Assembly: GCA_900696485.1 (NCBI GenBank)
Contig: CAADGG010000013.1
Span: 51,771 to 115,770 of the forward strand
DNA from: an uncultured Pseudomonadota bacterium
Lineage (GTDB): Bacteria; Myxococcota_A; UBA9160; PR03
Direction: 5' to 3'
Length of the DNA stretch: 64,000 bases
Part shown: positions 1 through 64,000 of the stretch, one piece after another
How positions within the stretch are numbered: position 1 is the stretch's first letter
Layout of the letters: the number at the start of each line of letters is the position of its first letter
Notes under the pieces: generated by a model
The model's database searches: none
What the model was told of the DNA's origin: nothing
Seen by the model: the letters and a program-made list of their open reading frames with translations, nothing else
Position numbers and translations under genes: made by a program

Positions 1-110
1 CTGCCCCGCCGGCACGCTGCGATCGCGCTCGCTCGCGCAGGGGCCGAGCACGCCGTGGTAGATCCGGGGCCAAACCCTGGCGAAAAAGAGCCTGGGAGAA
101 CAGAGCGTCG

Positions 111-473
<363 letters not shown>

Positions 474-499
474 TTTCGGGTTTCCACGAAACGCTGGAG

Positions 500-527
500 A
501 ACCTATGGCAGCACGAGGACTTGTCAA
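500..527 (-). promoter_or_regulatory. putative sigma70-type promoter of ssrA
   Basis: The minus strand reads TTGACA (527-522), a 16-nt spacer, then TAGGTT (505-500). This lies about 27 nt upstream of the mature 5' end, which implies a processed leader. Confidence 0.35.
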
Positions 528-692
528 ATCGAGCCGGCGCCGGCTCGGTACCCGGGGGACAGGTCACGGCGCGGCGATCCCGCGGGTGCGCAGCCGCCCC
601 CGGCCGCGATACGCTCCGGCCGCCCGCCTCCCCCCGGTTCGCCGTTCCCGACCGCGTCGCCCGCCTCCGCCGACGCCAGGAGCTGTCGCCCC

Positions 693-2021
693 ATGATCAC
701 GGCGCCGCGCGAGCACTGGGGGAGCCGCACGGGCTTCATGCTGGCCGCGATCGGCTCGGCCGTCGGGCTCGGCAACATGTGGCGCTTCTCGTATCTCGCG
801 GCCGAGAACGGCGGCGCCGCATTCGTGCTGCTGTACCTCGCGATGACGGCCGGCGTCGCGCTGCCGGTGCTGCTGGCGGAGCTGATGCTGGGACGCGGCG
901 CGCAACAAGGGCCGCTGCGCGCGCTCGTGCACTTCGGCGGCGCGCGCTGGCGACCGCTCGGCTGGCTGTTCGTCGGCGCCGGCTTCCTGATCCTCAGCTA
1001 CTACGGTGTCATCGCCGGCTGGACGCTGCGCTACACCGCGGAGGCGATCTGGCACGGGTTCCCGGCCGATGCCGCTGCGCACTTCGCACAGATCTCGGCC
1101 GGCCCCGTCGCCGTCGCGTGGCACCTCGGCTTTCTCGCGCTGACGGCCGGCATCGTGGCGGGCGGAATCCAACGCGGCATCGAGCGCGCCTCGGTCGTCC
1201 TGATGCCGCTGCTGTTCGCGATCCTCGCCGGCCTCGCGGTGTATGCGGCGACGGTCCCGGGCGCTGGCACCGGTTACGCGTACTACCTGCAGACGGATTT
1301 CGGCGAGCTGCTGTCGCTCACCGTGCTGCGCGATGCCGCCGGCCAGGCTTTCTTCAGCCTGAGCCTCGGCATGGGCGCGATGATGACCTATGCGAGCTAC
1401 CTGCGCCGCGACGCCGACCTGCCCGACGAAGCCGTCGTGATCGCGCTGTCCGACTTCGCCGTCGCGTTCGTCGCCGGCCTCGTCGTGTTCCCGTTGCTGT
1501 TCGCACTGGGCCTCCAGCAGGACGTCGGCGCCAGCACGATCGGCGCGCTGTTCATCACACTTCCGCACGCGTTCGCCGAGATGGGAGCTGCCGGCCGTGC
1601 GGTGGGACTCTTGTTCTTCGCGGCGCTGCTGGTCGGCGCACTCACGTCGGCGATCTCGCTCCTCGAGGTCGTCGTGTCGAGCGCGATCGATCGCGGATGG
1701 TCGCGGCCGGTCGCCACGCTCGGTCTCGGCGGCGCGGTGGGGATCACCGGCATCGCCGCCGCGCTCGACACCGCCGTGCTCGGCGTCATGGACCAGATCG
1801 CCGGCAACGTGCTGCTGATCCTCGGCGGGCTCGCGATCGCACTCTTCGTCGGCTGGTCGATGCGGGATCCCGAAGCCGAGCTGGCGGCCGGGGCCGGACG
1901 CGTGCACTGGTTCTTCCTGTGGCGCGGTCTGCTCCGCTTCGTCGTCCCGGCGGTGCTGGCCGTCGTGCTCGCCAGCGCGATTCCGGCCGCGCTCCAATCG
2001 CTGCGCGCGCTCTTCGACTGA
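693..2021 (+). CDS. sodium-dependent transporter, neurotransmitter:sodium symporter (NSS/SNF) family
   Basis: Track ORF 693..2021. The N-terminus HWGSRTGFMLAAIGSAVGLGNMWRFSY is the NSS signature, and the protein is hydrophobic and multi-spanning throughout. Confidence 0.9.
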   Translation: MITAPREHWGSRTGFMLAAIGSAVGLGNMWRFSYLAAENGGAAFVLLYLAMTAGVALPVLLAELMLGRGAQQGPLRALVHFGGARWRPLGWLFVGAGFLILSYYGVIAGWTLRYTAEAIWHGFPADAAAHFAQISAGPVAVAWHLGFLALTAGIVAGGIQRGIERASVVLMPLLFAILAGLAVYAATVPGAGTGYAYYLQTDFGELLSLTVLRDAAGQAFFSLSLGMGAMMTYASYLRRDADLPDEAVVIALSDFAVAFVAGLVVFPLLFALGLQQDVGASTIGALFITLPHAFAEMGAAGRAVGLLFFAALLVGALTSAISLLEVVVSSAIDRGWSRPVATLGLGGAVGITGIAAALDTAVLGVMDQIAGNVLLILGGLAIALFVGWSMRDPEAELAAGAGRVHWFFLWRGLLRFVVPAVLAVVLASAIPAALQSLRALFD

Positions 2022-2244
2022 GCCGCTGCCGCGCCCGCGCGGGATCGAGCCGTTCGCCTCCGGTTCCGGGCCGGAACGACACCGGGTCGTCTCGCCGAGG
2101 CGTGTTTCACTCTCCGCGCGCGGGTTTCGATGCGAGCCGATGCGTACGATCGGCCCGGCGATCCCCTGGGGAGGCTCGCGGTGCCGGGAGCTTCGACGCC
2201 ATCCCATCAACCCGACGGGACTCGCGACCGATGAGTAGCCGACC

Positions 2245-3801
2245 ATGGCACCGCCTCCGCCCGACAACGACGCGCTGCTCGGCCGCATCGCCGTACACAC
2301 GAAGCTGCTGACGCCGGCCCAGCTCGCCGAGGCGTGCGATGAACAAGGACGCAGCGGCGGCCGCACCCGGCTCGGAGAGATCTTCGTCGCCAAGGGCTGG
2401 ATCTCGCCGGTCCAGCTGCAGAAGCTGCTGGCCGCGCAGCAACAGATCCGCGCCAAGCAGGCGGCCAAGCGGGCCGAGGCCGTCGTCGCCGCTGCCGTCC
2501 CGGAGCCCGAGGCCGCGGAACTCGAGGCGACGGAGCCCAAGGCCGCGGAGCCCGAAGCGGGCGTCGCGCAGCGTCCGCTGGCGGCCGGTCGCACGCGGCC
2601 GCCCGCGCCGGCAGCGACCCCGGCGCCGATCGCCTCCCGGACCGCTCCGGAGACCGCACCCTCGTCCGCTCCGCCCGCGCAGCCGGCCGCGACGCCGACT
2701 GTGCGCCCTGTCGTTCGTGGCGAGACCTCGGCCGAGCCGCTCGCGGCCCTCCACCGCGTGCTCCGCGACGGCGTCGCCGCGGGCGTCTCGGATCTCCATC
2801 TGCACAGCGGCGCGCCGCCGCGCTGGCGGCTGCACGGAGAGCTCGTGCAACAAGGGGCCGAGCCGCTCGCCGCCGCGCACGCCGAGGCGATGCTGCGCGC
2901 CGCCCTCAGCCCCGAGCAGGAGGCGGCGCTCGACGCCGACGGCCAGGTCGATCTCGCCTATACGCTCACCGGCGTGAGCCGCTTCCGCGCCAGCATCTAT
3001 CGGCAACAGCGCGGCCTCGACGGCGTGTTCCGCGTCGTCCCGAACCACCCTCCGTCGCTCACGGAGCTGTCGCTGCCGAACTCGCTGGCGCGGCTCACCA
3101 ACTATCACCAGGGCATGGTGCTGATCACCGGCCCCGCCGGCTGCGGCAAGTCCTCGACGATGGCGGCGTTCCTGAACCTCGTGAACGCCGAGCGCAGCGA
3201 CCACATCCTGACGATCGAGGATCCGATCGAGGTCATCCACGCCTCGAAGCGCTGCCTCGTGAACCAGCGCCAGGTCCGCGTCCATACCGAGACCTTCGCC
3301 CGCGCTCTGCGCGCCGCGCTGCGCGAGGATCCGGACGTGATCGCGATCGGTGAGCTGCGCGATCTCGAAACGATCTCGCTGGCGCTGACCGCCGCCGAGA
3401 CCGGCCACTTCGTGCTGGCGACGCTGCACACCAGCAGCACGATCCGGACGATCGATCGGCTGATCGGCGTGTTTCCTCCCGATCAGCAGAACCAGGTCCG
3501 CACGATGCTGTCGGAGTCGCTGCGTGCCGTGGTCTCGCAGCGCCTGGTGCGGCGCGCCGACGGCAGCGGGCGCGTGCCGGCGCTCGAGGTGCTGGTCGTC
3601 AACAAGGCGATCTCGAACCTGGTCCGCGAGAACAAGACCTTCCAGGTCCGCTCGATCCTGCAGACCGGCGCCGCCCAGGGCATGTGCCTGCTCGATGGTT
3701 CGCTCGAGCAGCTCGTGAAGAGCGGGGCGATCACGCAGGAGGAGGCGCGCCGCCACTGCGACGATCCGAAGCGCTTCGGCGGCGCCGGAGGGACCGCCTG
3801 A
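2245..3801 (+). CDS. PilT-family hexameric ATPase with an N-terminal MshEN-like module and a long Ala/Pro/Glu linker
   Basis: Track ORF with ATG at 2245. It has Walker A GPAGCGKS, Walker B DVIAIGELRD, His box GHFVLATLHT and the PilT motif AISNLVRENK. Residues 11-65 match two MshEN 24-residue motifs. Confidence 0.85.
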   Translation: MAPPPPDNDALLGRIAVHTKLLTPAQLAEACDEQGRSGGRTRLGEIFVAKGWISPVQLQKLLAAQQQIRAKQAAKRAEAVVAAAVPEPEAAELEATEPKAAEPEAGVAQRPLAAGRTRPPAPAATPAPIASRTAPETAPSSAPPAQPAATPTVRPVVRGETSAEPLAALHRVLRDGVAAGVSDLHLHSGAPPRWRLHGELVQQGAEPLAAAHAEAMLRAALSPEQEAALDADGQVDLAYTLTGVSRFRASIYRQQRGLDGVFRVVPNHPPSLTELSLPNSLARLTNYHQGMVLITGPAGCGKSSTMAAFLNLVNAERSDHILTIEDPIEVIHASKRCLVNQRQVRVHTETFARALRAALREDPDVIAIGELRDLETISLALTAAETGHFVLATLHTSSTIRTIDRLIGVFPPDQQNQVRTMLSESLRAVVSQRLVRRADGSGRVPALEVLVVNKAISNLVRENKTFQVRSILQTGAAQGMCLLDGSLEQLVKSGAITQEEARRHCDDPKRFGGAGGTA

Positions 3802-4865
3802 TGAGCCGCCTCGAAGCGATGCTGACGTCGCTGCGCGAAAAGGACGGTTCGGACCTGCACGTCGCAGCCGGCCAGCCGCCGCGCATGCGGCGCAAGGGCG
3901 CCCTCACGCCGCTCGATGGCGAACCGGTGCTCGACGATGCCGCGGTCCTCGCGCTGCTGCGCGAGATCACGACGCCCGAGCAGTGGCAGAGCTACCAGCA
4001 ACAGCACGATCTCGACTTCGCCTACGGCATTCCCGGTGTCGCCCGCTTCCGGGCCAACTACTTCGCGCAGGAGAACGGCGCCGGCGCGGTGTTCCGGATC
4101 ATCCCGGAGGAGATCCAGACGCTCGAACAGCTCGCGCTGCCGTCCTCGATCCGGAAGTTCGCCCACCTGGACCGCGGCTTGGTGCTGGTCACGGGCCCCA
4201 CCGGGTCGGGCAAGTCGACGAGCCTCGCGGCGATCATCAACGAGATCAACGAGAGCTACGCAAAGCACGTGTTGACGATCGAAGACCCGATCGAGTTCGT
4301 GCATCCGAACAAGCAGTGCGTCTTCTCGCACCGCGAGGTCGGCATCCACACCGGCGGCTTCGCGCCGGCGCTGCGGGCGGCGTTGCGCGAGGACGCCGAC
4401 GTGATCCTGGTCGGCGAGATGCGCGACTACGACACGATCTCGCTGGCGCTGACGGCCGCCGAGATGGGCGCCCTGGTGTTCGGCACACTGCACACCAACG
4501 GGGCCGCCAAGACCATCGATCGCGTCATCGATGCGTTCCCGGCCGACGAGCAGCCGCAGGCGCGCTTGTCCCTCTCCGAATCGCTGGCGGGCGTCGTGTC
4601 GCAGCAGTTGCTGCGGACCGCGGACGGCAAAGGCCGCTGCGCCGCCAACGAAGTGCTGATCCGCACCAGCGGGCTCGCCAACGTGATCCGCGAGGGCAAC
4701 ACACCGATGCTGCTCAACATCATCCAGTCCGGCAAATCGGCCGGCATGCAGACGATGGACGACGCGCTGTTCGCGCTGGTGCAGGCCGGTACGATCCGGG
4801 CGGAGGACGCGTACTTCAAGGCGCTCGACAAGGCCCGCTTCGAGAAGTTCGCGCCGGCGGATTGA
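3801..4865 (+). CDS. pilT: type IV pilus twitching-motility ATPase PilT
   Basis: ATG 3801 overlaps the upstream TGA by 1 nt (TGATG). The 354-aa product has GPTGSGKS, DVILVGEMRD, GALVFGTLHT and LANVIREGN motifs. The upstream part of track ORF 3684..4865 was rejected. Confidence 0.9.
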   Translation: MSRLEAMLTSLREKDGSDLHVAAGQPPRMRRKGALTPLDGEPVLDDAAVLALLREITTPEQWQSYQQQHDLDFAYGIPGVARFRANYFAQENGAGAVFRIIPEEIQTLEQLALPSSIRKFAHLDRGLVLVTGPTGSGKSTSLAAIINEINESYAKHVLTIEDPIEFVHPNKQCVFSHREVGIHTGGFAPALRAALREDADVILVGEMRDYDTISLALTAAEMGALVFGTLHTNGAAKTIDRVIDAFPADEQPQARLSLSESLAGVVSQQLLRTADGKGRCAANEVLIRTSGLANVIREGNTPMLLNIIQSGKSAGMQTMDDALFALVQAGTIRAEDAYFKALDKARFEKFAPAD

Positions 4866-4885
4866 GCCCCGGCACAGATCCGCTC

Positions 4886-6241
4886 TCAGCGCCGCAGCGC
4901 GGCGCCGCGTCGGCCGGCGCCGGGCGACGTCGAGGGCGTCGGCAGGCTCGGAAGCTGGGACGGCAGGATCCGCAACGAGGCGAGCATCGCGTCGAACCAC
5001 GGCACGAAGCCGGCGTGCAGGTCGGCCGGCGCTTCCTCGATCACCACGATGACGCGCCCGTCGCCGGTCTCGACGAACACGTGATCCTCGATCAACGTCC
5101 CGTCGCGCTGCGAGACCCGGATGTGGAAGGCCGGCTGCCCGGCGATCAGCAGCGGTTGTTGCGCCACCAGCTCGCCATCCCGCACGTGTCCCCGGCCGTG
5201 GCGGCGGACGTACGCGGCGATCGTCGGATAGCTGTGGACGATCACCTGGAACGAGCCCTCGTAGTCCCACGACAAGCCGTCGATCGCGACCACGCCGCGG
5301 CGCGCCGGGATCAGACGCCAACCGGGCGGGACGTGCAGCGAGTAGCCGAGCCGGGCATCGACATACGGGCTGTCCGAGAGCTGCACCGGACCGGCGGGCG
5401 CCTCGGCCGGCGGCCGCTCCGTTGCGACGGTGCGCGGGATCCGTGCGTAGATCGTGCCATTCGGAATCGCGTAGAGCGTGCGAAACGAGTTCGTGTCCTG
5501 GCGGGAGAGCTTCGAGACGCGCCGATCGCGCGCCACCTCATACATCAGATCCGCCGGAATCGGGCTGTGGCCCTTCATTCCCAGCGCGTGCCCCATCTCG
5601 TGGAGCACGTTCCGCTCGATCTGGTCCGGCAGCAGCAGGCCGTGTTGATCGGCGAGATACAGACGGATCACCGGGACCCGGAAGCTCACATCCAGACGGT
5701 CCTGGAGCAGACCGCGGCCCTCGATCCGGCAGGCGCGCGCGAGGGGTGTGGTGCCGAGCACCTGGACGCCGTCCCGCGGAGCGGGTCCGCGTTCCCCGAC
5801 CAGCTCGATGCGCAGATCCGCATCGGTCCAGTTGCTGGCCCGGCGGAACGTCGGGACGCCGGCGACCGCGGCCTGCCAGTTCTCGAGCGCCCGCCAGGCC
5901 GCGTCGACGAAGACGGCAGGATCCTGGGGATCGAACTCGTTCTGCAGCTCCGGGTGCAGCCGCGGCGGCTCGACGTGGACTGCCAGCGGAAAGCGGCTCT
6001 CGTCCCAGCGGCAGAAGACCAGCACGTCCTCGTTCTTGCCGGCGAGCTCCATCCGGTGCGCCATGAACGGCAGGTAGTTCGGCTCGAGGAGTCGATCGGC
6101 CAGCTCCGGATGCGCCCGCCGGAACTCCGCGTAGTCGAAGCGGCTCGGCAGGAAGACGTCGCGGGACGGCACGGCGTACTGCCCGCAGGCGCTCGCGACC
6201 AGCGCCCACACGGCGAGGAGAGCGCGCGAACGCGCCGTCAT
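4886..6241 (-). CDS. secreted/lipoprotein zinc metalloprotease, metzincin-like, with an uncharacterised C-terminal domain
   Basis: These are the last 451 codons of track ORF 4886..7051. ATG 6241 overlaps the smpB stop (ATGA). The signal/lipobox-like N-terminus is [19 protein letters not shown]. It carries [12 protein letters not shown] plus a downstream ADLMYE Met-turn-like motif. Confidence 0.75.
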
Positions 6242-6705
6242 CCGCGCCGCCCCCGCCGCAGCACGCGATCGATCTCGCGGTCTTCTTCCCGCTTGCGGAT
6301 CGCCTGGCGCTTGTCGTAGCGACGCTTGCCGCGCGCGAGCCCCAGCTCGACCTTGGCCCGACCGTCCTGGAAGTACAGCGAGAGTGGAACGAGCGTGAGG
6401 CCGCGCTCCGCCACCTGCCCCGCCAGCTTCGAGATCTCCGCCCGATGCGCCAGCAGCTTGCGCTCGCGCCGCGGGTTCGGATTCTCGCGGCCCGCCTGCT
6501 CGTACGGACTGATGTGCACGTTCATCAGCCACAGCTCGCCGCGCCGCACGGTGGCGTACCCATCGGCGAGGCTGACCTTCCCCTGCCGCAGCGACTTCAC
6601 CTCCGGCCCCAGCAGCACGATGCCGGCCTCGATCGTATCGAGGATTTCGTACTCGTGACGCGCCCGCCGGTTCTGTGCGACGAGCTTTCGCCCGACCTCT
6701 GCCAT
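6238..6705 (-). CDS. smpB: SsrA-binding protein SmpB
   Basis: Track [32 protein letters not shown] and the basic C-terminal tail are typical of SmpB. Confidence 0.95.
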
Positions 6706-6999
6706 CGACGCGAGAAGCTAGAGCATCACCGGCATTCTGCTCCTCCTCGCTCGTCGCGGCGCGAGCGTGGGCTTCGGGGCGCGGGCCCGCGCGCCAGGGC
6801 GGGCCGCGCTCGCGGGGGGTCCTCGACCGCGAGCGCCGGGCCGCCTTCACGCGAGAGGGGGGAGCACGAGCTTCAGTCGCCCGGCCGACGCGCGGGTCTG
6901 CACGCACCGCGCTCGGGCCGAGGCCGCGCCGGGCGGTGCCCGGCGGCGGCTCGGGAGCGGGTGGCGGGCGACCTGCTCGAATGGCGCGCGGCGCTCGGC

Positions 7000-7350
7000 T
7001 CAGTCTCGGATGCGGTTGTGGTCGTCGACGAAGACCCGTCGCGCCTGCCACGTGCGGACCTGCGCCTCGTCCACGTCGGCCCAGCTGGCGATGATGATGA
7101 CATCGTGGGGCTTGATCAGATGGGCCGCGGCGCCGTTGACGCAGATCTCGCCCGAGCCCGCCTCGCCGGGGATCGCGTACGTGCGCAAGCGCGCGCCGTT
7201 CGTACAGTCCCAGAGGTCCACCGCCTCGTACGGAAGGATGTCGGCCGCCGCGAGCAGGTCCGTGTCGATCGAGACGCTGCCCTCGTACTCGAGATTCGCC
7301 TCCGTCACGGTGGCGCGATGGATCTTGGACTTCAGCATCATACGGGTCAT
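7000..7350 (-). CDS. panD: aspartate 1-decarboxylase
   Basis: These are the last 116 codons of track ORF 7000..8382, with ATG at 7350. The sequence [25 protein letters not shown] contains the YEGS self-processing site. Confidence 0.95.
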
Positions 7351-8279
7351 CGAGGGGTGCCTCGCTGCTGGCTGTCGGTTCCTGGCGCCACCGGGGCGCC
7401 GGGCGGCCGCAGCACGCGGTTGTCGATCAAGCGAACCTTTGCGGGCGCCGCCCGCCCGGCCGCGGCGGCGGCCGGGAAGCTCACGGCGAGCGCCAGCAGC
7501 GCCGGGCCCGCGACGCGCTCGCGCGTCGCGAGCGTCTCCGGATCCCGCAGCTCGGCGTAGTCGAGCCGCGCCGACGGCGCGCGGGCGATCTCCTTGCCGG
7601 CGATCTCGAGCAGCACCGCCGCGTGGTCCTCCCCGGCCGTCAGCGCCGCCTCGGCGGCATCGAGCGCGCGGGCGAGCGCCAGCGCCTCGCGGCGCGTCGC
7701 CGCATCCAGGTAGGCATTGCGACTCGACAGCGCGAGCCCATCGGCATCGCGCACGATCGGCGCGCCGATGATCTCGACGTCGAGCAGGAGGTCGCGCGCG
7801 AGCCGCCTCACGACCTGGAGCTGCTGAAAGTCCTTCGCGCCGAAGACGGCCACGTGGGGCCGCGCGGCGATCAGCAGCTTGGTGACGACGGTGGCGACGC
7901 CGCGAAAGAAGTGCGGCCGCGACGCGCCGCACAGCGGCTTCGCCAGCTCCGCCACTTCGACGAAGGTCTGTGCGCCCTCGGGATAGAGCTCGCCCGGCGC
8001 CGGCACGAAGACCGCATCGACGCCGGCCGCACGACACTGATCGAGGTCGCTTTCGAGCGGACGCGGATACGAAGTCAGGTCCTCGTGCGGTGCGAACTGG
8101 GTCGGGTTCACGAAGATCGACACGACGACGGCATCGGCGTGTCGTTGCGCTTCGGCGACGAGCGAGAGATGCCCGGCGTGCAGCGCCCCCATCGTCGGGA
8201 CCAGTGCGACCCGCCGGTCCGCTCTGCGCTGCGCGTCCGACCAGGCGCGCAGCTCCTGCACGGTACGAAGCTGCTCCAT
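7347..8279 (-). CDS. panC: pantoate--beta-alanine ligase
   Basis: The internal ATG at 8279 of track ORF 7347..8408 overlaps the panB stop by 1 nt. The sequence contains [18 protein letters not shown], and the 3' end overlaps the panD start by 4 nt. Confidence 0.9.
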
Positions 8280-9136
8280 CAGCGCGCCTTGTAGCAGTGT
8301 TCCTCGGCGGGAAACTTCCCGCCGGCGACGTCTTCTCCGAAGGCGCGCGCCGCCTTCGCGGCCTGGGCGCCGAGATCGGCATAGCGGCGGACGAAGCTCG
8401 GCGTCCATTCGCTGAGGCCGAGCAGGTCGTGCATCACGAGCACCTGGCCGTCGCAGCCGGGCCCGGCGCCGATCCCGATCGTCGGGATCGACAGTTTGCG
8501 CGTGACGTCCGTCGCGAGATCGGCCGGCATGCCCTCGAGCACGACGGCGAAGGCGCCGGCCTCTTCGACGGCCTGGGCATCCGCGAGCACACGCACGCGT
8601 TCGGCTTCGGTCCGCCCCTGCACGCGAAACCCACCCATCCGATGAATCGACTGGGGCGTCAGGCCGACGTGCCCCATCACCGGGATGTCGGCGCGCGCGA
8701 TGCGCGCGATGGCCTCGGCGGCGACGACGCCGCCTTCGAGCTTCACCGCCTGCGCGCCGCCTTCCTTGACGAGCCGGATCGCGCTGCGCACCGCGTCTTC
8801 CGACGACACCTGATACGACCCGAACGGCATGTCGCCGACGACCAGCGCGCGGCGACAGGCTCGAGCGACGAGCCGCGTGTGGTAGATGACTTCGTCGAGC
8901 GTCACCGGCAGCGTGGTGTCGTGCCCCTGCACGACGTTTCCGAGGCTGTCGCCGACCAGCAGCAGGTCGATGCCGGCGGCGTCGAAGATCCGCGCGAAGG
9001 CGCAGTCATAGGCGGTCAGCATCGCGATCTTCTCGCCGCGGCGTTTCCGCGCGGCCAAGGAGCGCGCGGTCACACGATGCTCTCGGCAGGAGGAGGCGAC
9101 GTGGGTCGCCGCGGGGGGAGGCGGGTAGGTCGACAT
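8279..9136 (-). CDS. panB: 3-methyl-2-oxobutanoate hydroxymethyltransferase
   Basis: Track ORF containing [40 protein letters not shown]. Confidence 0.9.
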
Positions 9137-9286
9137 GGCCTGAACCTCTGTCTCGGTCCACGATCCGCGGATCCGAGCGTTGGTACCAACCAGGGGTTTC
9201 TACGTCAGCTCTCGTTCGACTCGATCACTCTAGAACTCGATCGCGCGGGAGCGCGATCTTCTGCGGGTTCGATGGAGTCCGCCGGT

Positions 9287-9307
9287 GGCGGTTCCCCTCG
9301 AACCGCC
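9287..9307 (-). terminator. GC-rich hairpin downstream of the PilZ gene
   Basis: GGCGGTTC / GAACCGCC form an 8-bp stem with a 5-nt loop, 28 nt after the PilZ stop. There is no U-tract. Confidence 0.3.
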
Positions 9308-9334
9308 GAAGCATGGAACGGCGATCCGGCGCTG

Positions 9335-9781
9335 TCAACCGGCGCCCACCCGAAGCTCGAGGAAGCGTAGGATGACCCGCCGATCCTCCTCGCGCAGCAC
9401 CTCGAAGCGCACGCCGACCTCGCGAAAACGGGCCCGGGCGGCAGGCGGAGCGGCTTCGGCCCAGATTACCCGGCCGCGCGCGGTGATCGGGTCGCCGCCG
9501 TCCGGCAGCGCGAATCCGAGCTGGAGGATCTCACCCGCTTCCCGGCTTCCGGGGATGTGCAGACCCATCCCGCTCGGCGAAAGATTCAGCGCGTATTCGA
9601 GGCGACTCGTGCCGCCGCGGTCCACCACGGTGACCGGCAGCGGGACCGGGAAGTCAACGCGCGGCTCATGGGTCTGGCGTGCGGCTTCGGACGACGGCGC
9701 GGGCGATCGCGAGGAGCGTGGCCGGCGCGAGCGCTTCGGCGCGGGCGCGGGGGTCGATCGCGAGCCGGACCAGAATCGCAT
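9335..9781 (-). CDS. PilZ domain protein
   Basis: Track ORF. It has the NLSPSG (N-x-S-x-x-G) motif and a beta-barrel-like pattern PRVDFPVPLPVTVV...GRVIW...VGVRF. The RxxxR motif is imperfect (RQTHEPR). The only in-frame start is ATG 9781, which overlaps the rsmA 3' end by 116 nt. Confidence 0.6.
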   Translation of the reverse strand: MRFWSGSRSTPAPAPKRSRRPRSSRSPAPSSEAARQTHEPRVDFPVPLPVTVVDRGGTSRLEYALNLSPSGMGLHIPGSREAGEILQLGFALPDGGDPITARGRVIWAEAAPPAARARFREVGVRFEVLREEDRRVILRFLELRVGAG

Positions 9782-10541
9782 CGAGCGTCTCCACGGGGGG
9801 GGCGGGATCGAGGCCGGCCCGCAGCGCGTTCACGAGCGTCTTGCGTCGCGTGCCGAAGGCGGCGCGCACGACGCGTTCGACGTCGAGAAGATCCGCGACT
9901 TCGTCGGGCCCGTCGAGCGGTCCGCTCTCGAGGGGAGTGGCCCGCACCAACGTCGAGGTGACCTTCGGCACCGGGTAGAAGCCGTGCGGCGGCACGTCGC
10001 GGATCCGTTCGAGACGCACACACAGCGCGTGCAGGACGGCGAGCGAGCCGTAGTCGCGCTCGCCCGGCACGGCCATCAAGCGAAGCGCCACCTCCCGCTG
10101 CACCAGCACCAGCCAACCGGACAGGTGCGAGCGCAGATCCAGCAGCCGGCGCAGGATCGGCGTCGAGACGGAATACGGCAGGTTCCCGACCACCCGGACC
10201 GTCGGACCGAGCCGCGCAGCCAGCGCCTCGAGGTCGACCGTCAACGCATCCGCGTGGATCACCTCCACGTGCGCGGGCAGATCGCCTTCCTCGGCCAGCG
10301 CGCGCACGAGGCCCGCGTCGATCTCGATCGCCACGACACGCGCCGCTCGCGCGGCCAGCGCGCGCGTCAGGCTGCCGAGCCCCGGGCCGATCTCGATCAC
10401 GGCGTCCCCGGGCGAAAGACCGGCCGCGGCGGCGATCGCCTCGGCGATGCCGGCGTCGACGAGGAAGTTCTGGCCGCGGTCACGGTGTGCGGCGAGCCCG
10501 CGGCGGGTGAGCAGCGCGCGCACGTCGTCGCGCAGCGTCAC
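9666..10541 (-). CDS. rsmA: 16S rRNA (adenine1518/1519-N6)-dimethyltransferase RsmA/KsgA
   Basis: GTG 10541 overlaps the tsaD stop (GTGA). The sequence contains GQNFLVD and the SAM motif VIEIGPGLGSLT. Confidence 0.85.
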   Translation of the reverse strand: MTLRDDVRALLTRRGLAAHRDRGQNFLVDAGIAEAIAAAAGLSPGDAVIEIGPGLGSLTRALAARAARVVAIEIDAGLVRALAEEGDLPAHVEVIHADALTVDLEALAARLGPTVRVVGNLPYSVSTPILRRLLDLRSHLSGWLVLVQREVALRLMAVPGERDYGSLAVLHALCVRLERIRDVPPHGFYPVPKVTSTLVRATPLESGPLDGPDEVADLLDVERVVRAAFGTRRKTLVNALRAGLDPAPPVETLDAILVRLAIDPRARAEALAPATLLAIARAVVRSRTPDP

Positions 10542-11578
10542 GTCGAAACGGGCGCGCGCGCGAAGGCACCGAGGGAGGCGTCGTCCCGCTCGCCCCGCGC
10601 CAGCCTGCGTGCCCCCGCGGCCGCGATCATCACGGCGTTGTCGGTGCACAGCGCCAGCGGCGGGAAGACCGTGCGAAAACCGTCGCTGCGACCGGCGGCG
10701 ACGAGCCGCTCGCGCAAGCGCTGATTGGCCGCCACGCCGCCCACGACGGCGAGCCAGCCGAGACCTTCCTGCGCGAGCGCGCGGCGCGCCTTGGCGACCA
10801 GCGCATCGGTGGCTGCCGCCTGGAACGAGGCGGCCAGGTCGGCGCGCTCGCGCGCCGACAGCGTCCCATCCGGTGCGAGCCGTCGCTCGACCTCGAGCGC
10901 CACGGCGGTCTTCAGCCCGCTGTACGAGAAGTCGAGACCCGGCCCGGACAGCATCGGACGCGGCAGCGCCACGGCCGTCTCGTCGCCCGACTCCGCGAGG
11001 CGGGCCAGCGCCGGTCCGCCCGGATACGGCAACCCGAGCAGTTTGCCGACCTTGTCGAAGGCCTCACCCGCTGCGTCGTCCCGGGTCTCTCCGAGCAACA
11101 CCGGCGCTCCCTCCGCGTCGATCCGATACAGCGCGGTGTGGCCGCCCGAGACCACCAGACCGAGATACGGCGGCGCCAGCGCGGCGTCCGCGATCTCGGC
11201 CGATGCCAGGTGGCCGGCCACGTGGTGGACGCCGACCAGCGGGAGATCGAAGCGCGCGGCGAACGCCTTGGCGAAGCACAGGCCGACCAGCAGCGAGCCG
11301 ACGAGGCCCGGCCCCGCCGTCACTGCCACACCGCCGAGGGCCTCGGGTTCCAGGCCTGCCTCCCGGAGCGCCGCCGCGACGACCTGCGAGATCCAGCGCG
11401 TGTGATCACGCGAGGCCAGCTCGGGGACCACGCCCCCATACGGCGCGTGCACGTCGGCCTGTCCGTGGACGACGTTGGCGAGCACCTCGCGACCGCGCAG
11501 CACGGCGGCGGCCATCTCGTCGCAGGAGCTCTCGATACCGAGCACCGGCCGGGATCCGAGATCGGACGGATCCGACAC
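10538..11578 (-). CDS. tsaD: tRNA N6-adenosine threonylcarbamoyltransferase TsaD
   Basis: GTG 11578 lies 9 nt after the upstream stop. The sequence contains VLGIESSCDEMAAAV and HHVAGHL. Confidence 0.9.
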   Translation of the reverse strand: MSDPSDLGSRPVLGIESSCDEMAAAVLRGREVLANVVHGQADVHAPYGGVVPELASRDHTRWISQVVAAALREAGLEPEALGGVAVTAGPGLVGSLLVGLCFAKAFAARFDLPLVGVHHVAGHLASAEIADAALAPPYLGLVVSGGHTALYRIDAEGAPVLLGETRDDAAGEAFDKVGKLLGLPYPGGPALARLAESGDETAVALPRPMLSGPGLDFSYSGLKTAVALEVERRLAPDGTLSARERADLAASFQAAATDALVAKARRALAQEGLGWLAVVGGVAANQRLRERLVAAGRSDGFRTVFPPLALCTDNAVMIAAAGARRLARGERDDASLGAFARAPVST

Positions 11579-11586
11579 GAGCGGGA

Positions 11587-11949
11587 TCAGCCGAGGCGCC
11601 GCTCGAGGCGCTCCTGCTCGGACTTGCAGTCGATGCACAACTCGGCGACCGGGCGCGCCTCGAGGCGCTTGAGTCCGATCTCCTCGCCGCAGTTCTCGCA
11701 TGACCCGTACTCGTTGCTCTCGATCTTCGCGAGCGCCTGCTCGATCTTCCCGAACAGATGCCGCTCCCGCTCCCGCAACCGTCCGGTGAAGGAGAGGTTG
11801 ATCTCCGACGAAGCGGAATCCATCTCGTCCGAGAAATCGTCGGGGTCGAGGTGGACGTCGCCGCTCAGCGCGCGCTTCGCGTTGTCGGCGATCTGGTCAC
11901 GCTGCGCGATCAGGATCTTCTTGAACTTCTCGAGGTCGCGCTTCCTCAC
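11587..11949 (-). CDS. DksA/TraR-family C4 zinc-finger protein
   Basis: GTG 11949 is preceded by GGAGAGG at a 5-nt spacing. The zinc finger reads CENCGEEI...CIDC, and there is an upstream coiled-coil. Confidence 0.8.
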   Translation of the reverse strand: MRKRDLEKFKKILIAQRDQIADNAKRALSGDVHLDPDDFSDEMDSASSEINLSFTGRLRERERHLFGKIEQALAKIESNEYGSCENCGEEIGLKRLEARPVAELCIDCKSEQERLERRLG

Positions 11950-11990
11950 ACCGGCCTCTCCTGTCGCCGCATCGAGTGCGGCGTGTCGAA

Positions 11991-12034
11991 TCGATTCCTG
12001 TCGATTCCTGTCGACCACTGTCGATCGCTGTCGT
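11991..12034. repeat. 10-bp-phased tandem repeat, about 4.5 units of TCGAYYNCTG
   Basis: The units are tcgattcctg, tcgattcctg, tcgaccactg, tcgatcgctg, then tcgt.... They lie in the 180-nt gap between cpoB and the DksA-like gene. Confidence 0.8.
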
Positions 12035-12129
12035 TCGGATCGCCGGCGGTTCGATTGCCGCCGGTTGTCTTTGTTTCGCGTGGTCCGGATCCGCCGGACG
12101 ACCGCTCGGAATCCGCCGCGCCGTCGACT

Positions 12130-13002
12130 TCAGCCCGAGCCGAGCAGATCGAGTTGACGCTTGGCTTCGCCGGCCCGCGGCGAGTCCGGGTACTCCTCCA
12201 CCACGCGCTCGAACGCCTTGCTCGCCGCCTTCGCGTAGCCCGGGCCCAACTTCAGCAGCGCCTCTCCCTGCCGGTAGAGGGCGTCGCCCGATTTGTCCCC
12301 CTCCGGGTAGCGGGTGACGACATCGTCGAAACGCAGGATGGCAGACTTGTAGTCGCCCTGTTTGAAGTGGCACTCCGCCATCCAGTAGGCGGCGTCATCG
12401 GCGTAGGCCGAAGCCGGATGAGTTTGCAGGAAGCGCCGGAACTGGTCAATGCAGGCATCCAGATCCCCGGAGCGCCACGCGGCGTGCGCCGCCCGGTACT
12501 CGGAAACCTCCTGGGCGCTGGCGCCCGCTTCCGGCGCCGGCTCGCCGGCGGCCAGAGCCTCGGGCCCCTGGTCGGCGACCGGGTCGCCGGCTCCGCGGTC
12601 CTGGGGGGAGGCCGGGGCCTGCTCGTCGGGCGTCCCTCGTGACGTGAGCCCCGATTCCCCGGGGACCGAGCGGCCGCCAGCGGCCTCTTCACGGGCCTTG
12701 CGCGCCTCTTCCAGCGCGCGCTCGCTGTCGTTCTGCAGGTCGCCGAGCCGACCCTCGATCACGCCCAGACGGCGTTCGATCTCGGCGAGCTGCGCGCCGA
12801 GATCCGCCACCCGCGTGCCGGTGCCGCCGCGCGCGAACGTGCGCACTTCACGCTCGAGCTTGCGGTGTTCGGCGATCGTCACGCAGCCGCTCAGCAGCGT
12901 GCCGGCGGCGACGATCCCGATCGCCGCCGAGGCCGTCCGGCGCAGGCGGTCCGGGAGTCCAGGCTTCGCGAGGAGCGTGCGCATCATCGTCCTCCTGATC
13001 AT
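12130..13002 (-). CDS. cpoB: Tol-Pal system protein CpoB/YbgF, lipoprotein variant
   Basis: These are the last 290 codons of track ORF 12130..13698. ATG 13002 overlaps the tolB stop (ATGA). It has the lipobox LLSGC, a coiled-coil, and a C-terminal TPR region AYWMAECHFKQGDYKSAILRFDDVVTRYP. Confidence 0.8.
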   Translation of the reverse strand: MIRRTMMRTLLAKPGLPDRLRRTASAAIGIVAAGTLLSGCVTIAEHRKLEREVRTFARGGTGTRVADLGAQLAEIERRLGVIEGRLGDLQNDSERALEEARKAREEAAGGRSVPGESGLTSRGTPDEQAPASPQDRGAGDPVADQGPEALAAGEPAPEAGASAQEVSEYRAAHAAWRSGDLDACIDQFRRFLQTHPASAYADDAAYWMAECHFKQGDYKSAILRFDDVVTRYPEGDKSGDALYRQGEALLKLGPGYAKAASKAFERVVEEYPDSPRAGEAKRQLDLLGSG

Positions 13003-14327
13003 CGGGGATAGGGTCCCCAATGCGGGGCGGTGCTCTCGCCGCCGCCCTCGGTGAGTTGCTGCAGGTTCCCGCCATCGAGATCGATGGCGAAGATCTCGGA
13101 CCGGCCGGTCCGCCGCGACTGGAACGCGAGCTTGCGACTGTCCGGCGCCCACGTAGGGCTTTCGTCGCTGCGCGGGTGGGTCACGATCGGCGCGGCGCCC
13201 TGCCCTTCGGGATCGATCCGCCAGATGTCGAACTGCCCGCCGCCGACGCGCGTCTCGTAAGCGATCCAGCGCCCGTCCGGTGACCACGCCGGCGAGGTGG
13301 AGTAGCCGCCGCCGAAGGTGAGGCGGCGCAACTGGCTGCCGTCCGCGTGGATGACGTACAGGTTCGGGTTGCCGGTGCGATCCGAGACGAACGCGATCCG
13401 CCGGCCATCGGGCGACCACGACGGCGAGACGTCGATGGCCTGGTGACGGGTCAGCCGGCGCGGATTGCGCCCGTCGGCGTCGACGACGTAGATCTCCGGT
13501 GCACCGTCCCGACTCACCACCACCGCCATGCGCTGACCGCTGGGATCGTACACCCCGCGATAGACGGCGGCCTTCGGATCGAGCCCTTCCAGCAGCCGCC
13601 CCGCCTTCGCGGGCCCGGCCCGGACGAGGCGGAACAGACGCGGCGAGCGCTGGAAGAGATACGACATGTACAGGATCGAATTGCCGTCCGGCGACCACGA
13701 TGGAAAGCCGTTGATCGAGCGGTTGCGCGTGGCCTGCCGCGCTTGGCTGCCATCGGCATTCATGACCCAGATCTCGGGGGTACCGCTGCGCGTCGACACG
13801 TAGGCGATCTCGGTGCCCGCCACGCCGCGCGTGCCGGTGAAGGCCTCGACGACGTCGTCGGCGATCCGGCGCGCGATCTGGCGGCTATCGCCGCGGCCTC
13901 CCGTGTACTGCTTGTGCCGTAGAACCGCACAGCGCGCGACGTCCCAGACGCGGAAGTCGATCGCCAGCGTCGAGCTGCCCGAGACGACGCCCTCGACGAC
14001 GGCATCGGCGCCGATCGGACGCCAATCCGGACACGAGATCGACGCGCCGAGCGAGCCGGTCCGGCGCGGCGCCAGGAAGGCCGCGAGGTCGATGCTTCGG
14101 AACACGCCGGAGAAGTCCAGCGCATCCGACAACTGCTGGCGGAACTGCGGGACGTCGAAGCCGCCCGCTTCGTCTGCGAACTCCTGGATGGCCGCCTGGT
14201 ACGAGCGCGCGGTCGGATCGGTGACGACGACGGCCGGTCGATCCTGCGCCCGCGCCGGCGGCGGGACGGCTGCGAAGGCCCCGAGCAGCGCGAGCACCAG
14301 GACCAAGAGGCAGACACGAATGGGCAT
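12999..14327 (-). CDS. tolB: Tol-Pal system beta-propeller protein TolB
   Basis: ATG 14327 overlaps the tolA stop by 1 nt. It has the signal peptide MPIRVCLLVLVLALLGAFA and repeated PSWSPDG propeller motifs. Confidence 0.9.
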   Translation of the reverse strand: MPIRVCLLVLVLALLGAFAAVPPPARAQDRPAVVVTDPTARSYQAAIQEFADEAGGFDVPQFRQQLSDALDFSGVFRSIDLAAFLAPRRTGSLGASISCPDWRPIGADAVVEGVVSGSSTLAIDFRVWDVARCAVLRHKQYTGGRGDSRQIARRIADDVVEAFTGTRGVAGTEIAYVSTRSGTPEIWVMNADGSQARQATRNRSINGFPSWSPDGNSILYMSYLFQRSPRLFRLVRAGPAKAGRLLEGLDPKAAVYRGVYDPSGQRMAVVVSRDGAPEIYVVDADGRNPRRLTRHQAIDVSPSWSPDGRRIAFVSDRTGNPNLYVIHADGSQLRRLTFGGGYSTSPAWSPDGRWIAYETRVGGGQFDIWRIDPEGQGAAPIVTHPRSDESPTWAPDSRKLAFQSRRTGRSEIFAIDLDGGNLQQLTEGGGESTAPHWGPYPR

Positions 14328-15313
14328 CAACCAGAACTCCCAGGCGGTGTGAACTCGAACGGCCAGTCGCCCGCATCGGGCGGCGGCGGCAGCGGGTTCG
14401 CCTTCTCGATGGCGCGCACGACGCTCTCGTCGAACCATGGATTTCCGGAGCGCTGCTGGACCCGCGGCTCACCGAGCACGCGCCCGCCGGCGTCGAGCCG
14501 GACCCGAACCACCGTGCGCAGAGGCTCGCGCTCGAACCCCGGCGGCATGATCCAGGCCTGCTCCACGTGGTACTTGGCCGCGCGCAGCCACACGGCGACC
14601 TCGGCGTCGATGCGCTCGCCGGCGCCGGCGACGCCGGCGCCGGTCGCCCCGGTGGCGCCGGAGACGCCGGCAGCGGAGGCTGTCTGGACGCCTGCGCGAT
14701 CCACCCGGGTCGGCCGCACCTCTCCGCGTTCGGCGCGCAACCCGGCGAGGACGTCGTCGTAGCTCTCCTCCCGGCGCGGCGGGGGGGCGGGCGGCGTCGG
14801 GGCCCGGGGCGGCGCAGCGGGTGGCGTCGGGGCTCGGGGCGGCGCGGCTTTCGCTGCGGGTTTCACCGGCGGAGGCTTCGGCTCCGGATCCGGCCGCGCG
14901 CGCTCCTTGGGCTTCTTCGGGGCGGCCGGCTCCGGCGTTCTCGGCAGCACGGCCTCGCGCGGCGCCGGCTCGGGGGCGGGCGGCGCCGGCTTCGGCGGCG
15001 CCGGAACCGGTTGCGCAAGCTCGGCCGGGGCGGCGGACGGCGCGGCGGCTCGCACGACGCGGGGCGCCGCCGGCGGCGCCCCGGCGGCCGCCATCGCAAC
15101 CAGATCCACCGTGACCACGCCCGGCAGGCGGGGCGCCTCCGGCCCCGGACTCCACCAGAGCGCCCCGAGCAGCACGACGTGGCCGATCGCCGAACGCCCC
15201 AACCAGCGACGCAGGTCGCTCCGCCGGTGGTCTTCGGGGTCCAGCCAGTCGTTCGCGCCCGGGCGCGAGCGGCCGCGGGAGCGGCGATGCGAGCGATCCG
15301 AAGCCAGCGTCAA
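14327..15313 (-). CDS. tolA: TolA-like protein (TM anchor, Pro/Ala-rich spacer, TonB_C-like domain)
   Basis: Track ORF with a TTG start. It has the TM segment GHVVLLGALWW and a long Pro/Ala-rich spacer region (APAPPKPAPPAPEP...). The call also rests on its position between tolR and tolB. Confidence 0.7.
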   Translation of the reverse strand: MTLASDRSHRRSRGRSRPGANDWLDPEDHRRSDLRRWLGRSAIGHVVLLGALWWSPGPEAPRLPGVVTVDLVAMAAAGAPPAAPRVVRAAAPSAAPAELAQPVPAPPKPAPPAPEPAPREAVLPRTPEPAAPKKPKERARPDPEPKPPPVKPAAKAAPPRAPTPPAAPPRAPTPPAPPPRREESYDDVLAGLRAERGEVRPTRVDRAGVQTASAAGVSGATGATGAGVAGAGERIDAEVAVWLRAAKYHVEQAWIMPPGFEREPLRTVVRVRLDAGGRVLGEPRVQQRSGNPWFDESVVRAIEKANPLPPPPDAGDWPFEFTPPGSSG

Positions 15314-15325
15314 CCCCCCTCTGCC

Positions 15326-15370
15326 GATCGAGAGAACCTGGATCGAGCGAACCCCGATCGAGAAAACCGG
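15326..15370. repeat. 3 x 15-nt tandem repeat in the tolR-tolA spacer
   Basis: The three units are gatcgagagaacctg, gatcgagcgaacccc and gatcgagaaaaccgg. Confidence 0.75.
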
Positions 15371-15457
15371 CCCCGCGAGCGAATCCGATCCCGAACCGGA
15401 TTCCCGAAGAACTCTCGAATCGAGCTTCGATCTTACCGTCTAGACCCGCCTCCGGAT

Positions 15458-15868
15458 TCAGGATTCCGGATCGGTCACGATGCCGAGACGCGTCGCCCCC
15501 GCACTGCGGGCCGCGGCCATGGCTTGGACGACGAGCCCGTACGGAGCTTCGCGGTCGGCCTGCAAGTAGAGCTCTTTGTCGCCGCGCGCCGCAAACACGG
15601 CGCTGAGCTTGGCCGCCAACCCCTCGGCGCTGATCTCCTCGCGGGCCAGGAAGGTCCTGCCGTCGCGCTGGACGGTCAGCACCAGCGGCTCCTCGCTGAG
15701 CTGCAACGGCTCGGTCGTCGTCTCCGGGAGGTTCACGTCCATGCCCTGCTGCATCAGCGGCGCCGTCACCATGAAGATCACCAGCAGCACCAGCATCACG
15801 TCGACGAACGGGGTGACGTTGATCTCGGAGCTGAGACCGCCATGACCGTGGCGTCGGATCGCGGCCAT
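15458..15868 (-). CDS. tolR: TolR/ExbD biopolymer transport protein
   Basis: Track ORF containing EINVTPFVDVMLVLLVIFMVTAP. Confidence 0.85.
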   Translation of the reverse strand: MAAIRRHGHGGLSSEINVTPFVDVMLVLLVIFMVTAPLMQQGMDVNLPETTTEPLQLSEEPLVLTVQRDGRTFLAREEISAEGLAAKLSAVFAARGDKELYLQADREAPYGLVVQAMAAARSAGATRLGIVTDPES

Positions 15869-15871
15869 CGC

Positions 15872-16720
15872 TCACCCCCCTGCCGCGCGCGGGCCGTCGG
15901 CGACCTGCACGCGACGGGCGCGGAGGTCGGCCTGGAATTGCGCGGTGAACAGATCGATGGAGTTGCCGAGCTTGCGCAGCTGACCCACGTAGTGGTTGTA
16001 GAAGATCGATGCCGGGATCGCGGCCGCGAGGCCCATGGCGGTTGCGATCAGCGCCTCGGCGATCCCGGGCGCCACGACGGCCAGACTCGCACTGCCGGCC
16101 TCGCCGATCTGATGGAACGACGCGATGATCCCGACCACCGTGCCGAACAGGCCGACGAACGGCGCGGAGCTGCCGGTCGTCGCGAGGAACTCGAGCCCGC
16201 GCTCGAGGCGCTGCGCCTCGCCGGCCGCACTCCACTCGACGACGCGATCGAGAGTGCGTTGCTGCATCTCGCCGAGGCCGGACGCCAGCGACTTGCCCGC
16301 GTAGCGGGCGATTCGCGAGAGTTCGCCATAGCCGTCGAGGAAGATCTGGGCGAGCGGACTCGCCGACAGCTCACGCGCGGCATCGTGCGCCGACTCGAGT
16401 GAGCCTTCGTGGTACACCTCGAGGAATGCCTCGCTATCTTCGGCGGCGCGCCGGAGTTCGCGCCACTTGAAAGCGATGATGGCCCAGCTGATGACGGAGG
16501 CGAGCGCGAGCAGGAGGAGGACGAACTTGGCGAGCCAGCTCGCCTGGAGCATCAGGTCGAGAATGTCCAGGCTCGCAAGCTGCGCGCTTGGAACCTGTCC
16601 AGTCCAGATCTGTCCAGTCCAGATCTGACCGGTCCAGATCTGGCCGGTCAGATGACTGCTCCAGTGCTGACCTCCCCAGTGCGGGACCCCCCAGTCCGCC
16701 CCGGCGAGAATCACTGCCAT
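15872..16720 (-). CDS. tolQ: TolQ/ExbB/MotA-family proton channel with an N-terminal Trp-rich repeat extension
   Basis: Track ORF. ATG 16720 is preceded by GAGAGGA. LDILDLMLQASWLAKFVLLLLALASVISWAII aligns to the TolQ N-terminus. No alternative start exists between the repeat and that conserved segment. Confidence 0.85.
   Translation of the reverse strand: MAVILAGADWGVPHWGGQHWSSHLTGQIWTGQIWTGQIWTGQVPSAQLASLDILDLMLQASWLAKFVLLLLALASVISWAIIAFKWRELRRAAEDSEAFLEVYHEGSLESAHDAARELSASPLAQIFLDGYGELSRIARYAGKSLASGLGEMQQRTLDRVVEWSAAGEAQRLERGLEFLATTGSSAPFVGLFGTVVGIIASFHQIGEAGSASLAVVAPGIAEALIATAMGLAAAIPASIFYNHYVGQLRKLGNSIDLFTAQFQADLRARRVQVADGPRAAGG
16595..16654 (-). repeat. in-frame 15-nt tandem repeat (about 4 units) inside the tolQ 5' end
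   Basis: ctgtccagtccagat occurs twice, followed by ctgaccggtccagat and a degenerate fourth unit. The repeat encodes (GQIWT)3. Confidence 0.85.
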
Positions 16721-16795
16721 GTTCCTCTCGAATACAGGTGCGGCGGAGAGTAGGAGACGCCGTGCAGGCCTTCAAACCCGTGTCCAGGAGATCGC

Positions 16796-18334
16796 ATGAA
16801 GCTCGGTGTGGAATCGCATGATCTGGCCCGCACGTCCGTCGACCTGCTGGCGTTGCCGTTGTTCTCGCAGAAGGCTGGCGCCCGGCTTCCCGCGCGCCTC
16901 GCGGCCATCGATCGCGCGCTCGGCGGGCAGATCGAGGCGGTCGTGCGCAGCGGCGACTTCCGGGGCCGGACCAGCGACAGCCACCTGCTCTACGCCCGCG
17001 GCAAGACGGGACCGCGGCGCGTGCTGCTGCTCGGCCTCGGCGACGAGGCCAAAGTCGATGCCGAAGCGCTGCGGCTGGTGGCGGGCCGGGCGCTTTCTGC
17101 GGCGAGCGCCCGCGGCGCCCGCCAGGTCGCGATCACCGTGGCCACGTCCCGGCGCATGCCGGTGGAGCCGGCGGCGCGCGCGCTCGCCGAGGGCGCCGTA
17201 CTCGCCAGCTACCGTGCGGACGGCCGGCGCGCCCCCAAGGAAGACGCCAAGCCGCCGGTCGCCAAGACCCTGCTCCTCGTCGAACGCGCCGCCGACGTCT
17301 CCGGGGCGCGCAAGACGGCGGAAACCGGTCGTGTGGTCGCCGAGTGCCAGAACGTGGCGCGCCAGCTTTCGAACGAGCCGCCGAACCTGCTGCCGCCCGA
17401 CGCGCTCGCCCGGGCCGCCCGTCGCGTCGCCACCGAAGTCGGGCTCGCCTGCCGCGTGATGGACGTCGCCGAGCTGCGCCGGCGGAAGATGGGTGCGCTG
17501 CTCGGCGTCGGACAGGGCAGCGCGCACCCCCCGCGACTGTTCGTGCTCGAACACAAGCCCAAGCGCCGGACCCGGCTGCCCACCGTCTGCATCGTCGGCA
17601 AGGGCATCACGTTCGACAGCGGCGGGATCTCGATCAAGCCGGCCAGCGGCATGCACGAGATGAAGCACGACATGTCGGGCGCCGCAACGGTCGTCGGTCT
17701 GCTGCGCGCGGTGGCGCTGCTCGACCTGCCGCTGCACGTGATCGGTGTCGTCGCGGCGGCGGAGAACCTACCGAGCGGCAAGGCCTATCGACCCGGCGAC
17801 ATCCTGACGTCGATGTCCGGCCAGACGATCGAGATCCAGAACACCGACGCCGAAGGTCGGCTGGTGCTGTGCGACGCGCTCCACTACGCGCGCACGGCCT
17901 TCGAGCCGGCCGCGATGATCGATCTCGCGACGCTCACCGGCGCGTGCGTCGTCGCGCTCGGCAACTGGACCTGCGGTCTCTTCGGCAACCACGACGGACT
18001 GGTGGATGGGGTCCGTCGCGCCGGCGATGCCGCGGGCGAGCGCGCGTGGCCGATGCCGCTCGCCGACGAACACCGCGAGCAGATGAAGAGCGCCATCGCC
18101 GACCTCAAGAACGTCAGCGGCACCCGCGACGCCGGCGCTTCGACGGCCGCCGCGTTCCTGTCGAAGTTCGTCGGCGACGTCCCGTGGGTCCACCTCGATA
18201 TCGCCGGCACCGCGTACACCGGGAAGACGGGACCCTGCCAGCCCGTCGGGGCGACCGGTTTCGGCGTGCGGCTGCTGGTCCAACTGCTGCAGGACTGGCC
18301 GCGGCTCGGGATCGGAGCGCGCACCAAGGCATGA
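16796..18334 (+). CDS. pepA: leucyl aminopeptidase (M17)
   Basis: Track ORF. An AGGAG box precedes the ATG, and the sequence contains NTDAEGRLVLCDAL. Confidence 0.9.
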   Translation: MKLGVESHDLARTSVDLLALPLFSQKAGARLPARLAAIDRALGGQIEAVVRSGDFRGRTSDSHLLYARGKTGPRRVLLLGLGDEAKVDAEALRLVAGRALSAASARGARQVAITVATSRRMPVEPAARALAEGAVLASYRADGRRAPKEDAKPPVAKTLLLVERAADVSGARKTAETGRVVAECQNVARQLSNEPPNLLPPDALARAARRVATEVGLACRVMDVAELRRRKMGALLGVGQGSAHPPRLFVLEHKPKRRTRLPTVCIVGKGITFDSGGISIKPASGMHEMKHDMSGAATVVGLLRAVALLDLPLHVIGVVAAAENLPSGKAYRPGDILTSMSGQTIEIQNTDAEGRLVLCDALHYARTAFEPAAMIDLATLTGACVVALGNWTCGLFGNHDGLVDGVRRAGDAAGERAWPMPLADEHREQMKSAIADLKNVSGTRDAGASTAAAFLSKFVGDVPWVHLDIAGTAYTGKTGPCQPVGATGFGVRLLVQLLQDWPRLGIGARTKA

Positions 18335-18461
18335 ATCCCAGCGAGGATTCGCGACGTCCGCCGGACGCCTGCCGGATCGGCCCGATGCGCACGCGAATGC
18401 CCGGCGGCCGCCCGCGTCGAAAGCGGCGGGACGACGACCGGCAAGCAAGGAGGCTTCGACG

Positions 18462-18944
18462 ATGGATCCGTGTCACACGAGTCGCTGGGCGTCCCGGTCG
18501 TCTCGCCCGGGCGGATCGGCTCCGGAAGCCGCCACATCGCGCCGGCTGACGCCGGTCGCCGGCGTGTTCGCCGCGCTCGGACTCATCTTCCTCCCGGCGC
18601 TGGCTGGAGCCGCCGACGCGGCCCGGGGAAAGGCCATCTACGAGCGCCACTGTGTCAGCTGCCATGGCACGAGCGGCCGGGGCGATGGACCGACCGGCGC
18701 GGCGCTCGCATCCCAGGGCACTCCGGCCCGCGATTTCACGAAGGCCGAGTTCGTGCTCGACACCGATGAGGACGGCCAGACCGGTAGCCCCGCAGACCTC
18801 TCCGCCGTGATCCGCAACGGCGCCGGCGCCTATGGCGGCTCGCCGCTGATGGCGCCGTGGGCGCACCTCGGCGACGACGCGATCGCGGATCTCGTGGCGT
18901 ACATCCGCAGCTTCCCGCAGTCGGCTCCGCGACAAACCCCCTGA
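18462..18944 (+). CDS. class I c-type cytochrome, secreted
   Basis: Track ORF. AAGGAGG lies 8 nt upstream of the ATG. It has a signal peptide and the heme motif CVSCHG. Confidence 0.8.
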   Translation: MDPCHTSRWASRSSRPGGSAPEAATSRRLTPVAGVFAALGLIFLPALAGAADAARGKAIYERHCVSCHGTSGRGDGPTGAALASQGTPARDFTKAEFVLDTDEDGQTGSPADLSAVIRNGAGAYGGSPLMAPWAHLGDDAIADLVAYIRSFPQSAPRQTP

Positions 18945-18994
18945 GCGCGCCGCGCAGCGGGCTTCCGCCCGTTGCGCTCTGCTAGCTTCCGCGC

Positions 18995-19975
18995 GTGACC
19001 ACGAGCGACCCCCTGGAGCGACGGTCCTCCCCGGCACTCCCCGCCCCTGCCTCGTCCGCGCTGCCGGTCGTACCGGCCGTGCCGGCCGTGCCGGCCCCGA
19101 GCAGCGAGGTCAGCGTCGGCGGCGACTCGCTGACGCGCTACCTGTCGCAGCTTCGCCACCACGCGCCGATCTCGCGTGAGGACGAGCAGGTCCTCGCGCG
19201 GCGCTGGATCGAAGAGAGCGACGCCGAGGCTGCGCGTTTGCTGGTGCTCGCGAACCTGCGCCTCGTCGTGAAGATCGCGATGGAGTACCGGCGCAGCTGG
19301 ACCAACGTGCTGGACCTGATCCAGGAGGGCAACGTCGGACTGCTGCAGGCGGTCCAGCGCTTCGATCCGTATCAGGGCGTCAAGCTCTCCTCGTACGCGG
19401 CGTACTGGATCCGCGCCTACATCCTCAAGTACCTGCTCGACAACATCCGGCTGGTCCGGCTCGGCACCACCCGCGCGCAGCGCAAGCTGTTCTTCCGCCT
19501 GAACAAGGAGAAGCGCGAGCTCGAACGCCAGGGCATCGAGGTCGAGCCGCGGCTGATCGCCGAGCGCCTCGACGTCAGCGAAGACGACGTCCGCGACATG
19601 GAGCAGCGTCTCGGCCAGAGCGATCTCTCGACCGACGCGCCGGCGCACTCGGATGACGAGGGCGGCGCCAGCTACGGCGACTTCCTCGCGTCCAGCGTGC
19701 CGTCGGCGGAGCAGAGCGTCGCCGACGAGGAGCTGCGCCGGGTCTTCCTCGAGAACGTGCACGCCTTCGCCGAGACGCTCGACGAGCGCGAGCAGCGCAT
19801 CGTGCAGGAGCGCATCCTCGCCGAGGAACCGAAGACGCTCCAAGAGATGGGCGATGAGTTCGGCGTCACGCGCGAGCGCGTCCGTCAACTCGAAGCCCGC
19901 GTGGTTTCCCGGCTGCGCGACTATCTGCACGAGAACCTGGTCGACTTCGAGTACTACGCGCCGTCGCGAGACTGA
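18995..19975 (+). CDS. rpoH: RNA polymerase sigma factor, RpoH (sigma-32)-like
   Basis: Track ORF with a GTG start. It has the region 2 sequence DLIQEGNVGLLQAVQRFDP and the RpoH-box-like sequence TTRAQRKLFFRLNKEK. Confidence 0.85.
   Translation: MTTSDPLERRSSPALPAPASSALPVVPAVPAVPAPSSEVSVGGDSLTRYLSQLRHHAPISREDEQVLARRWIEESDAEAARLLVLANLRLVVKIAMEYRRSWTNVLDLIQEGNVGLLQAVQRFDPYQGVKLSSYAAYWIRAYILKYLLDNIRLVRLGTTRAQRKLFFRLNKEKRELERQGIEVEPRLIAERLDVSEDDVRDMEQRLGQSDLSTDAPAHSDDEGGASYGDFLASSVPSAEQSVADEELRRVFLENVHAFAETLDEREQRIVQERILAEEPKTLQEMGDEFGVTRERVRQLEARVVSRLRDYLHENLVDFEYYAPSRD
19064..19099 (+). repeat. in-frame 9-nt repeat x4 in the sigma factor N-terminal extension
   Basis: The units ccggtcgta, ccggccgtg, ccggccgtg and ccggccccg encode PVV-PAV-PAV-PAP. 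Confidence 0.6.
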
Positions 19976-20027
19976 GAGACGCCGAGACCTTCGCGCTTGG
20001 CCGGGCGGCCCGCGCCGGACGGCAGCC

Positions 20028-20423
20028 CTAGCCGTCCGTCTTCAGGATTGCCCGGTGGACGCGGACGGCGGCCCGGCGGAACGGACCCCGGCGCGCGACG
20101 CGATCGAGCCAGGCGCGACGAGCGTCGCGCGGGAGCCAGCTCAGACCGCGCGTCGAGTGCAGCAGCAGACGTGGCGACCACTCGAGCCAGCAGAGATCGC
20201 GGACGAGTCGTGCGCACGCGGCGGGCTCGAGCCCGCCACACGCGAGCGCCGCGACGACGTCCCGCCCGGCGGCCCGATCCGGGAGCCACGCGTCGGCGAC
20301 GTTGTAGAACGTGCGCGCCGCGTGCGGTGGGAGCGGCCAGGGTCCGGCGTGCGTCTCGGCGTCGGAGCGCGCCGGCATGGCCCGGACCGCGCCGCGATCG
20401 CCGGCCTCGCCGGCTCGGCTCAT
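20028..20423 (-). CDS. hypothetical protein (131 aa)
   Basis: These are the last 131 codons of track ORF 20028..22223. ATG 20423 overlaps the amidohydrolase stop (ATGA). The sequence is not low-complexity (FYNVADAWLPDR...CWLEWSPRLLLHSTRGLSWLPRD). Confidence 0.45.
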   Translation of the reverse strand: MSRAGEAGDRGAVRAMPARSDAETHAGPWPLPPHAARTFYNVADAWLPDRAAGRDVVAALACGGLEPAACARLVRDLCWLEWSPRLLLHSTRGLSWLPRDARRAWLDRVARRGPFRRAAVRVHRAILKTDG

Positions 20424-21691
20424 CCGGCCGTCTCGTGCGCGGCGAGCCAGCGCAGCGCCATCGCAGCGTGCAGCGCGACGCCGGTGGCCAGCGCCTCCTC
20501 GTCGATCGTCATGGAGCTCGAGTGGAGCGGCTCGGCGTGCTCGCCGGGCGGCCGGGCGCCGAGGAACACGATCGCACCGGGCACCTGCTGCAGCACGTAC
20601 GAGAAGTCCTCGGCCCCCATGATCGGCTTCGGGAGGTCGACGACTGCACGCTCGCCGAGCAGCTCGGCGGCGACGCCGCGCGTGAAGTCGATGAACGGTG
20701 CGTCGTTCACCGTCACGGGATAGCCGGGGAGGATGTGGACCTTCACGTCGACTTCGTGCGCGGCGCCGATTCCCGCGGCCACCCGCCGAATGCCTTCGTG
20801 GGCGGCCGTACGGGCGCGTTCCGACGTGCTGCGGATGGTCCCGAGCAGGTTCGCCGCGGCCGGGATCACGTTGGTCGTGGTGCCGCCGGAGAGGCGCGTG
20901 ATCGTGATCACGACCGGATCGAACGCATCGATCCGGCGCGTCACGAAACTCTGGAGGGCGAGCACGATCTCGCATGCGACCGGGATCGGATCGACGGCGT
21001 GGTGCGGCATCGACGCGTGGCCGCCGCGCCCGTGCAGGTCGATCGACAACACATCCGCGGATGCGAGCATCGGCCCGGGGCGGAGCGCGATGCGGCCCGG
21101 CGGCAGCGTCGAGTCCACGTGGATCGCGAACGCGGCGTCGACGGCCGGCGTCACCGCGAGCAGGCCCTCGTCCTCGACCAGGATGCGCGCGCCGCCGTGG
21201 CCTTCCTCGCCCGGCTGGAACAGCAGCTTCACGGTCCCGGCCAGCTCGTCGCGGCGGCGTGCCAGCAGGCCGGCGGCGCCGACCAGCATCGCCACGTGGG
21301 CGTCGTGGCCGCACGCGTGCATGCGGTCCTCGTAACGCGACGCGAAGGGCAATCCGGTGTGCTCCGGCATCGGCAGCGCGTCCATGTCCGCGCGCAACAG
21401 CAGCGTGCCGCCAGGCCGCGCACCGCGCAGCGTCGCGACGATGGCGCTGGTGCTGCCGCCCGTGTGGAGCTCGAGGTCGAGCGGCGCGAGCGCGTCGAGC
21501 ACGGCCTTCTGCGTATCGGGCAGCAGCAGGCCGAGTTCCGGGTTCTCGTGCAGACGCCGGCGCAGGGCGACGACGTCCGGCAGCGCGGCGCGGGCTTCCG
21601 GCAGCAGCGCCTCGAGCGCCGGGCGCCCCGCGTTCGCGGTGCGCGCCGACCGCGCAGAGCCGGATCCGGACGGGTCGAGTCGAGTGGTCAT
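20420..21691 (-). CDS. M20/M25/M40-family amidohydrolase (hippurate hydrolase / N-acyl-amino acid amidohydrolase type)
   Basis: Track ORF containing LRADMDALPM, MHACGHDAH and LLFQPGEEG. Confidence 0.85.
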   Translation of the reverse strand: MTTRLDPSGSGSARSARTANAGRPALEALLPEARAALPDVVALRRRLHENPELGLLLPDTQKAVLDALAPLDLELHTGGSTSAIVATLRGARPGGTLLLRADMDALPMPEHTGLPFASRYEDRMHACGHDAHVAMLVGAAGLLARRRDELAGTVKLLFQPGEEGHGGARILVEDEGLLAVTPAVDAAFAIHVDSTLPPGRIALRPGPMLASADVLSIDLHGRGGHASMPHHAVDPIPVACEIVLALQSFVTRRIDAFDPVVITITRLSGGTTTNVIPAAANLLGTIRSTSERARTAAHEGIRRVAAGIGAAHEVDVKVHILPGYPVTVNDAPFIDFTRGVAAELLGERAVVDLPKPIMGAEDFSYVLQQVPGAIVFLGARPPGEHAEPLHSSSMTIDEEALATGVALHAAMALRWLAAHETAG

Positions 21692-21696
21692 GGTCC

Positions 21697-21759
21697 GCTA
21701 GTGTCCTGTCTCGAAAGTGTTCCGTCTTGAAAGTGTTCCGTCTCGAACGTCTGCCGTCA
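21697..21759. promoter_or_regulatory. four 16-bp-phased direct repeats in the amidohydrolase/acylphosphatase divergent region
   Basis: gaaagtgttccgtct occurs twice perfectly (21713-21727 and 21729-21743). Degenerate copies lie at 21697-21711 and 21745-21759. The array starts 6 nt upstream of the amidohydrolase ATG. Confidence 0.6.
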
Positions 21760-21897
21760 TCGCCCGGAGTCCTCGTGGCTCGCTGCACGCTCGGCTCGCC
21801 GCGCCGCCGAGGACGCCTCGGCCCGCGAGCTCTCGCAGCGGACGCTAGCGCAACGGCCCGAGGCGACCGGCGGAGCGCAGGTGCGGAGAGAGGCGCG

Positions 21898-22209
21898 ATG
21901 GGTGACGACGCGGCAGGGCAAGGGCAAGATCGACAGGGCCGGCAGAGAAGGCGCGTCCGCATCCGGGGTCGCGTGCAAGGCGTGTGGTTCCGCGGCGCGA
22001 CGCAGCAGCGCGCGCAGGCGCTCGGACTCGCCGGCTGGGTCCGCAACTGTCCCGACGGCAGCGTCGAAGCGGTCTTCGAGGGTCCCGCCGGCGCCGTCGC
22101 GGCCGCCGTCGCCTTCTGCGGCGAAGGCCCGCCCGCGGCGCGGGTCGAGCGGGTCGAGGTGTGCGAGGAAACCGCGGAGGGATTGCATGAGTTCGTCCTG
22201 CGTGCGTAG
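21898..22209 (+). CDS. acyP: acylphosphatase
   Basis: ATG 21898 is preceded by GGAGAGAGG. The sequence contains VRIRGRVQGVWFRGATQQRAQALGLAGWVRNCPDGSVEAVFEG. Confidence 0.8.
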   Translation: MGDDAAGQGQDRQGRQRRRVRIRGRVQGVWFRGATQQRAQALGLAGWVRNCPDGSVEAVFEGPAGAVAAAVAFCGEGPPAARVERVEVCEETAEGLHEFVLRA

Positions 22210-22224
22210 GAATCCGAAGTCACG

Positions 22225-22800
22225 ATGAGCCTTCACGCGCTGCGCCGCCCGCACGTGCTCGGCCTCGACGACGGCGCCTTCGACCGCCATCGCGACCCGG
22301 AGGTCCCGATCGTGGCGGTCCGGATGGAAGGCGCCGACCTCGTCGAGGGCGTCGCGATGACCCGCTTCCCGGTCGATGGCGACGACGCGACGGCGTTCCT
22401 CGCCGGCTGGATCGGCGAGCTGCGGCTCGCGCGGGGACTGTCCGGCGTCGTGCTCGGCGGCATCACGATCGCCGGGCTCGGCGTCGTCGACGTGCGCGCA
22501 CTCGCGGCCGCGATCGCCCTGCCGGTGATCGTCGTGAACCGGCGCGATCCGTCGGATCATCGGCTGGCCGACGCGCTGCGCACGGCCGGGCTCGGGGCGC
22601 GACTCTCGATCGTGGCCGGCACTCCGCCGGCGTTCTGGATCGAGAACGGCCCGTGGGTCGCGTGCGCCGGCATCGAGGCGCCGCAGGCGGCCGCGCTGGT
22701 CGCCGCCTCGAGGCGCAAGGCGGACCTCCCGGAGCCGCTGCGGCTCGCGCACCTGATCGCGCGCGCCGTCGCCACCGGCGAATCCCGCGGCCGCGCCTGA
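22225..22800 (+). CDS. DUF99/UPF0215-family protein (EndoV-like fold family, mostly archaeal)
   Basis: Track ORF. It has the pattern GLDDGAF...VDGDDAT...GGITIAGLGVVDV...PVIVV, recalled as typical of DUF99. This was not checked against a database. Confidence 0.6.
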   Translation: MSLHALRRPHVLGLDDGAFDRHRDPEVPIVAVRMEGADLVEGVAMTRFPVDGDDATAFLAGWIGELRLARGLSGVVLGGITIAGLGVVDVRALAAAIALPVIVVNRRDPSDHRLADALRTAGLGARLSIVAGTPPAFWIENGPWVACAGIEAPQAAALVAASRRKADLPEPLRLAHLIARAVATGESRGRA

Positions 22801-22826
22801 CCGTCGGCCGCACCGGCGCCGCGCCA

Positions 22827-24107
22827 TCAACCGGCCGCCGGCGTGAACTCCGCTTCGATCTCGCGCCGGATGGCGGCGTCGATCGCCTCGGTGTCGACAC
22901 GGAGGACGCCGCGCAACGCCGCGTCGGTCGCTTCCCCGGCGCCCAGTCGCTCGAGCAGCGCCGCGATCTCGGACGGCGTGGCGCGCGCGACGACCCACCC
23001 GGCCGCCGCCGTGGACTCGAGATAGGCGAGGCGCGCCGTTGTTTCCGGAAGTCCCCCGAAGCCCGCGGCCAGTTCGGCCAGCGGAACCCACGCCCCGCCG
23101 GCGATGCTCTCGCGCAGGGCGGATTGCTCGCGCCGCGCGAGCGGCTCCTGCCCGCTCGACGCGCGCTCGGCGAGTTCCGCGAGGCCCTCGTTCAGCCAGA
23201 ACGGACGGTGTCCGCCGGTCCGCTCCGCGAAGACGGCGTGGACGTACTCGTGGAACAGCAACGCGCGCAGTTCACCGGCGGGATGGGCGGCCGACGCCAC
23301 GTGGATGCGGCCGTCGTAGAAACCCACGGTCGGGAAACTGAAACGATGGCGGTGGGCGGCCAGGTACGCGGCCTTGCCGTAGAAGACCACGCCGATCTTT
23401 TCCGCCGGCACGACGCCGAGCCGGCGCCGGGCGTGCGCGCGCGCCTCCTCGAGCCAACGAGCCACGTGGCGCGCGTAGTCCGGCTGGGTCGCACCGAGCT
23501 GTTCGTCGTACTGGATCCGGAAGTTCGGGCTCTCGGCGGCGGCCAGACGCAGCGGCCCCTCGGCGGCCTGCGCGGCGGCCAGTCGCTTCTCGTCGGCGAT
23601 GGCCGCCAGCCGCCGCTGCGCGGACGCCCGCCACGCGTCGTGCGAATCCCCCGCGCGTGCAAGGAACGCTTCCAGGTGTCTCCGTGACGAGTCGAGCCGG
23701 CCGCGTTGTCGATCCAGCAACGCGAGGTACCAGTGCGCCTCGACGTTGTGCGGATCGCTGCGCAGCGCCCCGTCGAGCGCCGCGGCAGCGCGCCCCTGCT
23801 CGCCGCGCGCGAGATCCTCGAGTGCGCCGCGGACCAGCGCGGCGGCACGATCCTCGGGACGGCTCGAGTGGCGCACCGTCGGCGCGGGCTCGGGGCCGCG
23901 CACGCGTCCTCCCCACAGCGCATCGAGCTCCGCTTCCCCGGCGTCGCGCGGGCGCACGACGGCGGGCACTTTGCGCTCATCGTCGGTGACGTGCGTGCGT
24001 CCTTCGTCATCGACCCAGATCCACAGCTCGGCCCGGACCGGCAACGACGCGGCGCACACGAGCAGACAGAGCCCGCACGACAGGATCGGCGCCAGACGCG
24101 GCGTCAC
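22827..24107 (-). CDS. secreted protein with a DUF4124-like N-terminus, TPR-like middle and peptidase-MA-like HExxH domain
   Basis: GTG 24107 lies 7 nt after the moaB stop. It has a signal peptide, the sequence WIWVDDEGRTHVTDD, and LFHEYVHAVF...WLNEGLAELAE (HExxH plus a distal Glu). Confidence 0.65.
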   Translation of the reverse strand: MTPRLAPILSCGLCLLVCAASLPVRAELWIWVDDEGRTHVTDDERKVPAVVRPRDAGEAELDALWGGRVRGPEPAPTVRHSSRPEDRAAALVRGALEDLARGEQGRAAAALDGALRSDPHNVEAHWYLALLDRQRGRLDSSRRHLEAFLARAGDSHDAWRASAQRRLAAIADEKRLAAAQAAEGPLRLAAAESPNFRIQYDEQLGATQPDYARHVARWLEEARAHARRRLGVVPAEKIGVVFYGKAAYLAAHRHRFSFPTVGFYDGRIHVASAAHPAGELRALLFHEYVHAVFAERTGGHRPFWLNEGLAELAERASSGQEPLARREQSALRESIAGGAWVPLAELAAGFGGLPETTARLAYLESTAAAGWVVARATPSEIAALLERLGAGEATDAALRGVLRVDTEAIDAAIRREIEAEFTPAAG

Positions 24108-24114
24108 GATCCGC

Positions 24115-24660
24115 TCAGCGTCCCTTCGACGCTTCGCCCGCAAGGTGGCCGAGTTCCGGGAGCAGCAGCTTCTCCATCGCGAGGCGGATCGCGGCTCGCG
24201 AGCCCGGCAGCGCCACCACCAGGCGCCCCCGCACGGTCCCCGCCAGCGCCCGCGAGAGCAGCGCCGCGGCGCCGATTTCCTGGTACGAGAGCATCCGGAA
24301 CAGTTCGCCGAAGCCCGGGATCACCCGGTCCAGCACCGGGTGCAACGCCTCCGGCGTGACGTCGCGCGGGGCGATCCCGGTGCCGCCGGTCAGGAAGATC
24401 GCGCGGACGTCGTCGCGCATCACGGCCTCGTCGAGCGCCTGCTGGATCGCATCGACGTCGTCGGGCACGATCGTCCGGCCCACCAGCCGATGACCCGCCT
24501 GCTCGAGCAGCTCTGCCAACAGCGAGCCCCCGTGGTCGTCGGCGAAGGTCCGCGAGTCACTGACCGTGATCACGACCGCCGGCACGCTGGCCGGCGCGTC
24601 GGCCCGATGCGCGGCGACGCTGGAGGCGTCTTGCTCGTGTGTCCGCTGGGCCGATTTCAC
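24115..24660 (-). CDS. moaB: molybdenum cofactor biosynthesis protein B (MoaB/Mog family)
   Basis: GTG 24660 overlaps the upstream stop (GTGA). The sequence contains IFLTGGTGIAPRDVTPEA. Confidence 0.85.
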   Translation of the reverse strand: MKSAQRTHEQDASSVAAHRADAPASVPAVVITVSDSRTFADDHGGSLLAELLEQAGHRLVGRTIVPDDVDAIQQALDEAVMRDDVRAIFLTGGTGIAPRDVTPEALHPVLDRVIPGFGELFRMLSYQEIGAAALLSRALAGTVRGRLVVALPGSRAAIRLAMEKLLLPELGHLAGEASKGR

Positions 24661-25349
24661 GCGTGGTCATCCACCCAGTACGCTCCGCTCCTCGCGATCT
24701 CCTTCTTCCAGATCGGCACGGTCTGCTTGAGCTCGTCGATCGCGAAGCGGCAGGCCTCGAACGCCTCGGCCCGGTGCGCCGAGGCGGCCGCGACGACCAC
24801 GGCGAACTCGCCGATCCCGAGCGATCCGGTCCGATGCGCGATGGCGACCCGGGTGCCGGGCCAACGCCGCCCTGCCTCGTCGCAGATCCGGTCCATCTCC
24901 TGGATCGCCATCTCGGGATAAGCCTCGTACTCGAGCCGCTCGATCGCCTGCCCGCGCGCGTGGTCGCGCACGGTGCCGACGAAGCTCACGAGCCCACCCG
25001 CGTCCGGCCCGGCGACCCGGGCGCAGACCTCCTCGGGGTCGAGCGGTTCACCGGAGAGCGTGCAGCGCGCCGGACTCTCGGCAGCCACCGCAGCAACGAC
25101 GCCGGAGCCGCCCGAGACCGGCGGCAGGAAGGCCACCTCGTCGCCGTCTGCGAGCGGCGCGTCGTCGGACGCGAGCTCGCGATTCACCGATACGCGCAGC
25201 CGCGCGTCCGGTGCGGCGAAGGCCGGGATCTGCTCTGCGAGCCGCGCCCGGAGCAGCCGGGCGCTCGCCGCGACCGGCAGCTCGACGTGCAGCTCTCGGA
25301 CCCCGGCGGCCTCGCGGATCTGTCCGAACAGCCGAACCGTGACACGCAT
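24657..25349 (-). CDS. MoaD-MoaE fusion (molybdopterin synthase small and large subunits in one ORF)
   Basis: ATG at 25349. The N-terminal 80 aa look ThiS/MoaD-like and end ...EVAFLPPVSGG. The MoaE-like part follows: VSFVGTVRDHARGQAIERLEYEAYPEMA...IWKKE. Confidence 0.8.
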   Translation of the reverse strand: MRVTVRLFGQIREAAGVRELHVELPVAASARLLRARLAEQIPAFAAPDARLRVSVNRELASDDAPLADGDEVAFLPPVSGGSGVVAAVAAESPARCTLSGEPLDPEEVCARVAGPDAGGLVSFVGTVRDHARGQAIERLEYEAYPEMAIQEMDRICDEAGRRWPGTRVAIAHRTGSLGIGEFAVVVAAASAHRAEAFEACRFAIDELKQTVPIWKKEIARSGAYWVDDHA

Positions 25350-25416
25350 GGACAGCAGCCTACCCCCGCTGGACGCTTCCCTCAACGACGGCCCGGGCGC
25401 GACCGATACAGCGTCC

Positions 25417-25677
25417 ATGGCGCAAGATCTCGAGGCGGTGCGACGGCTCCGGAGGCAGGTCGAAACCGTCCTCGATCGGCTCCGACCCGGTCTGCTGCTC
25501 GATGGCGGCAACGTCGAACTCGCCGCCGTCGACGAGGACGGCGGCGTGAGCCTGCTCTTCCAGGGTGCCTGCGTCCACTGTCCGGCCCAGCTCGCGACGC
25601 TCCGCTTCGTGATCGAGCCGACGCTGCGACGCGAAATCCCAGCGATCCGTGACGTCGTGCCGGTCGATCCGCACTGA
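25417..25677 (+). CDS. NifU-like (Nfu C-terminal domain) Fe-S cluster protein
   Basis: ATG at 25417. The sequence LDRLRPGLLLDGGNVELAAV...LFQGACVHCPAQLATL carries a CxxC motif. Confidence 0.75.
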   Translation: MAQDLEAVRRLRRQVETVLDRLRPGLLLDGGNVELAAVDEDGGVSLLFQGACVHCPAQLATLRFVIEPTLRREIPAIRDVVPVDPH

Positions 25678-25684
25678 CCCGCCC

Positions 25685-25771
25685 GCCGTCAAGAAAGGGG
25701 TCGGGTTCGTTTCGTCAACTTTTCCCAAAGGGAAAAGTTGACGAAACGAACCCGACCCCTTTCTTGACGGC
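25685..25771. repeat. perfect 42-nt-arm inverted repeat (87 nt) between convergent genes; possible bidirectional terminator or REP/MITE-like element
   Basis: The left arm at 25685-25726 is the exact reverse complement of 25730-25771, with an AAA loop. The core is GTCAAGAAAGGGGTCGGGTTCGTTTCGTCAACTTTTCCC. It is clearly AT-richer than its surroundings. Confidence 0.9.
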
Positions 25772-25792
25772 ACGGGGAGCCGGGGTGCGACG

Positions 25793-26236
25793 TCAGTTCT
25801 TGGCGTCGCGGCGCTTCATCGTGAGGCGACCGTTCAGGCTGGCGCCGTCCTCCATCTGGAGCGTGCCGGCCGTCACGTCACCATCGACGCGGGCGGTCTT
25901 CTCGAGCACGAGCCGGTCGCTCGCCACGACATCGCCCGTCACGGTGCCGGCGACCACGACGGTGCAGGAACGCACGCTCGCGAAGATCTCGCCGGTCTCC
26001 CCGACGACGAGCGTGTTCTCACTCGCGATCTCGCCGCGGAAACAGCCGTCGATCCGGACCGTGTCCTTGAAGCTCAGCTTGCCCTCGAACTCGGAGCCCT
26101 GATCGATGAAGGCGCTGAGCGCCGAGCGCGACGGCGCGCTGACTGCGGCACTCGCACCGGGGAAGCTCGAACCACCGCGGGCGTCCGCCTCTCCCGGCTG
26201 CTGACCCTCATCGCTCCGACTGCCGAACAATGCCAT
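25793..26236 (-). CDS. bactofilin (DUF583) cytoskeletal protein
   Basis: These are the last 147 codons of track ORF 25793..28585. ATG 26236 is preceded by GGGGGA. The sequence shows a beta-helix repeat pattern: FEGKLSFKDTVRIDGCFRGEI...VVVAGTVTGDVVASDRLVLEKTARVDGDV. Confidence 0.85.
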   Translation of the reverse strand: MALFGSRSDEGQQPGEADARGGSSFPGASAAVSAPSRSALSAFIDQGSEFEGKLSFKDTVRIDGCFRGEIASENTLVVGETGEIFASVRSCTVVVAGTVTGDVVASDRLVLEKTARVDGDVTAGTLQMEDGASLNGRLTMKRRDAKN

Positions 26237-26328
26237 TCTCCGTCCCCCTTCGGTACGCAACCGTGGGTCCGAATCGGCCGAAGCGGCGGAGCACTTGAGA
26301 CGCGCCGGCCGGGGGCTCACCGCGGTGA

Positions 26329-27147
26329 TCAGCCCGCGCCGCGACGCGCCCGCGCGATCTCGCGGTCGACGCTCCAGCGCACGAGGCCGGGGCAATGGCG
26401 CGCGGCGAACAGGACGCCGCGGGCCCGCCAGCCCGGCACGATCCACGCGCGGCCGCGTACGAGGCCGGCCAGGGCGGCGTCGGCCACGGTCTCCGGCGCG
26501 AGCACCGGCACGGTCCCGGCCAGGGCACGGGTCTCCGCCGGCTTGTCGCGGTTCTCCTCGGCCAGCTGCGGCGTGTCGGTGTCGGGTGGCAGCAGGACCG
26601 ACACCGTGATCCCGCGCGGGCGCAGCTCCTGCCGCAGCACCTCCGAGAACCCCGTCAATGCAAACTTGCTCGGGGCATAGGCGGCGTAGCCGAACACGGC
26701 GAGCGCACCGGCCAGCGACGACACGTTGAGGATGTTCGCCCCCGGACCCAGGTGGCCCAGGGACGCGCGCGTCATGTGCACGGCCCCGAGGAAGTTGACG
26801 TCGACCAACTCGCGATAGACCTCGAGGGGCGTGTCCTCGAAACGCCGGGCCACCGCGATGCCGGCATTGTTCACGAGCAGGTCGAGGCCGCCGAGCGCCG
26901 TCGCGCACGCGGCCACCGCGCGGCCCGCCTGCTCCGGATCCGCCACATCCGCGACGGCGTGGGTCACCGCGCTCGCCGGCGCCGCGGCCCGCAGCGCGGC
27001 GGTCGTCTCCTCGAGCGCCTCCGTGCGACGCGCGACGATTCCGACGTGCGCCCCGGCCCGGGCGAGCGCGAACGCGAGCGCGCGCCCGATGCCGCTCGAT
27101 CCCCCTGTCACCAGCGCGCGCCGGCCGCGGAACGCTCCGTCTCGCAT
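26329..27147 (-). CDS. short-chain dehydrogenase/reductase, 3-ketodihydrosphingosine-reductase-like
   Basis: The internal ATG at 27147 is used. The sequence contains ALVTGGSSGIGRALA and YAPSK. The gene is divergent from the spt-like gene. Confidence 0.75.
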   Translation of the reverse strand: MRDGAFRGRRALVTGGSSGIGRALAFALARAGAHVGIVARRTEALEETTAALRAAAPASAVTHAVADVADPEQAGRAVAACATALGGLDLLVNNAGIAVARRFEDTPLEVYRELVDVNFLGAVHMTRASLGHLGPGANILNVSSLAGALAVFGYAAYAPSKFALTGFSEVLRQELRPRGITVSVLLPPDTDTPQLAEENRDKPAETRALAGTVPVLAPETVADAALAGLVRGRAWIVPGWRARGVLFAARHCPGLVRWSVDREIARARRGAG

Positions 27148-27253
27148 GGTCGGTACGATGCCGCTCCTTGCCCGCGGGGGCCACATCCACCGCGTCACGA
27201 CGTCGTTTCGTTACAATCCGGGCCGTCCTCCCCCCCTGCGGAGGGTTCCCGGT

Positions 27254-28444
27254 TTGGACGTCTTCCAGAAATGCCTCGACTACCACACCGCACAGGACGT
27301 GCGGGCGGCCGGCCTCTACCCGTACTACCGGACCCTTGCCTCCGCGCAGGATCCGGAGGTCGTCATGGCCGACGGCCAGCGGCTGGTGATGCTCGGCTCC
27401 AACAATTACCTCGGCCTCACGAACCATCCCGAGGTGAAGGCGGCGGCCGCCGCCGCGCTGGCGCGCTACGGCACCGGCTGCGCCGGCTCCCGGCTGCTCA
27501 ATGGCTCGCTCGACCTGCACGAGGAGCTCGAGGCCCGTCTCGCGTCGTTCATGCGACGCGAGGCGGCGCTGACCTTCTCGACCGGCTACCAGGTCAATCT
27601 CGGCACGCTCTCGTGCCTGCTCGGCCGACACGACGTCGCGATCCTCGATGCGCTCGACCACGCCTCCATCCTCGACGGTGCCCGGCTCGGCTTCGGCAAG
27701 ATCTACAAGTTCCAGCACAACGACCTTGCGAGCCTTGAGAAGAAGCTCGAAGCCGTGCCGGACGGCTGGGGCCGACTGATCGTCGTCGACGGCGTCTTTT
27801 CGATGGAGGGAGACCTCGCGCCGCTGCCAGGCATCGCCGCGCTGAAACGGCGCTACGGCGCGCGATTGATGGTGGACGACGCCCACGGGCTCGGCGTACT
27901 CGGCGCGTCGGGCCGCGGGACCGCGGAACACTTCGGCGTCGAGGCGGACGTCGACCTGGTGATGGGAACGTTCTCGAAGTCCCTCGCGGCGATCGGCGGC
28001 TTCGTCGCCGGGGACGCCGCGATCCTCGAATACATCCGGCACACCGCACGCTCGGCGATCTTCTCGGCGGCGCTGCCCCCCGCGTCGGCGGCCGCCGCGC
28101 TGCAGGCGCTCACGATCGTCGAGCGCGAACCGGAACGCCGCAAGCAACTGCTCGAGGTCACGGCCTACATGAAGCGCGAGCTGCGCGCGCTCGGCTTCGA
28201 TACCGGCGACTCCGACTCGCCGGTGATTCCGATCGTCGTCGGCGACGACCTGCGCGCGATGCGCATGGTGAAGCGCCTGCACGAGGAGGGCGTGTTCGTG
28301 AACTGCGTGATCTCGCCGGCCGTGCCGGAAGGCCGCGCGATGATCCGCACCTCGTACATGGCGACCCACGAGCGCGCGCACCTGGATCGCGCGCTCGATG
28401 CCTTGGCGCGGGTCGGCCGCGAGCTGGGGGTACTCGGTTCGTAG
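27254..28444 (+). CDS. spt: alpha-oxoamine synthase family enzyme, probable serine palmitoyltransferase
   Basis: TTG 27254 lies 8 nt after GGAGGG. The sequence contains MLGSNNYLGL, DDAHGLGVLG and the PLP lysine motif GTFSKSLA. It is globally similar to the Sphingomonas SPT sequence as I recall it. Confidence 0.75.
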   Translation: MDVFQKCLDYHTAQDVRAAGLYPYYRTLASAQDPEVVMADGQRLVMLGSNNYLGLTNHPEVKAAAAAALARYGTGCAGSRLLNGSLDLHEELEARLASFMRREAALTFSTGYQVNLGTLSCLLGRHDVAILDALDHASILDGARLGFGKIYKFQHNDLASLEKKLEAVPDGWGRLIVVDGVFSMEGDLAPLPGIAALKRRYGARLMVDDAHGLGVLGASGRGTAEHFGVEADVDLVMGTFSKSLAAIGGFVAGDAAILEYIRHTARSAIFSAALPPASAAAALQALTIVEREPERRKQLLEVTAYMKRELRALGFDTGDSDSPVIPIVVGDDLRAMRMVKRLHEEGVFVNCVISPAVPEGRAMIRTSYMATHERAHLDRALDALARVGRELGVLGS

Positions 28445-28638
28445 CCCCTGGTGCCGTTGCGCGCGGGACGGTCCCGGCCTCAGCTGGCGAACTGGTCGGC
28501 CCCGAGCAAGAACGCAACGGCGATCGAGTTGTGCAGCGCGTGCATCGCAAACGCACACCCGAACGCGCGCCGCCGAGATCTGCAATCGCGACGGATTCTT
28601 CCCGCGCGGCCGCGCGGGCGATCCCGAGCGCAGTGGCC

Positions 28639-29112
28639 TCAGTCGCCATCGGGCTCGGGAGGGGGAAGCGTTCCGCGCGCAATGATCTGTCCCGTCTCAT
28701 CATCCAGCACGTAGAAGCCAGAGCTGCGAACAATAGGCCCCTTGCCGGGCCAACTCCGCCGGCTGACAAAGCTGCCTTTCGCATGAACGACCCATACCAC
28801 ATCCGACCCGATCTCCTCGACAGACCCGTCATCCCGCACCATCCTCGTCTTCCACGGGTTGCCCGAACGCAGTTTCATGGACAGGATTCGCGGAGCCGGC
28901 GGAACGAGCTCCGGCACTCCTGCGGCACCGGGAACCACGACTTGCGGCTCTGCCAGCCGAGAGAGAACTACCTGAGCCACGTCGTTCGGTGTCATTCGGG
29001 ACGTGAGGCCCGGCTCGATCTCCACTGCGAAGTCCGGAGGCTCCGCCCGAGCTTCATTCCCTAGCGCGAGTCCGAGCACCAGTAAGAGGTACACGACGGT
29101 CGATCGGTGCAT
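28639..29112 (-). CDS. secreted hypothetical protein (157 aa)
   Basis: Track ORF. It has the signal peptide MHRSTVVYLLLVLGLALGNEARA. It starts 15 nt after the upstream stop and lies in the low-GC cassette. Confidence 0.6.
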   Translation of the reverse strand: MHRSTVVYLLLVLGLALGNEARAEPPDFAVEIEPGLTSRMTPNDVAQVVLSRLAEPQVVVPGAAGVPELVPPAPRILSMKLRSGNPWKTRMVRDDGSVEEIGSDVVWVVHAKGSFVSRRSWPGKGPIVRSSGFYVLDDETGQIIARGTLPPPEPDGD

Positions 29113-29127
29113 CCTGATGCTCTCCTC

Positions 29128-30642
29128 TCAGAACGTCCCGCAGGTCTTGGGCGTGAGCGAATTGAAGAAGTACAGAAAGTCCAGCGGTTGTTTGCACTGG
29201 TCGTTCGTCCCGGGAACGACTCCGTTGCAGCAGTCCGTCCCGTGGATCGAAGAAGGGGAAGGGAATTTTCCGAGCGTTGGGCGCGGGTTCAGGTTGTGAA
29301 GATTGGACCAACTGCCCAGCCAGCGATACTGGATGCCCCTCACCGTTGTCGTGTCGATACGACTGGGAGGAGACGTGCTCCCGGGATAGATATTACAGGT
29401 AGCCTCGAGCCCGATCCAGAAATCGGGCGTGCCGGGACCCGGAGCGAGGCTGCCCAGGTTCGTCTTGTCCCAGTTGACGCAGCCGCCTCCAATGCAGGCA
29501 GCGTACTCGAAGGGAGAGTTCGTCGAACTCCAAGGTTGCTTGCAACCCGACTGGGAAGGATTCAGGGCGCAGTTGAGGATTCGACCTTCGACCGTCAGTC
29601 CGACCGACGGTATGCCGGCGATCGGTACCTCCAGGAAGTCGTCTGTGGCGCGGCGGTTCCAAGCCGTGAAATAGGCGAGGACATCGCTGTCTCCGAATCC
29701 TCGAGTGACACCCACCTCGATGCTCTCGGCATTCTCGTTGCCCTCGCCGTTGCCAAGCAAGAGCGGCTCCTGGTTCACAGCGATCAGGATCGCGGACTGG
29801 GAGAATCCTCCGAACTGCCAGTCGATCGCGAATGCGTCCGCGACCTGCCACACGGCCCGGACTCCTCGGACACTCGTGGTATCGGGCGATACGGCGAAGT
29901 AGTTTGCAGCGTACTTCTCGCAGCCGTCGATCGTACGAGGGGTCGTAGCGAAGTTGCTCCCATCGGAGCAGGTCGAGAATTCTCCGTCGTCGCTCCTTGC
30001 GTAGACACGGTATTCTCTCTCCGGCCGAATGTTCTCACCACTGCTGTCGGCAATTGCCCAAAAGCCGCTGCTCGTCGGCGCGGACCCTCGAATGGGTCCA
30101 GTGCATGAGCAGTCGATGGTGCACGAAGCCCCCGAATCGACCGCAATCACGGTCTGTGCGCAACTGCTGTGTGGCAGCGCATCATCTTCGCAAGGCGTGA
30201 TGGATCCGGTGATGGTTCGGTTGTTTGGCGTCGCGATACCAAAGAGCTGCGAAGCGAGGGGTCTCGCGTTCGTGGTCACATTGCTCGGTGCGGAACAAGC
30301 GGTCCCGGAGCCTCCTTGGCTGATCCCATAGACGCTGTACGTGATCCCCGCAGAGAGGCCCTGGAGCGTCCAGCTTCCTCCTTCACTTCCGGACAGATCG
30401 GCCTCGGCGATGGCAGCCGCTCCGCAGGCAGCACCAACGGCCACGGCGCGAACCTTCTGAGCGCAACCGCTAGCCGGGGTTCCATGATTCTGGGTGCACC
30501 CGGAGATCGTCCCCGAGATCGTCGTGGCAAACTGCGGAGAGGAGATCGTGATTGCTGGTGCATCGAGTCCGTCATGACAAGCCAGGACGGCGTAGACGAT
30601 GATTCCAACCACAACGACCCAAGAGACAACGCGTCCCGGCAT
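29128..30642 (-). CDS. Cys-rich putative lipoprotein (504 aa), function unknown
   Basis: Track ORF 29128..30657. I prefer ATG 30642 because AGGAGGGG lies 2-3 nt upstream. The lipobox-like sequence is AVLAC. Two N-terminal repeat modules are followed by a 270-aa Cys/Trp-rich domain. Confidence 0.7.
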   Translation of the reverse strand: MPGRVVSWVVVVGIIVYAVLACHDGLDAPAITISSPQFATTISGTISGCTQNHGTPASGCAQKVRAVAVGAACGAAAIAEADLSGSEGGSWTLQGLSAGITYSVYGISQGGSGTACSAPSNVTTNARPLASQLFGIATPNNRTITGSITPCEDDALPHSSCAQTVIAVDSGASCTIDCSCTGPIRGSAPTSSGFWAIADSSGENIRPEREYRVYARSDDGEFSTCSDGSNFATTPRTIDGCEKYAANYFAVSPDTTSVRGVRAVWQVADAFAIDWQFGGFSQSAILIAVNQEPLLLGNGEGNENAESIEVGVTRGFGDSDVLAYFTAWNRRATDDFLEVPIAGIPSVGLTVEGRILNCALNPSQSGCKQPWSSTNSPFEYAACIGGGCVNWDKTNLGSLAPGPGTPDFWIGLEATCNIYPGSTSPPSRIDTTTVRGIQYRWLGSWSNLHNLNPRPTLGKFPSPSSIHGTDCCNGVVPGTNDQCKQPLDFLYFFNSLTPKTCGTF

Positions 30643-30692
30643 GGCCCCTCCTGACACACCGCGTACAGCCCAACCTCGATCCTTCGATACAC

Positions 30693-30702
30693 GGGGGGGG
30701 GG
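30693..30702. repeat. homopolymeric G10 (C10 on the gene strand) upstream of the lipoprotein gene
   Basis: The sequence acGGGGGGGGGGtcaag was read directly. On the minus strand it reads TTGA-C10-GTGTATCGAAGGAT and lies 51-60 nt upstream of ATG 30642. Confidence 0.9.
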
Positions 30703-30985
30703 TCAAGCAGATTTTCAGCCCGGGTGAGTTCGCGAGGACGAGCAGGCTCGGCTACGACGTCACGCGCGTGCAGACTGCCGTCGGGATCTGCAAACGCACA
30801 AAGCACGTCGCCGTTCACGATCAGGCACGACCCCGGGAAACGCGGCTGCATGGTCTCCGAGCGCGCCGAGATCGCCGTCCCTGCGCTTCCCTGCGCCTGC
30901 CGCGCTCACAAGAGGACATTCGACTCGCGGCAGCGCGGGGTCGGTGCTCGCGCGAATCCGTGGAGTCCCTAGAATCCGCCTTTCG

Positions 30986-31873
30986 ATGACGGGTTCACTG
31001 CCGGAAGCCGATACCCTGTTGCGCCGCGCGCTGGCCTCCGGCCGGGTGCATTCGGCGTATCTGCTGTCCGGTCCGGGGGAGACCCCGCGCCGGGCGGCGC
31101 TCGGCTTCGTTCGCGGGCTCGTCTGCGAAGCCGCTGCCGGCGAGCGACCCTGCGAGACCTGCGCCGCCTGCCGCCGCTCGACGGTGCACGAGGACATCGC
31201 GCTCGACGGCACCGGCAAGAAGGGTCCGCTGTACCGCCATGTCGGCGATCACCCGGATCTGGTGTGGGTGGAGCGCGGCGCCGACGATACGCGTGTCCGG
31301 ATCGGCCAGGTCCGCGCGATCCAGGAGCGCATGCGGCTGCGCTCCGCCGAGGGGGGCCGGCGCGCAGCCGTGATCGCCGATGCCGAATGGCTGAACCAGG
31401 AGGCCCAGAACGCGCTGCTGCGGCTGCTCGAGGAGCCGCCGCCGGAGACGACCCTGGTGCTGGTCACGACGACGGCGACGGGGCTGCTCGCGACGGTCCG
31501 TTCGCGTTGTCAACGCGTGGCCTTCCCCGCCCCGCCGCCGCAGCTCGCCGAGGATCCGGAGACGCAGGCCCTCGTCGAGCGCCTCGCCGGCGTCGGGCAG
31601 CTCGAGATCCCGGCGCTGCTCGACTGGACCGAGGAGTTCCGCGGCGCGCGCGCGGAGGCGGCCGCCGCCGTCGGCGGCTTGCTGCACGTCGCGTCGTTGT
31701 GGCTGCGCGATCGCACGGCGAGCCGGGTCGAGGCCGGCGAGCGGAGTCTCGACCGCGAACTGGCGGCCTTTCGCGAGCTGCAGAGCTGCCGCAAGTCGCT
31801 CGCGCAGCGCAACGCCAACCCGCAGATGGTGGCCGAGCACGCGCTGCTCGCGCTGCAGGGCGCCCTGCGATGA
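30986..31873 (+). CDS. holB: DNA polymerase III subunit delta'
   Basis: ATG at 30986. The sequence contains RVHSAYLLSGPGE, the zinc module CETCAACRR, NALLRLLEEPP and SRCQRV. Confidence 0.8.
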   Translation: MTGSLPEADTLLRRALASGRVHSAYLLSGPGETPRRAALGFVRGLVCEAAAGERPCETCAACRRSTVHEDIALDGTGKKGPLYRHVGDHPDLVWVERGADDTRVRIGQVRAIQERMRLRSAEGGRRAAVIADAEWLNQEAQNALLRLLEEPPPETTLVLVTTTATGLLATVRSRCQRVAFPAPPPQLAEDPETQALVERLAGVGQLEIPALLDWTEEFRGARAEAAAAVGGLLHVASLWLRDRTASRVEAGERSLDRELAAFRELQSCRKSLAQRNANPQMVAEHALLALQGALR

Positions 31874-33462
31874 AGCGATCCGCGGACCCGGCCGACCCGA
31901 CGCCTGGCGCCGGACCGCTCTACGTCACGACACCGATCTACTACGCCAACGCCGCACCGCACATCGGCCACACCTATACGACCGTCGTCGCCGACACGCT
32001 GGTACGCTGGCGCCGACTGCTCGGAGCCGACGCTTTCTCGGTGTCGGGAACCGACGAGCACGGAGAGAAGATGGTCGAGGCCGCGGCGACGCGGGGGGTC
32101 GCTCCGGCCGCGTTCACCGCGGAGATTTCGGCGACCTTCCAGCAGACCTGGGCGGAACTCGGCATCGCACCGGATGCGTTCGTCCGGACCACGGACCCGA
32201 CGCACACCCGCAACGTGCAGGCGATCCTGCAGAGAGTCTGGGAGGCCGGCTGGATCGAGCAGCGCGAGTACGACGGCCTGTACTGCATCGGTTGCGAGCG
32301 CTTCCTCACCGAGCGCGATCTGGTGGACGGACTCTGCCGCGACCACGAGCGCGCGCCGGAGCCGCGGCGGGAGAGCAACTACTTCTTCCGGATGAGTCGC
32401 GAGTTCGACTGGCTGCGCGACCACATCGAGCGCCATCCGGAGTTCATCACACCCGAGCGCTACCGCAACGAGGCGCTCGCGATGCTGCGCGACGAGAGCG
32501 GCCTCGGCGACCTCTCGATCTCGCGCCCGAAGTCACGGCTCGCCTGGGGCGTCGAGCTGCCCTTCGATCCGGAACACGTCTGCTACGTCTGGTTCGACGC
32601 ACTGATCTCGTATCTGACGGGCGCCGGCTATCCGGACGATCCGGCCTTCGCCGCGCGCTGGGACGTCGTCGAGCACCTGATCGGCAAGGACATCCTGAAG
32701 CCGCATGCGATCTTCTGGCCGATCATGCTGAAGACGATCGGCCTGCCGCCGTACCGGCGGCTGCACGTGCACGGCTACTGGAACGTCGACAACCGCAAGG
32801 TGTCGAAGAGCCTCGGCAACATGGTCTCACCGCTGGCGATGCGGGACCGCTACGGCTTCGAGGCGTTCCGCTACTTCCTGCTGCGCGAGATGAGCTTCGG
32901 CCTCGACGCGGGCTTCAGCGAGGAGGCCCTGGCCTCGCGCGTCAATGCGGACCTCGCCAACAACCTCGGCAACCTGGTGAGCCGTACCCTCAACCTGGTG
33001 GCGAAATGGTGCGACGGCCGTGTGCCGGCACCGGAGAACGAGGGCGACGCCGAGCATGCCGTCGCCGCGGCGGCGGTCGCCACGACGGACGCCGTCGCCC
33101 ACGCGATGGCCACCCTGCGACCCCACGACGCGCTGGCGGCGATCCTCGATCTGGCCAGCACCGTGAACCGCTATCTCGACACGCAGGCGCCGTGGAAGGC
33201 CGCAAAGCAGCCGGACGGCGAAGCCCGCGTGCGCACGAGCCTCGCCACGGCGTGCCGGGGCCTGCGTGCGCTCGCGCTGTTGCTCGCTGCGTTCCTGCCG
33301 AACGCCGCGCAGGGGATCGCGGAGCGGCTCGGAGTTCCGGATCTGCTCGCCGACGCGCGCCTGCCGGACGCTGCGCAGGCGTGGGACGCTCTCGCTCCGG
33401 GCACGCGCATCGACAAAGGTGCGGCGTTGTTCCCGCGCATCGAGCTGCGGACGGAGGACTGA
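31870..33462 (+). CDS. metG: methionine--tRNA ligase
   Basis: ATG 31870 overlaps the holB stop (ATGA). The sequence contains PIYYANAAPHIGH (HIGH motif) and KVSKSLGN (KMSKS motif). Confidence 0.95.
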   Translation: MKRSADPADPTPGAGPLYVTTPIYYANAAPHIGHTYTTVVADTLVRWRRLLGADAFSVSGTDEHGEKMVEAAATRGVAPAAFTAEISATFQQTWAELGIAPDAFVRTTDPTHTRNVQAILQRVWEAGWIEQREYDGLYCIGCERFLTERDLVDGLCRDHERAPEPRRESNYFFRMSREFDWLRDHIERHPEFITPERYRNEALAMLRDESGLGDLSISRPKSRLAWGVELPFDPEHVCYVWFDALISYLTGAGYPDDPAFAARWDVVEHLIGKDILKPHAIFWPIMLKTIGLPPYRRLHVHGYWNVDNRKVSKSLGNMVSPLAMRDRYGFEAFRYFLLREMSFGLDAGFSEEALASRVNADLANNLGNLVSRTLNLVAKWCDGRVPAPENEGDAEHAVAAAAVATTDAVAHAMATLRPHDALAAILDLASTVNRYLDTQAPWKAAKQPDGEARVRTSLATACRGLRALALLLAAFLPNAAQGIAERLGVPDLLADARLPDAAQAWDALAPGTRIDKGAALFPRIELRTED

Positions 33463-33469
33463 CGCGCGC

Positions 33470-34294
33470 ATGTGGATCGACAGCCACACGCACGTGACGG
33501 CCGCCGAGTTCGACGCGGACCGAGAGGCGGTGCTGGCGCGCGCCCGCGCGGCCGGCGTCGAGGCGATGATCGCGATCGGCGCAGGCTGGGGGATCGACGC
33601 CAATCGCGCCGCCGTCGAGCTCGCGGCGCAGCGGAACGATATCTGGGCTGCCGTCGGCGTCCACCCACACGATGCGCAACAGCTCGACGATGCCGGCCGC
33701 AGATCGCTCGCCGAGTGGCTGGGCCGGCCACGGGTGGTCGCGGTCGGCGAGTGCGGGCTCGACTATCACTACATGAACTCACCGCGCGAGCAGCAGCGTG
33801 CGGTCTTCGCCGAGCACGTGGTCTGGGCTCGCGAGCGCGACCTGCCCGTCTCGATCCACGTGCGCGGCGACGAACCGGGCACCTGGGACGAGCTGCTCGA
33901 CATCTGGCTTGCGGAAGGCCGCGGTGAGGTCGCCGGTGTGTTGCACTGCTACACCGGATCGCTCGACTTCGCGTGGCGCGCCCTCGACGCGCGGCTCGAG
34001 ATCTCGTTCTCCGGCATCGTCAGCTTCCGCAACGCCAAGGAGGTCCGGGAGGTCGCCGCGGCGCTGCCGCTCGACCGCCTGCTCCTCGAGACGGACTGCC
34101 CGTTGCTGGCGCCGGTACCGCACCGCGGACGGCGCAACGAACCGGCCTATGTCGTGCACGTCGGCGCGGCGATCGCGGCGGTGCGCGGCGTCGCGCCGGA
34201 GCAGATCGCGCGTGCGACGACCGCCAACGCGCGGCGCCTGTTCCGGTTGCCGGCCGCCCCGGCGCAGGACCACGACGAAGAGGTGCCGTCGTGA
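33470..34294 (+). CDS. tatD: TatD-family metal-dependent hydrolase
   Basis: ATG at 33470. The sequence contains MWIDSHTHV, GECGLDYHY and ETDCPLLAP. Confidence 0.9.
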   Translation: MWIDSHTHVTAAEFDADREAVLARARAAGVEAMIAIGAGWGIDANRAAVELAAQRNDIWAAVGVHPHDAQQLDDAGRRSLAEWLGRPRVVAVGECGLDYHYMNSPREQQRAVFAEHVVWARERDLPVSIHVRGDEPGTWDELLDIWLAEGRGEVAGVLHCYTGSLDFAWRALDARLEISFSGIVSFRNAKEVREVAAALPLDRLLLETDCPLLAPVPHRGRRNEPAYVVHVGAAIAAVRGVAPEQIARATTANARRLFRLPAAPAQDHDEEVPS

Positions 34295-35091
34295 CGACCC
34301 CGCATCTGGCAGAGGTCGAGCAGGTCCGGGCGCTCGCCATCCGCCTCGCCCGCGAAGCCGGTGCGGTCCAGCGCAGGCGCTACGAGACGGCGCTCCAGAT
34401 CTCTTCGAAGAGCCGCGCCATCGACCTGGTGACGGAGGTCGACCGTGCGTGCGAACAGCTCATCGTCGAAACACTGCGCCGGGAGCGCCCCGGCGATGAC
34501 ATCCTCGCCGAAGAAGGCGGCGCCCACGAGGATGGCGGCGCCGCCTGGCGCTGGATCATCGACCCGCTCGACGGGACGGTGAACTTCGCGCACGGATACC
34601 CGTTCTTCTGCGTGTCGATCGGCGTCGAGCATGCCGGGATCCGAACCGTCGGCGTCGTCTACGAGCCGCTGCGCGACGAGCTGTTCGACGCGATGCGCGG
34701 CGGCGGGGCTCGGCGCAACGGGGAAGCGATCCGGGTCTCCACCGCCGCCACCGTGCAGCGCGCGCTGCTCGCGACCGGCTTCGCCTACGACGTCCACGAC
34801 TCGCCCGTCGACAACCTCGACCTGCTGACCCGAGCCGTGAAGGCCGCCGGCGGCGTGCGTCGGGACGGCAGCGCGGCGATCGACCTCTGTTACGTGGCCT
34901 GCGGCCGCTTCGAAGGCTACTGGGAGCTGAAGCTCCACGCGTGGGACGTCGCCGCCGGCATCCTGATCGTCGAGGAGGCCGGCGGCCGCACCAGTGATCT
35001 CGCCGGCGGCCCGGTGCCCGCGGACGGCCGTGAGATCCTCGCCAGCAACGGGATCCTGCACGACGACCTGCTCCGGCTGCTGCGCGGCTAG
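34291..35091 (+). CDS. suhB: inositol monophosphatase family protein
   Basis: GTG 34291 overlaps the tatD stop (GTGA). The sequence contains WIIDPLDGTVNF and WDVAAG. Confidence 0.85.
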   Translation: MTTPHLAEVEQVRALAIRLAREAGAVQRRRYETALQISSKSRAIDLVTEVDRACEQLIVETLRRERPGDDILAEEGGAHEDGGAAWRWIIDPLDGTVNFAHGYPFFCVSIGVEHAGIRTVGVVYEPLRDELFDAMRGGGARRNGEAIRVSTAATVQRALLATGFAYDVHDSPVDNLDLLTRAVKAAGGVRRDGSAAIDLCYVACGRFEGYWELKLHAWDVAAGILIVEEAGGRTSDLAGGPVPADGREILASNGILHDDLLRLLRG

Positions 35092-36599
35092 GGCGTTCCG
35101 CCCGCGTCGGGCGCGAAGGCGTCGTGATCCGGGCCTGATCCGGCGCCGTCGAGCGAGAGCCCCTCGTCGCGATCCGCCGCGTCGGCGGCCGGCGCGGTCG
35201 ACACGAAACGGTTCCGGAACGCCTCGAGACTCACCGGAACGTGTTCGGCGAGGGCCGCGTCCATCCGGAAGACGGTCGGGCGGTCGGCCCGCTTCGCGAG
35301 CACGCGGTCACCCTGCAGGACGCCGAACTGCACGTCGGCGAGCACCGGCGCGTCGCCGCCCGTCTCGGGCGACTTGCCGAAGACCCGGATCGCCGTGTGC
35401 GCCGGCGAGAGGCCGAGACCTTCGAGTTCCTCGGGACCCATTCCATCGGCGGCGATGTCGGCGGCGTCGAGACGCGCCAGCTCCGCGACGAACCGCGACG
35501 CGAGCTCGGCGGCCATCGGCTCCGGCGTCGTCTCCCAGCCCGATTCGCCACGGGTCCCGGTGATCGTGACGATCCCGGTCGCTCCCGGCGACGCCGCCGG
35601 ATCCTGGAACACCAGCTCGAAGCGCTCGGCGTCGCTCGCCACGTACCGGGAGAGCTGCTTGAAGCGGAAGGCATCGACACGCTTCGGCAGCTTCTCGAAG
35701 CTCGGTTCGGGAATCGCGTACAGGGCCGCTTCGGCGGCCTTTGCCACACGCGTCTCGTCGTCGATCCGGTGCCCGATCGCGAGCTCCCAGCGCGGCGGCT
35801 CCTCCCCTTCCTCCGCGCGGCCGGTCAGCACGACGCGGTACCCCGGATCGTCGAGCCCGACCTCGGCCGCGGCCGGAGGTTCGTCGATGAACCCGTCGGC
35901 GCGCAGGAACACGAGATCCGACAACAGCGTCTCGATCGCATCCTCGTCGGCTTCGTCGTCGATCGGTGCGGACATCCGCCAGACGTCGTCGCGACGTTCC
36001 ACGACGATGCCGCCATCGGTCCACTCGATGTCGATGCGAGCCACGTCGCCGCGTTCGAAGCGCAGCGGCCGGCGCTCGCGCAGGTCATCGAGGGCCTTGT
36101 CGAAGCTCGACGTCTTGAACGTTGCGACGGTGTAGACGGAAGCGCCTTCCAGCACTCCGGTCACGGCATACTGGTTGGCGCCGACCGGCGTCGGCTTGCC
36201 GATCCGCAGCTCGTGCTCCTGGCCCGCCGCACCGAAGCGGAGGATCCGGGCCTCGTCGCCGAGGCCATACACGGACAGCGGTTGGGGATCCTCGAGCACC
36301 GTCTCGCTGGACAGCGTGGCGAGCGCCGTCGCGATGGCATCGGCGGCCGTCGCATCGGCCGGGAAATCGATCGGCTCGACGACCCGCCACGCGCCCTCGC
36401 GGCGCGCCAGCCGCACCGGACGGCCGTCGCTGGTCGTGAGTCCGATCCACTCGATCTGTGTGGGTTCGAGCGCTCCGAACAGGCGCTTGGCCTGCTCGGT
36501 CGCCTCGAGGGTCTGCGTCTCGTGCCGGTTCGAGAGCCAGATCCCGGCTCCGAGCGCGAGTGCGACCCCCAGCAGGATTCCGGTACTGCGCCAGGACAC
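35088..36599 (-). CDS. DUF4340-domain protein (GldG-associated)
   Basis: GTG 36599 lies 10 nt after the GldG-like stop. The protein has an N-terminal TM segment and repeated beta-rich modules. The call also rests on its position after gldG. Confidence 0.65.
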   Translation of the reverse strand: MSWRSTGILLGVALALGAGIWLSNRHETQTLEATEQAKRLFGALEPTQIEWIGLTTSDGRPVRLARREGAWRVVEPIDFPADATAADAIATALATLSSETVLEDPQPLSVYGLGDEARILRFGAAGQEHELRIGKPTPVGANQYAVTGVLEGASVYTVATFKTSSFDKALDDLRERRPLRFERGDVARIDIEWTDGGIVVERRDDVWRMSAPIDDEADEDAIETLLSDLVFLRADGFIDEPPAAAEVGLDDPGYRVVLTGRAEEGEEPPRWELAIGHRIDDETRVAKAAEAALYAIPEPSFEKLPKRVDAFRFKQLSRYVASDAERFELVFQDPAASPGATGIVTITGTRGESGWETTPEPMAAELASRFVAELARLDAADIAADGMGPEELEGLGLSPAHTAIRVFGKSPETGGDAPVLADVQFGVLQGDRVLAKRADRPTVFRMDAALAEHVPVSLEAFRNRFVSTAPAADAADRDEGLSLDGAGSGPDHDAFAPDAGGTP

Positions 36600-36609
36600 C
36601 GCGCGGTCC

Positions 36610-38229
36610 CTAACGACCCGGCGCCCGCCGCCGGCTCCACCAGGCGAGCACGCCGATGATCGCGATGCCCTGCGGCAGCAGGAACAGTGCCACGTAGCGG
36701 ATCTGCGACAGCTGTTCGGTCGACAGCAGGAGCCGGGACGCACGGGACTGGTTGGGGCGGATCGAGATCGCCTCCTCGTCCCCGAGCAGCCAGTTCACCG
36801 AGTTCACGAACAGGTCGCGATTGCGGTAGGCGCCGATCGCCTGATTGGCGGCGAAGTCGCTGTCCCCGAACACGACCAGCCGCGGCTCCGGCGGGGTCGC
36901 CGGCGCGTCGTCGCCGTCCGCGGCGGCGGGCGGCGCACTCGCGGTCTGTGGCCGGCCGGCGACGGCGAGCGCGACCGGCCCGGGCAGGTCGTCCGGCCCC
37001 AGCTCCGCGGTCCCGTCCCCGAAGAGCGAGTCGAGATCGCGCTCGGCCCACGCATTGTCGCCGGTGCGCACCAGTTCGACGAAGCGGCCCGGCGCCCCCT
37101 CCCCGTCGGCCGGCGCGCGCGGGCGCACACTCCGCGCCATCGGGAACAGCGTCACCTCACGCATCTCCCGGGTGATCGGATGGTCGCCATACTGCCCGGC
37201 GAGCGGCGACATCGCCTGTCCGAAGAGACTCTGCAGACGATCCACGATCGCATCGTCTCCGAGTTCTACGCCCCAGGCGGCCAACGTGTCGCCGAGATCC
37301 GTCTGCGCGCGCGGATCCACCATCGCCAGCACCGAGCCGCCGCGGGCCAGGTAGCGATCCAGCTTGTCGGCATCCCCAGGTCGCAACGGACGCGTCGGCC
37401 CGGCGAGAATCACCACGTCGGCGTCGTCCGGCACGTCCGCCTGGGTCTCCAGGTGGATCGTCTCGACCTGGTAGTTCTCGTTGCGCAGCGCGTCGGCGGC
37501 CTGCCCGAAGCCCTCCTTGCCGTCGGCATCCTTGCCGAGCGGCGGCCGCTCGCCGTGGCCGGTAACGAAGTAGACCTTCTTCTCACCCTGTCGTGTCAGC
37601 TTCAGCATCGCGTTGGTCAGCTTCGACTCGTCCGGCTCGGTGAGCTCGAGCGACTCCTCGCCGATCGCCACGTACAGCAGCCCCTCGCCGAGCTTCTCCG
37701 GCGCCACCGCGTACTTCTCGATCAGATCCGGCCGCTGGTTGGGATCCGCATACTCGACCTGGAAGCGCGGGCTTGCATAGTGGTACTTGTCGAGCAGCGA
37801 GCGAATCGCGGGCTGCTCCGTCTTCGGGTAGAAGGCGACGACCCGGACGTCCTGCTCCAGTCCCTCGAGGACCTTCTGTGTCTGATCGGACAGCGAGTGC
37901 ACGCCGGCTTCGCTGAGATCCCAACGATGGTGATAGCGGTTGGCGAAGAAGGCGAGCGCACCGACGATGAACAAGGCGATCACCGTCTGCAGCACCGCGC
38001 TGGTGCCGTAGCGGCCGATCCGCCGCCCTTCCCCCGACGCCATCCGCTCGCGGATCGCGTCGAAGTTGCTGACCACCGCACTGACCAGCAGCACCACGCC
38101 GATCACGAAGTTGCTGATGATCCAGGCCAGGTCGGTCGGCGCCCCGGCGAGCAGCAGGAAGACGGACAGCAGCCCGAACACGAAGAAGACCGTGCCGAGA
38201 CCGAGCAACAGCGCCGGAATGCCCGTCAT
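36610..38229 (-). CDS. GldG-like ABC-transport auxiliary component
   Basis: Track ORF. It has N- and C-terminal TM anchors and a large periplasmic domain (VRVVAFYP..., VVILAGPTRPL...). Confidence 0.8.
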   Translation of the reverse strand: MTGIPALLLGLGTVFFVFGLLSVFLLLAGAPTDLAWIISNFVIGVVLLVSAVVSNFDAIRERMASGEGRRIGRYGTSAVLQTVIALFIVGALAFFANRYHHRWDLSEAGVHSLSDQTQKVLEGLEQDVRVVAFYPKTEQPAIRSLLDKYHYASPRFQVEYADPNQRPDLIEKYAVAPEKLGEGLLYVAIGEESLELTEPDESKLTNAMLKLTRQGEKKVYFVTGHGERPPLGKDADGKEGFGQAADALRNENYQVETIHLETQADVPDDADVVILAGPTRPLRPGDADKLDRYLARGGSVLAMVDPRAQTDLGDTLAAWGVELGDDAIVDRLQSLFGQAMSPLAGQYGDHPITREMREVTLFPMARSVRPRAPADGEGAPGRFVELVRTGDNAWAERDLDSLFGDGTAELGPDDLPGPVALAVAGRPQTASAPPAAADGDDAPATPPEPRLVVFGDSDFAANQAIGAYRNRDLFVNSVNWLLGDEEAISIRPNQSRASRLLLSTEQLSQIRYVALFLLPQGIAIIGVLAWWSRRRAPGR

Positions 38230-38230
38230 G

Positions 38231-39025
38231 TCAGCGCCACCTCACCGATTCGACGGCTGCCCGCGTCACGATCAGGAAGCCCGCGACGAGGGCCGCGAAG
38301 TACGCCAGATCCTTGGTGTCGGCGAGGCCCATCACCAGCGACTCGAAGTGCTCGGCGGTCGACAGCCAGCGCAGCACTCCGGCGAAGGACTCGTTGCTGA
38401 CCGCGCCGCCAGCCGCCCCGAGATCCGCCAGGAACCCGAGCATCCACAGCACCAGCAGCATCACGAAGGCCAGGAAGAACGCGATCAGCTGACTCTGGGT
38501 CACCGCCGATGCAAAGCTGCCGATCGCCGCATAGGTGACGCCGATCAGCAGCAGCCCGGCCAGACCGGCGAGCGTCTTGCCCAGCTCCGGATCGCCGTAC
38601 CAGAACAGCAGTGCGGGATAGATCGCCAGCAGCAGCACCAGCAGGGCGACGAAGCTCGCGGCGGCGAGGAACTTGCCGAGCACCAGCTCCCAGATCGTGA
38701 TCGGACTGGTCAACAGCAACTCCTGGGTTCCGTTGGCCTTCTCCGACGCGAACAGCCCCATCGTGATGCCGGGGATCAGGAACAGCATCACGACCGACAT
38801 GACATGGATGAACGGCGCGATCACGTGGTCGTTGAGGTTCAGCTCCTCGAGCTGCTGCGCCATCTGGAACGCCTGCATGCGCACGATGTAGTCCTGGAAT
38901 TGCAGCACGCCGGACAGGAAGAAGAAGCCCGCCAAAACGGCGAAGAGCACCAGCACGGCGTACGCCACCGGCGACGAGAACAAGGAACGCAGTTCGCGGC
39001 CGGCAATGGCCCCGACGTGCCTCAC
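38231..39025 (-). CDS. ABC-2 type transporter permease (GldF-like)
   Basis: GTG 39025 overlaps the ATPase stop (GTGA). The protein has six hydrophobic segments and contains EKANGTQELLLTSP. Confidence 0.8.
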   Translation of the reverse strand: MRHVGAIAGRELRSLFSSPVAYAVLVLFAVLAGFFFLSGVLQFQDYIVRMQAFQMAQQLEELNLNDHVIAPFIHVMSVVMLFLIPGITMGLFASEKANGTQELLLTSPITIWELVLGKFLAAASFVALLVLLLAIYPALLFWYGDPELGKTLAGLAGLLLIGVTYAAIGSFASAVTQSQLIAFFLAFVMLLVLWMLGFLADLGAAGGAVSNESFAGVLRWLSTAEHFESLVMGLADTKDLAYFAALVAGFLIVTRAAVESVRWR

Positions 39026-39831
39026 GAGCGGACCTCCGATTCCTGCGCCCCGGTCCGATCGTCGGACGGAGCCTCGGGCGCCGGCCGCTCGGCGTGCTCT
39101 CCCGGCTCCCGGGCCGTGGCACGGGCGAAGATCTCTTCGAGGCTGGCGCCGCCGGCCTGCAGCTCCGCCAGGGGTCGGTCGACGACCTTGCGCCCGCGAT
39201 TCAGGATCAAGACCCGCCGGCAGATCGCCTCCACCTCCGGCAGGATGTGCGTCGACAGGATCACCGTGCGGGCCTTGTCGCCCTTCGTCTCGCGTGCCAG
39301 CTCGGCGATCAGCGAGCGGATCTCGCGAATCTGGATCGGATCGAGCCCGACAGTCGGCTCGTCGAGGATCAGCACCGACGGATCGTGCACGATCGCCTGG
39401 GCCAGGCCGACGCGCTGGCGATAGCCCTTCGACAGCGCGCCGATCACGCGCCGGCGGACATCGGCGAGCCCGCAGCGCTCGAGCGCCCGGTCGACGGCGG
39501 CCCGACGCTGCGCCCGCGGCACGTCCTTGATCTTCGCCACATACGTCAGATAGCCCTCGACGCTCATCTCGGGATACAGGGGCGGCGTCTCCGGCAGGTA
39601 GCCGACGGCGCGGCGCGCGGCGAGCGGTTCGTCGAAGATGTCGTGCCCGGCGATCGTGACGCTGCCGTCGGTCGGCGGCAGGAAGCCCGTCAGCATCCGC
39701 ATCGTGGTGGTCTTGCCGGCGCCGTTCGGGCCGAGGAACCCCACGACCTCGCCGGGCTGGATCGAGAAGCTGACGTCTTCCACGGCGATCAGTTCGCCAT
39801 AGCGCTTCGAGAGACCGCGCGCCTCGATCAT
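39022..39831 (-). CDS. ABC transporter ATP-binding protein
   Basis: Track ORF. It has GPNGAGKTT, the signature LSKGYRQRV and Walker B ILDEP. ATG 39831 overlaps the TetR stop (ATGA). Confidence 0.9.
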   Translation of the reverse strand: MIEARGLSKRYGELIAVEDVSFSIQPGEVVGFLGPNGAGKTTTMRMLTGFLPPTDGSVTIAGHDIFDEPLAARRAVGYLPETPPLYPEMSVEGYLTYVAKIKDVPRAQRRAAVDRALERCGLADVRRRVIGALSKGYRQRVGLAQAIVHDPSVLILDEPTVGLDPIQIREIRSLIAELARETKGDKARTVILSTHILPEVEAICRRVLILNRGRKVVDRPLAELQAGGASLEEIFARATAREPGEHAERPAPEAPSDDRTGAQESEVRS

Positions 39832-40445
39832 TGCGCTCGACCAGCCCGCAGCCCGCCGAGGAACAGCTCGACGACGGCCCGCACCGTGCGGTCATCGGAT
39901 GCATCGGGCTCCTCGGGGAGCTGCATCACACCGAGTACCTGGCTCGTGATCATGGTCTCCAGTGCTCCGACGTAGGCGAGACAGGCGACCTGGGGGTCGA
40001 TGTCGTCGCGCAGCTCTCCGGCCTCCTGCCCGTTTCGCAGGACGCACTCGACGGACCGGAACAGACGACCGACCGCACGGATTTGTTCGGGCTCCGAGAA
40101 ACGCGACGAGCGCCGGATCTCGAACACCAGCACCTTCACCCAGTCCGGACGACGCCGATAGGCGTACAGCACCAACCCGGCCAGCGCGTGCAGCTTTTCG
40201 GCCGCCGTGCCGGGCCCCTGCGTCACTTGCTCGACGACGCGCAGGAAGGCGTTCCAGCGCTCGTCGAAGATCGTGCGCAGGATCTCTTCCTTGTTCTTGA
40301 AGTAGTGATAGACGAGGCCGTACGCGATCCCAGCCTCGGCGGCGATGTCCGACACACGCGCCCCGTGGTAGCCATGGAGCGCGAAGACGCGGATCGCGGC
40401 TTCGAGAATGTGCTCGCGCTTGGCACCGCGCGCCGCGCTCGACAC
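39828..40445 (-). CDS. TetR/AcrR-family transcriptional regulator
   Basis: The helix-turn-helix reads ILEAAIRVFALHGYHGARVSDIAAEAGIAYGLVYHYF. The GTG 40445 start is chosen to give 205 aa. Track ORF 39828..40655 allows a start up to 70 aa further upstream. Confidence 0.75.
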   Translation of the reverse strand: MSSAARGAKREHILEAAIRVFALHGYHGARVSDIAAEAGIAYGLVYHYFKNKEEILRTIFDERWNAFLRVVEQVTQGPGTAAEKLHALAGLVLYAYRRRPDWVKVLVFEIRRSSRFSEPEQIRAVGRLFRSVECVLRNGQEAGELRDDIDPQVACLAYVGALETMITSQVLGVMQLPEEPDASDDRTVRAVVELFLGGLRAGRAQ

Positions 40446-40739
40446 GGCGCCTGCCGGGAGCGGCGGCGCGCCGGGCAGATCGGCCACGCCGGCGGCGCCC
40501 GTCGCCGGCGGCGACGGGTCTACGCCACGACGCTTCTCCGGCGCGGTCTCTCGAGTCGTCTCGGCAAGCGGCGGAAGAGCGGCTCTCGATCCCGGCAAGC
40601 CTGCGTTCTCCCTTCGGAAATTCTGACTCGGGGCGGTCGCATTGTACGGGCGCAAGGGCGCTCGTCAAGCCAGCGCCGGCGAACCGCCCCACGACCGGAC
40701 GGTTCTGGCAGCTTGCTCCGGCTCCGATAGTCTTCCGCC

Positions 40740-40991
40740 ATGCGTCCGCGACTCCGCCATGCCGCCCTGGGCCTGCTCACGCTCGGCGCCCTCGCGGGAT
40801 CCGTCCCGGCTGCGGCGACGACGACGGCCGAAGCGGAGACGGCGGCCCTCGCGGAAGCCCGTCGCTGGCAGGGTCGCTGGTGCCCGCCGACCGGTTGCGC
40901 TCCGCCGGCCCCCGCCTCGGCCGCCAGTGTCGGTGGCTTCGCCGCTGCCGCGCTCGGGGCCGTGCTGCTGGCGCGCCGCCGTCGCCGCTGA
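40740..40991 (+). CDS. small secreted protein (83 aa) with a MYXO-CTERM/PEP-CTERM-like C-terminal sorting signal
   Basis: Track ORF. It has the signal peptide MRPRLRHAALGLLTLGALAGSVPA. The C-terminal tripartite tail reads TGCAPP...GGFAAAALGAVLLARRRRR. Confidence 0.5.
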   Translation: MRPRLRHAALGLLTLGALAGSVPAAATTTAEAETAALAEARRWQGRWCPPTGCAPPAPASAASVGGFAAAALGAVLLARRRRR

Positions 40992-41010
40992 GTCGCGGCC
41001 CGCGTCGCGA

Positions 41011-42135
41011 GTGCGCATCGCGGTCGTGATCGAGCGCTTCGAACCGCTGGGCGGGGTCGAGGGCGCCGCGTGGCAGCTCGCCCACGGCCTCGCCGCCGCC
41101 GGCGACGACGTGCACGTCGTCGCCCGGCGCAGCCTCCCGGCGGCCGCCATCCAGTCGCATCCGGTCGCCGTCTCGACCGCCTGGCAGCCGGCTCGCGTGG
41201 CGACCTTCTCGCGGGCCGCGCGCCGCGCCGCCCCGCGAGGCGCCTTCGACATCGTGCACTCGTTTTCGCGCACGCGACATCAGGACGTGTACTCGGCGGA
41301 CGGCGGGAGTCACGCCGCGTACATGGAACGCCAGTACTCCCGGCTCGGACACGCCGCCCGGCGGTTTTCTCCGCGCCATGCGATCCTGCTCGCGATCGAG
41401 GCGCGCGTCTTCGCCGACCCCACCCAGACCGTGCTGTGCCCGTCTCGCTTCGTCGCCGAGGACATCGCGGTGCGACATGGCGTTCCCCGCGAACGCCTCG
41501 AAGTGATTCCGTACGGTATCGATCTCGCCCGCTTCGACCCAGCACTCCGGAGCACGGCCCGCACGACCGTGCGCGCCGAGCTCGACACCGGCGACGATCC
41601 GGTCTGGTTGCTGGTCGGCTCGGGTTGGCGACGCAAGGGCCTCGACACCGCGCTGCGCGCCCTGGCGTCCAGCCGGGCCGGCGACACCATGCTGTGGGTC
41701 GCTGGGAGCGATGCCCCCGCGGCCTGGCAGGCGCGGTCCGCAGCGCTCGGCGTCGCGTCCCGCGTCCGCTTCCTCGGTCCGCGAAGCGATGTCGAACGCC
41801 TCTACGCCGCAGCCGACGCGCTGCTGCTGCCGACCCGCTACGACGCGTTCGGTGCGGTGTGTCTCGAAGCGGCCGCCGCCGCGCTGCCGGTCGTCACGAG
41901 CAGCGCGGCCGGCGCCGCGGAGATCCTCGGCGAGGGGGCCGTAGTCGTCGCGGATGCCGGGGATGCCACCGGCTTCGCGGCCGCCCTCGAGACGCTGAGG
42001 GACCCCGCGGTCCGCCGCGCGCGCGGCGCGGCGGGCCGCCAGCAGGCCGAGCAACACGGCATCGCGACCCGAATTGCCGCGGTGCGTGCGCTCTATGCCC
42101 GTATTCTGGCGCGCCGCCGGAATCGGTCCGCATGA
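41011..42135 (+). CDS. glycosyltransferase family 4
   Basis: GTG at 41011. The sequence contains RIAVVIERFEPLGGVEGAAWQLA and the EX7E-type region DAFGAVCLEAAAAALPVVTS. Confidence 0.85.
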   Translation: MRIAVVIERFEPLGGVEGAAWQLAHGLAAAGDDVHVVARRSLPAAAIQSHPVAVSTAWQPARVATFSRAARRAAPRGAFDIVHSFSRTRHQDVYSADGGSHAAYMERQYSRLGHAARRFSPRHAILLAIEARVFADPTQTVLCPSRFVAEDIAVRHGVPRERLEVIPYGIDLARFDPALRSTARTTVRAELDTGDDPVWLLVGSGWRRKGLDTALRALASSRAGDTMLWVAGSDAPAAWQARSAALGVASRVRFLGPRSDVERLYAAADALLLPTRYDAFGAVCLEAAAAALPVVTSSAAGAAEILGEGAVVVADAGDATGFAAALETLRDPAVRRARGAAGRQQAEQHGIATRIAAVRALYARILARRRNRSA

Positions 42136-43691
42136 TTCCGGCGCCTGCCTCCGTGCGCTGGACGTGCGGGGACGGACGTCTCGCACAGGCCGTCTCCGCG
42201 GCCCTCGCCCGGGATCGCTTCGACTTGCTCGCCGCGAGCCGCCATCGGCGTTCCCTGCGCATCGCGACACCGGATCGCATCGTGCTGGTGAAGCACTTCC
42301 GGGTCGGCTCGGGTCCCCATCCACGACGCGAAGGCGTCAAGGCCCGGATCGGGCGGGCCGCCGCCGATCGCGAGTGGCGCGCGCTGCGCGCGTTGCACCG
42401 GAGCGGCCTTCCCGTCCCGGAGCCGTTGGCGCTCGGGCGCGGCGCCGATGGCGATCGCCTGCTCGCGATGGCCTGGGTCGACGGCATTCCGCTGCTTGCC
42501 GCGTTGCACGCCGCAACCCCGCGCGGCCGCCGCGAGCTGCTGGAGGCGCTCGGGCGGGAGCTCGAGCGGCTGCACGCCACCGGCTGGGCACATGGCGATC
42601 TCCATCCCGGAAACCTGTTGGTGTGCGCTTCCGGAATCGTGCTGCTCGATTGGCAGCGTGCCCGCCCGCGAGCCTCGGCGGCGGCCCGGGCACGAGATCT
42701 CGCGCGCCTCGAGCACGCCCTCGCGCCATTCGTTCCGCGCACGGATCGCATTCGACTCCGGGCCGCCGCACTCGGCTGCAAGCGACCTTTCGCGGTGGCG
42801 GACCGGGCGGCGCTGCGCGCGGCCGGACGCCGGGCGGATCACCGCGCCGAGGAGTTCGCACGCCGTCGCACCGGACGGCTGCTGCGGCCCGGCGGCGAGA
42901 TCGTGCGTGCCGCCTGTGGCGACCGGCACGGACTGCGCCTGCGCACGCTCGATCCCGAGCTGCTGGCCGAGCTGCTGGCCGCCCACGAAGCCGTCCTCGC
43001 CGCACCGGATGCGCGCGTGTTGAAGGACGACCACCGTGCGCGCGTCACCGGCCATGCCCTGCGCGGCCACGCGCTGGTCGTGAAGGAAGCGCCGTGGCGC
43101 GGTCTCGGACGCGCACTCGCCGACGTCGTGCGGGGCTCGGCCGCCCGCCGCGCGTGGCGTGCCGGACATGGGATCGCGCTGCGGCGGATCGGCGTCGCCG
43201 TCCCCCAGGCGTGGCTCGAACGCCGGCGCGCCGGAATCCCGGTGCGCTCGTGGATGGTTCTCGAGGATCTTCGCCCCGACATCCCCGCCGCCTTCGCGCT
43301 CGAGCACGGGCTCACCGCCGACGCCGTGCTCGACGCGCTCGTGCGTCTGCTCATCGATCTGCATCGCGGCGGCATCGACCACGGAGATCTGCAGAGCACG
43401 CACGTCTTCTTGCGCGAAGCGGCCGGTGGACTCGAGGGACGCCTGATCGATCTCGAGGCGGTCCGCTTCCGCTCCCCCCTCTCGGAAGCGAGGCGGCGCC
43501 AGGCGTTGGCCGAACTCAACGCCTCCCTGCCCGACGGCTTCTCCGACCGGGATCGCTGTCGTGCCTGGCAGCGCTACACGCGTGTCTTGCCGTGGCGACA
43601 CGACGCGACACGCGCGCGTCAGCAGGTGATCGCCGCAAGCCTGGCCCGCCGACATCGCTGGACCGGGCCGCGCTCCGGTCCGACCCGCTGA
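42132..43691 (+). CDS. protein with two tandem lipopolysaccharide-kinase (Kdo/WaaP)-fold domains
   Basis: ATG 42132 overlaps the GT4 stop (ATGA). Domain 1 has HGDLHPGNLLV...LLDWQ. Domain 2 has HGDLQSTHVFL...LIDLE. Confidence 0.75.
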   Translation: MIPAPASVRWTCGDGRLAQAVSAALARDRFDLLAASRHRRSLRIATPDRIVLVKHFRVGSGPHPRREGVKARIGRAAADREWRALRALHRSGLPVPEPLALGRGADGDRLLAMAWVDGIPLLAALHAATPRGRRELLEALGRELERLHATGWAHGDLHPGNLLVCASGIVLLDWQRARPRASAAARARDLARLEHALAPFVPRTDRIRLRAAALGCKRPFAVADRAALRAAGRRADHRAEEFARRRTGRLLRPGGEIVRAACGDRHGLRLRTLDPELLAELLAAHEAVLAAPDARVLKDDHRARVTGHALRGHALVVKEAPWRGLGRALADVVRGSAARRAWRAGHGIALRRIGVAVPQAWLERRRAGIPVRSWMVLEDLRPDIPAAFALEHGLTADAVLDALVRLLIDLHRGGIDHGDLQSTHVFLREAAGGLEGRLIDLEAVRFRSPLSEARRRQALAELNASLPDGFSDRDRCRAWQRYTRVLPWRHDATRARQQVIAASLARRHRWTGPRSGPTR

Positions 43692-43750
43692 GGACCACGG
43701 CCGGCACGCCGCGCGCGCCGGCGCCGCCGCGCCGGTTCGCAGGCCCGCGG

Positions 43751-44569
43751 TCAGCGATGCGGAGGAGCGGGCTTCGGATCCGATAGCAAGCGCCGCGCCA
43801 TCATCCGTTCATAGAGGGAAGGCGCCAGGCGGGTCAGCCAGTACGACGCATGCCCGACGGGCGAGAGCACGATCTGGCGACGGTTGCGCTGCACCGCCCG
43901 CACGATGGCCCGCGCCACCTGATCCGGTGTCGCGACGCGACCGGTGGTCGTGCGCACTTGTCGCGGGGGTCCCCCGTCCGGACCCAGCGCGGCGGCGGCA
44001 ATGCCCGTATCGGTGAAACCGGGACACACCAGCAGGACGCGCAGTCCGGCCTCCCGGCACTCGACGCGCAGGGACTCGAAGAGGCCATGCAAAGCGTGTT
44101 TGCTCGCGGCATAGCCGGCGCGGCCCGCCAGGGGCGCGAAGCCGGCGATGCTCGACAGGACGACCACCATGCCCTGCCGCGCCAGCAGACTCGGAAGCGC
44201 CGCCTGCGTGCAATGGACGGCCCCGAAGAAATTGACGTCCATCACCGCTCGCAAGACACTCACCTGTGTCTCAGCGACTGGACCGACGTGGGTGATGCCG
44301 GCGTTGTTCACGAGCACATCGATCCCGCCGAAGCGCTCCTCGACCGCCGCGAACGCACGCGTGCAGGACTCGGGGTCCGTCACATCGCAGGCCAGACCGA
44401 GGGTCTGCGTGCCGCCGGCGGCGAGTCGCTCGGCCAGAGCCAGGACGCCGGCTCCCTCGCGGTCCAGCAGCGCGAGCCGGGCTCCCTGCGCCGCGAAGCT
44501 GCGGCCGAGCGCGCTCCCGATCCCGCCCGCGGCTCCGGTGATCGCAACGACGTGGTTGTCGAGATCCAC
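43751..44569 (-). CDS. short-chain dehydrogenase/reductase
   Basis: Track ORF with a GTG start. The sequence contains ITGAAGGIGSALG and YAASK. Confidence 0.85.
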   Translation of the reverse strand: MDLDNHVVAITGAAGGIGSALGRSFAAQGARLALLDREGAGVLALAERLAAGGTQTLGLACDVTDPESCTRAFAAVEERFGGIDVLVNNAGITHVGPVAETQVSVLRAVMDVNFFGAVHCTQAALPSLLARQGMVVVLSSIAGFAPLAGRAGYAASKHALHGLFESLRVECREAGLRVLLVCPGFTDTGIAAAALGPDGGPPRQVRTTTGRVATPDQVARAIVRAVQRNRRQIVLSPVGHASYWLTRLAPSLYERMMARRLLSDPKPAPPHR

Positions 44570-44621
44570 CGGGGCAGCTCTCCTTGGCGAGTCGGCCGGG
44601 GCCGGTCCGGCCCCTGGCTCC

Positions 44622-44666
44622 GGTCCGGTTTGGTTCGGTCCGGTCCGGTTCGGTTCGGTTCAGTTC
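44622..44666. repeat. pentanucleotide tandem repeat (GGTYC) x9
   Basis: The units are ggtcc ggttt ggttc ggtcc ggtcc ggttc ggttc ggttc agttc. They lie in the 111-nt gap upstream of the SDR gene. Confidence 0.85.
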
Positions 44667-44680
44667 GACGCGCTCGGGCC

Positions 44681-45004
44681 TCAGCTTCCGGACGGCTCGC
44701 CGCGCTCCAACGAGAGCCATTGGAAGTAGCTGGAGGAGCCGTGGACCTTGCCGCCGTGGCCCGCGTGGAAGCGAACCTCCGCACCGGCATCGGAGCTGGC
44801 GAGGATCTCGCGGAAGGCATCGATCTTGCGCGTCGGATCCTCGGCGTTGAGGCCATGGAACACGATCTCGACTCGCGACTTGATCGCGAGCACGTTGATG
44901 ACGAGCGTGGCGAGCGTGAAGAGCTTGCCGATGCCCTCGACCGCCTCGACGGAGAAGCGCGGAACCGGCACGTCATCGATCTGGAAGGTGTACTCGAGTC
45001 GCAT
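44681..45004 (-). CDS. hypothetical protein (107 aa)
   Basis: ATG 45004 lies 32 nt after the oppF-like stop. The sequence MRLEYTFQIDDVPVPRFSVEAVEGIGKLFTLATLVINVLAIKSRVEIVFHGLNAEDP is not low-complexity. Confidence 0.5.
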   Translation of the reverse strand: MRLEYTFQIDDVPVPRFSVEAVEGIGKLFTLATLVINVLAIKSRVEIVFHGLNAEDPTRKIDAFREILASSDAGAEVRFHAGHGGKVHGSSSYFQWLSLERGEPSGS

Positions 45005-45036
45005 GCGGCGCAGGGTCGCCCGGTGCCGTTGGGGTG

Positions 45037-46053
45037 TCAAGCACGCGGAACGTCCCCCGTCGTGCGAACGGTGCTTTGCTCGGCGAGGAAGCAGCGACTG
45101 GCGCCCGCCGCCACCGCGAACAGCGCTGGCGCCTCCCGGCGGCAGCGGTCGAAGACGAGCGGACATCGGGGATGGAAGCGACAGCCCGCCGGAGGCTGCG
45201 CCGGCGACGGAACCTCCCCGCGAAGCCGGATCCGCTCCGCCGAACGGCGCGCCCGCGGGTCGAGCGACGGAACGGCCTCCAGCAACGCGCGCGTGTACGG
45301 ATGCTGTGGATCCCCGAGCACCTGCTCGGTCGGACCCTCTTCGACGATCTGGCCCAGGTACATCACCGCCACGCGATCCGCGAGCTGCCGCACCACGCCG
45401 AGGTCGTGGCTGATGAACAGGTAGGAAAGACCGAGCTCGGCGCGGAGGTCGTGCAGCAGGTTCAGGATCTGCGCCTGGATCGAGACGTCGAGCGCCGACA
45501 CCGACTCGTCGCAGATCAACAGCCGCGGTTCGACGGCGAGCGCCCGAGCGATGCAGACGCGTTGGCGTTGCCCACCGGAGAGTTCATGGGGAAACCGGCC
45601 GAGCAGCGACGAATCGAGGCCGACTCGCTCGAGCAACGCGGCGACGCGCGCCTCCCGCTCGATCCGATCGGCCCCGATGCCGTGCGTCTCCATGCCCTCC
45701 GCAACGGCGTCGCGCACGCGCAGCCGGGGATCGAGCGCCGCCAGCGGATCCTGGAACACGATCTGGAGTCTCCGCCGCAGCGATCGCAACGATGGCCGTG
45801 GGAGCGCGAGCAGATCCTCGCCCTCGAAGCGCACGCGCCCGGCCTGCGGCTCGACGAGGCGCAGGATCGAGCGCCCGACCGTCGTCTTGCCACAGCCCGA
45901 CTCGCCGACCAGGGCGACGGTGGCTCCGGCCTGCACACAGAGATCCACACCGTCGACGGCTCGGATCCAGCCGACCGGGCGCTGCAGCAGGCCGGCTCGG
46001 ATCGGAAACCACGTGCGCAGGCCCTCGACTTCCAGCAGCGGGACCGAGCTCAC
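45037..46053 (-). CDS. peptide/nickel ABC transporter ATP-binding protein (OppF/DppF-like)
   Basis: GTG 46053 overlaps the upstream stop (GTGA). The sequence contains [18 protein letters not shown] and a C-terminal oligopeptide domain. Confidence 0.9.
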
Positions 46054-47051
46054 GCTCCGATCTCCCGAGCGACCGCATGACAGCGAACCGTGTGGCCTTC
46101 CGTCACCGGGGTCCAGTCTGGCGCCTCGGCGCACGCGGCGTACGCGCGGGCGCAGCGGCCGGCGAAGCGACAACCGGAAGGCCAGTCCTCGGGCGGAGGC
46201 ACGGCGCCGGGAATCTCCACGAGACGTGCGCCGCGCGGTGTCCGTGCCGGGAGCGATCCGAGCAGCCCGACGGTATACGGATGACGAGCTGTGGCCAGCA
46301 CGTCCTCGCGCGAGCCTTGCTCGACGACGCGACCGGCGTACATCACGGCCACGCGGTCGGCCAGCTCGTTCACGACGCCGAGATCGTGTGTGATCAGCAG
46401 GACGGCCATGCCGAGTTCCTGGCCCAGCTCGCGCAGCAGGTCCAGAATCTGGGCCTGGATCGTGACGTCGAGCGCGGTGGTCGGCTCATCCGCGATCAAC
46501 AGCTTGGGGCGCGCCGACAGCGCCATCGCGATCATCGCGCGCTGCTTCATGCCCCCCGACAGTTCGTGCGGATACGCTCCGAGGCGCGCCTCGGGATCCG
46601 GGATGCCGACGCGCTCGAACAGGCCGAGTGCGCGCCGCTGCGCCTCCCGGGGCCGGACGCGCTCGTGCAGCCGAATCGCCTCGATCACCTGCGCACCGAC
46701 CCGTTGCACCGGGTTGAGACTCGTCATCGGCTCCTGGAAGATCATGCCGATCTCGCCGCCACGAATCCGCCGCCACTCACGCGGGCCGAGGCCGGCGAGC
46801 GAACGGCCCGCCAGCACGACGCGTCCGGCGTCGACGCGCCCGGGGCGGGCGACCAGTTGCGCGATGGAAAGCGCCGTCAACGACTTGCCGCAACCGGACT
46901 CGCCGACCAGCGCCAGCACCTCGCCGCATGCCACACGGAGATCGACGTGATCCACGATGGCGACGCGGCGTCCCCGCGAGGTGGGAAAACTCGTGACGAG
47001 TCCCTCGACCACGAGGAGATCCGGCCCCGTCGAACTCGCCGCTGCGCTCAT
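46050..47051 (-). CDS. peptide/nickel ABC transporter ATP-binding protein (OppD/DppD-like)
   Basis: ATG 47051 overlaps the upstream stop (ATGA). The sequence contains GESGCGKSL and LSGGMKQRA. Confidence 0.9.
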
Positions 47052-48079
47052 GCGCGCTCCCGCACCGTGCGGGGATCGAGCACGTCGCGCACCGCATCGC
47101 CCACCCGGTTCACGCACAGGATCAGCACGAACAGCGCGCCGGAGGCCGCGCCGAGATTCCAGCCGATCACCGGATCCCGCGACAGCTCGTCACGCGCCTG
47201 GTCGATCATCTGGCCCCAACTGCCATCGAGTCCGAGGCCCAGCCACGACAGCACCGCTTCGGACAGCACCAGCTGCGAGAAGGTCAGCACGAAGGTGATG
47301 ACCACCAGGTGCGTCAGGTTCGGCAGGATGTGACGCCACAGGATGCGCCACTCGGAGACGCCGAGCGCACGCGCGGCCTGGACGTAGTCGAGCTCCCGGA
47401 GCTTCAACGTCTCCCCGCGTGCGAGCCGGCAGAAGCCGACCCAGCCGGTCACCGCCAGGGCGAAGCACACCTGTAGCGGGCCGCGCCCGATTGCGGTGAC
47501 CAGCGCGATCAGCAGCAGGATCGACGGCATCGACGCGAGCGTCGAGACCACGAAGAAGACCAGATCGTCGAGGCGACCGCCGAACCAGCCGGCCGGGACG
47601 CCCGCGAGCAGCGCCAGCGGGATCGCGATCAGGCACGTGAGCCCTCCCACCAGCAGCGCGACTCTCGCCCCCTGCAACGTCAGCAGCAGCACGTCACGGC
47701 CGAGAATGTCGGTCCCGAGCAGATGTCGCCTTGGATGTCTGAGGGGAGCGCCGCCGTAGAACTCCCGCTCGGCGAGCGGGGCCGAATAGCTGGCCTCCTG
47801 GAAATCCGCCGGAAACAGCCGCTCGAGCGCGCTGCGCGCTTCGAGCAGGCCCGGGCTCGCGGCCTCGGACTCCGCCGCCAGTTCCTCGCGCCACGAAACC
47901 GCGTCGAGCAGCGCGACACCCACGTACAGCGCAATCCCCAGCAGAGCCAGCGGACGCCGCCGCCGGATCTCGACCAGCCGCTCGCGCCAGTAGCGATTGC
48001 GCGGGAGGCGCCACGCGAGGAAGCCGGCGACGACCAACAGCAGCAGGACGACGAGATTCGTCGCAACGTGCGCTTCCAC
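47048..48079 (-). CDS. peptide ABC transporter permease (OppC/DppC-like)
   Basis: Track ORF. It is a multi-spanning protein with a BPD_transp_1-like region containing ARALGVSEWRILWRHILPN. Confidence 0.85.
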   Translation of the reverse strand: MEAHVATNLVVLLLLVVAGFLAWRLPRNRYWRERLVEIRRRRPLALLGIALYVGVALLDAVSWREELAAESEAASPGLLEARSALERLFPADFQEASYSAPLAEREFYGGAPLRHPRRHLLGTDILGRDVLLLTLQGARVALLVGGLTCLIAIPLALLAGVPAGWFGGRLDDLVFFVVSTLASMPSILLLIALVTAIGRGPLQVCFALAVTGWVGFCRLARGETLKLRELDYVQAARALGVSEWRILWRHILPNLTHLVVITFVLTFSQLVLSEAVLSWLGLGLDGSWGQMIDQARDELSRDPVIGWNLGAASGALFVLILCVNRVGDAVRDVLDPRTVRERA

Positions 48080-48089
48080 CCCTCCCCCC

Positions 48090-49055
48090 CTAGCCGAGCC
48101 GGACTCGCGGATCCGCGAGCGTGTAGGCGAGGTCCGTCAGGATCTGTCCGGCGACGAACAGCAGCGCGCCGAGGTACACCATCACGCGAAGCGTCGCGAA
48201 GTCGTTGGCATGGATGGCGTCGACGGTGATCGAGCCGAGGCCGGGGATGCCGAAGAAGGACTCGAGCAACAGCGCGCCGGTAAAGAGAAATGGGATCCGG
48301 ACCACTTCGTGCGTGAGGATCGGGATCATCGCGTTCGGCAGTACGTGGCGCGCCATCACGCGACCGTCACCGGCGCCCTTGGCGAACGCGGTGCGGACGT
48401 AGTCGCGGCTGGTCTCCTCGACGAAGATGGTCCGATACAGCCGCACGTCGCTGCCGATTCCGTTCAGCAATCCCACCAGCAGCGGCAACGCGAGGAATCG
48501 TGCGATCACCGACGGATCGGCCGCGAACCCCGAGATCGGGAACCAGCGCAGCAGCACGCCGATCAGGTACTGGCCGCCGAGGATGTAGATCAGGATCGAG
48601 ATGCTCATCGCCACCACCGCCAGCACGACGCCGACTCGATCGATGTAGGTCTCGCGGAAGAACGCGACGAGCAGCGCCACGGCGAGCGCCAGCGGCAGTC
48701 CGAGCAGGAACAACGGCACGGTGAGCGCCAGGCTCGGTCCGGCGCCGCCGCGCAGGCGCTGCGAGATGGGTACGTCGTCGGCATCACTGCGACCGAAGTC
48801 GAAGGTCAGCATCCGCCGGTAGTGTTCGAACAGCATCGTGTCGAGCGGATCCTCGGGATTCCAGAGACGCGGCCGGTCGTAGCCGTGGTTGGCGATCCAC
48901 TGCGCGATCGCCTCGGGCGGCGCCTTCTCGCCGATCGCCCGCCGCGCCACGTCTTCGGGCTGGGCCGTGGCGAAGAACAGCACGAACAGGAAGCCGAGCA
49001 CGCCGAGCACCGTGACGGCGCCCCACGCGAGCCGGCGCAGCAGCCACGCGCTCAC
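48090..49055 (-). CDS. peptide ABC transporter permease (OppB/DppB-like)
   Basis: GTG 49055 overlaps the oppA-like stop (GTGA). The sequence contains RDYVRTAFAKGAGDGRVMARHVLPNA. Confidence 0.85.
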   Translation of the reverse strand: MSAWLLRRLAWGAVTVLGVLGFLFVLFFATAQPEDVARRAIGEKAPPEAIAQWIANHGYDRPRLWNPEDPLDTMLFEHYRRMLTFDFGRSDADDVPISQRLRGGAGPSLALTVPLFLLGLPLALAVALLVAFFRETYIDRVGVVLAVVAMSISILIYILGGQYLIGVLLRWFPISGFAADPSVIARFLALPLLVGLLNGIGSDVRLYRTIFVEETSRDYVRTAFAKGAGDGRVMARHVLPNAMIPILTHEVVRIPFLFTGALLLESFFGIPGLGSITVDAIHANDFATLRVMVYLGALLFVAGQILTDLAYTLADPRVRLG

Positions 49056-51073
49056 GCGCGTCGCTCCCGTCGCCACGTGACGATCCCGGGGATCAGCAGC
49101 GCCACGGCGAGTCCGGCTGCCACGGCCAGCGGCCAGCGAACCGGCTGGTTCCACGCCGCCCGCCGCGCGGCCCGTGGATCGGGCTCGACGTCGTAGTACT
49201 TCCAGGTCGGCACCGGGAGCCCCATCGGTGCGAAGCCTCGGAGCCAGCCGTGCACCAGCGCATAGTCCTCCGGATGGAACAGCTCGATCCACGGCCGCTC
49301 GTGCTCCAGCAGCGCGCGCATCTCGGCGATCCGTGCGAGCCGCCGGTCATCATTCTCCCGGTTCTTCATCTGGTGGAAGAGCGCGTCGTAACGCGGGTCG
49401 GCGAAGTTCGCCGTGTTGGGTCCGCCGCCGCGGCTCTGCGCCAGCTCGCTCCACAGCAGGAACAGGAAGTTCTCGGGATCCGGATAGTCGGCGATCCAGC
49501 CCCACATGAAGAGCTGGTAGGCGCCGCGGCGGACCTTGTCGCGGAACTGATTGTAGTCCGTCGCCGCCAACTCGACGTCGAGGCCGAGGCGCTTCCAGGC
49601 TTCGATGAAGAACAGGTAGCGCAGGCGGCTCTGCACGCTGGTATCACCGGTATCGAAGGTGATGCGCAGCGGACGACGCGTTTCCGGATCGATGCCACCG
49701 GCATAGCCGGCCTCGACGAGCAGCGCACGCGCGCGAGCGAGGTCGGGCGTCCGGAACGGATTCCGGTACTCCTCGTCGTAGCCGAAGATGCCGGGTGGCA
49801 GCGGCGACTGGGCCGGGATGCCGCGATCGTTCAGGAAGATGCGCAGGAACTCCTGGCCGTCGACGGCGAGGCTCATCGCCTGCCGCAGCAGACGGCCGCG
49901 CTCTCCGGCCGCGGAGCCGACGACGCGATCCTCCATGTTGAATCCCAGGTAGTACACGCCGGGGCGAACCGCGCGCTCGAGCCGCATGCCGCGCGCCGCC
50001 ATCTCCGGGGAGAGCGCGCCGTTGCGCACCGCCTGATCGAAGCTTTCCTTCGGAATCGTCGAGCGGTCGTAGTAGCCCTGCGTGAACTTGGCGAAGGCCG
50101 GAATCGTCTCCTTCTCGAGCCGCATCTCGATGCGATCGAGGAACGGCAGCGGGCGCCCGACCAGCGCCGGATCGAGCGTGCCGCGGGCGGCATCCTCGGG
50201 CATCCCCTCGCTCGGATACGTCGCCGACGGCGCCTGCCACTCGGGATGCTGCGTGCCCCACCAGTCGGGATTGCGGTCCAACACGATGCGGCTGCGCTTG
50301 TCGTAGCGGGTGAGACGGAACGGGCCGGTTCCGACGGCGACCTCGGAGAAGGCGGGCCGGCCGGCCTCGCCGTCGTACCACGCGACGGCCTCCCACGGCA
50401 CCGGCGACGTGAACGGCATCGCGAACCAGTACAGGATCTGCGGGTAGGGCTGCTCCGTCACGATCTCGAGTCGGTCGGGATCCGTCACGCCGACACCGGC
50501 GACGGGACCCGCGCGCCGGTACTGCTCGTCGATCCGGAGCGCCGCGAAGCCGGGCTCTTGCTCCCGGAGCTGCTGCAACCGCTTGCCGAAGGCCGCCAGG
50601 CCCACGATCTTCGAGAGCGGGACCAGCACGGGGCTGTTCACGGCCGGATCCGCGATGCGCAGGATCCCGAACGCCACATCGGACGCGCGCAGTTCGCGTC
50701 GCCCGATCCCGTCGCCCGCGAGCGAAAAGGCGGGATCTTCGGCGAACCAGACGCCCCGCCGCAGCGTGAAGCGGTAGCGCACCGTTCCGTCCGGTTGCGG
50801 CTCGGCCTCCGGAACCCGGACGGCGAGACCGGGGATCAACCGATACGGACGCTTCAGATAGTGATACTCGAGCAGCGTCTCGTAGACGTTCGAGAGCACG
50901 TCGTGATCCACCGTCGAGTAGGCGACCTGTGGGTCCAGGGTCTTCGGCGGCTCGCTGTAGGCGGTGTAGAAGACGCGCAGGGCATCATCGGTATCGGGAT
51001 AGGGGTTGTTGGAGCAGGCGAGGAGCAGCAGCCCACAGCCCACCGCCAGCGAGATCCATGCCGCCCGTCTCAC
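49052..51073 (-). CDS. ABC transporter substrate-binding lipoprotein, family 5 (peptide/nickel)
   Basis: GTG 51073 overlaps the upstream stop (GTGA). It has the lipobox LLLAC, and YSEPPKTLDPQVAYSTVDHDVLSNVYETLLEY is typical of SBP_bac_5. Confidence 0.85.
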   Translation of the reverse strand: MRRAAWISLAVGCGLLLLACSNNPYPDTDDALRVFYTAYSEPPKTLDPQVAYSTVDHDVLSNVYETLLEYHYLKRPYRLIPGLAVRVPEAEPQPDGTVRYRFTLRRGVWFAEDPAFSLAGDGIGRRELRASDVAFGILRIADPAVNSPVLVPLSKIVGLAAFGKRLQQLREQEPGFAALRIDEQYRRAGPVAGVGVTDPDRLEIVTEQPYPQILYWFAMPFTSPVPWEAVAWYDGEAGRPAFSEVAVGTGPFRLTRYDKRSRIVLDRNPDWWGTQHPEWQAPSATYPSEGMPEDAARGTLDPALVGRPLPFLDRIEMRLEKETIPAFAKFTQGYYDRSTIPKESFDQAVRNGALSPEMAARGMRLERAVRPGVYYLGFNMEDRVVGSAAGERGRLLRQAMSLAVDGQEFLRIFLNDRGIPAQSPLPPGIFGYDEEYRNPFRTPDLARARALLVEAGYAGGIDPETRRPLRITFDTGDTSVQSRLRYLFFIEAWKRLGLDVELAATDYNQFRDKVRRGAYQLFMWGWIADYPDPENFLFLLWSELAQSRGGGPNTANFADPRYDALFHQMKNRENDDRRLARIAEMRALLEHERPWIELFHPEDYALVHGWLRGFAPMGLPVPTWKYYDVEPDPRAARRAAWNQPVRWPLAVAAGLAVALLIPGIVTWRRERRA

Positions 51074-51888
51074 CCATCGCCCCCGAGCCGGAGTTCGAAC
51101 AGCTCCGGGGGCAGTACTGGATTCAGTTCCACGCTCTGGAACTGCACCCGGGCCTGTGCGCCCGTCCGAAGGTCCTCGAGCTCGAGCAGGAACGGAAACT
51201 CCTCGTCGCCGAGCGTCCGGTAGTCGGACCAGCGCACGTGCTGGAGCGGCTCGGACTCCACACCGAAACGCGTCCATCCGGCAAGCCGCCCGGACGGATC
51301 GAAATCGACCCGGACGGAGTGGTCCGGCTCCGGCGCCCGGAACTCGAGCTGCACGCGGCCGTCGACCGTCTGGGTGCCACCGACGAGCCGCGCCCGCGGC
51401 GGCAAGGGCGGCGCCGCCAGCAGCAACCGGACGGCCTGCTCCGGTGTGACGGCGAGCCCCGCCACCTCCCACAGCAGCGCGGCATGGACGGGTCCGCCGG
51501 TCAGCGAGCGATCCTCCGCGCGGAACAGCCGGTACTCGATCCCATCCGTCGTCAGCACCGCGAGGCGCTGGTCGAGGAGACCGAGGATCTCGACCCGCAG
51601 GCGGGCCGGCCGCTCCACCAGCATGAGCTGCTTCACGCGTCCGGCGCCGGCCGGACCGTCGATGCCGAGACGCGCGATCGCGCGCAGGCTCGATCGCGCG
51701 TCCGCAACCCGAGTGAGACCGGCCAGCAGGGCGGTCGGCGACACGTCCCGATGGGCCGCTGGAACGGGGACCGAAGCCGGCTGCGGCCGACTTCCCGACG
51801 CGCAGCCGGACCCCCACGCCGCTCCCAGCGCCGCCACGAGAACCAGAGGGATGCGCACTCGGCCCGAGCCGCGGCGCCACCTCATCAC
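51070..51888 (-). CDS. LolB-like/DUF4292 outer-membrane lipoprotein
   Basis: Track ORF. GTG 51888 overlaps the TPR gene stop (GTGA). It has the lipobox GSGC and the LolA/LolB-like pattern RLRVEILGLLDQRLAVLTTDG. Confidence 0.55.
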   Translation of the reverse strand: MMRWRRGSGRVRIPLVLVAALGAAWGSGCASGSRPQPASVPVPAAHRDVSPTALLAGLTRVADARSSLRAIARLGIDGPAGAGRVKQLMLVERPARLRVEILGLLDQRLAVLTTDGIEYRLFRAEDRSLTGGPVHAALLWEVAGLAVTPEQAVRLLLAAPPLPPRARLVGGTQTVDGRVQLEFRAPEPDHSVRVDFDPSGRLAGWTRFGVESEPLQHVRWSDYRTLGDEEFPFLLELEDLRTGAQARVQFQSVELNPVLPPELFELRLGGDG

Positions 51889-53672
51889 GGCGCCCCGAGT
51901 TCGCGCCGCAACTGCTCGAGCTTCTCGCGCAGCTCGGACTGCTCGCCCGCGCGCGGATCGAGGCGCAGCGCCTCTTCGTAGAACTGCAGCGCACGGGGGC
52001 CGTCCCTGAGCATCCGGTACGCGTCACCGAGATGTTCGGAGATCACGGGGTCGCCGCCGGTCAACTGCGCCGCGCGCTCGAGTTCGCGAATCGCGCGCTC
52101 GAGCAGTGCGCGACCGCGCTGCGCCTGTTCGCCGTCCCCGCTTTCCAGCAACGGCTTCGCCCGCATGTAGAAGACCCAGCCGAGGCTGTCGGTGATGTAG
52201 CCGTCGTCCGGGCGTTGCTCGAGCGCGCGCGTGATCATGCGCTCGGCCTCGTCGAGATCCTGCCCCTGCTCCGCGAGGGTGTAGCCGACGTAGTTGAGCG
52301 CACCGGGGTGATCGGGATTGCGCGCCAGCACGTCGCGCATGGAGCGGAGGGACTCCTCCGTGTGACCCGCTTCGCCGTGGACGACGCCGAGGTTGTAGAC
52401 CAGATCCTCATCGTCCGGCGACGCCTCGAGCAGCTCCTGCAGGAACGCGACGGCCCCGTCGAAGTCGCCAGATTTCGCGCGCAGGCTCGCGACGTAGAGA
52501 TCGAGCGCCCGCGACGGGGCCCGCGTGCGCACCGCCTCGGCCTCGGCCAGCGCGGCGGCGAAATCCCGCTGCTGCTCCCGGATCGCCGCCACCTGGAGCC
52601 GCGCGTCGGACCAGCGCTCGTTCTCCGGCGGGATGCGGTCGAAGCTGCCCATCGCCTCGTCGAGCCGTCCGGCGCGACGCTGCACCATGCCGAGCAGGTA
52701 GTGCACTTCGGGCTGCTCTGGATTCTCGGCCAACGCCTGCTCGAAACGCGCCGCTGCGGACGCATAATCGTTCTGCTCGAGGTCGAGATAGCCCAGACGG
52801 ACGAGGGAGCGAAGATCCTCGGGATGGTGTCGCTCGATGCGCTCGAGCACGTCGCGCGCATCGTCCCAGCGCTCGAGTGCGATGTAGACATCCGCAAGCG
52901 CCATCAACGTCGCGTGGTGATCGGGCTGGCGCTCGAGCACCTCCTGGTAGATCGCGATCTCGCCGTCCCGATCGCCGCGCTGGCGCCGCGCGCGTGCGAG
53001 CGCCCCGAAGACCGCGAGGTTCTCCGGTTCCTGGCGCAGCGCCTGGCGCAGCGCCTGCTCGGCTTCCGCCGGGCGATCGAGCCGCTCGTAGGCGCGAGAG
53101 AGCGCGAAGTACGAACGCAGGCTGGTCGGCTCGGCACGCACCAGCCAGTGCGCGAGACGCAGCGCGTCCTCGGGGCGGCCGGCGTCGGCGTACAGGCCGT
53201 ACAGCAGCAGACCGGCATCGGCATCGAGAGGGGTGCCGTCCGGTTCGAGCAGGACCTTCTCGGCCGCTCCGATGTCGCGGCGGATCCGGTGCAGTGTGCC
53301 GAGAAAGATCCGCACGTCGGTGTTGTCGGGTTCCAGTTCGAGCGCGCGTTCGGCGAAGCCGACCGCCTCGTCGGGCTGCCCGGCTCGCGCCAGCAGCTCG
53401 GCCACCTTCCGGTACAGAAGGGCCGACTCGGGATCCTTGCCGAGCGCGCGCCGGTACGCGGCCAGCGACTCCTCTAGGTTGCCTTCCAGCTCGAGCTGGC
53501 GGGCCACCAGGTAGTCGTAGTCGGACGGCGCCGTCGGCCGCTCGACGATCCCGGGCTCCTCGGGACGACCGAAGCCGCCGAGGGCCGTGCAGCCCCCGAG
53601 CCCGATCGTCGAGAGCGCGAGCGCCGACAGCGCGGCGAAGAGGACCGGAGTCCTCCGGGGTCGGAAGCTCAC
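51885..53672 (-). CDS. TPR-repeat lipoprotein
   Basis: GTG 53672 overlaps the cysC stop (GTGA). It has the lipobox LGGC and more than 12 TPR-like repeats. Confidence 0.75.
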   Translation of the reverse strand: MSFRPRRTPVLFAALSALALSTIGLGGCTALGGFGRPEEPGIVERPTAPSDYDYLVARQLELEGNLEESLAAYRRALGKDPESALLYRKVAELLARAGQPDEAVGFAERALELEPDNTDVRIFLGTLHRIRRDIGAAEKVLLEPDGTPLDADAGLLLYGLYADAGRPEDALRLAHWLVRAEPTSLRSYFALSRAYERLDRPAEAEQALRQALRQEPENLAVFGALARARRQRGDRDGEIAIYQEVLERQPDHHATLMALADVYIALERWDDARDVLERIERHHPEDLRSLVRLGYLDLEQNDYASAAARFEQALAENPEQPEVHYLLGMVQRRAGRLDEAMGSFDRIPPENERWSDARLQVAAIREQQRDFAAALAEAEAVRTRAPSRALDLYVASLRAKSGDFDGAVAFLQELLEASPDDEDLVYNLGVVHGEAGHTEESLRSMRDVLARNPDHPGALNYVGYTLAEQGQDLDEAERMITRALEQRPDDGYITDSLGWVFYMRAKPLLESGDGEQAQRGRALLERAIRELERAAQLTGGDPVISEHLGDAYRMLRDGPRALQFYEEALRLDPRAGEQSELREKLEQLRRELGAP

Positions 53673-54280
53673 GACGAGAGGTAGCCCTTCTCTTCCAGGA
53701 ACGCGACGAGCTGGCCGACGCTCTCCTCGACCGACTGGCGGTTGGTGTCGAGCACCAGCTCCGGCCGCGAGGGTGCCTCGTAGGGAGCCGAGATCCCGGT
53801 GAACTCGGGGATCTCGCCGGCACGCGCCTTCTTGTAGAGGCCCTTCACGTCGCGCGACTCGCAGGTGTCGACGCTGGCCGAGACGTAGGCCTCGACGAAG
53901 CGACCCTCCGGGTGGATGCCGCGCACCAGATCCCGGTCGGCCCGATACGGAGAGATGAACGACGTGAAGACGATCACGCCACACTCGGCGAACAGCTTTG
54001 CCACCTCGCCGATGCGGCGGATGTTCTCGGTGCGGTCCTCCGGCGAGAAACCGAGATTCTTGTTGAGCCCGTGGCGGACGTTGTCGCCGTCGAGCACGCA
54101 GGCAAGCCGGCCGCGAGACACCAGCACTTCTTCGGCCGCCACGGCGATCGTGGACTTGCCCGAGCCCGAGAGGCCCGTGAGCCACACCGTGACGCCCTTC
54201 TGGCCGAGCAGCTTCTCGCGATCCTCGCGGGTGACATGGTGCTGATGCCAGGTGATGTTCGTCGCCCGCTGATCGGTCAT
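53669..54280 (-). CDS. cysC: adenylyl-sulfate (APS) kinase
   Basis: ATG at 54280. The sequence contains VWLTGLSGSGKST, LDGDNVRHGLN and FISPYRADR. Confidence 0.9.
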   Translation of the reverse strand: MTDQRATNITWHQHHVTREDREKLLGQKGVTVWLTGLSGSGKSTIAVAAEEVLVSRGRLACVLDGDNVRHGLNKNLGFSPEDRTENIRRIGEVAKLFAECGVIVFTSFISPYRADRDLVRGIHPEGRFVEAYVSASVDTCESRDVKGLYKKARAGEIPEFTGISAPYEAPSRPELVLDTNRQSVEESVGQLVAFLEEKGYLSS

Positions 54281-54321
54281 CGGCTCGATCCTCTGCACTG
54301 GAGCGCTCCCGGCGGAGCGAT

Positions 54322-54339
54322 GTTCGGGAGCTCCCGAAC
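54322..54339. terminator. 18-bp perfect palindrome between iscS and cysC
   Basis: GTTCGGGAGCTCCCGAAC lies 54 nt after the iscS stop. It has no U-tract, so it could be an attenuator or a protein-binding site. Confidence 0.3.
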
Positions 54340-54392
54340 GCCCGCCTCCGGGATCGGAATCGGCGGAGGGTAGCGGCGGGCCCTCGCGGGGG

Positions 54393-55574
54393 CTACGCGG
54401 AATGCGGGCGCTGTGCACGCTGGACCCGGACCGCCGCGATGATCCGATCCGCGGCCGCATCGACGTCCTCGGACGTCGTGCTGCGGCCGAGACCCAGCCT
54501 GATGGAGGCCCGGACCTCGGCATCGGGAAGGCCCAGCGCGCGCAGCACGGAGCTCGGCTCCGGGCGCGCCGACGAGCAGGCCGAACCCGTCGACAGGGCG
54601 ACCTCGGGGAGCGCCGCGAGCAGGGCATCGGCATCGATGCCGGCAAAACGCAGGTTCAGGTTCCCGGGCAGGCGCCGCTCGAGATCGCCGTTGACGAGGA
54701 CTCCGTCGAGTTCCGCCCGCAGCCGCGCAAGCAGCCGCGAGCGCAACGCGATCAGCCGATCGGCCTCGGCCTCGAGGTCGGCAAGCGCCAGTTCCACGGC
54801 CTTCGCGAAGCCCACGATCAGCGGCACCGGCAACGTTCCGGAACGAAGCCCGTTCTCGTGGCCCCCGCCGTACAGCAGCGGAGCCAGCCGCACGCGCGGT
54901 CGGCCGCTGCGTACGCGCAGTGCACCGATGCCTTTGGGTCCGTAGAGCTTGTGGGCGGTCCAGGACAGCAGGTCGACGCCCGCAGCCGCGACATCCACCG
55001 GCACCTTGCCGACCGCCTGGGCCGCATCGCTGTGGAACAACACACCGCGCTGTCGACACACGGCTGCGATCGCTTCGATCGGCTGCAAGACGCCGATCTC
55101 GTTGTTCGCCCACAGCACCGAGACCAGGATCGTGCGCTCGTTGATCGCATGCGCGACCGCGTCCGGATCCACGAAACCCGCCGGGTCGACGGGCAGCTCC
55201 GTCACCGCGAAGCCTTCGCGAGCGAGCGCCCGGGCGGTATCGAGCACCGCCGGGTGCTCCGTCGCGACGGTCACGAGGTGATCCCCGCCGCCTCGGCGCG
55301 CGCGAGCGGCGTGCGCCACGCCTTGCAGCGCCAGATTGTCGCTCTCCGTCGCCCCGCTGGTGAAGATGATCTCGCGCGGATCGCCGGCGCCGATCGCTCG
55401 GGCCAGCGTCTCCCGCGCCGCCTCGACCGCCGCCTCCGCGCGCCAGCCGTACACGTGCGTGCGGCTCGCCGCATTCCCGAAATCGCGCGTCCACCACGGC
55501 GCCATCGCCTCGACCACCCGCGCATCCGCCGGCGTCGTCGCCTGATGATCGAGATAGATCACCGCGCGCGTCAA
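54393..55574 (-). CDS. iscS: cysteine desulfurase (IscS/NifS, class V aminotransferase)
   Basis: Track ORF with a TTG start at 55574 and an alternative GTG at 55562. The sequence contains IYLDHQATTP, SWTAHKLYGPKG and the active-site motif STGSACSS. Confidence 0.9.
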   Translation of the reverse strand: MTRAVIYLDHQATTPADARVVEAMAPWWTRDFGNAASRTHVYGWRAEAAVEAARETLARAIGAGDPREIIFTSGATESDNLALQGVAHAARARRGGGDHLVTVATEHPAVLDTARALAREGFAVTELPVDPAGFVDPDAVAHAINERTILVSVLWANNEIGVLQPIEAIAAVCRQRGVLFHSDAAQAVGKVPVDVAAAGVDLLSWTAHKLYGPKGIGALRVRSGRPRVRLAPLLYGGGHENGLRSGTLPVPLIVGFAKAVELALADLEAEADRLIALRSRLLARLRAELDGVLVNGDLERRLPGNLNLRFAGIDADALLAALPEVALSTGSACSSARPEPSSVLRALGLPDAEVRASIRLGLGRSTTSEDVDAAADRIIAAVRVQRAQRPHSA

Positions 55575-55608
55575 GAAAGGGGTCGGGTTCGATTCGTCAA
55601 CTTTTCCC
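55570..55608. repeat. third copy (38/39 identical) of the 39-nt repeat seen at 25688-25726
   Basis: The sequence is GTCAAGAAAGGGGTCGGGTTCGaTTCGTCAACTTTTCCC. It is followed by the 16-bp palindrome AGCCGGCTAGCCGGCT at 55614-55629. Confidence 0.9.
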
Positions 55609-55650
55609 CAATCAGCCGGCTAGCCGGCTTCGCCGCGGGGAAGCGTGGTC

Positions 55651-55983
55651 TCAGGCCCCGAAGGACTGCCCGCAACCACAGGTGCTCTTGGCGTTCGGAT
55701 TCTCGATCTTGAAACCCGACTCCTGCAGCGTATCGACGTAATCGAGCACGGTGCCAGCGAGATAGACGGCGCTCTTGTCATCGACGATGATGCGCACGTC
55801 GCCGGCCCGGAACTCGTTGTCGTCGTCGCCCACCTGTTCGTCGAAGCCGAGCTCGTATTGGAGACCCGAACACCCTCCTCCGATCACCTTGAGTCGCAGG
55901 CCGTGGGAGGCGAGCTTGCCATCGCGGTCGAGCAGCGACTTGATGCGGTCCTGGGCGGTCGGGGAGATCTCGATGATGGCCAT
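55651..55983 (-). CDS. iscA: HesB/IscA-family iron-sulfur cluster insertion protein
   Basis: Track ORF containing LRLKVIGGGCSGLQY and a C-terminal CGCGQSF. Confidence 0.9.
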   Translation of the reverse strand: MAIIEISPTAQDRIKSLLDRDGKLASHGLRLKVIGGGCSGLQYELGFDEQVGDDDNEFRAGDVRIIVDDKSAVYLAGTVLDYVDTLQESGFKIENPNAKSTCGCGQSFGA

Positions 55984-56042
55984 GCGTTCGATTCCTCGCG
56001 TTGATCAGCGAAGAGGGTAAGGTCGTCCCCGCGGGAGTCAAC

Positions 56043-56858
56043 TCAATCCTGCCGAGACGTCGGCGGCTCGCTCCCTCCGCCCCGGCGCAGCAGCAAGAAG
56101 ATCTCCCGGTTCCCCTTGGGACCGGCGACGCGGCTGTCGGCCTGCCCGACGAAGCGCCAGCCCAGCCCCTCGGCCGCCGCCCGCACAGCCGCCGCCGCGC
56201 CGGCCCGCAGCGCGTCGTCGCGAACCACGCCGCCCTTCCCCACCTGCTCGCGACCGACCTCGAACTGCGGCTTCACCATCAGCAGCCAGTCGGCGCCGGG
56301 CGCCAGCTCGGCGAGCCGCGGCAGCAGCAGCCGCACCGAGATGAACGAAACATCGACGACGACCAGCTCCACCGGCTCATCCCCCAGAGCCGACGCTTCG
56401 AGGTGTCGCGCATGGGTCCGCTCCCGGACGCTGACGCGCGGATCCGCGCGCAGCTTCTCGTGGAGCTGGCCATGGCCCACATCGACCGCGACCACGTGCC
56501 GGGCGCCCCGCTGGAGCAGACAGTCGGTAAAGCCCCCGGTCGCGGCCCCGATGTCGAGGCAGCGGAGACCGGCGGGATCGAGACCGAGATCCTCGAGCGC
56601 ACCGGCGAGTTTGTCCCCTCCGCGCGACACGAAGCGCGACGTGGGTTCGCGCAGCCGCACGCGCGCTTCCTCGCGCACGCGCGTCCCCGGCTTGTCGACG
56701 ACGACGTCGTCCACCAGCACCTCGCCGGCCATCACCCGCGCCTGCGCCTTCGCGCGGCTCTCGACCAGACCCTCGGCAACGAGCCGCTCGTCGAGGCGCA
56801 ACGGGCGCCGCGAGCCCCGAGGTCGTCGATCGGCCTTCCGTTCCGGATGCTCGGTCAC
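56043..56858 (-). CDS. tlyA: TlyA-family rRNA 2'-O-methyltransferase
   Basis: The GTG 56858 start is uncertain; the track ORF extends to 56972. It has an S4-like N-terminus, FVSRGGDKL, and the SAM motif CLDIGAATGGFTDCLL. Confidence 0.8.
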   Translation of the reverse strand: MTEHPERKADRRPRGSRRPLRLDERLVAEGLVESRAKAQARVMAGEVLVDDVVVDKPGTRVREEARVRLREPTSRFVSRGGDKLAGALEDLGLDPAGLRCLDIGAATGGFTDCLLQRGARHVVAVDVGHGQLHEKLRADPRVSVRERTHARHLEASALGDEPVELVVVDVSFISVRLLLPRLAELAPGADWLLMVKPQFEVGREQVGKGGVVRDDALRAGAAAAVRAAAEGLGWRFVGQADSRVAGPKGNREIFLLLRRGGGSEPPTSRQD

Positions 56859-57008
56859 GCCGCGAAGGTAGGCCACAGACAGCGCTTCGGGACGGAGAGC
56901 GGCATTCGCCCGCGGCGGGTCGCGTGCACACCGCACGCGCGCCTGCGCAGCGGCCCGCCGCGATGCCGGCACGGTCCGCCTCCCCGACGGCGGGGATGGA
57001 GTGCTGCG

Positions 57009-58892
57009 TCAGCGACCCAGCAGCTCACGCGCCGCATGGGCGATCCCGGTCGCGTCGAGGCCGTGCTCGGCGCGGATCGTATCGGGATCCCCTTGCTCGA
57101 CGATGCGATCCGGAAGCGCGAGGCTACGCACCGGCACCGCTAGGCCCGCGGCGGCGAGCACCTCCAGCACGGCACTGCCGAAGCCTCCGCGCCCGCAGGC
57201 CTCCTCCACCGTCACCACGGCGCGACAACGCGCCGCCAGCTCCGCGAAGCGCTTGTCGTCGAGAGGCTTCACGAAACGCGCGTTCAGGACGGCGGCCGAG
57301 ATGCCGACCGCGTGCAGCTCCGCCGCCGCCTCGATCGCGACGTGCGCGAGCGTGCCGATCGCCGCCACCAGGACGTCATCGCCATCGCGCAGCAGCTCGG
57401 CCTCGCCGATCGGAATCGTCTTCAGGTCCGGATCGAGCGGCACGCCGAAGCCATTGCCGCGCGGATAGCGCAGCGCGGCCGGACCGGGATGTTCGATCGC
57501 CGTCTTCAACATGTGGCGCAACTCGTTCTCGTCCTTCGGCGCCATCACGACCATGTTGGGGAGTGCACGCAGATACGCGATGTCGTAGAAGCCCTGATGC
57601 GTCGCGCCGTCGGCGCCGACCAGGCCGGCACGATCCAGCGCGAAGGTCACGTCCAGGTCCTGGATGCAGACGTCGTGCAGGACCTGGTCGAATGCCCGCT
57701 GCAGGAACGTCGAGTAGATCGCTGCGACCGGCTTCATGCCCTCGGTCGCAAGCCCCGCGGCAAAGGTGACGGCGTGCTGCTCTGCGATGCCGACGTCGTA
57801 GAAGCGGTCGGGATGGACAGCCTGGAAGCGGTCCAGACCGGTCCCGTCCGGCATCGCAGCCGTGATCGCGACGATCCGCGGATCCTCGTGCGCGAGCTGG
57901 ATCAGCGCATCGGAAAACACCCGTGTGTAGCTCGGAGGGCCGGCCTTGCTCTTGCGCATCTCTCCCGATGCGATCTCGAAGGGCGTCACGCCGTGGTACT
58001 TGAACGGATCCGCCTCCGCCGGCGGATAGCCGCAACCCTTCGCCGACAGCGCATGAATCAGGATCGGCCCTTCCCCGCCTTCGAGCATGCGGCGCGCATT
58101 GGTGACCGTCTCCAGCACCTCCTCGATCGAGTTGCCGGCGATCGGCCCGAGATAGCGGAAGCCCAGCGCCTCGAAGAGCAGGCTCGGCGAGATGAAGGCC
58201 TTGAACGACTCCTCCGCCTTGTGAGCCCAGTGCACGAGGTCGCCGGGCAGCGTCGAGAGCGCATCTTTCGCGATGGTCTTGAGCCGACGCACCAGCGGGG
58301 CGGACATCTTGCGCGACAGGAACGAGCCGAGCGCGCCGACGTTCGGCGCAATCGACATCTCGTTGTCGTTGAGCACGACCAGCAGGTTCTTCTGGCCGAG
58401 CTCCCCGGCGTGATTCAGCGCCTCGAACGCCATGCCGGCCGTCATGCCGCCATCGCCGATGAACGCGATCGCGACGCCCGGCTCACCGCGGTGCTGGAGC
58501 CCGCGCGCAATCCCGAGGGCCGCCGAGATCGAGGTGCCGGCGTGGCCGGCGCCGAAGTGGTCGTAGGAGGACTCGCTGCGGCGCAGGAACTTGCCGATCC
58601 CGTCGGCCTGCCCGATCCGATCGAAGTCCGCGCGCCGGCCGGTCAGCAGCTTGTGGGCGTAGGCCTGATGGCCCACGTCGAACACCAGTCGATCCCTCGG
58701 CGTCTCGAAGACGTAGTGCAGAGCCGTGATCAGCTCGACGGCTCCGAGGCTCGAAGCCAGGTGCCCCCCCGTCTGCGACACGCGCTCGACGATCTCCTCG
58801 CGCAGGGCGGCGCACACGCGGACGACGTCCTCGGCAGGCAACGCCCGCAGCGCAGCAGGACACTCGATCGGCTCCAGCAGCTCGTCGCTCAT
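57009..58892 (-). CDS. dxs: 1-deoxy-D-xylulose-5-phosphate synthase
   Basis: ATG at 58892. The sequence contains GGHLASSLGAVELITALHYVF, the TPP-binding motif GDGGMTAGMAFEALN and DVGIAEQHAV. Confidence 0.95.
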   Translation of the reverse strand: MSDELLEPIECPAALRALPAEDVVRVCAALREEIVERVSQTGGHLASSLGAVELITALHYVFETPRDRLVFDVGHQAYAHKLLTGRRADFDRIGQADGIGKFLRRSESSYDHFGAGHAGTSISAALGIARGLQHRGEPGVAIAFIGDGGMTAGMAFEALNHAGELGQKNLLVVLNDNEMSIAPNVGALGSFLSRKMSAPLVRRLKTIAKDALSTLPGDLVHWAHKAEESFKAFISPSLLFEALGFRYLGPIAGNSIEEVLETVTNARRMLEGGEGPILIHALSAKGCGYPPAEADPFKYHGVTPFEIASGEMRKSKAGPPSYTRVFSDALIQLAHEDPRIVAITAAMPDGTGLDRFQAVHPDRFYDVGIAEQHAVTFAAGLATEGMKPVAAIYSTFLQRAFDQVLHDVCIQDLDVTFALDRAGLVGADGATHQGFYDIAYLRALPNMVVMAPKDENELRHMLKTAIEHPGPAALRYPRGNGFGVPLDPDLKTIPIGEAELLRDGDDVLVAAIGTLAHVAIEAAAELHAVGISAAVLNARFVKPLDDKRFAELAARCRAVVTVEEACGRGGFGSAVLEVLAAAGLAVPVRSLALPDRIVEQGDPDTIRAEHGLDATGIAHAARELLGR

Positions 58893-58929
58893 TCTCGACC
58901 GCCTCCGGGATTCCTGTGGGAGCATTTCT

Positions 58930-59783
<854 letters not shown>

Positions 59784-59784
<1 letters not shown>

Positions 59785-60125
59785 TACTCCGCGCCCTCGT
59801 CGTCCTGCAGCGGCCGCGTCGTCAGCAGGCCGCCCTCCTGGGTGAGCCGTTCGATCCGCCGCTCGGCGGCACCGAGCTGATCCGCCAGCCGGCGCGACAG
59901 ACGCACGCCCTCCTCGAAGCCGGCCAGCGCATCCTCGAGCGAAAGCTCCCCCTCTTCGAGTCCTGCCACCAGCGCTTCGAGCCGGTCGAGCGCTGCTTCG
60001 AACGACGGCTCGGCGTCGACATCGAGCAGGGGCCCACTCGCACGACCGGGTTCCGGGCCGCTGCATCCGGCGTCGATCGCACGCTTGCGCCGAGCGGGGG
60101 GAGGCGGTTGCTTGGGATCCGCCAT
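59784..60125 (-). CDS. xseB: exodeoxyribonuclease VII small subunit with an N-terminal extension of about 40 aa
   Basis: Track ORF containing [38 protein letters not shown]. Confidence 0.8.
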
Positions 60126-60226
60126 CGTGGGCGCATGCTAGCGTCCGGCGCGCGGGCCTGCCAAGCACATGATGGCCGGAATCGGCCGGCTTGCTCGATC
60201 GTGCTCCGGCCCGAGCTGTCGCTCGG

Positions 60227-61477
60227 TCAGCGCCCGGATCCCCGCAACGGCACCGAACGCATCCCCGTCACCGTGGCGTCGATCTCTCCACCGGCCACGC
60301 GCACGGCGAGCGCATCGCCGGGTGTCACATCAGACGGCGCCCGTACGATGCGACCGTCGCGGGTGCGACGCGCGATCGCGTAGCCTCGGCCGAGCACGGC
60401 CAGCGGCGACAGCGAGTCGAGTCGGCCGGCCGCCAGCGCAAGACGCGCCGTGTCGCGCGCGAGACGGCGCCGCATCTCCGCCTCGAGCCGCTGGGCTTCG
60501 GCGGCCAGGCGCCCGCGCCGCGCCGTGAGCCGCGCCACCGGCGAGGCGCGATGCAGCGCGGCCGAACACGTCTCGAGCCGCGCCCGTGCGCGGGCGAGAC
60601 GGCTGTGCAACGCCCCCCGCAGACGCCGGCGATCGCGCTCGAGCTGCAGCCCGTACGCGCGGCGATCCGGCAGGACCCGGGCAGCCGCTGCCGACGGTGT
60701 CGGCGCGCGGGCGTCGGCGACGAGGTCTGCGATCGTCACATCGGTCTCGTGTCCGACGCCGGAGACGACGGGAACGGGGCAGCGCACGAGCGCGCGGGCG
60801 ATGGTCTCCGTATTGAAGCACCACAGATCCTCGAGCGATCCGCCCCCGCGCACGAGCAGGATCACGTCGACCTCGGGACGCGACGCGAGCGACTGGAGCC
60901 CCGCGACGATCTCGAGCTCGGCACCGGGACCCTGTACGCGCGCATCCGCGATGAGCAGCGGCACGGCTGGCCAGCGCGCCCCGGTCACCTCGATGACGTC
61001 GCGCACCGCCGCGCCGTGCACGGACGTGACGACGCCGATGCAGCGCGGCAAGCGCGGCAGCGGGCGCTTGCGGGCTTCGGCGAACAGCCCCTCGGCCTCG
61101 AGTCGCGCGCGCAGTTGCTCGAAGGCGAGCCGCAGGGCGCCCTGCCCACGCGGCTCGAGCTGCCGGACGCGGAGCTGGAGATCGCCACGTGCCCCGTAGA
61201 CGGTCGCCTCGCCGAACGCCAGCACCTCGAGCCCGTCCGCCGGCTCGAACGCGAGGTGTCCGGCATCTCCGCGGAACAGCACCGCGCGCAGCTGGGCTTC
61301 GTCGTCCTTCAGCGTGAAGTAGCAGTGGCCCGACGCCGCACGACGCAGATTCGAGATCTCGCCGATCACCCAGACGCGACCCACCACGTCCTCGACGAGC
61401 GCGCGAAGCGCCGCGAGCAGCTCGGCGACCCGCAGCACACGCGGGGCGCCGACGGCCGCCGGACGATCGACCGTCAC
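60227..61477 (-). CDS. xseA: exodeoxyribonuclease VII large subunit
   Basis: Track ORF. It has the OB-fold N-terminus [24 protein letters not shown] and the sequence [14 protein letters not shown]. Confidence 0.9.
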
Positions 61478-61489
61478 GGCCGTGCGCCC

Positions 61490-62977
61490 TTATGGCTGCG
61501 CCGCGGGAGCGGGCTCCGGCGCGCTCGCCATCGACGGTGCGGCGGGCGCCGTCGCATCGGCCGTCCCGGTCGTCCGGAGCCGCTCGAAATAGCTCCAGCT
61601 CTTCAGCACCTCGAGGCCGCGTGCGAGCTGGATGTCGACGGCTTCGCCCTCCCCACGCTCGGCGTCCGCCGGCAGGCCCGGCAGCTCGATGCGCGGCCGC
61701 GAATCCTTCGCCGGCGCGACCAGATCCGGTTCGGCCTTCCGGTGCTGGAAGTGGCGTTCCAGATCCTTCTCGCGCAGCGGGCGCCCGTCGTCGGCCGCCG
61801 CAGCGCCGGCATCGGAGTCCCCGCCTTCCGCGGCGGCCGCTTCGACTTCCGCCCCGACCGTGATGTCCGGGGTGATGCCGACCTCCTGGATCGAGCGACC
61901 GCCCGGCGTGTAGTACAGCGCCGTCGTGAGGCGCAGACCCGACCCGTCCTCGAGCGGAAAGACCGTCTGCACGGAACCCTTGCCGAAGGTGTTCTCGCCG
62001 AGCACCAGCGCACGACCCTGGTCCTGCAACGCGCCGGCGACGATCTCCGAAGCGCTGGCGCTGCCGGCGTTCACCAGGACGACGATCGGGTAGTCCTGCC
62101 CGACGCCATCCGCGTGGGCGCGGAACTCCTGCTGTTGGTTGTCCACACGACCCTTCGTGTAGACGATCAGGCCGTCCTCGAGCCAAAGGTCCGCCACGCC
62201 GACCGCCTGATCGAGCAGCCCGCCGGGGTTGTCGCGAAGATCGAGCAGGAGCCCGTGCAAGCTGCCCTTCGATTCCTTCTGCACCCGAGCCAGCGCCTTC
62301 TCGAGATCCTCCGTCGTGCGCTCCTGGAACGAGCGGACGCGCAGATATCCGTAGTTCGGCTCGAGCGTCCGACCCTCGACCGATGCCACCTTCACGATGT
62401 CCCGCGTGACCTCGAAGGGTCGGGGCTCCGAGAACCCTTCGCGGAAGATGCGGACCGTGATCGCCGTGCCCCGCTTACCGCGCATCAGCTTCACGGCATC
62501 GAAGAGGCTCATGGTCTTGGTCGGCTTGCAGTCCTCGATCCAATCCTTCGGCTTCTCGGTCGGACAGATCGCGACGATCTGGTCCTTCGCCTTGATCCCG
62601 GCCTTCCACGCCGGCGTCCCCTCGATCGGTGACACCACCTCGATGTAGCCGTCCCGCCGCTTGCTGATCTCGATCCCGAGGCCGTGGAACTCGCCCCGCG
62701 TGTCGATCTGCATCTCCTTGTGCGCATCGGGATCCATGTACGACGAGTGCGGATCGAGCTCGGCGAGCAGGCCACGCACCGCGCCACGGATCAGCTCGGT
62801 CTCGTCGACGTCGTCGACGTAGTTGCGCCGCACCAGGTGCAACACCGAGCTGAGGAGGTTCAGATCCTCGTAGCGGGCAGCGGAGACGATGCCCCCGGAG
62901 CCCGGACCCAGGAAGACCGTGGCGCACAACACGCCGGCGGCGAACAGCAGGACGGAACGGAGAGTGCTGGGACGCAT
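61490..62977 (-). CDS. ctpA: S41-family carboxy-terminal processing protease with a PDZ domain
   Basis: Track ORF containing GLGIEI..., LDLRDNPGGLL and VLVNAGSASASEIVAGALQD. Confidence 0.9.
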   Translation of the reverse strand: MRPSTLRSVLLFAAGVLCATVFLGPGSGGIVSAARYEDLNLLSSVLHLVRRNYVDDVDETELIRGAVRGLLAELDPHSSYMDPDAHKEMQIDTRGEFHGLGIEISKRRDGYIEVVSPIEGTPAWKAGIKAKDQIVAICPTEKPKDWIEDCKPTKTMSLFDAVKLMRGKRGTAITVRIFREGFSEPRPFEVTRDIVKVASVEGRTLEPNYGYLRVRSFQERTTEDLEKALARVQKESKGSLHGLLLDLRDNPGGLLDQAVGVADLWLEDGLIVYTKGRVDNQQQEFRAHADGVGQDYPIVVLVNAGSASASEIVAGALQDQGRALVLGENTFGKGSVQTVFPLEDGSGLRLTTALYYTPGGRSIQEVGITPDITVGAEVEAAAAEGGDSDAGAAAADDGRPLREKDLERHFQHRKAEPDLVAPAKDSRPRIELPGLPADAERGEGEAVDIQLARGLEVLKSWSYFERLRTTGTADATAPAAPSMASAPEPAPAAQP

Positions 62978-63132
62978 CGAGATCCGGTGACTCCAGAAGA
63001 GTGGGAGGGCGCCGGGGCGCCTGCGGCGCCTCTGGCGGTGGCATCCCTCGGGTTTGCAATCGCTCGGTCGCCGGCTCTCGCCAGATCCCGTCGGATCCAG
63101 CCCGGTCGGATGCCGTCGAGTCCAGTTCTTGC

Positions 63133-63272
63133 GGCGCCGTCCTTTCGACGCCGTTCTTTCGACGCCGTCCTTTCGACGCCGTCCTTTCGACGCCGTCCTT
63201 TCGACGCCGTTCTTTCGACGGCGTTCCTTCGACGCCGTTCCTTCGACGGCGTTCCTTCGCTGGCGTTCTTGC
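63133..63272. repeat. 14-nt tandem repeat x10 (GACGCCGTCCTTTC and variants)
   Basis: GACG anchors recur exactly every 14 nt at 63147, 63161, 63175, 63189, 63203, 63217, 63231 and 63245. Degenerate first and last units complete the array. It lies in the 402-nt gap between the M23 gene and ctpA. Confidence 0.9.
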
Positions 63273-63379
63273 GGGTCGTCGCGGGCTGTTCCGGGGATCC
63301 CTTCCGGGTGTTGGTCCGAACCGACTGCTTCGATCCGCAGCCCGTCGGAGTTTAGCCGGACCGGCCGGGCGCGTCCCGG

Positions 63380-64000
63380 TCAGGGCCGGCCGCCACCCCG
63401 CCGGATCCAGGCGCGCGGATCGACGGCCTCGCCTCCCTCCCGGACTTCGAAATACAGCCGGGGCCCCACCAGCGAGCCGGTGTCGCCGACCGTTCCGATC
63501 TTCTGGCCGCCCTCGACGATATCGCCGACCTCCACGCGCAGCTCATCGAGGTGGCCGTGGACCGTGAAGAAGCGCTCGCCGTGGTCCAGGATCGCCATCC
63601 GGCCGTACCCGCGAAACCAGCCGGCGAAGCGCACGACGCCACCGGCGACGGCCTGCACCTCGGTCCCACGCGGCGCCTCGAACTCGACGCCCTGCGAGAA
63701 GATCTCGGTCCGGAACTGGGCGTCGACCTGCCGTCCGAACGGCCGTACGATCGGCGCTTCGACCGGCGCCGGAAGGCGGCCGCGCAGGGATGAGAAGGCG
63801 GGGCCGTCGGGCAGCGCCGGCAGCGGCGCCGGCGCATCGCCGAGTTCCGCGATCGCGGCCTCGAGCGCGCGCGCAGCTTCTTCCAACCCCGCCAGGACAG
63901 AATCTTCGCGCGCGCGATGGCCGCGAACGGCGGCGAGCAGGCGCCCCTTGCCCCGCCTCTCGGCAGCCAGCTCCTCGTGCCGCGCCGTCAGCTCTGCCAG
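63380..64000 (-). CDS. M23 peptidase / EnvC-like murein hydrolase activator (5' end outside the window)
   Basis: The frame is open from 64000 to the stop at 63380. A coiled-coil part is followed by the LytM-type domain GVEFEAPRGTEVQAVAGGVVRFAGWFRGYGRMAILDHG...HGHL. Confidence 0.8.
   Translation of the reverse strand: MAELTARHEELAAERRGKGRLLAAVRGHRAREDSVLAGLEEAARALEAAIAELGDAPAPLPALPDGPAFSSLRGRLPAPVEAPIVRPFGRQVDAQFRTEIFSQGVEFEAPRGTEVQAVAGGVVRFAGWFRGYGRMAILDHGERFFTVHGHLDELRVEVGDIVEGGQKIGTVGDTGSLVGPRLYFEVREGGEAVDPRAWIRRGGGRP

Follow-up and report, generated by a model that had tools for sequence, protein, structure and literature searches.

Switches built on a homopolymer in the promoter spacer are textbook cases in Neisseria, Bordetella, Haemophilus, Mycoplasma and Treponema. 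In Bordetella pertussis fim2 and fim3, with their C-stretches, and in the poly-G promoters of the Treponema pallidum tpr genes, the length of the tract modulates transcription of surface genes, and for both kinds of tracts variation is documented from strain to strain as well as inside a strain; the fim tract separates the site of an activator (BvgA) from the –10 box. Leaders that sequester the Shine-Dalgarno (SD) sequence are also known, among them the fourU and ROSE RNA thermometers and the anti-SD leaders, the thermometers using U-runs with weak pairs. To our knowledge, promoter-spacer homopolymer switches are essentially undescribed in Myxococcota, and our literature search found no report of SSR-based phase variation in this phylum. 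The closest described systems are the Neisseria genes porA (van der Ende et al., 1995, J Bacteriol 177:2475) and opc (Sarkari et al., 1994, Mol Microbiol 13:207), both cited in PMC5084427 and PMC3447861.

The locus described here resembles the Neisseria porA, opc and fetA promoters in having a G/C homopolymer (about 9–14 nt in Neisseria) at or just after the putative –35 box of a gene for a predicted surface protein. By analogy, the length of the run would set the distance between the –35 and –10 boxes, and C10 with a 16-nt spacer would parallel the intermediate state of porA. A poly-C or poly-G run upstream of a surface-protein gene is likewise the arrangement seen in Bordetella fim2/fim3 and T. 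pallidum tpr. There are also clear differences. Length polymorphism, a mapped promoter and length-dependent expression have been demonstrated in Neisseria, whereas our locus is a sequence-based candidate only; unlike in Neisseria, its consensus length is invariant, its –10 box is doubtful, and the tract of the ortholog is interrupted. Bordetella fim has the BvgA site and tract variation, neither of which is known at this locus. The host also differs, being an environmental high-GC myxococcotal bacterium, while Neisseria is a host-adapted pathogen. Hence we consider the locus a candidate for, and not a member of, the class of promoter-spacer phase-variation systems.

The tract was found in a 64-kb stretch of DNA, which was analysed as a whole and is called the window below; its G+C content is 70.7%. 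Judged by the relatives of its holB gene, the source is an uncultured myxococcotal bacterium. The + strand contains G10 at 30693–30702, in the context GATACAC-GGGGGGGGGG-TCAAGCAGATTTTC, which is C10 on the – strand that encodes the gene. Read along the gene strand, GAAAATC (30716–30710) is followed by TGC, TTGA (30706–30703), the C10 run (30702–30693), GTGTATCG and AAGGAT (30684–30679), and further downstream by the SD sequence AGGAGGGG (30652–30645), CC and the ATG at 30642. A preceding sequence-only reading had reported a G10/C10 run fused to TTGA, ending about 50 nt before an ATG with a strong SD. Every sequence detail of this description is correct, positions included: exactly 50 nt separate the last C of the run from the ATG, and the SD, located 2 nt before the ATG, is the strongest among 22 neighbouring genes.

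The impression that a 10-nt run stands out here was also justified, as C10 is the longest homopolymer in the window, followed by one G8, coding (as C8) at 9795–9802, and four runs of 7, at 14781, 27230, 48084 and 58764. Under a first-order Markov model, 0.05–0.12 such runs are expected per strand base. An empirical decay of run counts with length was fitted on the window together with 424 kb from 65 related Myxococcota loci; the count drops 0.21-fold per added base, and the fit expects 0.05 G/C runs of at least 10 nt per 64 kb and about 3.6 per 4.8-Mb genome. Given these two expectations, the C10 run is rare for one window and ordinary for a genome-wide scan. No G/C run of at least 10 nt is present in the 424 kb of related loci (65 holB loci). 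The tract is real and not an assembly artefact, as it is seen in 12 independent short-read assemblies. The feature that characterises the class, a mononucleotide run of about 8 nt or more, is thus present in the form of C10.

The run lies directly 3' of a conserved TTGAC. The candidate –35 hexamer, TTGACC (30701–30706), has as its last two bases the first two C of the run, and TTGAC is kept in L001, the only ortholog with available upstream DNA. Three nucleotides upstream of TTGAC there is an A-rich block, GAAAATC (30710–30716), with 7/7 bases kept in L001, which may be either an UP-element-like sequence or an alternative –10 box, GAAAAT. The ssrA and tetR promoters of this organism read TTGACA-17-TAGGTT and TTGACG-17-TACAAT, respectively, and, judged by sequence, the organism uses E. 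coli-like canonical TTGACA-N17-TAnnnT promoters. As both are of the sigma-70-type consensus, it is reasonable to read TTGACC as a –35 box with an A-rich, UP-like element upstream.

The candidate –10 box is weaker. AAGGAT (30679–30684), 16 nt after TTGACC, keeps the bases at the two critical positions (A at 2, T at 6), matches TATAAT at 3/6 positions and has 4/6 bases in common with the –10 box of ssrA. Its equivalent in L001 is GAGAAG or CGAGAA, at 17 or 16 nt, respectively, and AAGGAT thus is not conserved. A consensus promoter scan found no sigma-70-type site on the gene strand in the window locus or in L001, AAGGAT scoring under the threshold, and a terminator scan yielded nothing on the gene strand of either locus. 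The sequence-only reading had itself cautioned that no –10 box was convincing and that AAGGAT at 16 nt was the best candidate, and the scan agrees with it. Its placement of the run 3' of the –35 box within the promoter spacer holds in part: the run does adjoin TTGACC in a conserved block, but the –10 box that would delimit the spacer is weak and unconserved. Two other promoter types were considered by eye. The sigma-54 signature GG-N10-GC can be placed on GGGCTGAAAATCTGCT in the window, and was rejected for its lack of conservation in L001. An ECF-type promoter with GAAAAT as the –35 and CGT as the –10 element would have spacers of 18–19 nt, which is 2–3 nt too long, with a spacing that differs between the two lineages.

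For the upstream region, L001 is the single comparison lineage, with about 81% nucleotide identity to the cassette of the window. The homology starts exactly at GAAAATC-N3/4-TTGAC, position 163 of L001 corresponding to 30716 of the window. The 29-nt island that begins here, GAAAATC..TTGAC..C-run..GT(A)GTA (30688–30716, gene strand), has 70–75% identity, compared to 15–60% over the remaining upstream region (both calculated in 20-nt segments). Apart from the island, only the SD (and the ATG) are conserved upstream of the gene. The island motif occurs neither elsewhere in the window nor in any locus fetched. Word-indexed protein searches yielded nothing beyond the 80% ortholog and truncated gene calls, and in the one distant homolog with DNA (L084) the upstream region is unrelated and contains no homopolymer.

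In both lineages the genes upstream are divergent, holB at a distance of 343 nt in the window, and a different, apparently divergent, SDR-like gene, starting 139 nt before the ATG, in L001. Since the upstream genes are divergent in both lineages, and since the island is the sole conserved upstream block besides the SD and ATG, the promoter would have to be in the island, and the GAAAATC..TTGAC block, as the only conserved upstream stretch, is therefore predicted to be the promoter region. The location of the tract in the core promoter region of the lipoprotein gene thus appears well supported. The presence of the cassette in differing genomic contexts, with a putative promoter of its own, fits an element that begins with the UP/–35 region.

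The run itself differs between the two lineages in composition and not in the space it occupies. The window has TTGAC-CCCCCCCCC-GT and L001 has TTGAC-AG-CCCCCCC-GT, that is, C9 is replaced by AG and C7, and the distance from TTGAC to GT is equal, although the run in L001 is shorter and interrupted. This spacing is kept despite about 19% divergence of the gene and near-random identity farther upstream. An equal distance with an interrupted run points to constrained spacing, with selection for a fixed distance or a fixed sequence, and seems unlike the product of a tract freely expanding and contracting. Promoter spacers normally show no sequence conservation. The conservation of the C7 core and GT(A)GTA, and not of the proposed –10 box, suggests that the C-run itself may have a sequence-specific role.

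The reading we prefer, with a probability of about 0.4, is that C10 is an effectively fixed-length spacer in a sigma-70-type core promoter (TTGACC-16-AAGGAT) of a two-gene cassette; a further, smaller weight goes to the same promoter geometry evolved into a switch. In this promoter, the UP-like GAAAATC (AAAAT) would be followed by the –35 box TTGACC, a 16-nt spacer and the weak –10 box AAGGAT, with the C-run as the upstream half of the spacer and C at its first eight positions. Transcription would start near 30671–30675, so that the leader would be about 30 nt long and carry a strong SD. As the run length would fix the –35/–10 geometry, C10 giving 16 nt and C11 giving 17 nt as in the clear promoters of this genome, slippage would alter transcription, and C7–C9 would cripple the promoter, in the manner of porA and opc. 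With its length held at C10 in the assemblies and its spacing kept across the lineages, the run behaves as a constrained, slippage-prone spacer and not as a demonstrated switch. Phase variation is a plausible, unproven reading, which the invariant C10 and the conserved spacing make somewhat less likely.

Public assemblies were searched for exact copies of the lipoprotein, its partner and holB. C10 is present in all 12 short-read assemblies that span the tract: GCA_023384285.1, ERZ3604704, JGI 3300009868 and nine SRA runs (loci L003, L005–L009, L079, L080, L083, L085, L087 and L088). A search of the literature for the accessions of two assemblies gave nothing. Copies of the window lineage are 100% identical over the cassette and promoter, with 0 SNPs, so that all of them represent one widespread clone. 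The differences observed lie outside this region and comprise a 73-bp gap in L004, error-type indels and one substitution in L002, and SNPs in the metG region of L083. The last of these loci was considered as a strain diverged by 1.8%, and this was rejected: its 56 SNPs and a 52-bp indel all fall within 31510–33974, and the locus is not independent.

A different length, C7, is found in one assembly only, the 4.77-Mb contig of GCA_027493655.1. Compared to the window over 21.5 kb, this contig has one substitution and five indels, all in or next to G/C runs (G6 to G5, G5 to G4, C2 to C3, an added G, and C10 to C7), and it loses two gene calls. As the four other indels also are single-base changes in G/C runs, we do not trust C7, which bears the signature of long-read homopolymer error. 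The length heterogeneity looked for as a sign of switching was therefore not seen across the public assemblies, all from one clone: there is no reliable consensus other than C10. This invariance is weak evidence, coming from a single clone, and says little on slippage below about 1e-4 per generation; as there are no SNPs at the locus, it argues only against very high neutral switching rates. Moreover, PMC3447861 describes 89 colonies of MMR-proficient N. meningitidis in which the opc tract was unchanged, so an invariant consensus is compatible with a switch.

Five contigs that do not span the tract start within 209 nt upstream of the gene, and four of these starts (30701, 30702, 30706 and 30712) are at most 12 nt from the tract (p about 5e-5 versus uniform). 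The first bases of the contig are exactly C9 in L004 and exactly C10 in L086, and these are the nodes where mixtures of C9/C10 or C10/C11 reads would interrupt a k=31 assembly graph. The clustered contig ends mean that reads either disagree or become sparse there, and they hint at heterogeneity at the read level, for which biological slippage and PCR or sequencing stutter are alike possible, and the tract length may not be fixed within populations.

The gene downstream of the tract (29128–30642, – strand) encodes a protein of 504 aa. As the sequence-only reading had stated, it is a predicted lipoprotein, with lipobox VLAC in the signal peptide after a hydrophobic N-terminus. It has no Pfam or NCBIfam match, and neither has the 157-aa partner protein. 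The AlphaFold (AF2) model, built from a 12-sequence alignment (pLDDT 82), contains two FN3-like domains and a C-terminal beta-sandwich. Foldseek matched FN3 arrays, and for the C-terminal sandwich the best single-domain match among solved structures was neprosin (7zvc_A, TMt 0.64). Neprosin is a glutamic-class prolyl endopeptidase. The glutamates E309 and E413 do not vary across the alignment of the family, which is small, with about 25 representatives at E ≤1e-3 among 1.84 billion proteins. A search of species-representative genomes for the lipoprotein gave 0 relatives, and the JGI metagenomes gave 0 matches to the exact right flank and 0 relatives with the smaller family alignment A4. With its lipobox, these domains and an accessory cassette, the product is of the surface or contingency type seen in the class, its surface exposure being predicted. 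A 241-aa product in many assemblies was considered as a frameshift or a second switch and discarded, as the DNA is identical and the difference is one of gene calling only.

The gene of the partner (28639–29112, – strand), which has an N-terminal signal-like segment, lies 15 nt downstream of the lipoprotein gene, and the two are probably in one operon; the pairing is also observed in L001, L082 and the distant homolog L084. Together with the putative promoter, they constitute a lineage-specific 2.4-kb cassette (28475–30918, – strand). It is absent from the closest species representative, L012, whose alignment to the window, at about 85% identity, covers one flank as far as 28474 and the other from 30919 onwards and leaves only about 130 bp of L012 in the middle. 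No cassette homolog was found in any of the 65 related Myxococcota holB loci from species-representative genomes, and the only lineages that share the cassette with the window are L001 and L082, where its neighbourhood is different, with cobW and hypA downstream and the apparently divergent SDR-like gene upstream. The junction sequences at the cassette borders contain no repeats that would be hallmarks of a mobile element.

The sequence-only reading had proposed a phase-variation switch in which changes in the number of C shift the –35/–10 spacing. Spelled out, this would be a contingency locus whose C-run is maintained for slipping, the lipoprotein operon being stochastically switched or graded as in Neisseria porA, opc and fetA, with full expression at C11 (17 nt), intermediate at C10 (16 nt), and little or none at C9 or fewer. 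Several points speak for it: the 10-nt run is directly 3' of TTGAC in a conserved promoter island, and the cassette, an accessory one, encodes a lipoprotein that is predicted to be at the surface or secreted. Moreover, a C-run of at least 7 has been kept in a lineage diverged by about 19%, while the neighbouring DNA has been randomised; C10 is one base below the 17-nt optimum, like the intermediate state of porA; and the clustering of contig ends at the run, with one starting exactly at C9 and another exactly at C10, is what coexisting C9, C10 and C11 alleles would give, although PCR stutter or sequencing errors can break contigs at G10/C10 as well. Variation itself is not seen in the consensus. 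C10 is the modal length throughout the 12 assemblies, which stem from many runs of the one clone, and the one deviating length was read in an assembly with a tendency to homopolymer errors. The AG and C7 of the ortholog, interrupted and shorter at the same overall spacing, would rather reflect selection on a fixed distance, the –10 box is unconvincing and unconserved, and for Myxococcota the literature search gave no precedent. On balance we regard a switch maintained for slippage as unlikely. A true contingency switch in a free-living, uncultured myxococcotal bacterium, in which slippage in the spacer or in the first transcribed bases would grade the expression of a horizontally mobile cassette, is similarly doubtful, and it is with the same reserve that one may speak of a switched cassette encoding a surface-anchored neprosin-like glutamic peptidase and its partner. 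About three to four such runs per genome are expected without any function, and this brings in the possibility that the homopolymer is incidental, a chance or mutational expansion in a GC-rich intergenic region that only fills space, its conservation being due to shared ancestry of a recently transferred cassette. A scan of many windows is bound to meet such runs, no promoter at the locus passes the consensus scan, and there is one comparison lineage only. Yet the run sits in the sole conserved block of a randomised upstream region, beside a perfect TTGAC and with the same spacing in the ortholog, and 424 kb of related loci contain no run of at least 10; we hold this to be the least probable of the explanations considered.

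A further explanation assigns the run to the transcript. If GAAAAT were the –10 box, transcription would start at about 30703–30705, within TTGAC, and the mRNA would begin with the C-run, which would pair with the G-rich SD (GGAGGGG in the window, GGAGGGGG in L001) and occlude ribosome binding; the occlusion would be relieved by temperature, a factor or co-transcriptional kinetics, and the tract length would tune the stability of the helix. GAAAATC is conserved at 7/7 positions, and as a –10 candidate GAAAAT is better conserved than AAGGAT, position 2 being A and position 6 being T in both lineages; the conserved part of the region also is the C-run core and not the –10 box supposed in the preferred reading. 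The SD is the most G-rich among the 22 neighbouring genes. As in SD-sequestering leaders, the upstream pyrimidine run, if transcribed, is predicted to pair with the SD purines in both lineages: in partition-function folding, the mean probability of the SD being unpaired is 0.17 with the tract versus 0.49–0.67 without it in the window, and 0.16 versus 0.47–0.75 in L001. The L001 leader has a predicted energy of –42.2 kcal/mol (z = –4.2 versus shuffles), with UUGACAGCCCCCC pairing with GGGGGCAUGUCGA. However, this extended helix is not conserved, and the window leader is less stable than its shuffles (z = +2.2 and +1.8), with no sign of selection for structure there. The pairing is trivial in that any C-run pairs with any G-run, and, unlike the fourU and ROSE elements, it would be very stable and poorly meltable. 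No –35-like element is present upstream of GAAAAT in either lineage, the homology ending at this point. The locus also differs from fourU and ROSE in having neither an Rfam family nor covariation support: Rfam 15 gave no match in 30550–31050 at E ≤10, and tmRNA only for the whole window at gathering score, and two sequences are too few for covariation. We regard an anti-SD leader as a serious rival, about as unlikely as the switch and less so than an incidental run, and we retain the constrained spacer of a sigma-70-type promoter as the preferred reading.

The present evidence supports only a conserved promoter element with a slippage-prone run of stable consensus length, which is an ordinary finding. 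The product of the cassette is of some interest apart from it, being a lipoprotein with FN3-like and neprosin-like domains from a tiny family. Many Myxococcota are predatory. If the switch is true, it would be a known type of mechanism in an unusual phylum, carrying phase variation by promoter SSRs beyond host-adapted pathogens into an environmental lineage of high G+C and linking it to an uncharacterised protease family. Contingency loci would then serve surface or secreted functions also in bacteria that are environmental, rich in G+C and proficient in mismatch repair.

The 504-aa lipoprotein (29128–30642, minus strand) has no match in Pfam or NCBIfam, and its family is small: a set of 1.84 billion proteins contains no more than about 25 of its representatives. 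Its structure model (pLDDT 82) comprises two FN3-like domains followed by a C-terminal beta-sandwich, the latter resembling neprosin (7zvc_A, TMt 0.64), a glutamic-class (G3) prolyl endopeptidase. Two glutamates, E309 and E413, are invariant in the family and constitute a candidate catalytic pair.

The gene for the partner protein, about 155 aa long (28639–29112, minus strand; 1245–1709 in L084, a contig with a distant homolog), is always the next one after the neprosin-like gene, even beside a homolog of approximately 47% identity in a lower-GC organism. The protein looks secreted and belongs to no known family; it may be an inhibitor, a chaperone or a partner of the putative peptidase.

In most public annotations the lipoprotein gene is split, on identical DNA, into a 241-aa C-terminal product and a spurious overlapping 191-aa ORF (gene calls at 29128–29853 and 30276–30851, respectively, both on the minus strand). 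Because of this splitting, the full 504-aa protein is recorded in only 40 collection blocks, compared to the 241 blocks in which its neighbor, the partner protein, is indexed.

As for the transcription machinery of the host, the tmRNA gene (111–473, minus strand; tag ADSDYALAA) is preceded by a textbook promoter, TTGACA–N17–TAGGTT, at 500–527 on the same strand. It shows that the housekeeping sigma factor of the organism uses an E. coli-like consensus.

The second-longest homopolymer of the window, at 9795–9802 (G8 on the plus strand, C8 on the minus strand), lies inside the 3' part of an rsmA/ksgA-like coding sequence, where it codes for Pro-Pro. A 148-aa ORF has its ATG 14 nt downstream of the run. 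This run may be used as an internal control for homopolymer stutter at the level of reads.

The 4.77-Mb contig of GCA_027493655.1 differs from the window region 19127–40644 by one substitution and five indels, all five indels falling within or adjoining G/C runs, and neither the ABC ATPase nor the aminotransferase has been called as a gene on it; the differences are probably long-read homopolymer errors creating false frameshifts. The contig from JGI 3300009868, compared over 27988–34119, is a mosaic: it is 100% identical to the window across 27988–31509, while 56 SNPs and a 52-bp indel are all confined to 31510–33974, that is, the holB end and metG. Either strains have recombined here, or the contig is a metagenomic chimera.

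The gap adjoining the bactofilin gene holds an 87-nt palindrome (25685–25771), a perfect 42-nt inverted repeat (GCCGTCAAGAAAGGGGTCGGGTTCGTTTCGTCAACTTTTCCC and its complement) with a 3-nt loop. Seventy-three base pairs of it are missing from the Logan contig L004, contig L005 terminates at it, and a contig end of GCA_023384285.1 falls within it. The palindrome is certainly an assembler breakpoint; it could be a hairpin-forming element that acts as a bidirectional terminator or is REP/MITE-like, or else an indel polymorphism.

Many SRA, ENA and JGI accessions that are unrelated to one another have yielded assemblies containing the clone to which the window belongs. Its copies have zero SNPs at the cassette formed by the two genes and their promoter, and almost none over up to 21 kb around it. 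The clonal population is unusually widespread for an uncultured Myxococcota bacterium.

In the closest species representative, both flanks have about 85% nucleotide identity to those in the window; compared with it, the two-gene cassette (28475–30918) is an insertion or a deletion. No hallmarks of mobile elements were seen at the cassette. It is missing beside holB in 65 related MAGs, and in the two other lineages sharing it (L001 and L082) it adjoins cobW/hypA instead. These differences in presence and neighborhood suggest that the cassette has moved horizontally.

What the first reader, a model, noticed from the sequence alone, without database searches (positions are those of the whole stretch)
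63133..63272. Ten-copy 14-nt tandem array presenting evenly spaced AAGGA motifs: Csr/Rsm-sponge-like RNA, iteron array or VNTR
Ten head-to-tail 14-nt units fill 140 nt of the 402-nt gap between the M23/EnvC-like gene and ctpA. The unit is GACGCCGTCCTTTC, drifting to GACGGCGTTCCTTC. A period of 14 is not a multiple of 3, so the repetitive peptides in track ORFs 62684..63355 and 63001..63567 are artefacts.

On the strand shared by both flanking genes the array reads (GAAAGGACGGCGUC)10. Each unit offers an A-N-GGA motif and a potential 4-bp CGUC/GACG stem with a GAAAG loop.

Multiple regularly spaced GGA motifs are the hallmark of CsrB/RsmY/RsmZ-type protein-sponge RNAs. Alternatives are a DNA-binding-protein array or a hypervariable minisatellite.
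Basis: partly seen in the sequence, partly recalled or inferred. Interest (0 to 1): 0.6.

Follow-up and report, generated by a model that had tools for sequence, protein, structure and literature searches.

The report
Strain-variable 14-nt minisatellite upstream of ctpA
The repeat array is real, but it is best explained as an ordinary species-specific non-coding minisatellite between two cell-envelope protease genes of an uncultured Myxococcota bacterium, not as a Csr/Rsm-type sponge RNA.

Summary
The array is real. Tandem Repeats Finder places it at 63125..63270, with period 14, 10.4 copies and score 194, the highest in the window. It lies in the 402-nt spacer between an EnvC-like M23 peptidase gene and ctpA (S41 peptidase). 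Both genes are on the minus strand, in the cluster ftsE-ftsX-envC-[array]-ctpA-xseA-xseB-ispA-dxs.

Only 7 of 11 in-register units carry AAGGA on the transcribed strand. Two core units read GAAAGAAC and both end units read GCAAGAAC.

Assemblies of the same species differ in the array:
- 99.95-99.98% identical DNA: identical array.
- 99.4% identical (4.77-Mb contig): one unit fewer, with a new junction that a second assembly also shows.
- About 96.5% identical (2.6-Mb contig): 7 units of a different make-up.

Six syntenic loci from the next relatives found (about 82-84% DNA identity where measured, 83-86% CtpA identity) have no array, and their spacer is about 230-310 nt. No other copy was found in the window, in the metagenome contig collection or in the viral contigs.

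There is no Rfam match and no promoter- or terminator-like site in the spacer. Folding gives no stable hairpin display of GGA.

Verdict: a lineage-specific variable-number tandem repeat (VNTR) formed by slippage or unequal recombination, probably a passive passenger in the operon spacer. The sponge reading is not supported. Interest is low.

The parts
63125..63278 (-). 14-nt tandem array, 11 units in register. The 9 core units span 63139..63264. The degenerate end units are 63125..63138 (GGCGCCGCAAGAAC) and 63265..63278 (CGACCCGCAAGAAC). Consensus on the transcribed strand is GGCGTCGAAAGGAC.
   Evidence: TRF 63125..63270, period 14, 10.4 copies, score 194. Constant 14-nt register. Unit list. 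Copy number is 11, 10 or 7 in different strains.
62978..63379 (-). The envC-ctpA spacer (402 nt) that holds the array. Non-coding.
   Evidence: ORF list. Spacer lengths of 402, 388 and 346 nt in different strains do not preserve a reading frame. The spacer is about 230-310 nt and has no array in relatives.
63352..63379 (-). First 28 nt of the spacer. This stretch is homologous to the 3' coding end and stop codon of envC in relatives, where EnvC is 398 aa against 389 aa here. It is not a separate conserved element.
   Evidence: Alignment A1. In L009 the envC ORF ends at TAG, which aligns with TAA in GGCTAAACTCC of the window.
63380..64000 (-). 3' part of the EnvC-like M23 peptidase gene (runs off the window), upstream neighbour of the array. 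In full-length loci ftsE and ftsX precede it.
   Evidence: Pfam Peptidase_M23 E=4e-29. Gene order in L001-L004.
61490..62977 (-). ctpA, a carboxy-terminal processing S41 peptidase and the downstream neighbour. The array ends 148 nt upstream of its ATG.
   Evidence: Pfam Peptidase_S41, CtpB_N-like and PDZ. 100% identical protein named 'S41 family peptidase [Myxococcota bacterium]'.
62978..63124 (-). Proximal spacer between the array and ctpA. It contains the conserved GGAGTCACCGGATCTCG-ATG ribosome-binding region. It also contains a stretch that aligns with a block ending CCGCCGAAYCGT, which is conserved in most relatives but diverged in the window, L166 and L160.
   Evidence: Alignment of the proximal 160 nt from 10 loci.

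Best explanation
The array is a lineage-specific, non-coding minisatellite (VNTR) in the spacer between envC and ctpA.

Inferred origin: a roughly 14-nt segment of the spacer was duplicated. Both end units still read CCGCAAGAAC.

Inferred dynamics: the array has since grown, shrunk and been partly homogenised by replication slippage or unequal recombination.

Inferred present role: it is carried passively, and is probably transcribed as part of the ftsEX-envC-ctpA message or the ctpA leader. It has no dedicated function. At most, its length or weak self-pairing slightly changes ctpA expression.

Shown here: the array exists, is non-coding, varies between strains, is restricted to one species-level lineage and has no other copies in the searched data.

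Not shown: the mechanism of origin, the transcription status and the neutrality are all inferences.
For: 1. Variation within the species.
- Loci 99.98% and 99.95% identical (L001 NCBI, L003 ENA) carry the identical 11-unit array.
- L164 (GCA_027493655.1, 4.77-Mb contig, 99.4% identical) lacks one unit. This creates a junction, GAAAGAAC|GGCGCCGC, that is absent from the window allele. An independent Logan contig (L165) shows the same junction.
- L166 (2.6-Mb contig, about 96.5% identical) has 7 units. Its GCCAGC unit is duplicated and three adjacent units have changed to GACGTC, which indicates concerted evolution.
- The array has diverged far more than its flanks, which show 7 differences in 263 nt of spacer.

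2. Absence from relatives. Six syntenic loci at 83-86% CtpA identity (L160, L161, L162, L163, L009, L008; about 82-84% DNA identity for the three measured) keep the gene order but have spacers of about 230-310 nt without the array.

3. The same spacer is prone to repeats in relatives, but with unrelated units: GTCGATCGTTCCGAGG x2 in L161 and GTCTCGCGGGATCRA x2 in L008.

4. No dispersed family. No other copy occurs in the 64-kb window. Two consecutive units give 0 matches in metagenome contigs and in viral contigs.

5. Non-coding. The period is 14, spacer lengths of 402, 388 and 346 nt do not preserve a frame, and the overlapping ORFs are artefacts.

6. No sign of a discrete RNA gene. There is no Rfam hit and no promoter or terminator consensus. 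The array's centroid structure is almost all unpaired, with a z-score of only -2.3.
Against: - A function cannot be excluded from sequence alone. The array has persisted across about 3.5% DNA divergence within the species.
- AAGGA-bearing units are kept in every allele (5, 6 or 7 of them).
- The unit junctions form near-palindromes (GACGSCGTC) that a protein could recognise.
- No transcript data were available.
- Only five informative independent assemblies were compared.
- Two further short alleles from Logan contigs (L002, L004) contain no 31-mer that is absent from the window allele. They may be k=31 assembly artefacts, so I did not count them.
Confidence: 0.72

Rival explanations
1. The array is a cis-acting element of the ctpA leader RNA. 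The repeated AAGGA motifs would bind a CsrA-type protein or 30S ribosomal subunits (they resemble Shine-Dalgarno sequences), so that copy number tunes ctpA translation.
For: Seven AAGGA motifs lie on the transcribed strand 148-290 nt upstream of the ctpA ATG. No terminator-like site lies between envC and ctpA, so the array is probably part of an mRNA. All three alleles retain AAGGA-bearing units.
Against: The array is absent from the six syntenic relative loci, which keep the same gene pair, so ctpA does not need it. The motif count varies among strains (7, 6, 5). GGA is mostly predicted to be paired, with 1 of 7 fully unpaired. The motifs lie far from the real ribosome-binding region, GGAGTCACCGGATCTCG-ATG. 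Whether the genome encodes CsrA is unknown.
Confidence: 0.12
2. The array is an independent Csr/Rsm-type sponge sRNA. It would be transcribed from its own promoter and would sequester a CsrA-family protein through multiple GGA sites.
For: The only support is the count of GGA motifs: 7 in about 150 nt. That density is similar to RsmY and RsmZ (my own knowledge).
Against: There is no Rfam match at E<=10. No promoter-like or terminator-like site occurs in the spacer. The array is embedded between co-oriented genes of one cluster. Folding predicts no hairpin-loop display of GGA. The array is not conserved beyond one species. Copy number is unstable. Known sponge RNAs are not perfect head-to-tail arrays (my own knowledge).
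Confidence: 0.03
3. The array is a set of DNA-binding sites. Each unit junction forms a 9-bp near-palindrome (GACGSCGTC) at 14-bp spacing, which a dimeric regulator controlling ctpA or the cell-division cluster could recognise.
For: Near-palindromes occur at every unit junction, as the sequence shows directly. L166 has the variant CGACGTCG, an 8-bp perfect palindrome. The array lies upstream of the proximal ctpA leader or promoter region.
Against: A 14-bp period is out of phase with the DNA helix. The sites are absent in relatives with the same gene pair. No regulator or replication gene is adjacent. The number of sites varies between strains. The palindrome changes register between strains, as expected if it is a by-product of the repeat.
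Confidence: 0.08
4. The array is an assembly artefact.
For: Logan (k=31) contigs break inside the array (L005-L007). Two Logan contigs show shorter alleles that contain no 31-mer absent from the window allele.
Against: The identical 11-unit array occurs in the window, in an NCBI MAG contig and in an ENA SPAdes contig. Related alleles occur in two megabase-scale contigs.
Confidence: 0.01

Closest known systems
Bacterial VNTR or minisatellite loci, as used in MLVA typing, including the intercistronic MIRU-VNTRs of Mycobacterium tuberculosis (my own knowledge)
   Same: Head-to-tail non-coding repeats lie in a spacer between co-oriented genes of an operon. Flanks are conserved. Copy number and unit sequence differ between strains. 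End units are degenerate and interior units are homogenised.
   Different: The unit is only 14 nt, whereas MIRUs are about 40-100 bp and occur at some 40 loci. No second locus with this unit was found in the data searched. Variation is moderate: strains at 99.95% identity or more share the same allele.
CsrB, RsmY and RsmZ protein-sponge sRNAs
   Same: Several A(N)GGA motifs occur within about 150 nt of a purine-rich RNA strand.
   Different: There is no own promoter or terminator, no Rfam match and no predicted stem-loop display of GGA. The array is an exact tandem repeat, is not conserved outside one species and is embedded in an operon spacer. The cognate protein was not shown to exist.
Plasmid and phage iterons
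   Same: Directly repeated short DNA units.
   Different: Iterons are typically 17-22 bp, sit next to a rep gene or origin and are conserved together with their binding protein. Here the neighbours are envC and ctpA, and the array is dispensable in relatives.
Short-repeat contingency loci (phase-variable promoters and genes of Neisseria and Haemophilus)
   Same: Repeat-number changes occur near a gene start and could in principle alter its expression.
   Different: Contingency repeats have units of 1-7 nt and sit inside coding regions or between the -35 and -10 promoter elements. They change at very high rates. This array is 148 nt from the start codon and is identical among strains at 99.95% identity or more.

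Membership tests
VNTR / minisatellite | Head-to-tail repeats of a unit of roughly 10-100 bp | tested here: met
   Period 14, 10.4 copies, no indels.
VNTR / minisatellite | Copy number differs between strains while the flanks stay conserved | tested here: met
   11, 10 and 7 units in the window/L001/L003, L164 and L166. Flanks are 99.4% and about 96.5% identical. The L164 junction is confirmed in L165. The Logan alleles L002 and L004 were not counted.
VNTR / minisatellite | Unit variants arranged in blocks, and degenerate end units (concerted evolution) | tested here: met
   GAAGGAAC units cluster at the 5' side and GAAAGGAC units at the 3' side. Both end units read GCAAGAAC. L166 has three adjacent GACGTC variants.
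CsrB/RsmZ-type sponge sRNA | Independent transcription unit with its own promoter and terminator | tested here: inconclusive
   Consensus scans find 0 promoter-like sites, and no terminator-like site in the spacer. The scans cover only sigma-70-type promoters and intrinsic terminators, and no transcript data were available.
CsrB/RsmZ-type sponge sRNA | Many GGA motifs displayed in hairpin loops or single-stranded stretches | tested here: not met
   7 GGA in 11 units. Only 1 of the 7 has all three bases at P(unpaired) >= 0.9. The centroid structure is undefined. This is a prediction only.
CsrB/RsmZ-type sponge sRNA | Match to a curated family model | tested here: not met
   No Rfam hit on the array at E<=10 or at gathering score.
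CsrB/RsmZ-type sponge sRNA | Cognate CsrA/RsmA protein encoded in the genome | not testable with these tools
   Only 64 kb of a roughly 4.45-Mb genome is available. tblastn with three CsrA/RsmA sequences against the window gives nothing significant (best E=0.034), which is uninformative. Two literature searches gave nothing on CsrA in Myxococcota.
CsrB/RsmZ-type sponge sRNA | Conservation of the RNA among related species | tested here: not met
   Absent from six syntenic loci at 83-86% CtpA identity.
Iteron array | Adjacent to a replication initiator gene or origin | tested here: not met
   The neighbours are ftsE, ftsX, envC, ctpA and xseA.
Dispersed repeat family (MIRU/REP-like) | The same unit occurs at multiple loci | tested here: inconclusive
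   No other copy in the 64-kb window and none in the metagenome or viral collections. The rest of the genome could not be scanned.
CRISPR array | Repeats separated by unique spacers | tested here: not met
   Units abut directly, with a constant start-to-start spacing of 14 nt.

The most novel reading that the evidence does not exclude
The array could act as a strain-variable 'rheostat' in the ctpA leader. The number of AAGGA-bearing units (5, 6 or 7 in the alleles seen) would set how much of a CsrA-like protein, or how many 30S subunits, is captured upstream of ctpA. That would tune the level of a cell-envelope processing protease relative to FtsEX-EnvC.
Probability: 0.06. Interest if true: 0.5.

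Novelty: new member of a known kind. Interest (0 to 1): 0.12.

Why it matters
It matters little beyond this organism. In practice the locus is a usable strain-typing marker for this uncultured Myxococcota species. It also breaks or collapses k=31 assemblies, so copy number read from such contigs should not be trusted. If the low-probability regulatory reading were true, it would be an example of repeat-number control of a periplasmic protease gene next to the FtsEX-EnvC division module.

Tried and rejected
- Rfam search at E<=10 on 62000..64000, and at gathering score on the whole window. Nothing falls on the array; the only hit is a tmRNA at 111..473.
- Promoter and terminator consensus scan. 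Nothing in the spacer.
- Scan of metagenome contigs and viral contigs for two consecutive degenerate units. 0 matches in each.
- Logan contigs as evidence for copy-number variation. Rejected for L002 (one unit fewer) and L004 (four fewer), because every 31-mer of those alleles is present in the window allele. The window allele also has 11 repeated 31-mers, which explains why contigs L005-L007 break inside the array.
- The apparently conserved start of the spacer (GGCTAAACTCC), considered as a -10 promoter box. Rejected: it aligns with the 3' coding end and stop codon of the longer envC of relatives.
- Read-through or fusion coding. The whole 402-nt spacer is open in the ctpA frame and the envC stop codon is in that frame. 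Rejected because the 388- and 346-nt alleles break the frame and relatives lack the sequence.
- A sigma-54 promoter reading of TGGCGA...TTGCA in the proximal spacer. Checked by eye; the GG-to-GC spacing is wrong.
- Search for csrA in the window by tblastn and in the literature for Myxococcota. Both were uninformative.
- A possible shared motif (TCGA...GGAAC) between this array and the 16-nt repeat at 21700..21758. It is too short to separate from chance, and that second repeat shows no length change in GCA_027493655.1.

Full report
**Observation**

The region was read directly. Tandem Repeats Finder reports one array at 63125..63270 with period 14, 10.4 copies, 90% matches and no indels. Its score of 194 is the highest of 93 rows in the window; the next best is 104. 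The repeat finder shows a constant 14-nt register.

The degenerate unit GSCGTCGAARGRAC matches 8 times exactly, all inside the array. With one mismatch allowed, 9 matches occur in the window against 0.58 expected, and 0 of 100 shuffles reach 9.

The array lies in a 402-nt gap (62978..63379). The gap separates ctpA (61490..62977, minus; Peptidase_S41 E=1e-57, plus CtpB_N-like and PDZ) from the 3' part of an M23 peptidase gene (63380..>64000, minus; E=4e-29).

The two + strand ORFs that cross the array have no Pfam match. Their third-position GC is 0.68 and 0.59, against 0.86-0.88 for the real genes.

On the transcribed (minus) strand the 11 in-register units are:
- CGACCCGCAAGAAC
- GCCAGCGAAGGAAC
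- GCCGTCGAAGGAAC
- GGCGTCGAAGGAAC
- GCCGTCGAAAGAAC
- GGCGTCGAAAGGAC (three copies)
- GGCGTCGAAAGAAC
- GGCGTCGAAAGGAC
- GGCGCCGCAAGAAC

Only 7 units contain GGA, and the spacings between them are 14, 14, 29, 14, 14 and 28 nt. So not 'each unit' carries the motif, and the motifs are not evenly spaced.

**Organism and context**

The CtpA protein is 100% identical to 'S41 family peptidase [Myxococcota bacterium]' and is seen on 70 contigs, the longest 4.45 Mb. The window is 70.7% G+C.

In full-length loci the gene order on the transcribed strand is ftsE, ftsX, envC (M23), [array], ctpA, xseA, xseB, ispA, dxs.

The spacer has no sigma-70-like promoter and no intrinsic-terminator-like site. There is no Rfam match at E<=10.

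**Relatives**

A scan of species-representative genomes and of metagenome contigs with CtpA gave 72 and 80 loci. TRF on the 72 genome loci found no comparable array upstream of ctpA.

The next relatives found have 83-86% CtpA identity: L160, L161, L162, L163, L009 and L008. DNA identity is about 82-84% for the three measured. They keep the same gene order, but their spacer is about 230-310 nt and has no array.

The 'conserved' beginning of the window's spacer (…GGCTAAACTCC) is the 3' coding end and stop codon of the longer envC of these relatives (398 aa against 389 aa). It is not a regulatory box.

The same spacer in relatives carries its own small, unrelated duplications: GTCGATCGTTCCGAGG x2 in L161 and GTCTCGCGGGATCRA x2 in L008. 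The spacer therefore seems generally prone to short tandem duplication.

What is conserved is the proximal leader. The ribosome-binding region GGAGTCACCGGATCTCG-ATG is shared. A block ending CCGCCGAAYCGT is conserved in most relatives and diverged in the window, L166 and L160. Both lie downstream of the position of the array.

**Variation within the species**

| Locus | Source | DNA identity to window | Array |
|---|---|---|---|
| L001 | NCBI MAG GCA_023384285.1 | 99.98% | identical, 11 units |
| L003 | ENA SPAdes contig | 99.95% | identical, 11 units |
| L164 | GCA_027493655.1, 4.77-Mb contig | 99.4% | 10 units |
| L166 | ERZ25039603, 2.6-Mb contig | about 96.5% | 7 units |

L164 lacks the last GGCGTCGAAAGGAC unit. 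This creates the junction GAAAGAAC|GGCGCCGC, which does not exist in the window allele. An independent Logan contig from another sample (L165) shows the same junction.

In L166 the GCCAGC unit is duplicated, and three adjacent units carry GACGTC instead of GGCGTC. That is the pattern expected from concerted evolution. Meanwhile the 263 nt of flanking spacer differ at only 7 positions.

Spacer lengths of 402, 388 and 346 nt do not preserve a reading frame. This rules out a coding or read-through role, even though the 402-nt allele happens to be open in the ctpA frame.

**A caution about short-read assemblies**

Two Logan contigs show one unit fewer (L002) and four fewer (L004), and three Logan contigs end inside the array (L005-L007). 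Every 31-mer of the L002 and L004 alleles is present in the window allele, and the window allele has 11 repeated 31-mers. Logan assemblies use k=31 (my own knowledge). These shorter alleles and the contig breaks are therefore what a k=31 assembler would produce from the 11-unit allele, and I did not count them as evidence.

**RNA structure**

The array folded as RNA has an MFE of -63.6 kcal/mol, with a z-score of -2.3 against shuffles. Its centroid is almost entirely unpaired. That is typical of a repeat that can pair in many alternative registers.

Over the whole spacer, only one of the seven array GGA triplets has all three bases unpaired with probability of at least 0.9. In most of them the second G and the A are paired, within the GACG/CGUC stems. 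This is not the loop-displayed GGA architecture of CsrB or RsmZ.

**Other copies**

There is none in the window. Two consecutive units give none in the metagenome contig collection or the viral contigs. I could not scan the rest of the genome.

**Interpretation**

The best-supported reading is a species-specific, non-coding VNTR (confidence about 0.7). It probably arose from a duplicated segment of about 14 nt, since both end units still read CCGCAAGAAC. It changes by slippage or unequal recombination and rides passively in the operon spacer or ctpA leader.

Its rate of change is moderate:
- no change between strains at 99.95% identity or more;
- one unit at 99.4% identity;
- extensive remodelling at about 96.5% identity.

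The rivals and my confidence in each:
- Cis-acting AAGGA array in the ctpA leader, binding CsrA or ribosomes: about 0.12.
- DNA-binding array at the GACGSCGTC near-palindromes: about 0.08.
- Separate sponge sRNA: about 0.03.
- Assembly artefact: about 0.01, refuted by five concordant independent assemblies.

None of the functional readings is excluded by sequence alone. All are weakened by the absence of the array in relatives that keep the same gene pair, and by its instability between strains.

**What I could not do**

I had no transcript data and no access to the complete genome. I could therefore not test for csrA or for other copies of the unit elsewhere in the genome. tblastn of three CsrA/RsmA sequences against the window was negative, as expected for 64 kb. 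Literature searches on CsrA in Myxococcota gave nothing useful.

**Verdict**

The feature is real, its nature is ordinary and interest is low (0.12). It is a new member of a known kind (bacterial minisatellite/VNTR). The headline sponge idea is not supported.

Noticed in passing
window 111..473 (-): A tmRNA gene (Rfam RF00023, 145 bits, E=6e-57), the only Rfam match at gathering score in the window.
   Followed up: no
window 21700..21758: A second non-coding tandem repeat: 16-nt unit, 3.7 copies. On the minus strand it reads TTCGAGACGGAACACT and ends 8 nt upstream of the ATG of an M20 peptidase/amidohydrolase gene (20420..21691, minus). It shares a loose TCGA...GGAAC core with the ctpA array, too short to separate from chance. 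The spacing between this gene and the gene upstream of it is the same in GCA_027493655.1 and in two Logan contigs, so no copy-number change was seen.
   Followed up: partly
window 16595..16664: A 15-nt x4 tandem repeat that is coding. It encodes IWTGQ x3 near the N-terminus of the ORF 15872..16720 (minus).
   Followed up: partly
window 62978..63382: The envC stop codon (TGA) is in the same frame as ctpA, and the whole 402-nt spacer has no stop codon in that frame. I judged this a coincidence of high G+C content, because the 388-nt and 346-nt alleles shift the frame.
   Followed up: yes
window 63352..63382; L009 3726..3755: EnvC is 389 aa in this species against 398 aa in relatives. The old 3' coding end and stop codon are still recognisable as the first 28 nt of the spacer.
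   Followed up: partly
L161 2269..2500; L008 2265..2492; L009 3756..4000: Relatives carry their own unrelated 15-16-nt tandem duplications (2-3 copies) in the same envC-ctpA spacer. This suggests a local hot spot for short tandem duplication.
   Followed up: partly
window 62978..63124 and the equivalent region in L008, L009, L080-L082, L161 and L163: A block ending CCGCCGAAYCGT, about 60-100 nt upstream of the ctpA ATG, is conserved down to 75% CtpA identity but has diverged in the window species. It could be a promoter or a leader element. Its function is unknown.
   Followed up: no
L005-L007, L002 and L004 (Logan contigs): k=31 assemblies break or collapse exactly at the array, where the window allele has 11 repeated 31-mers. 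Copy numbers read from such contigs are unreliable.
   Followed up: yes
window 44619..44667: A (CGGTT)n run of 9.4 copies at the 5' end of the stop-to-stop frame 43751..44659 (minus). I did not examine it further.
   Followed up: no
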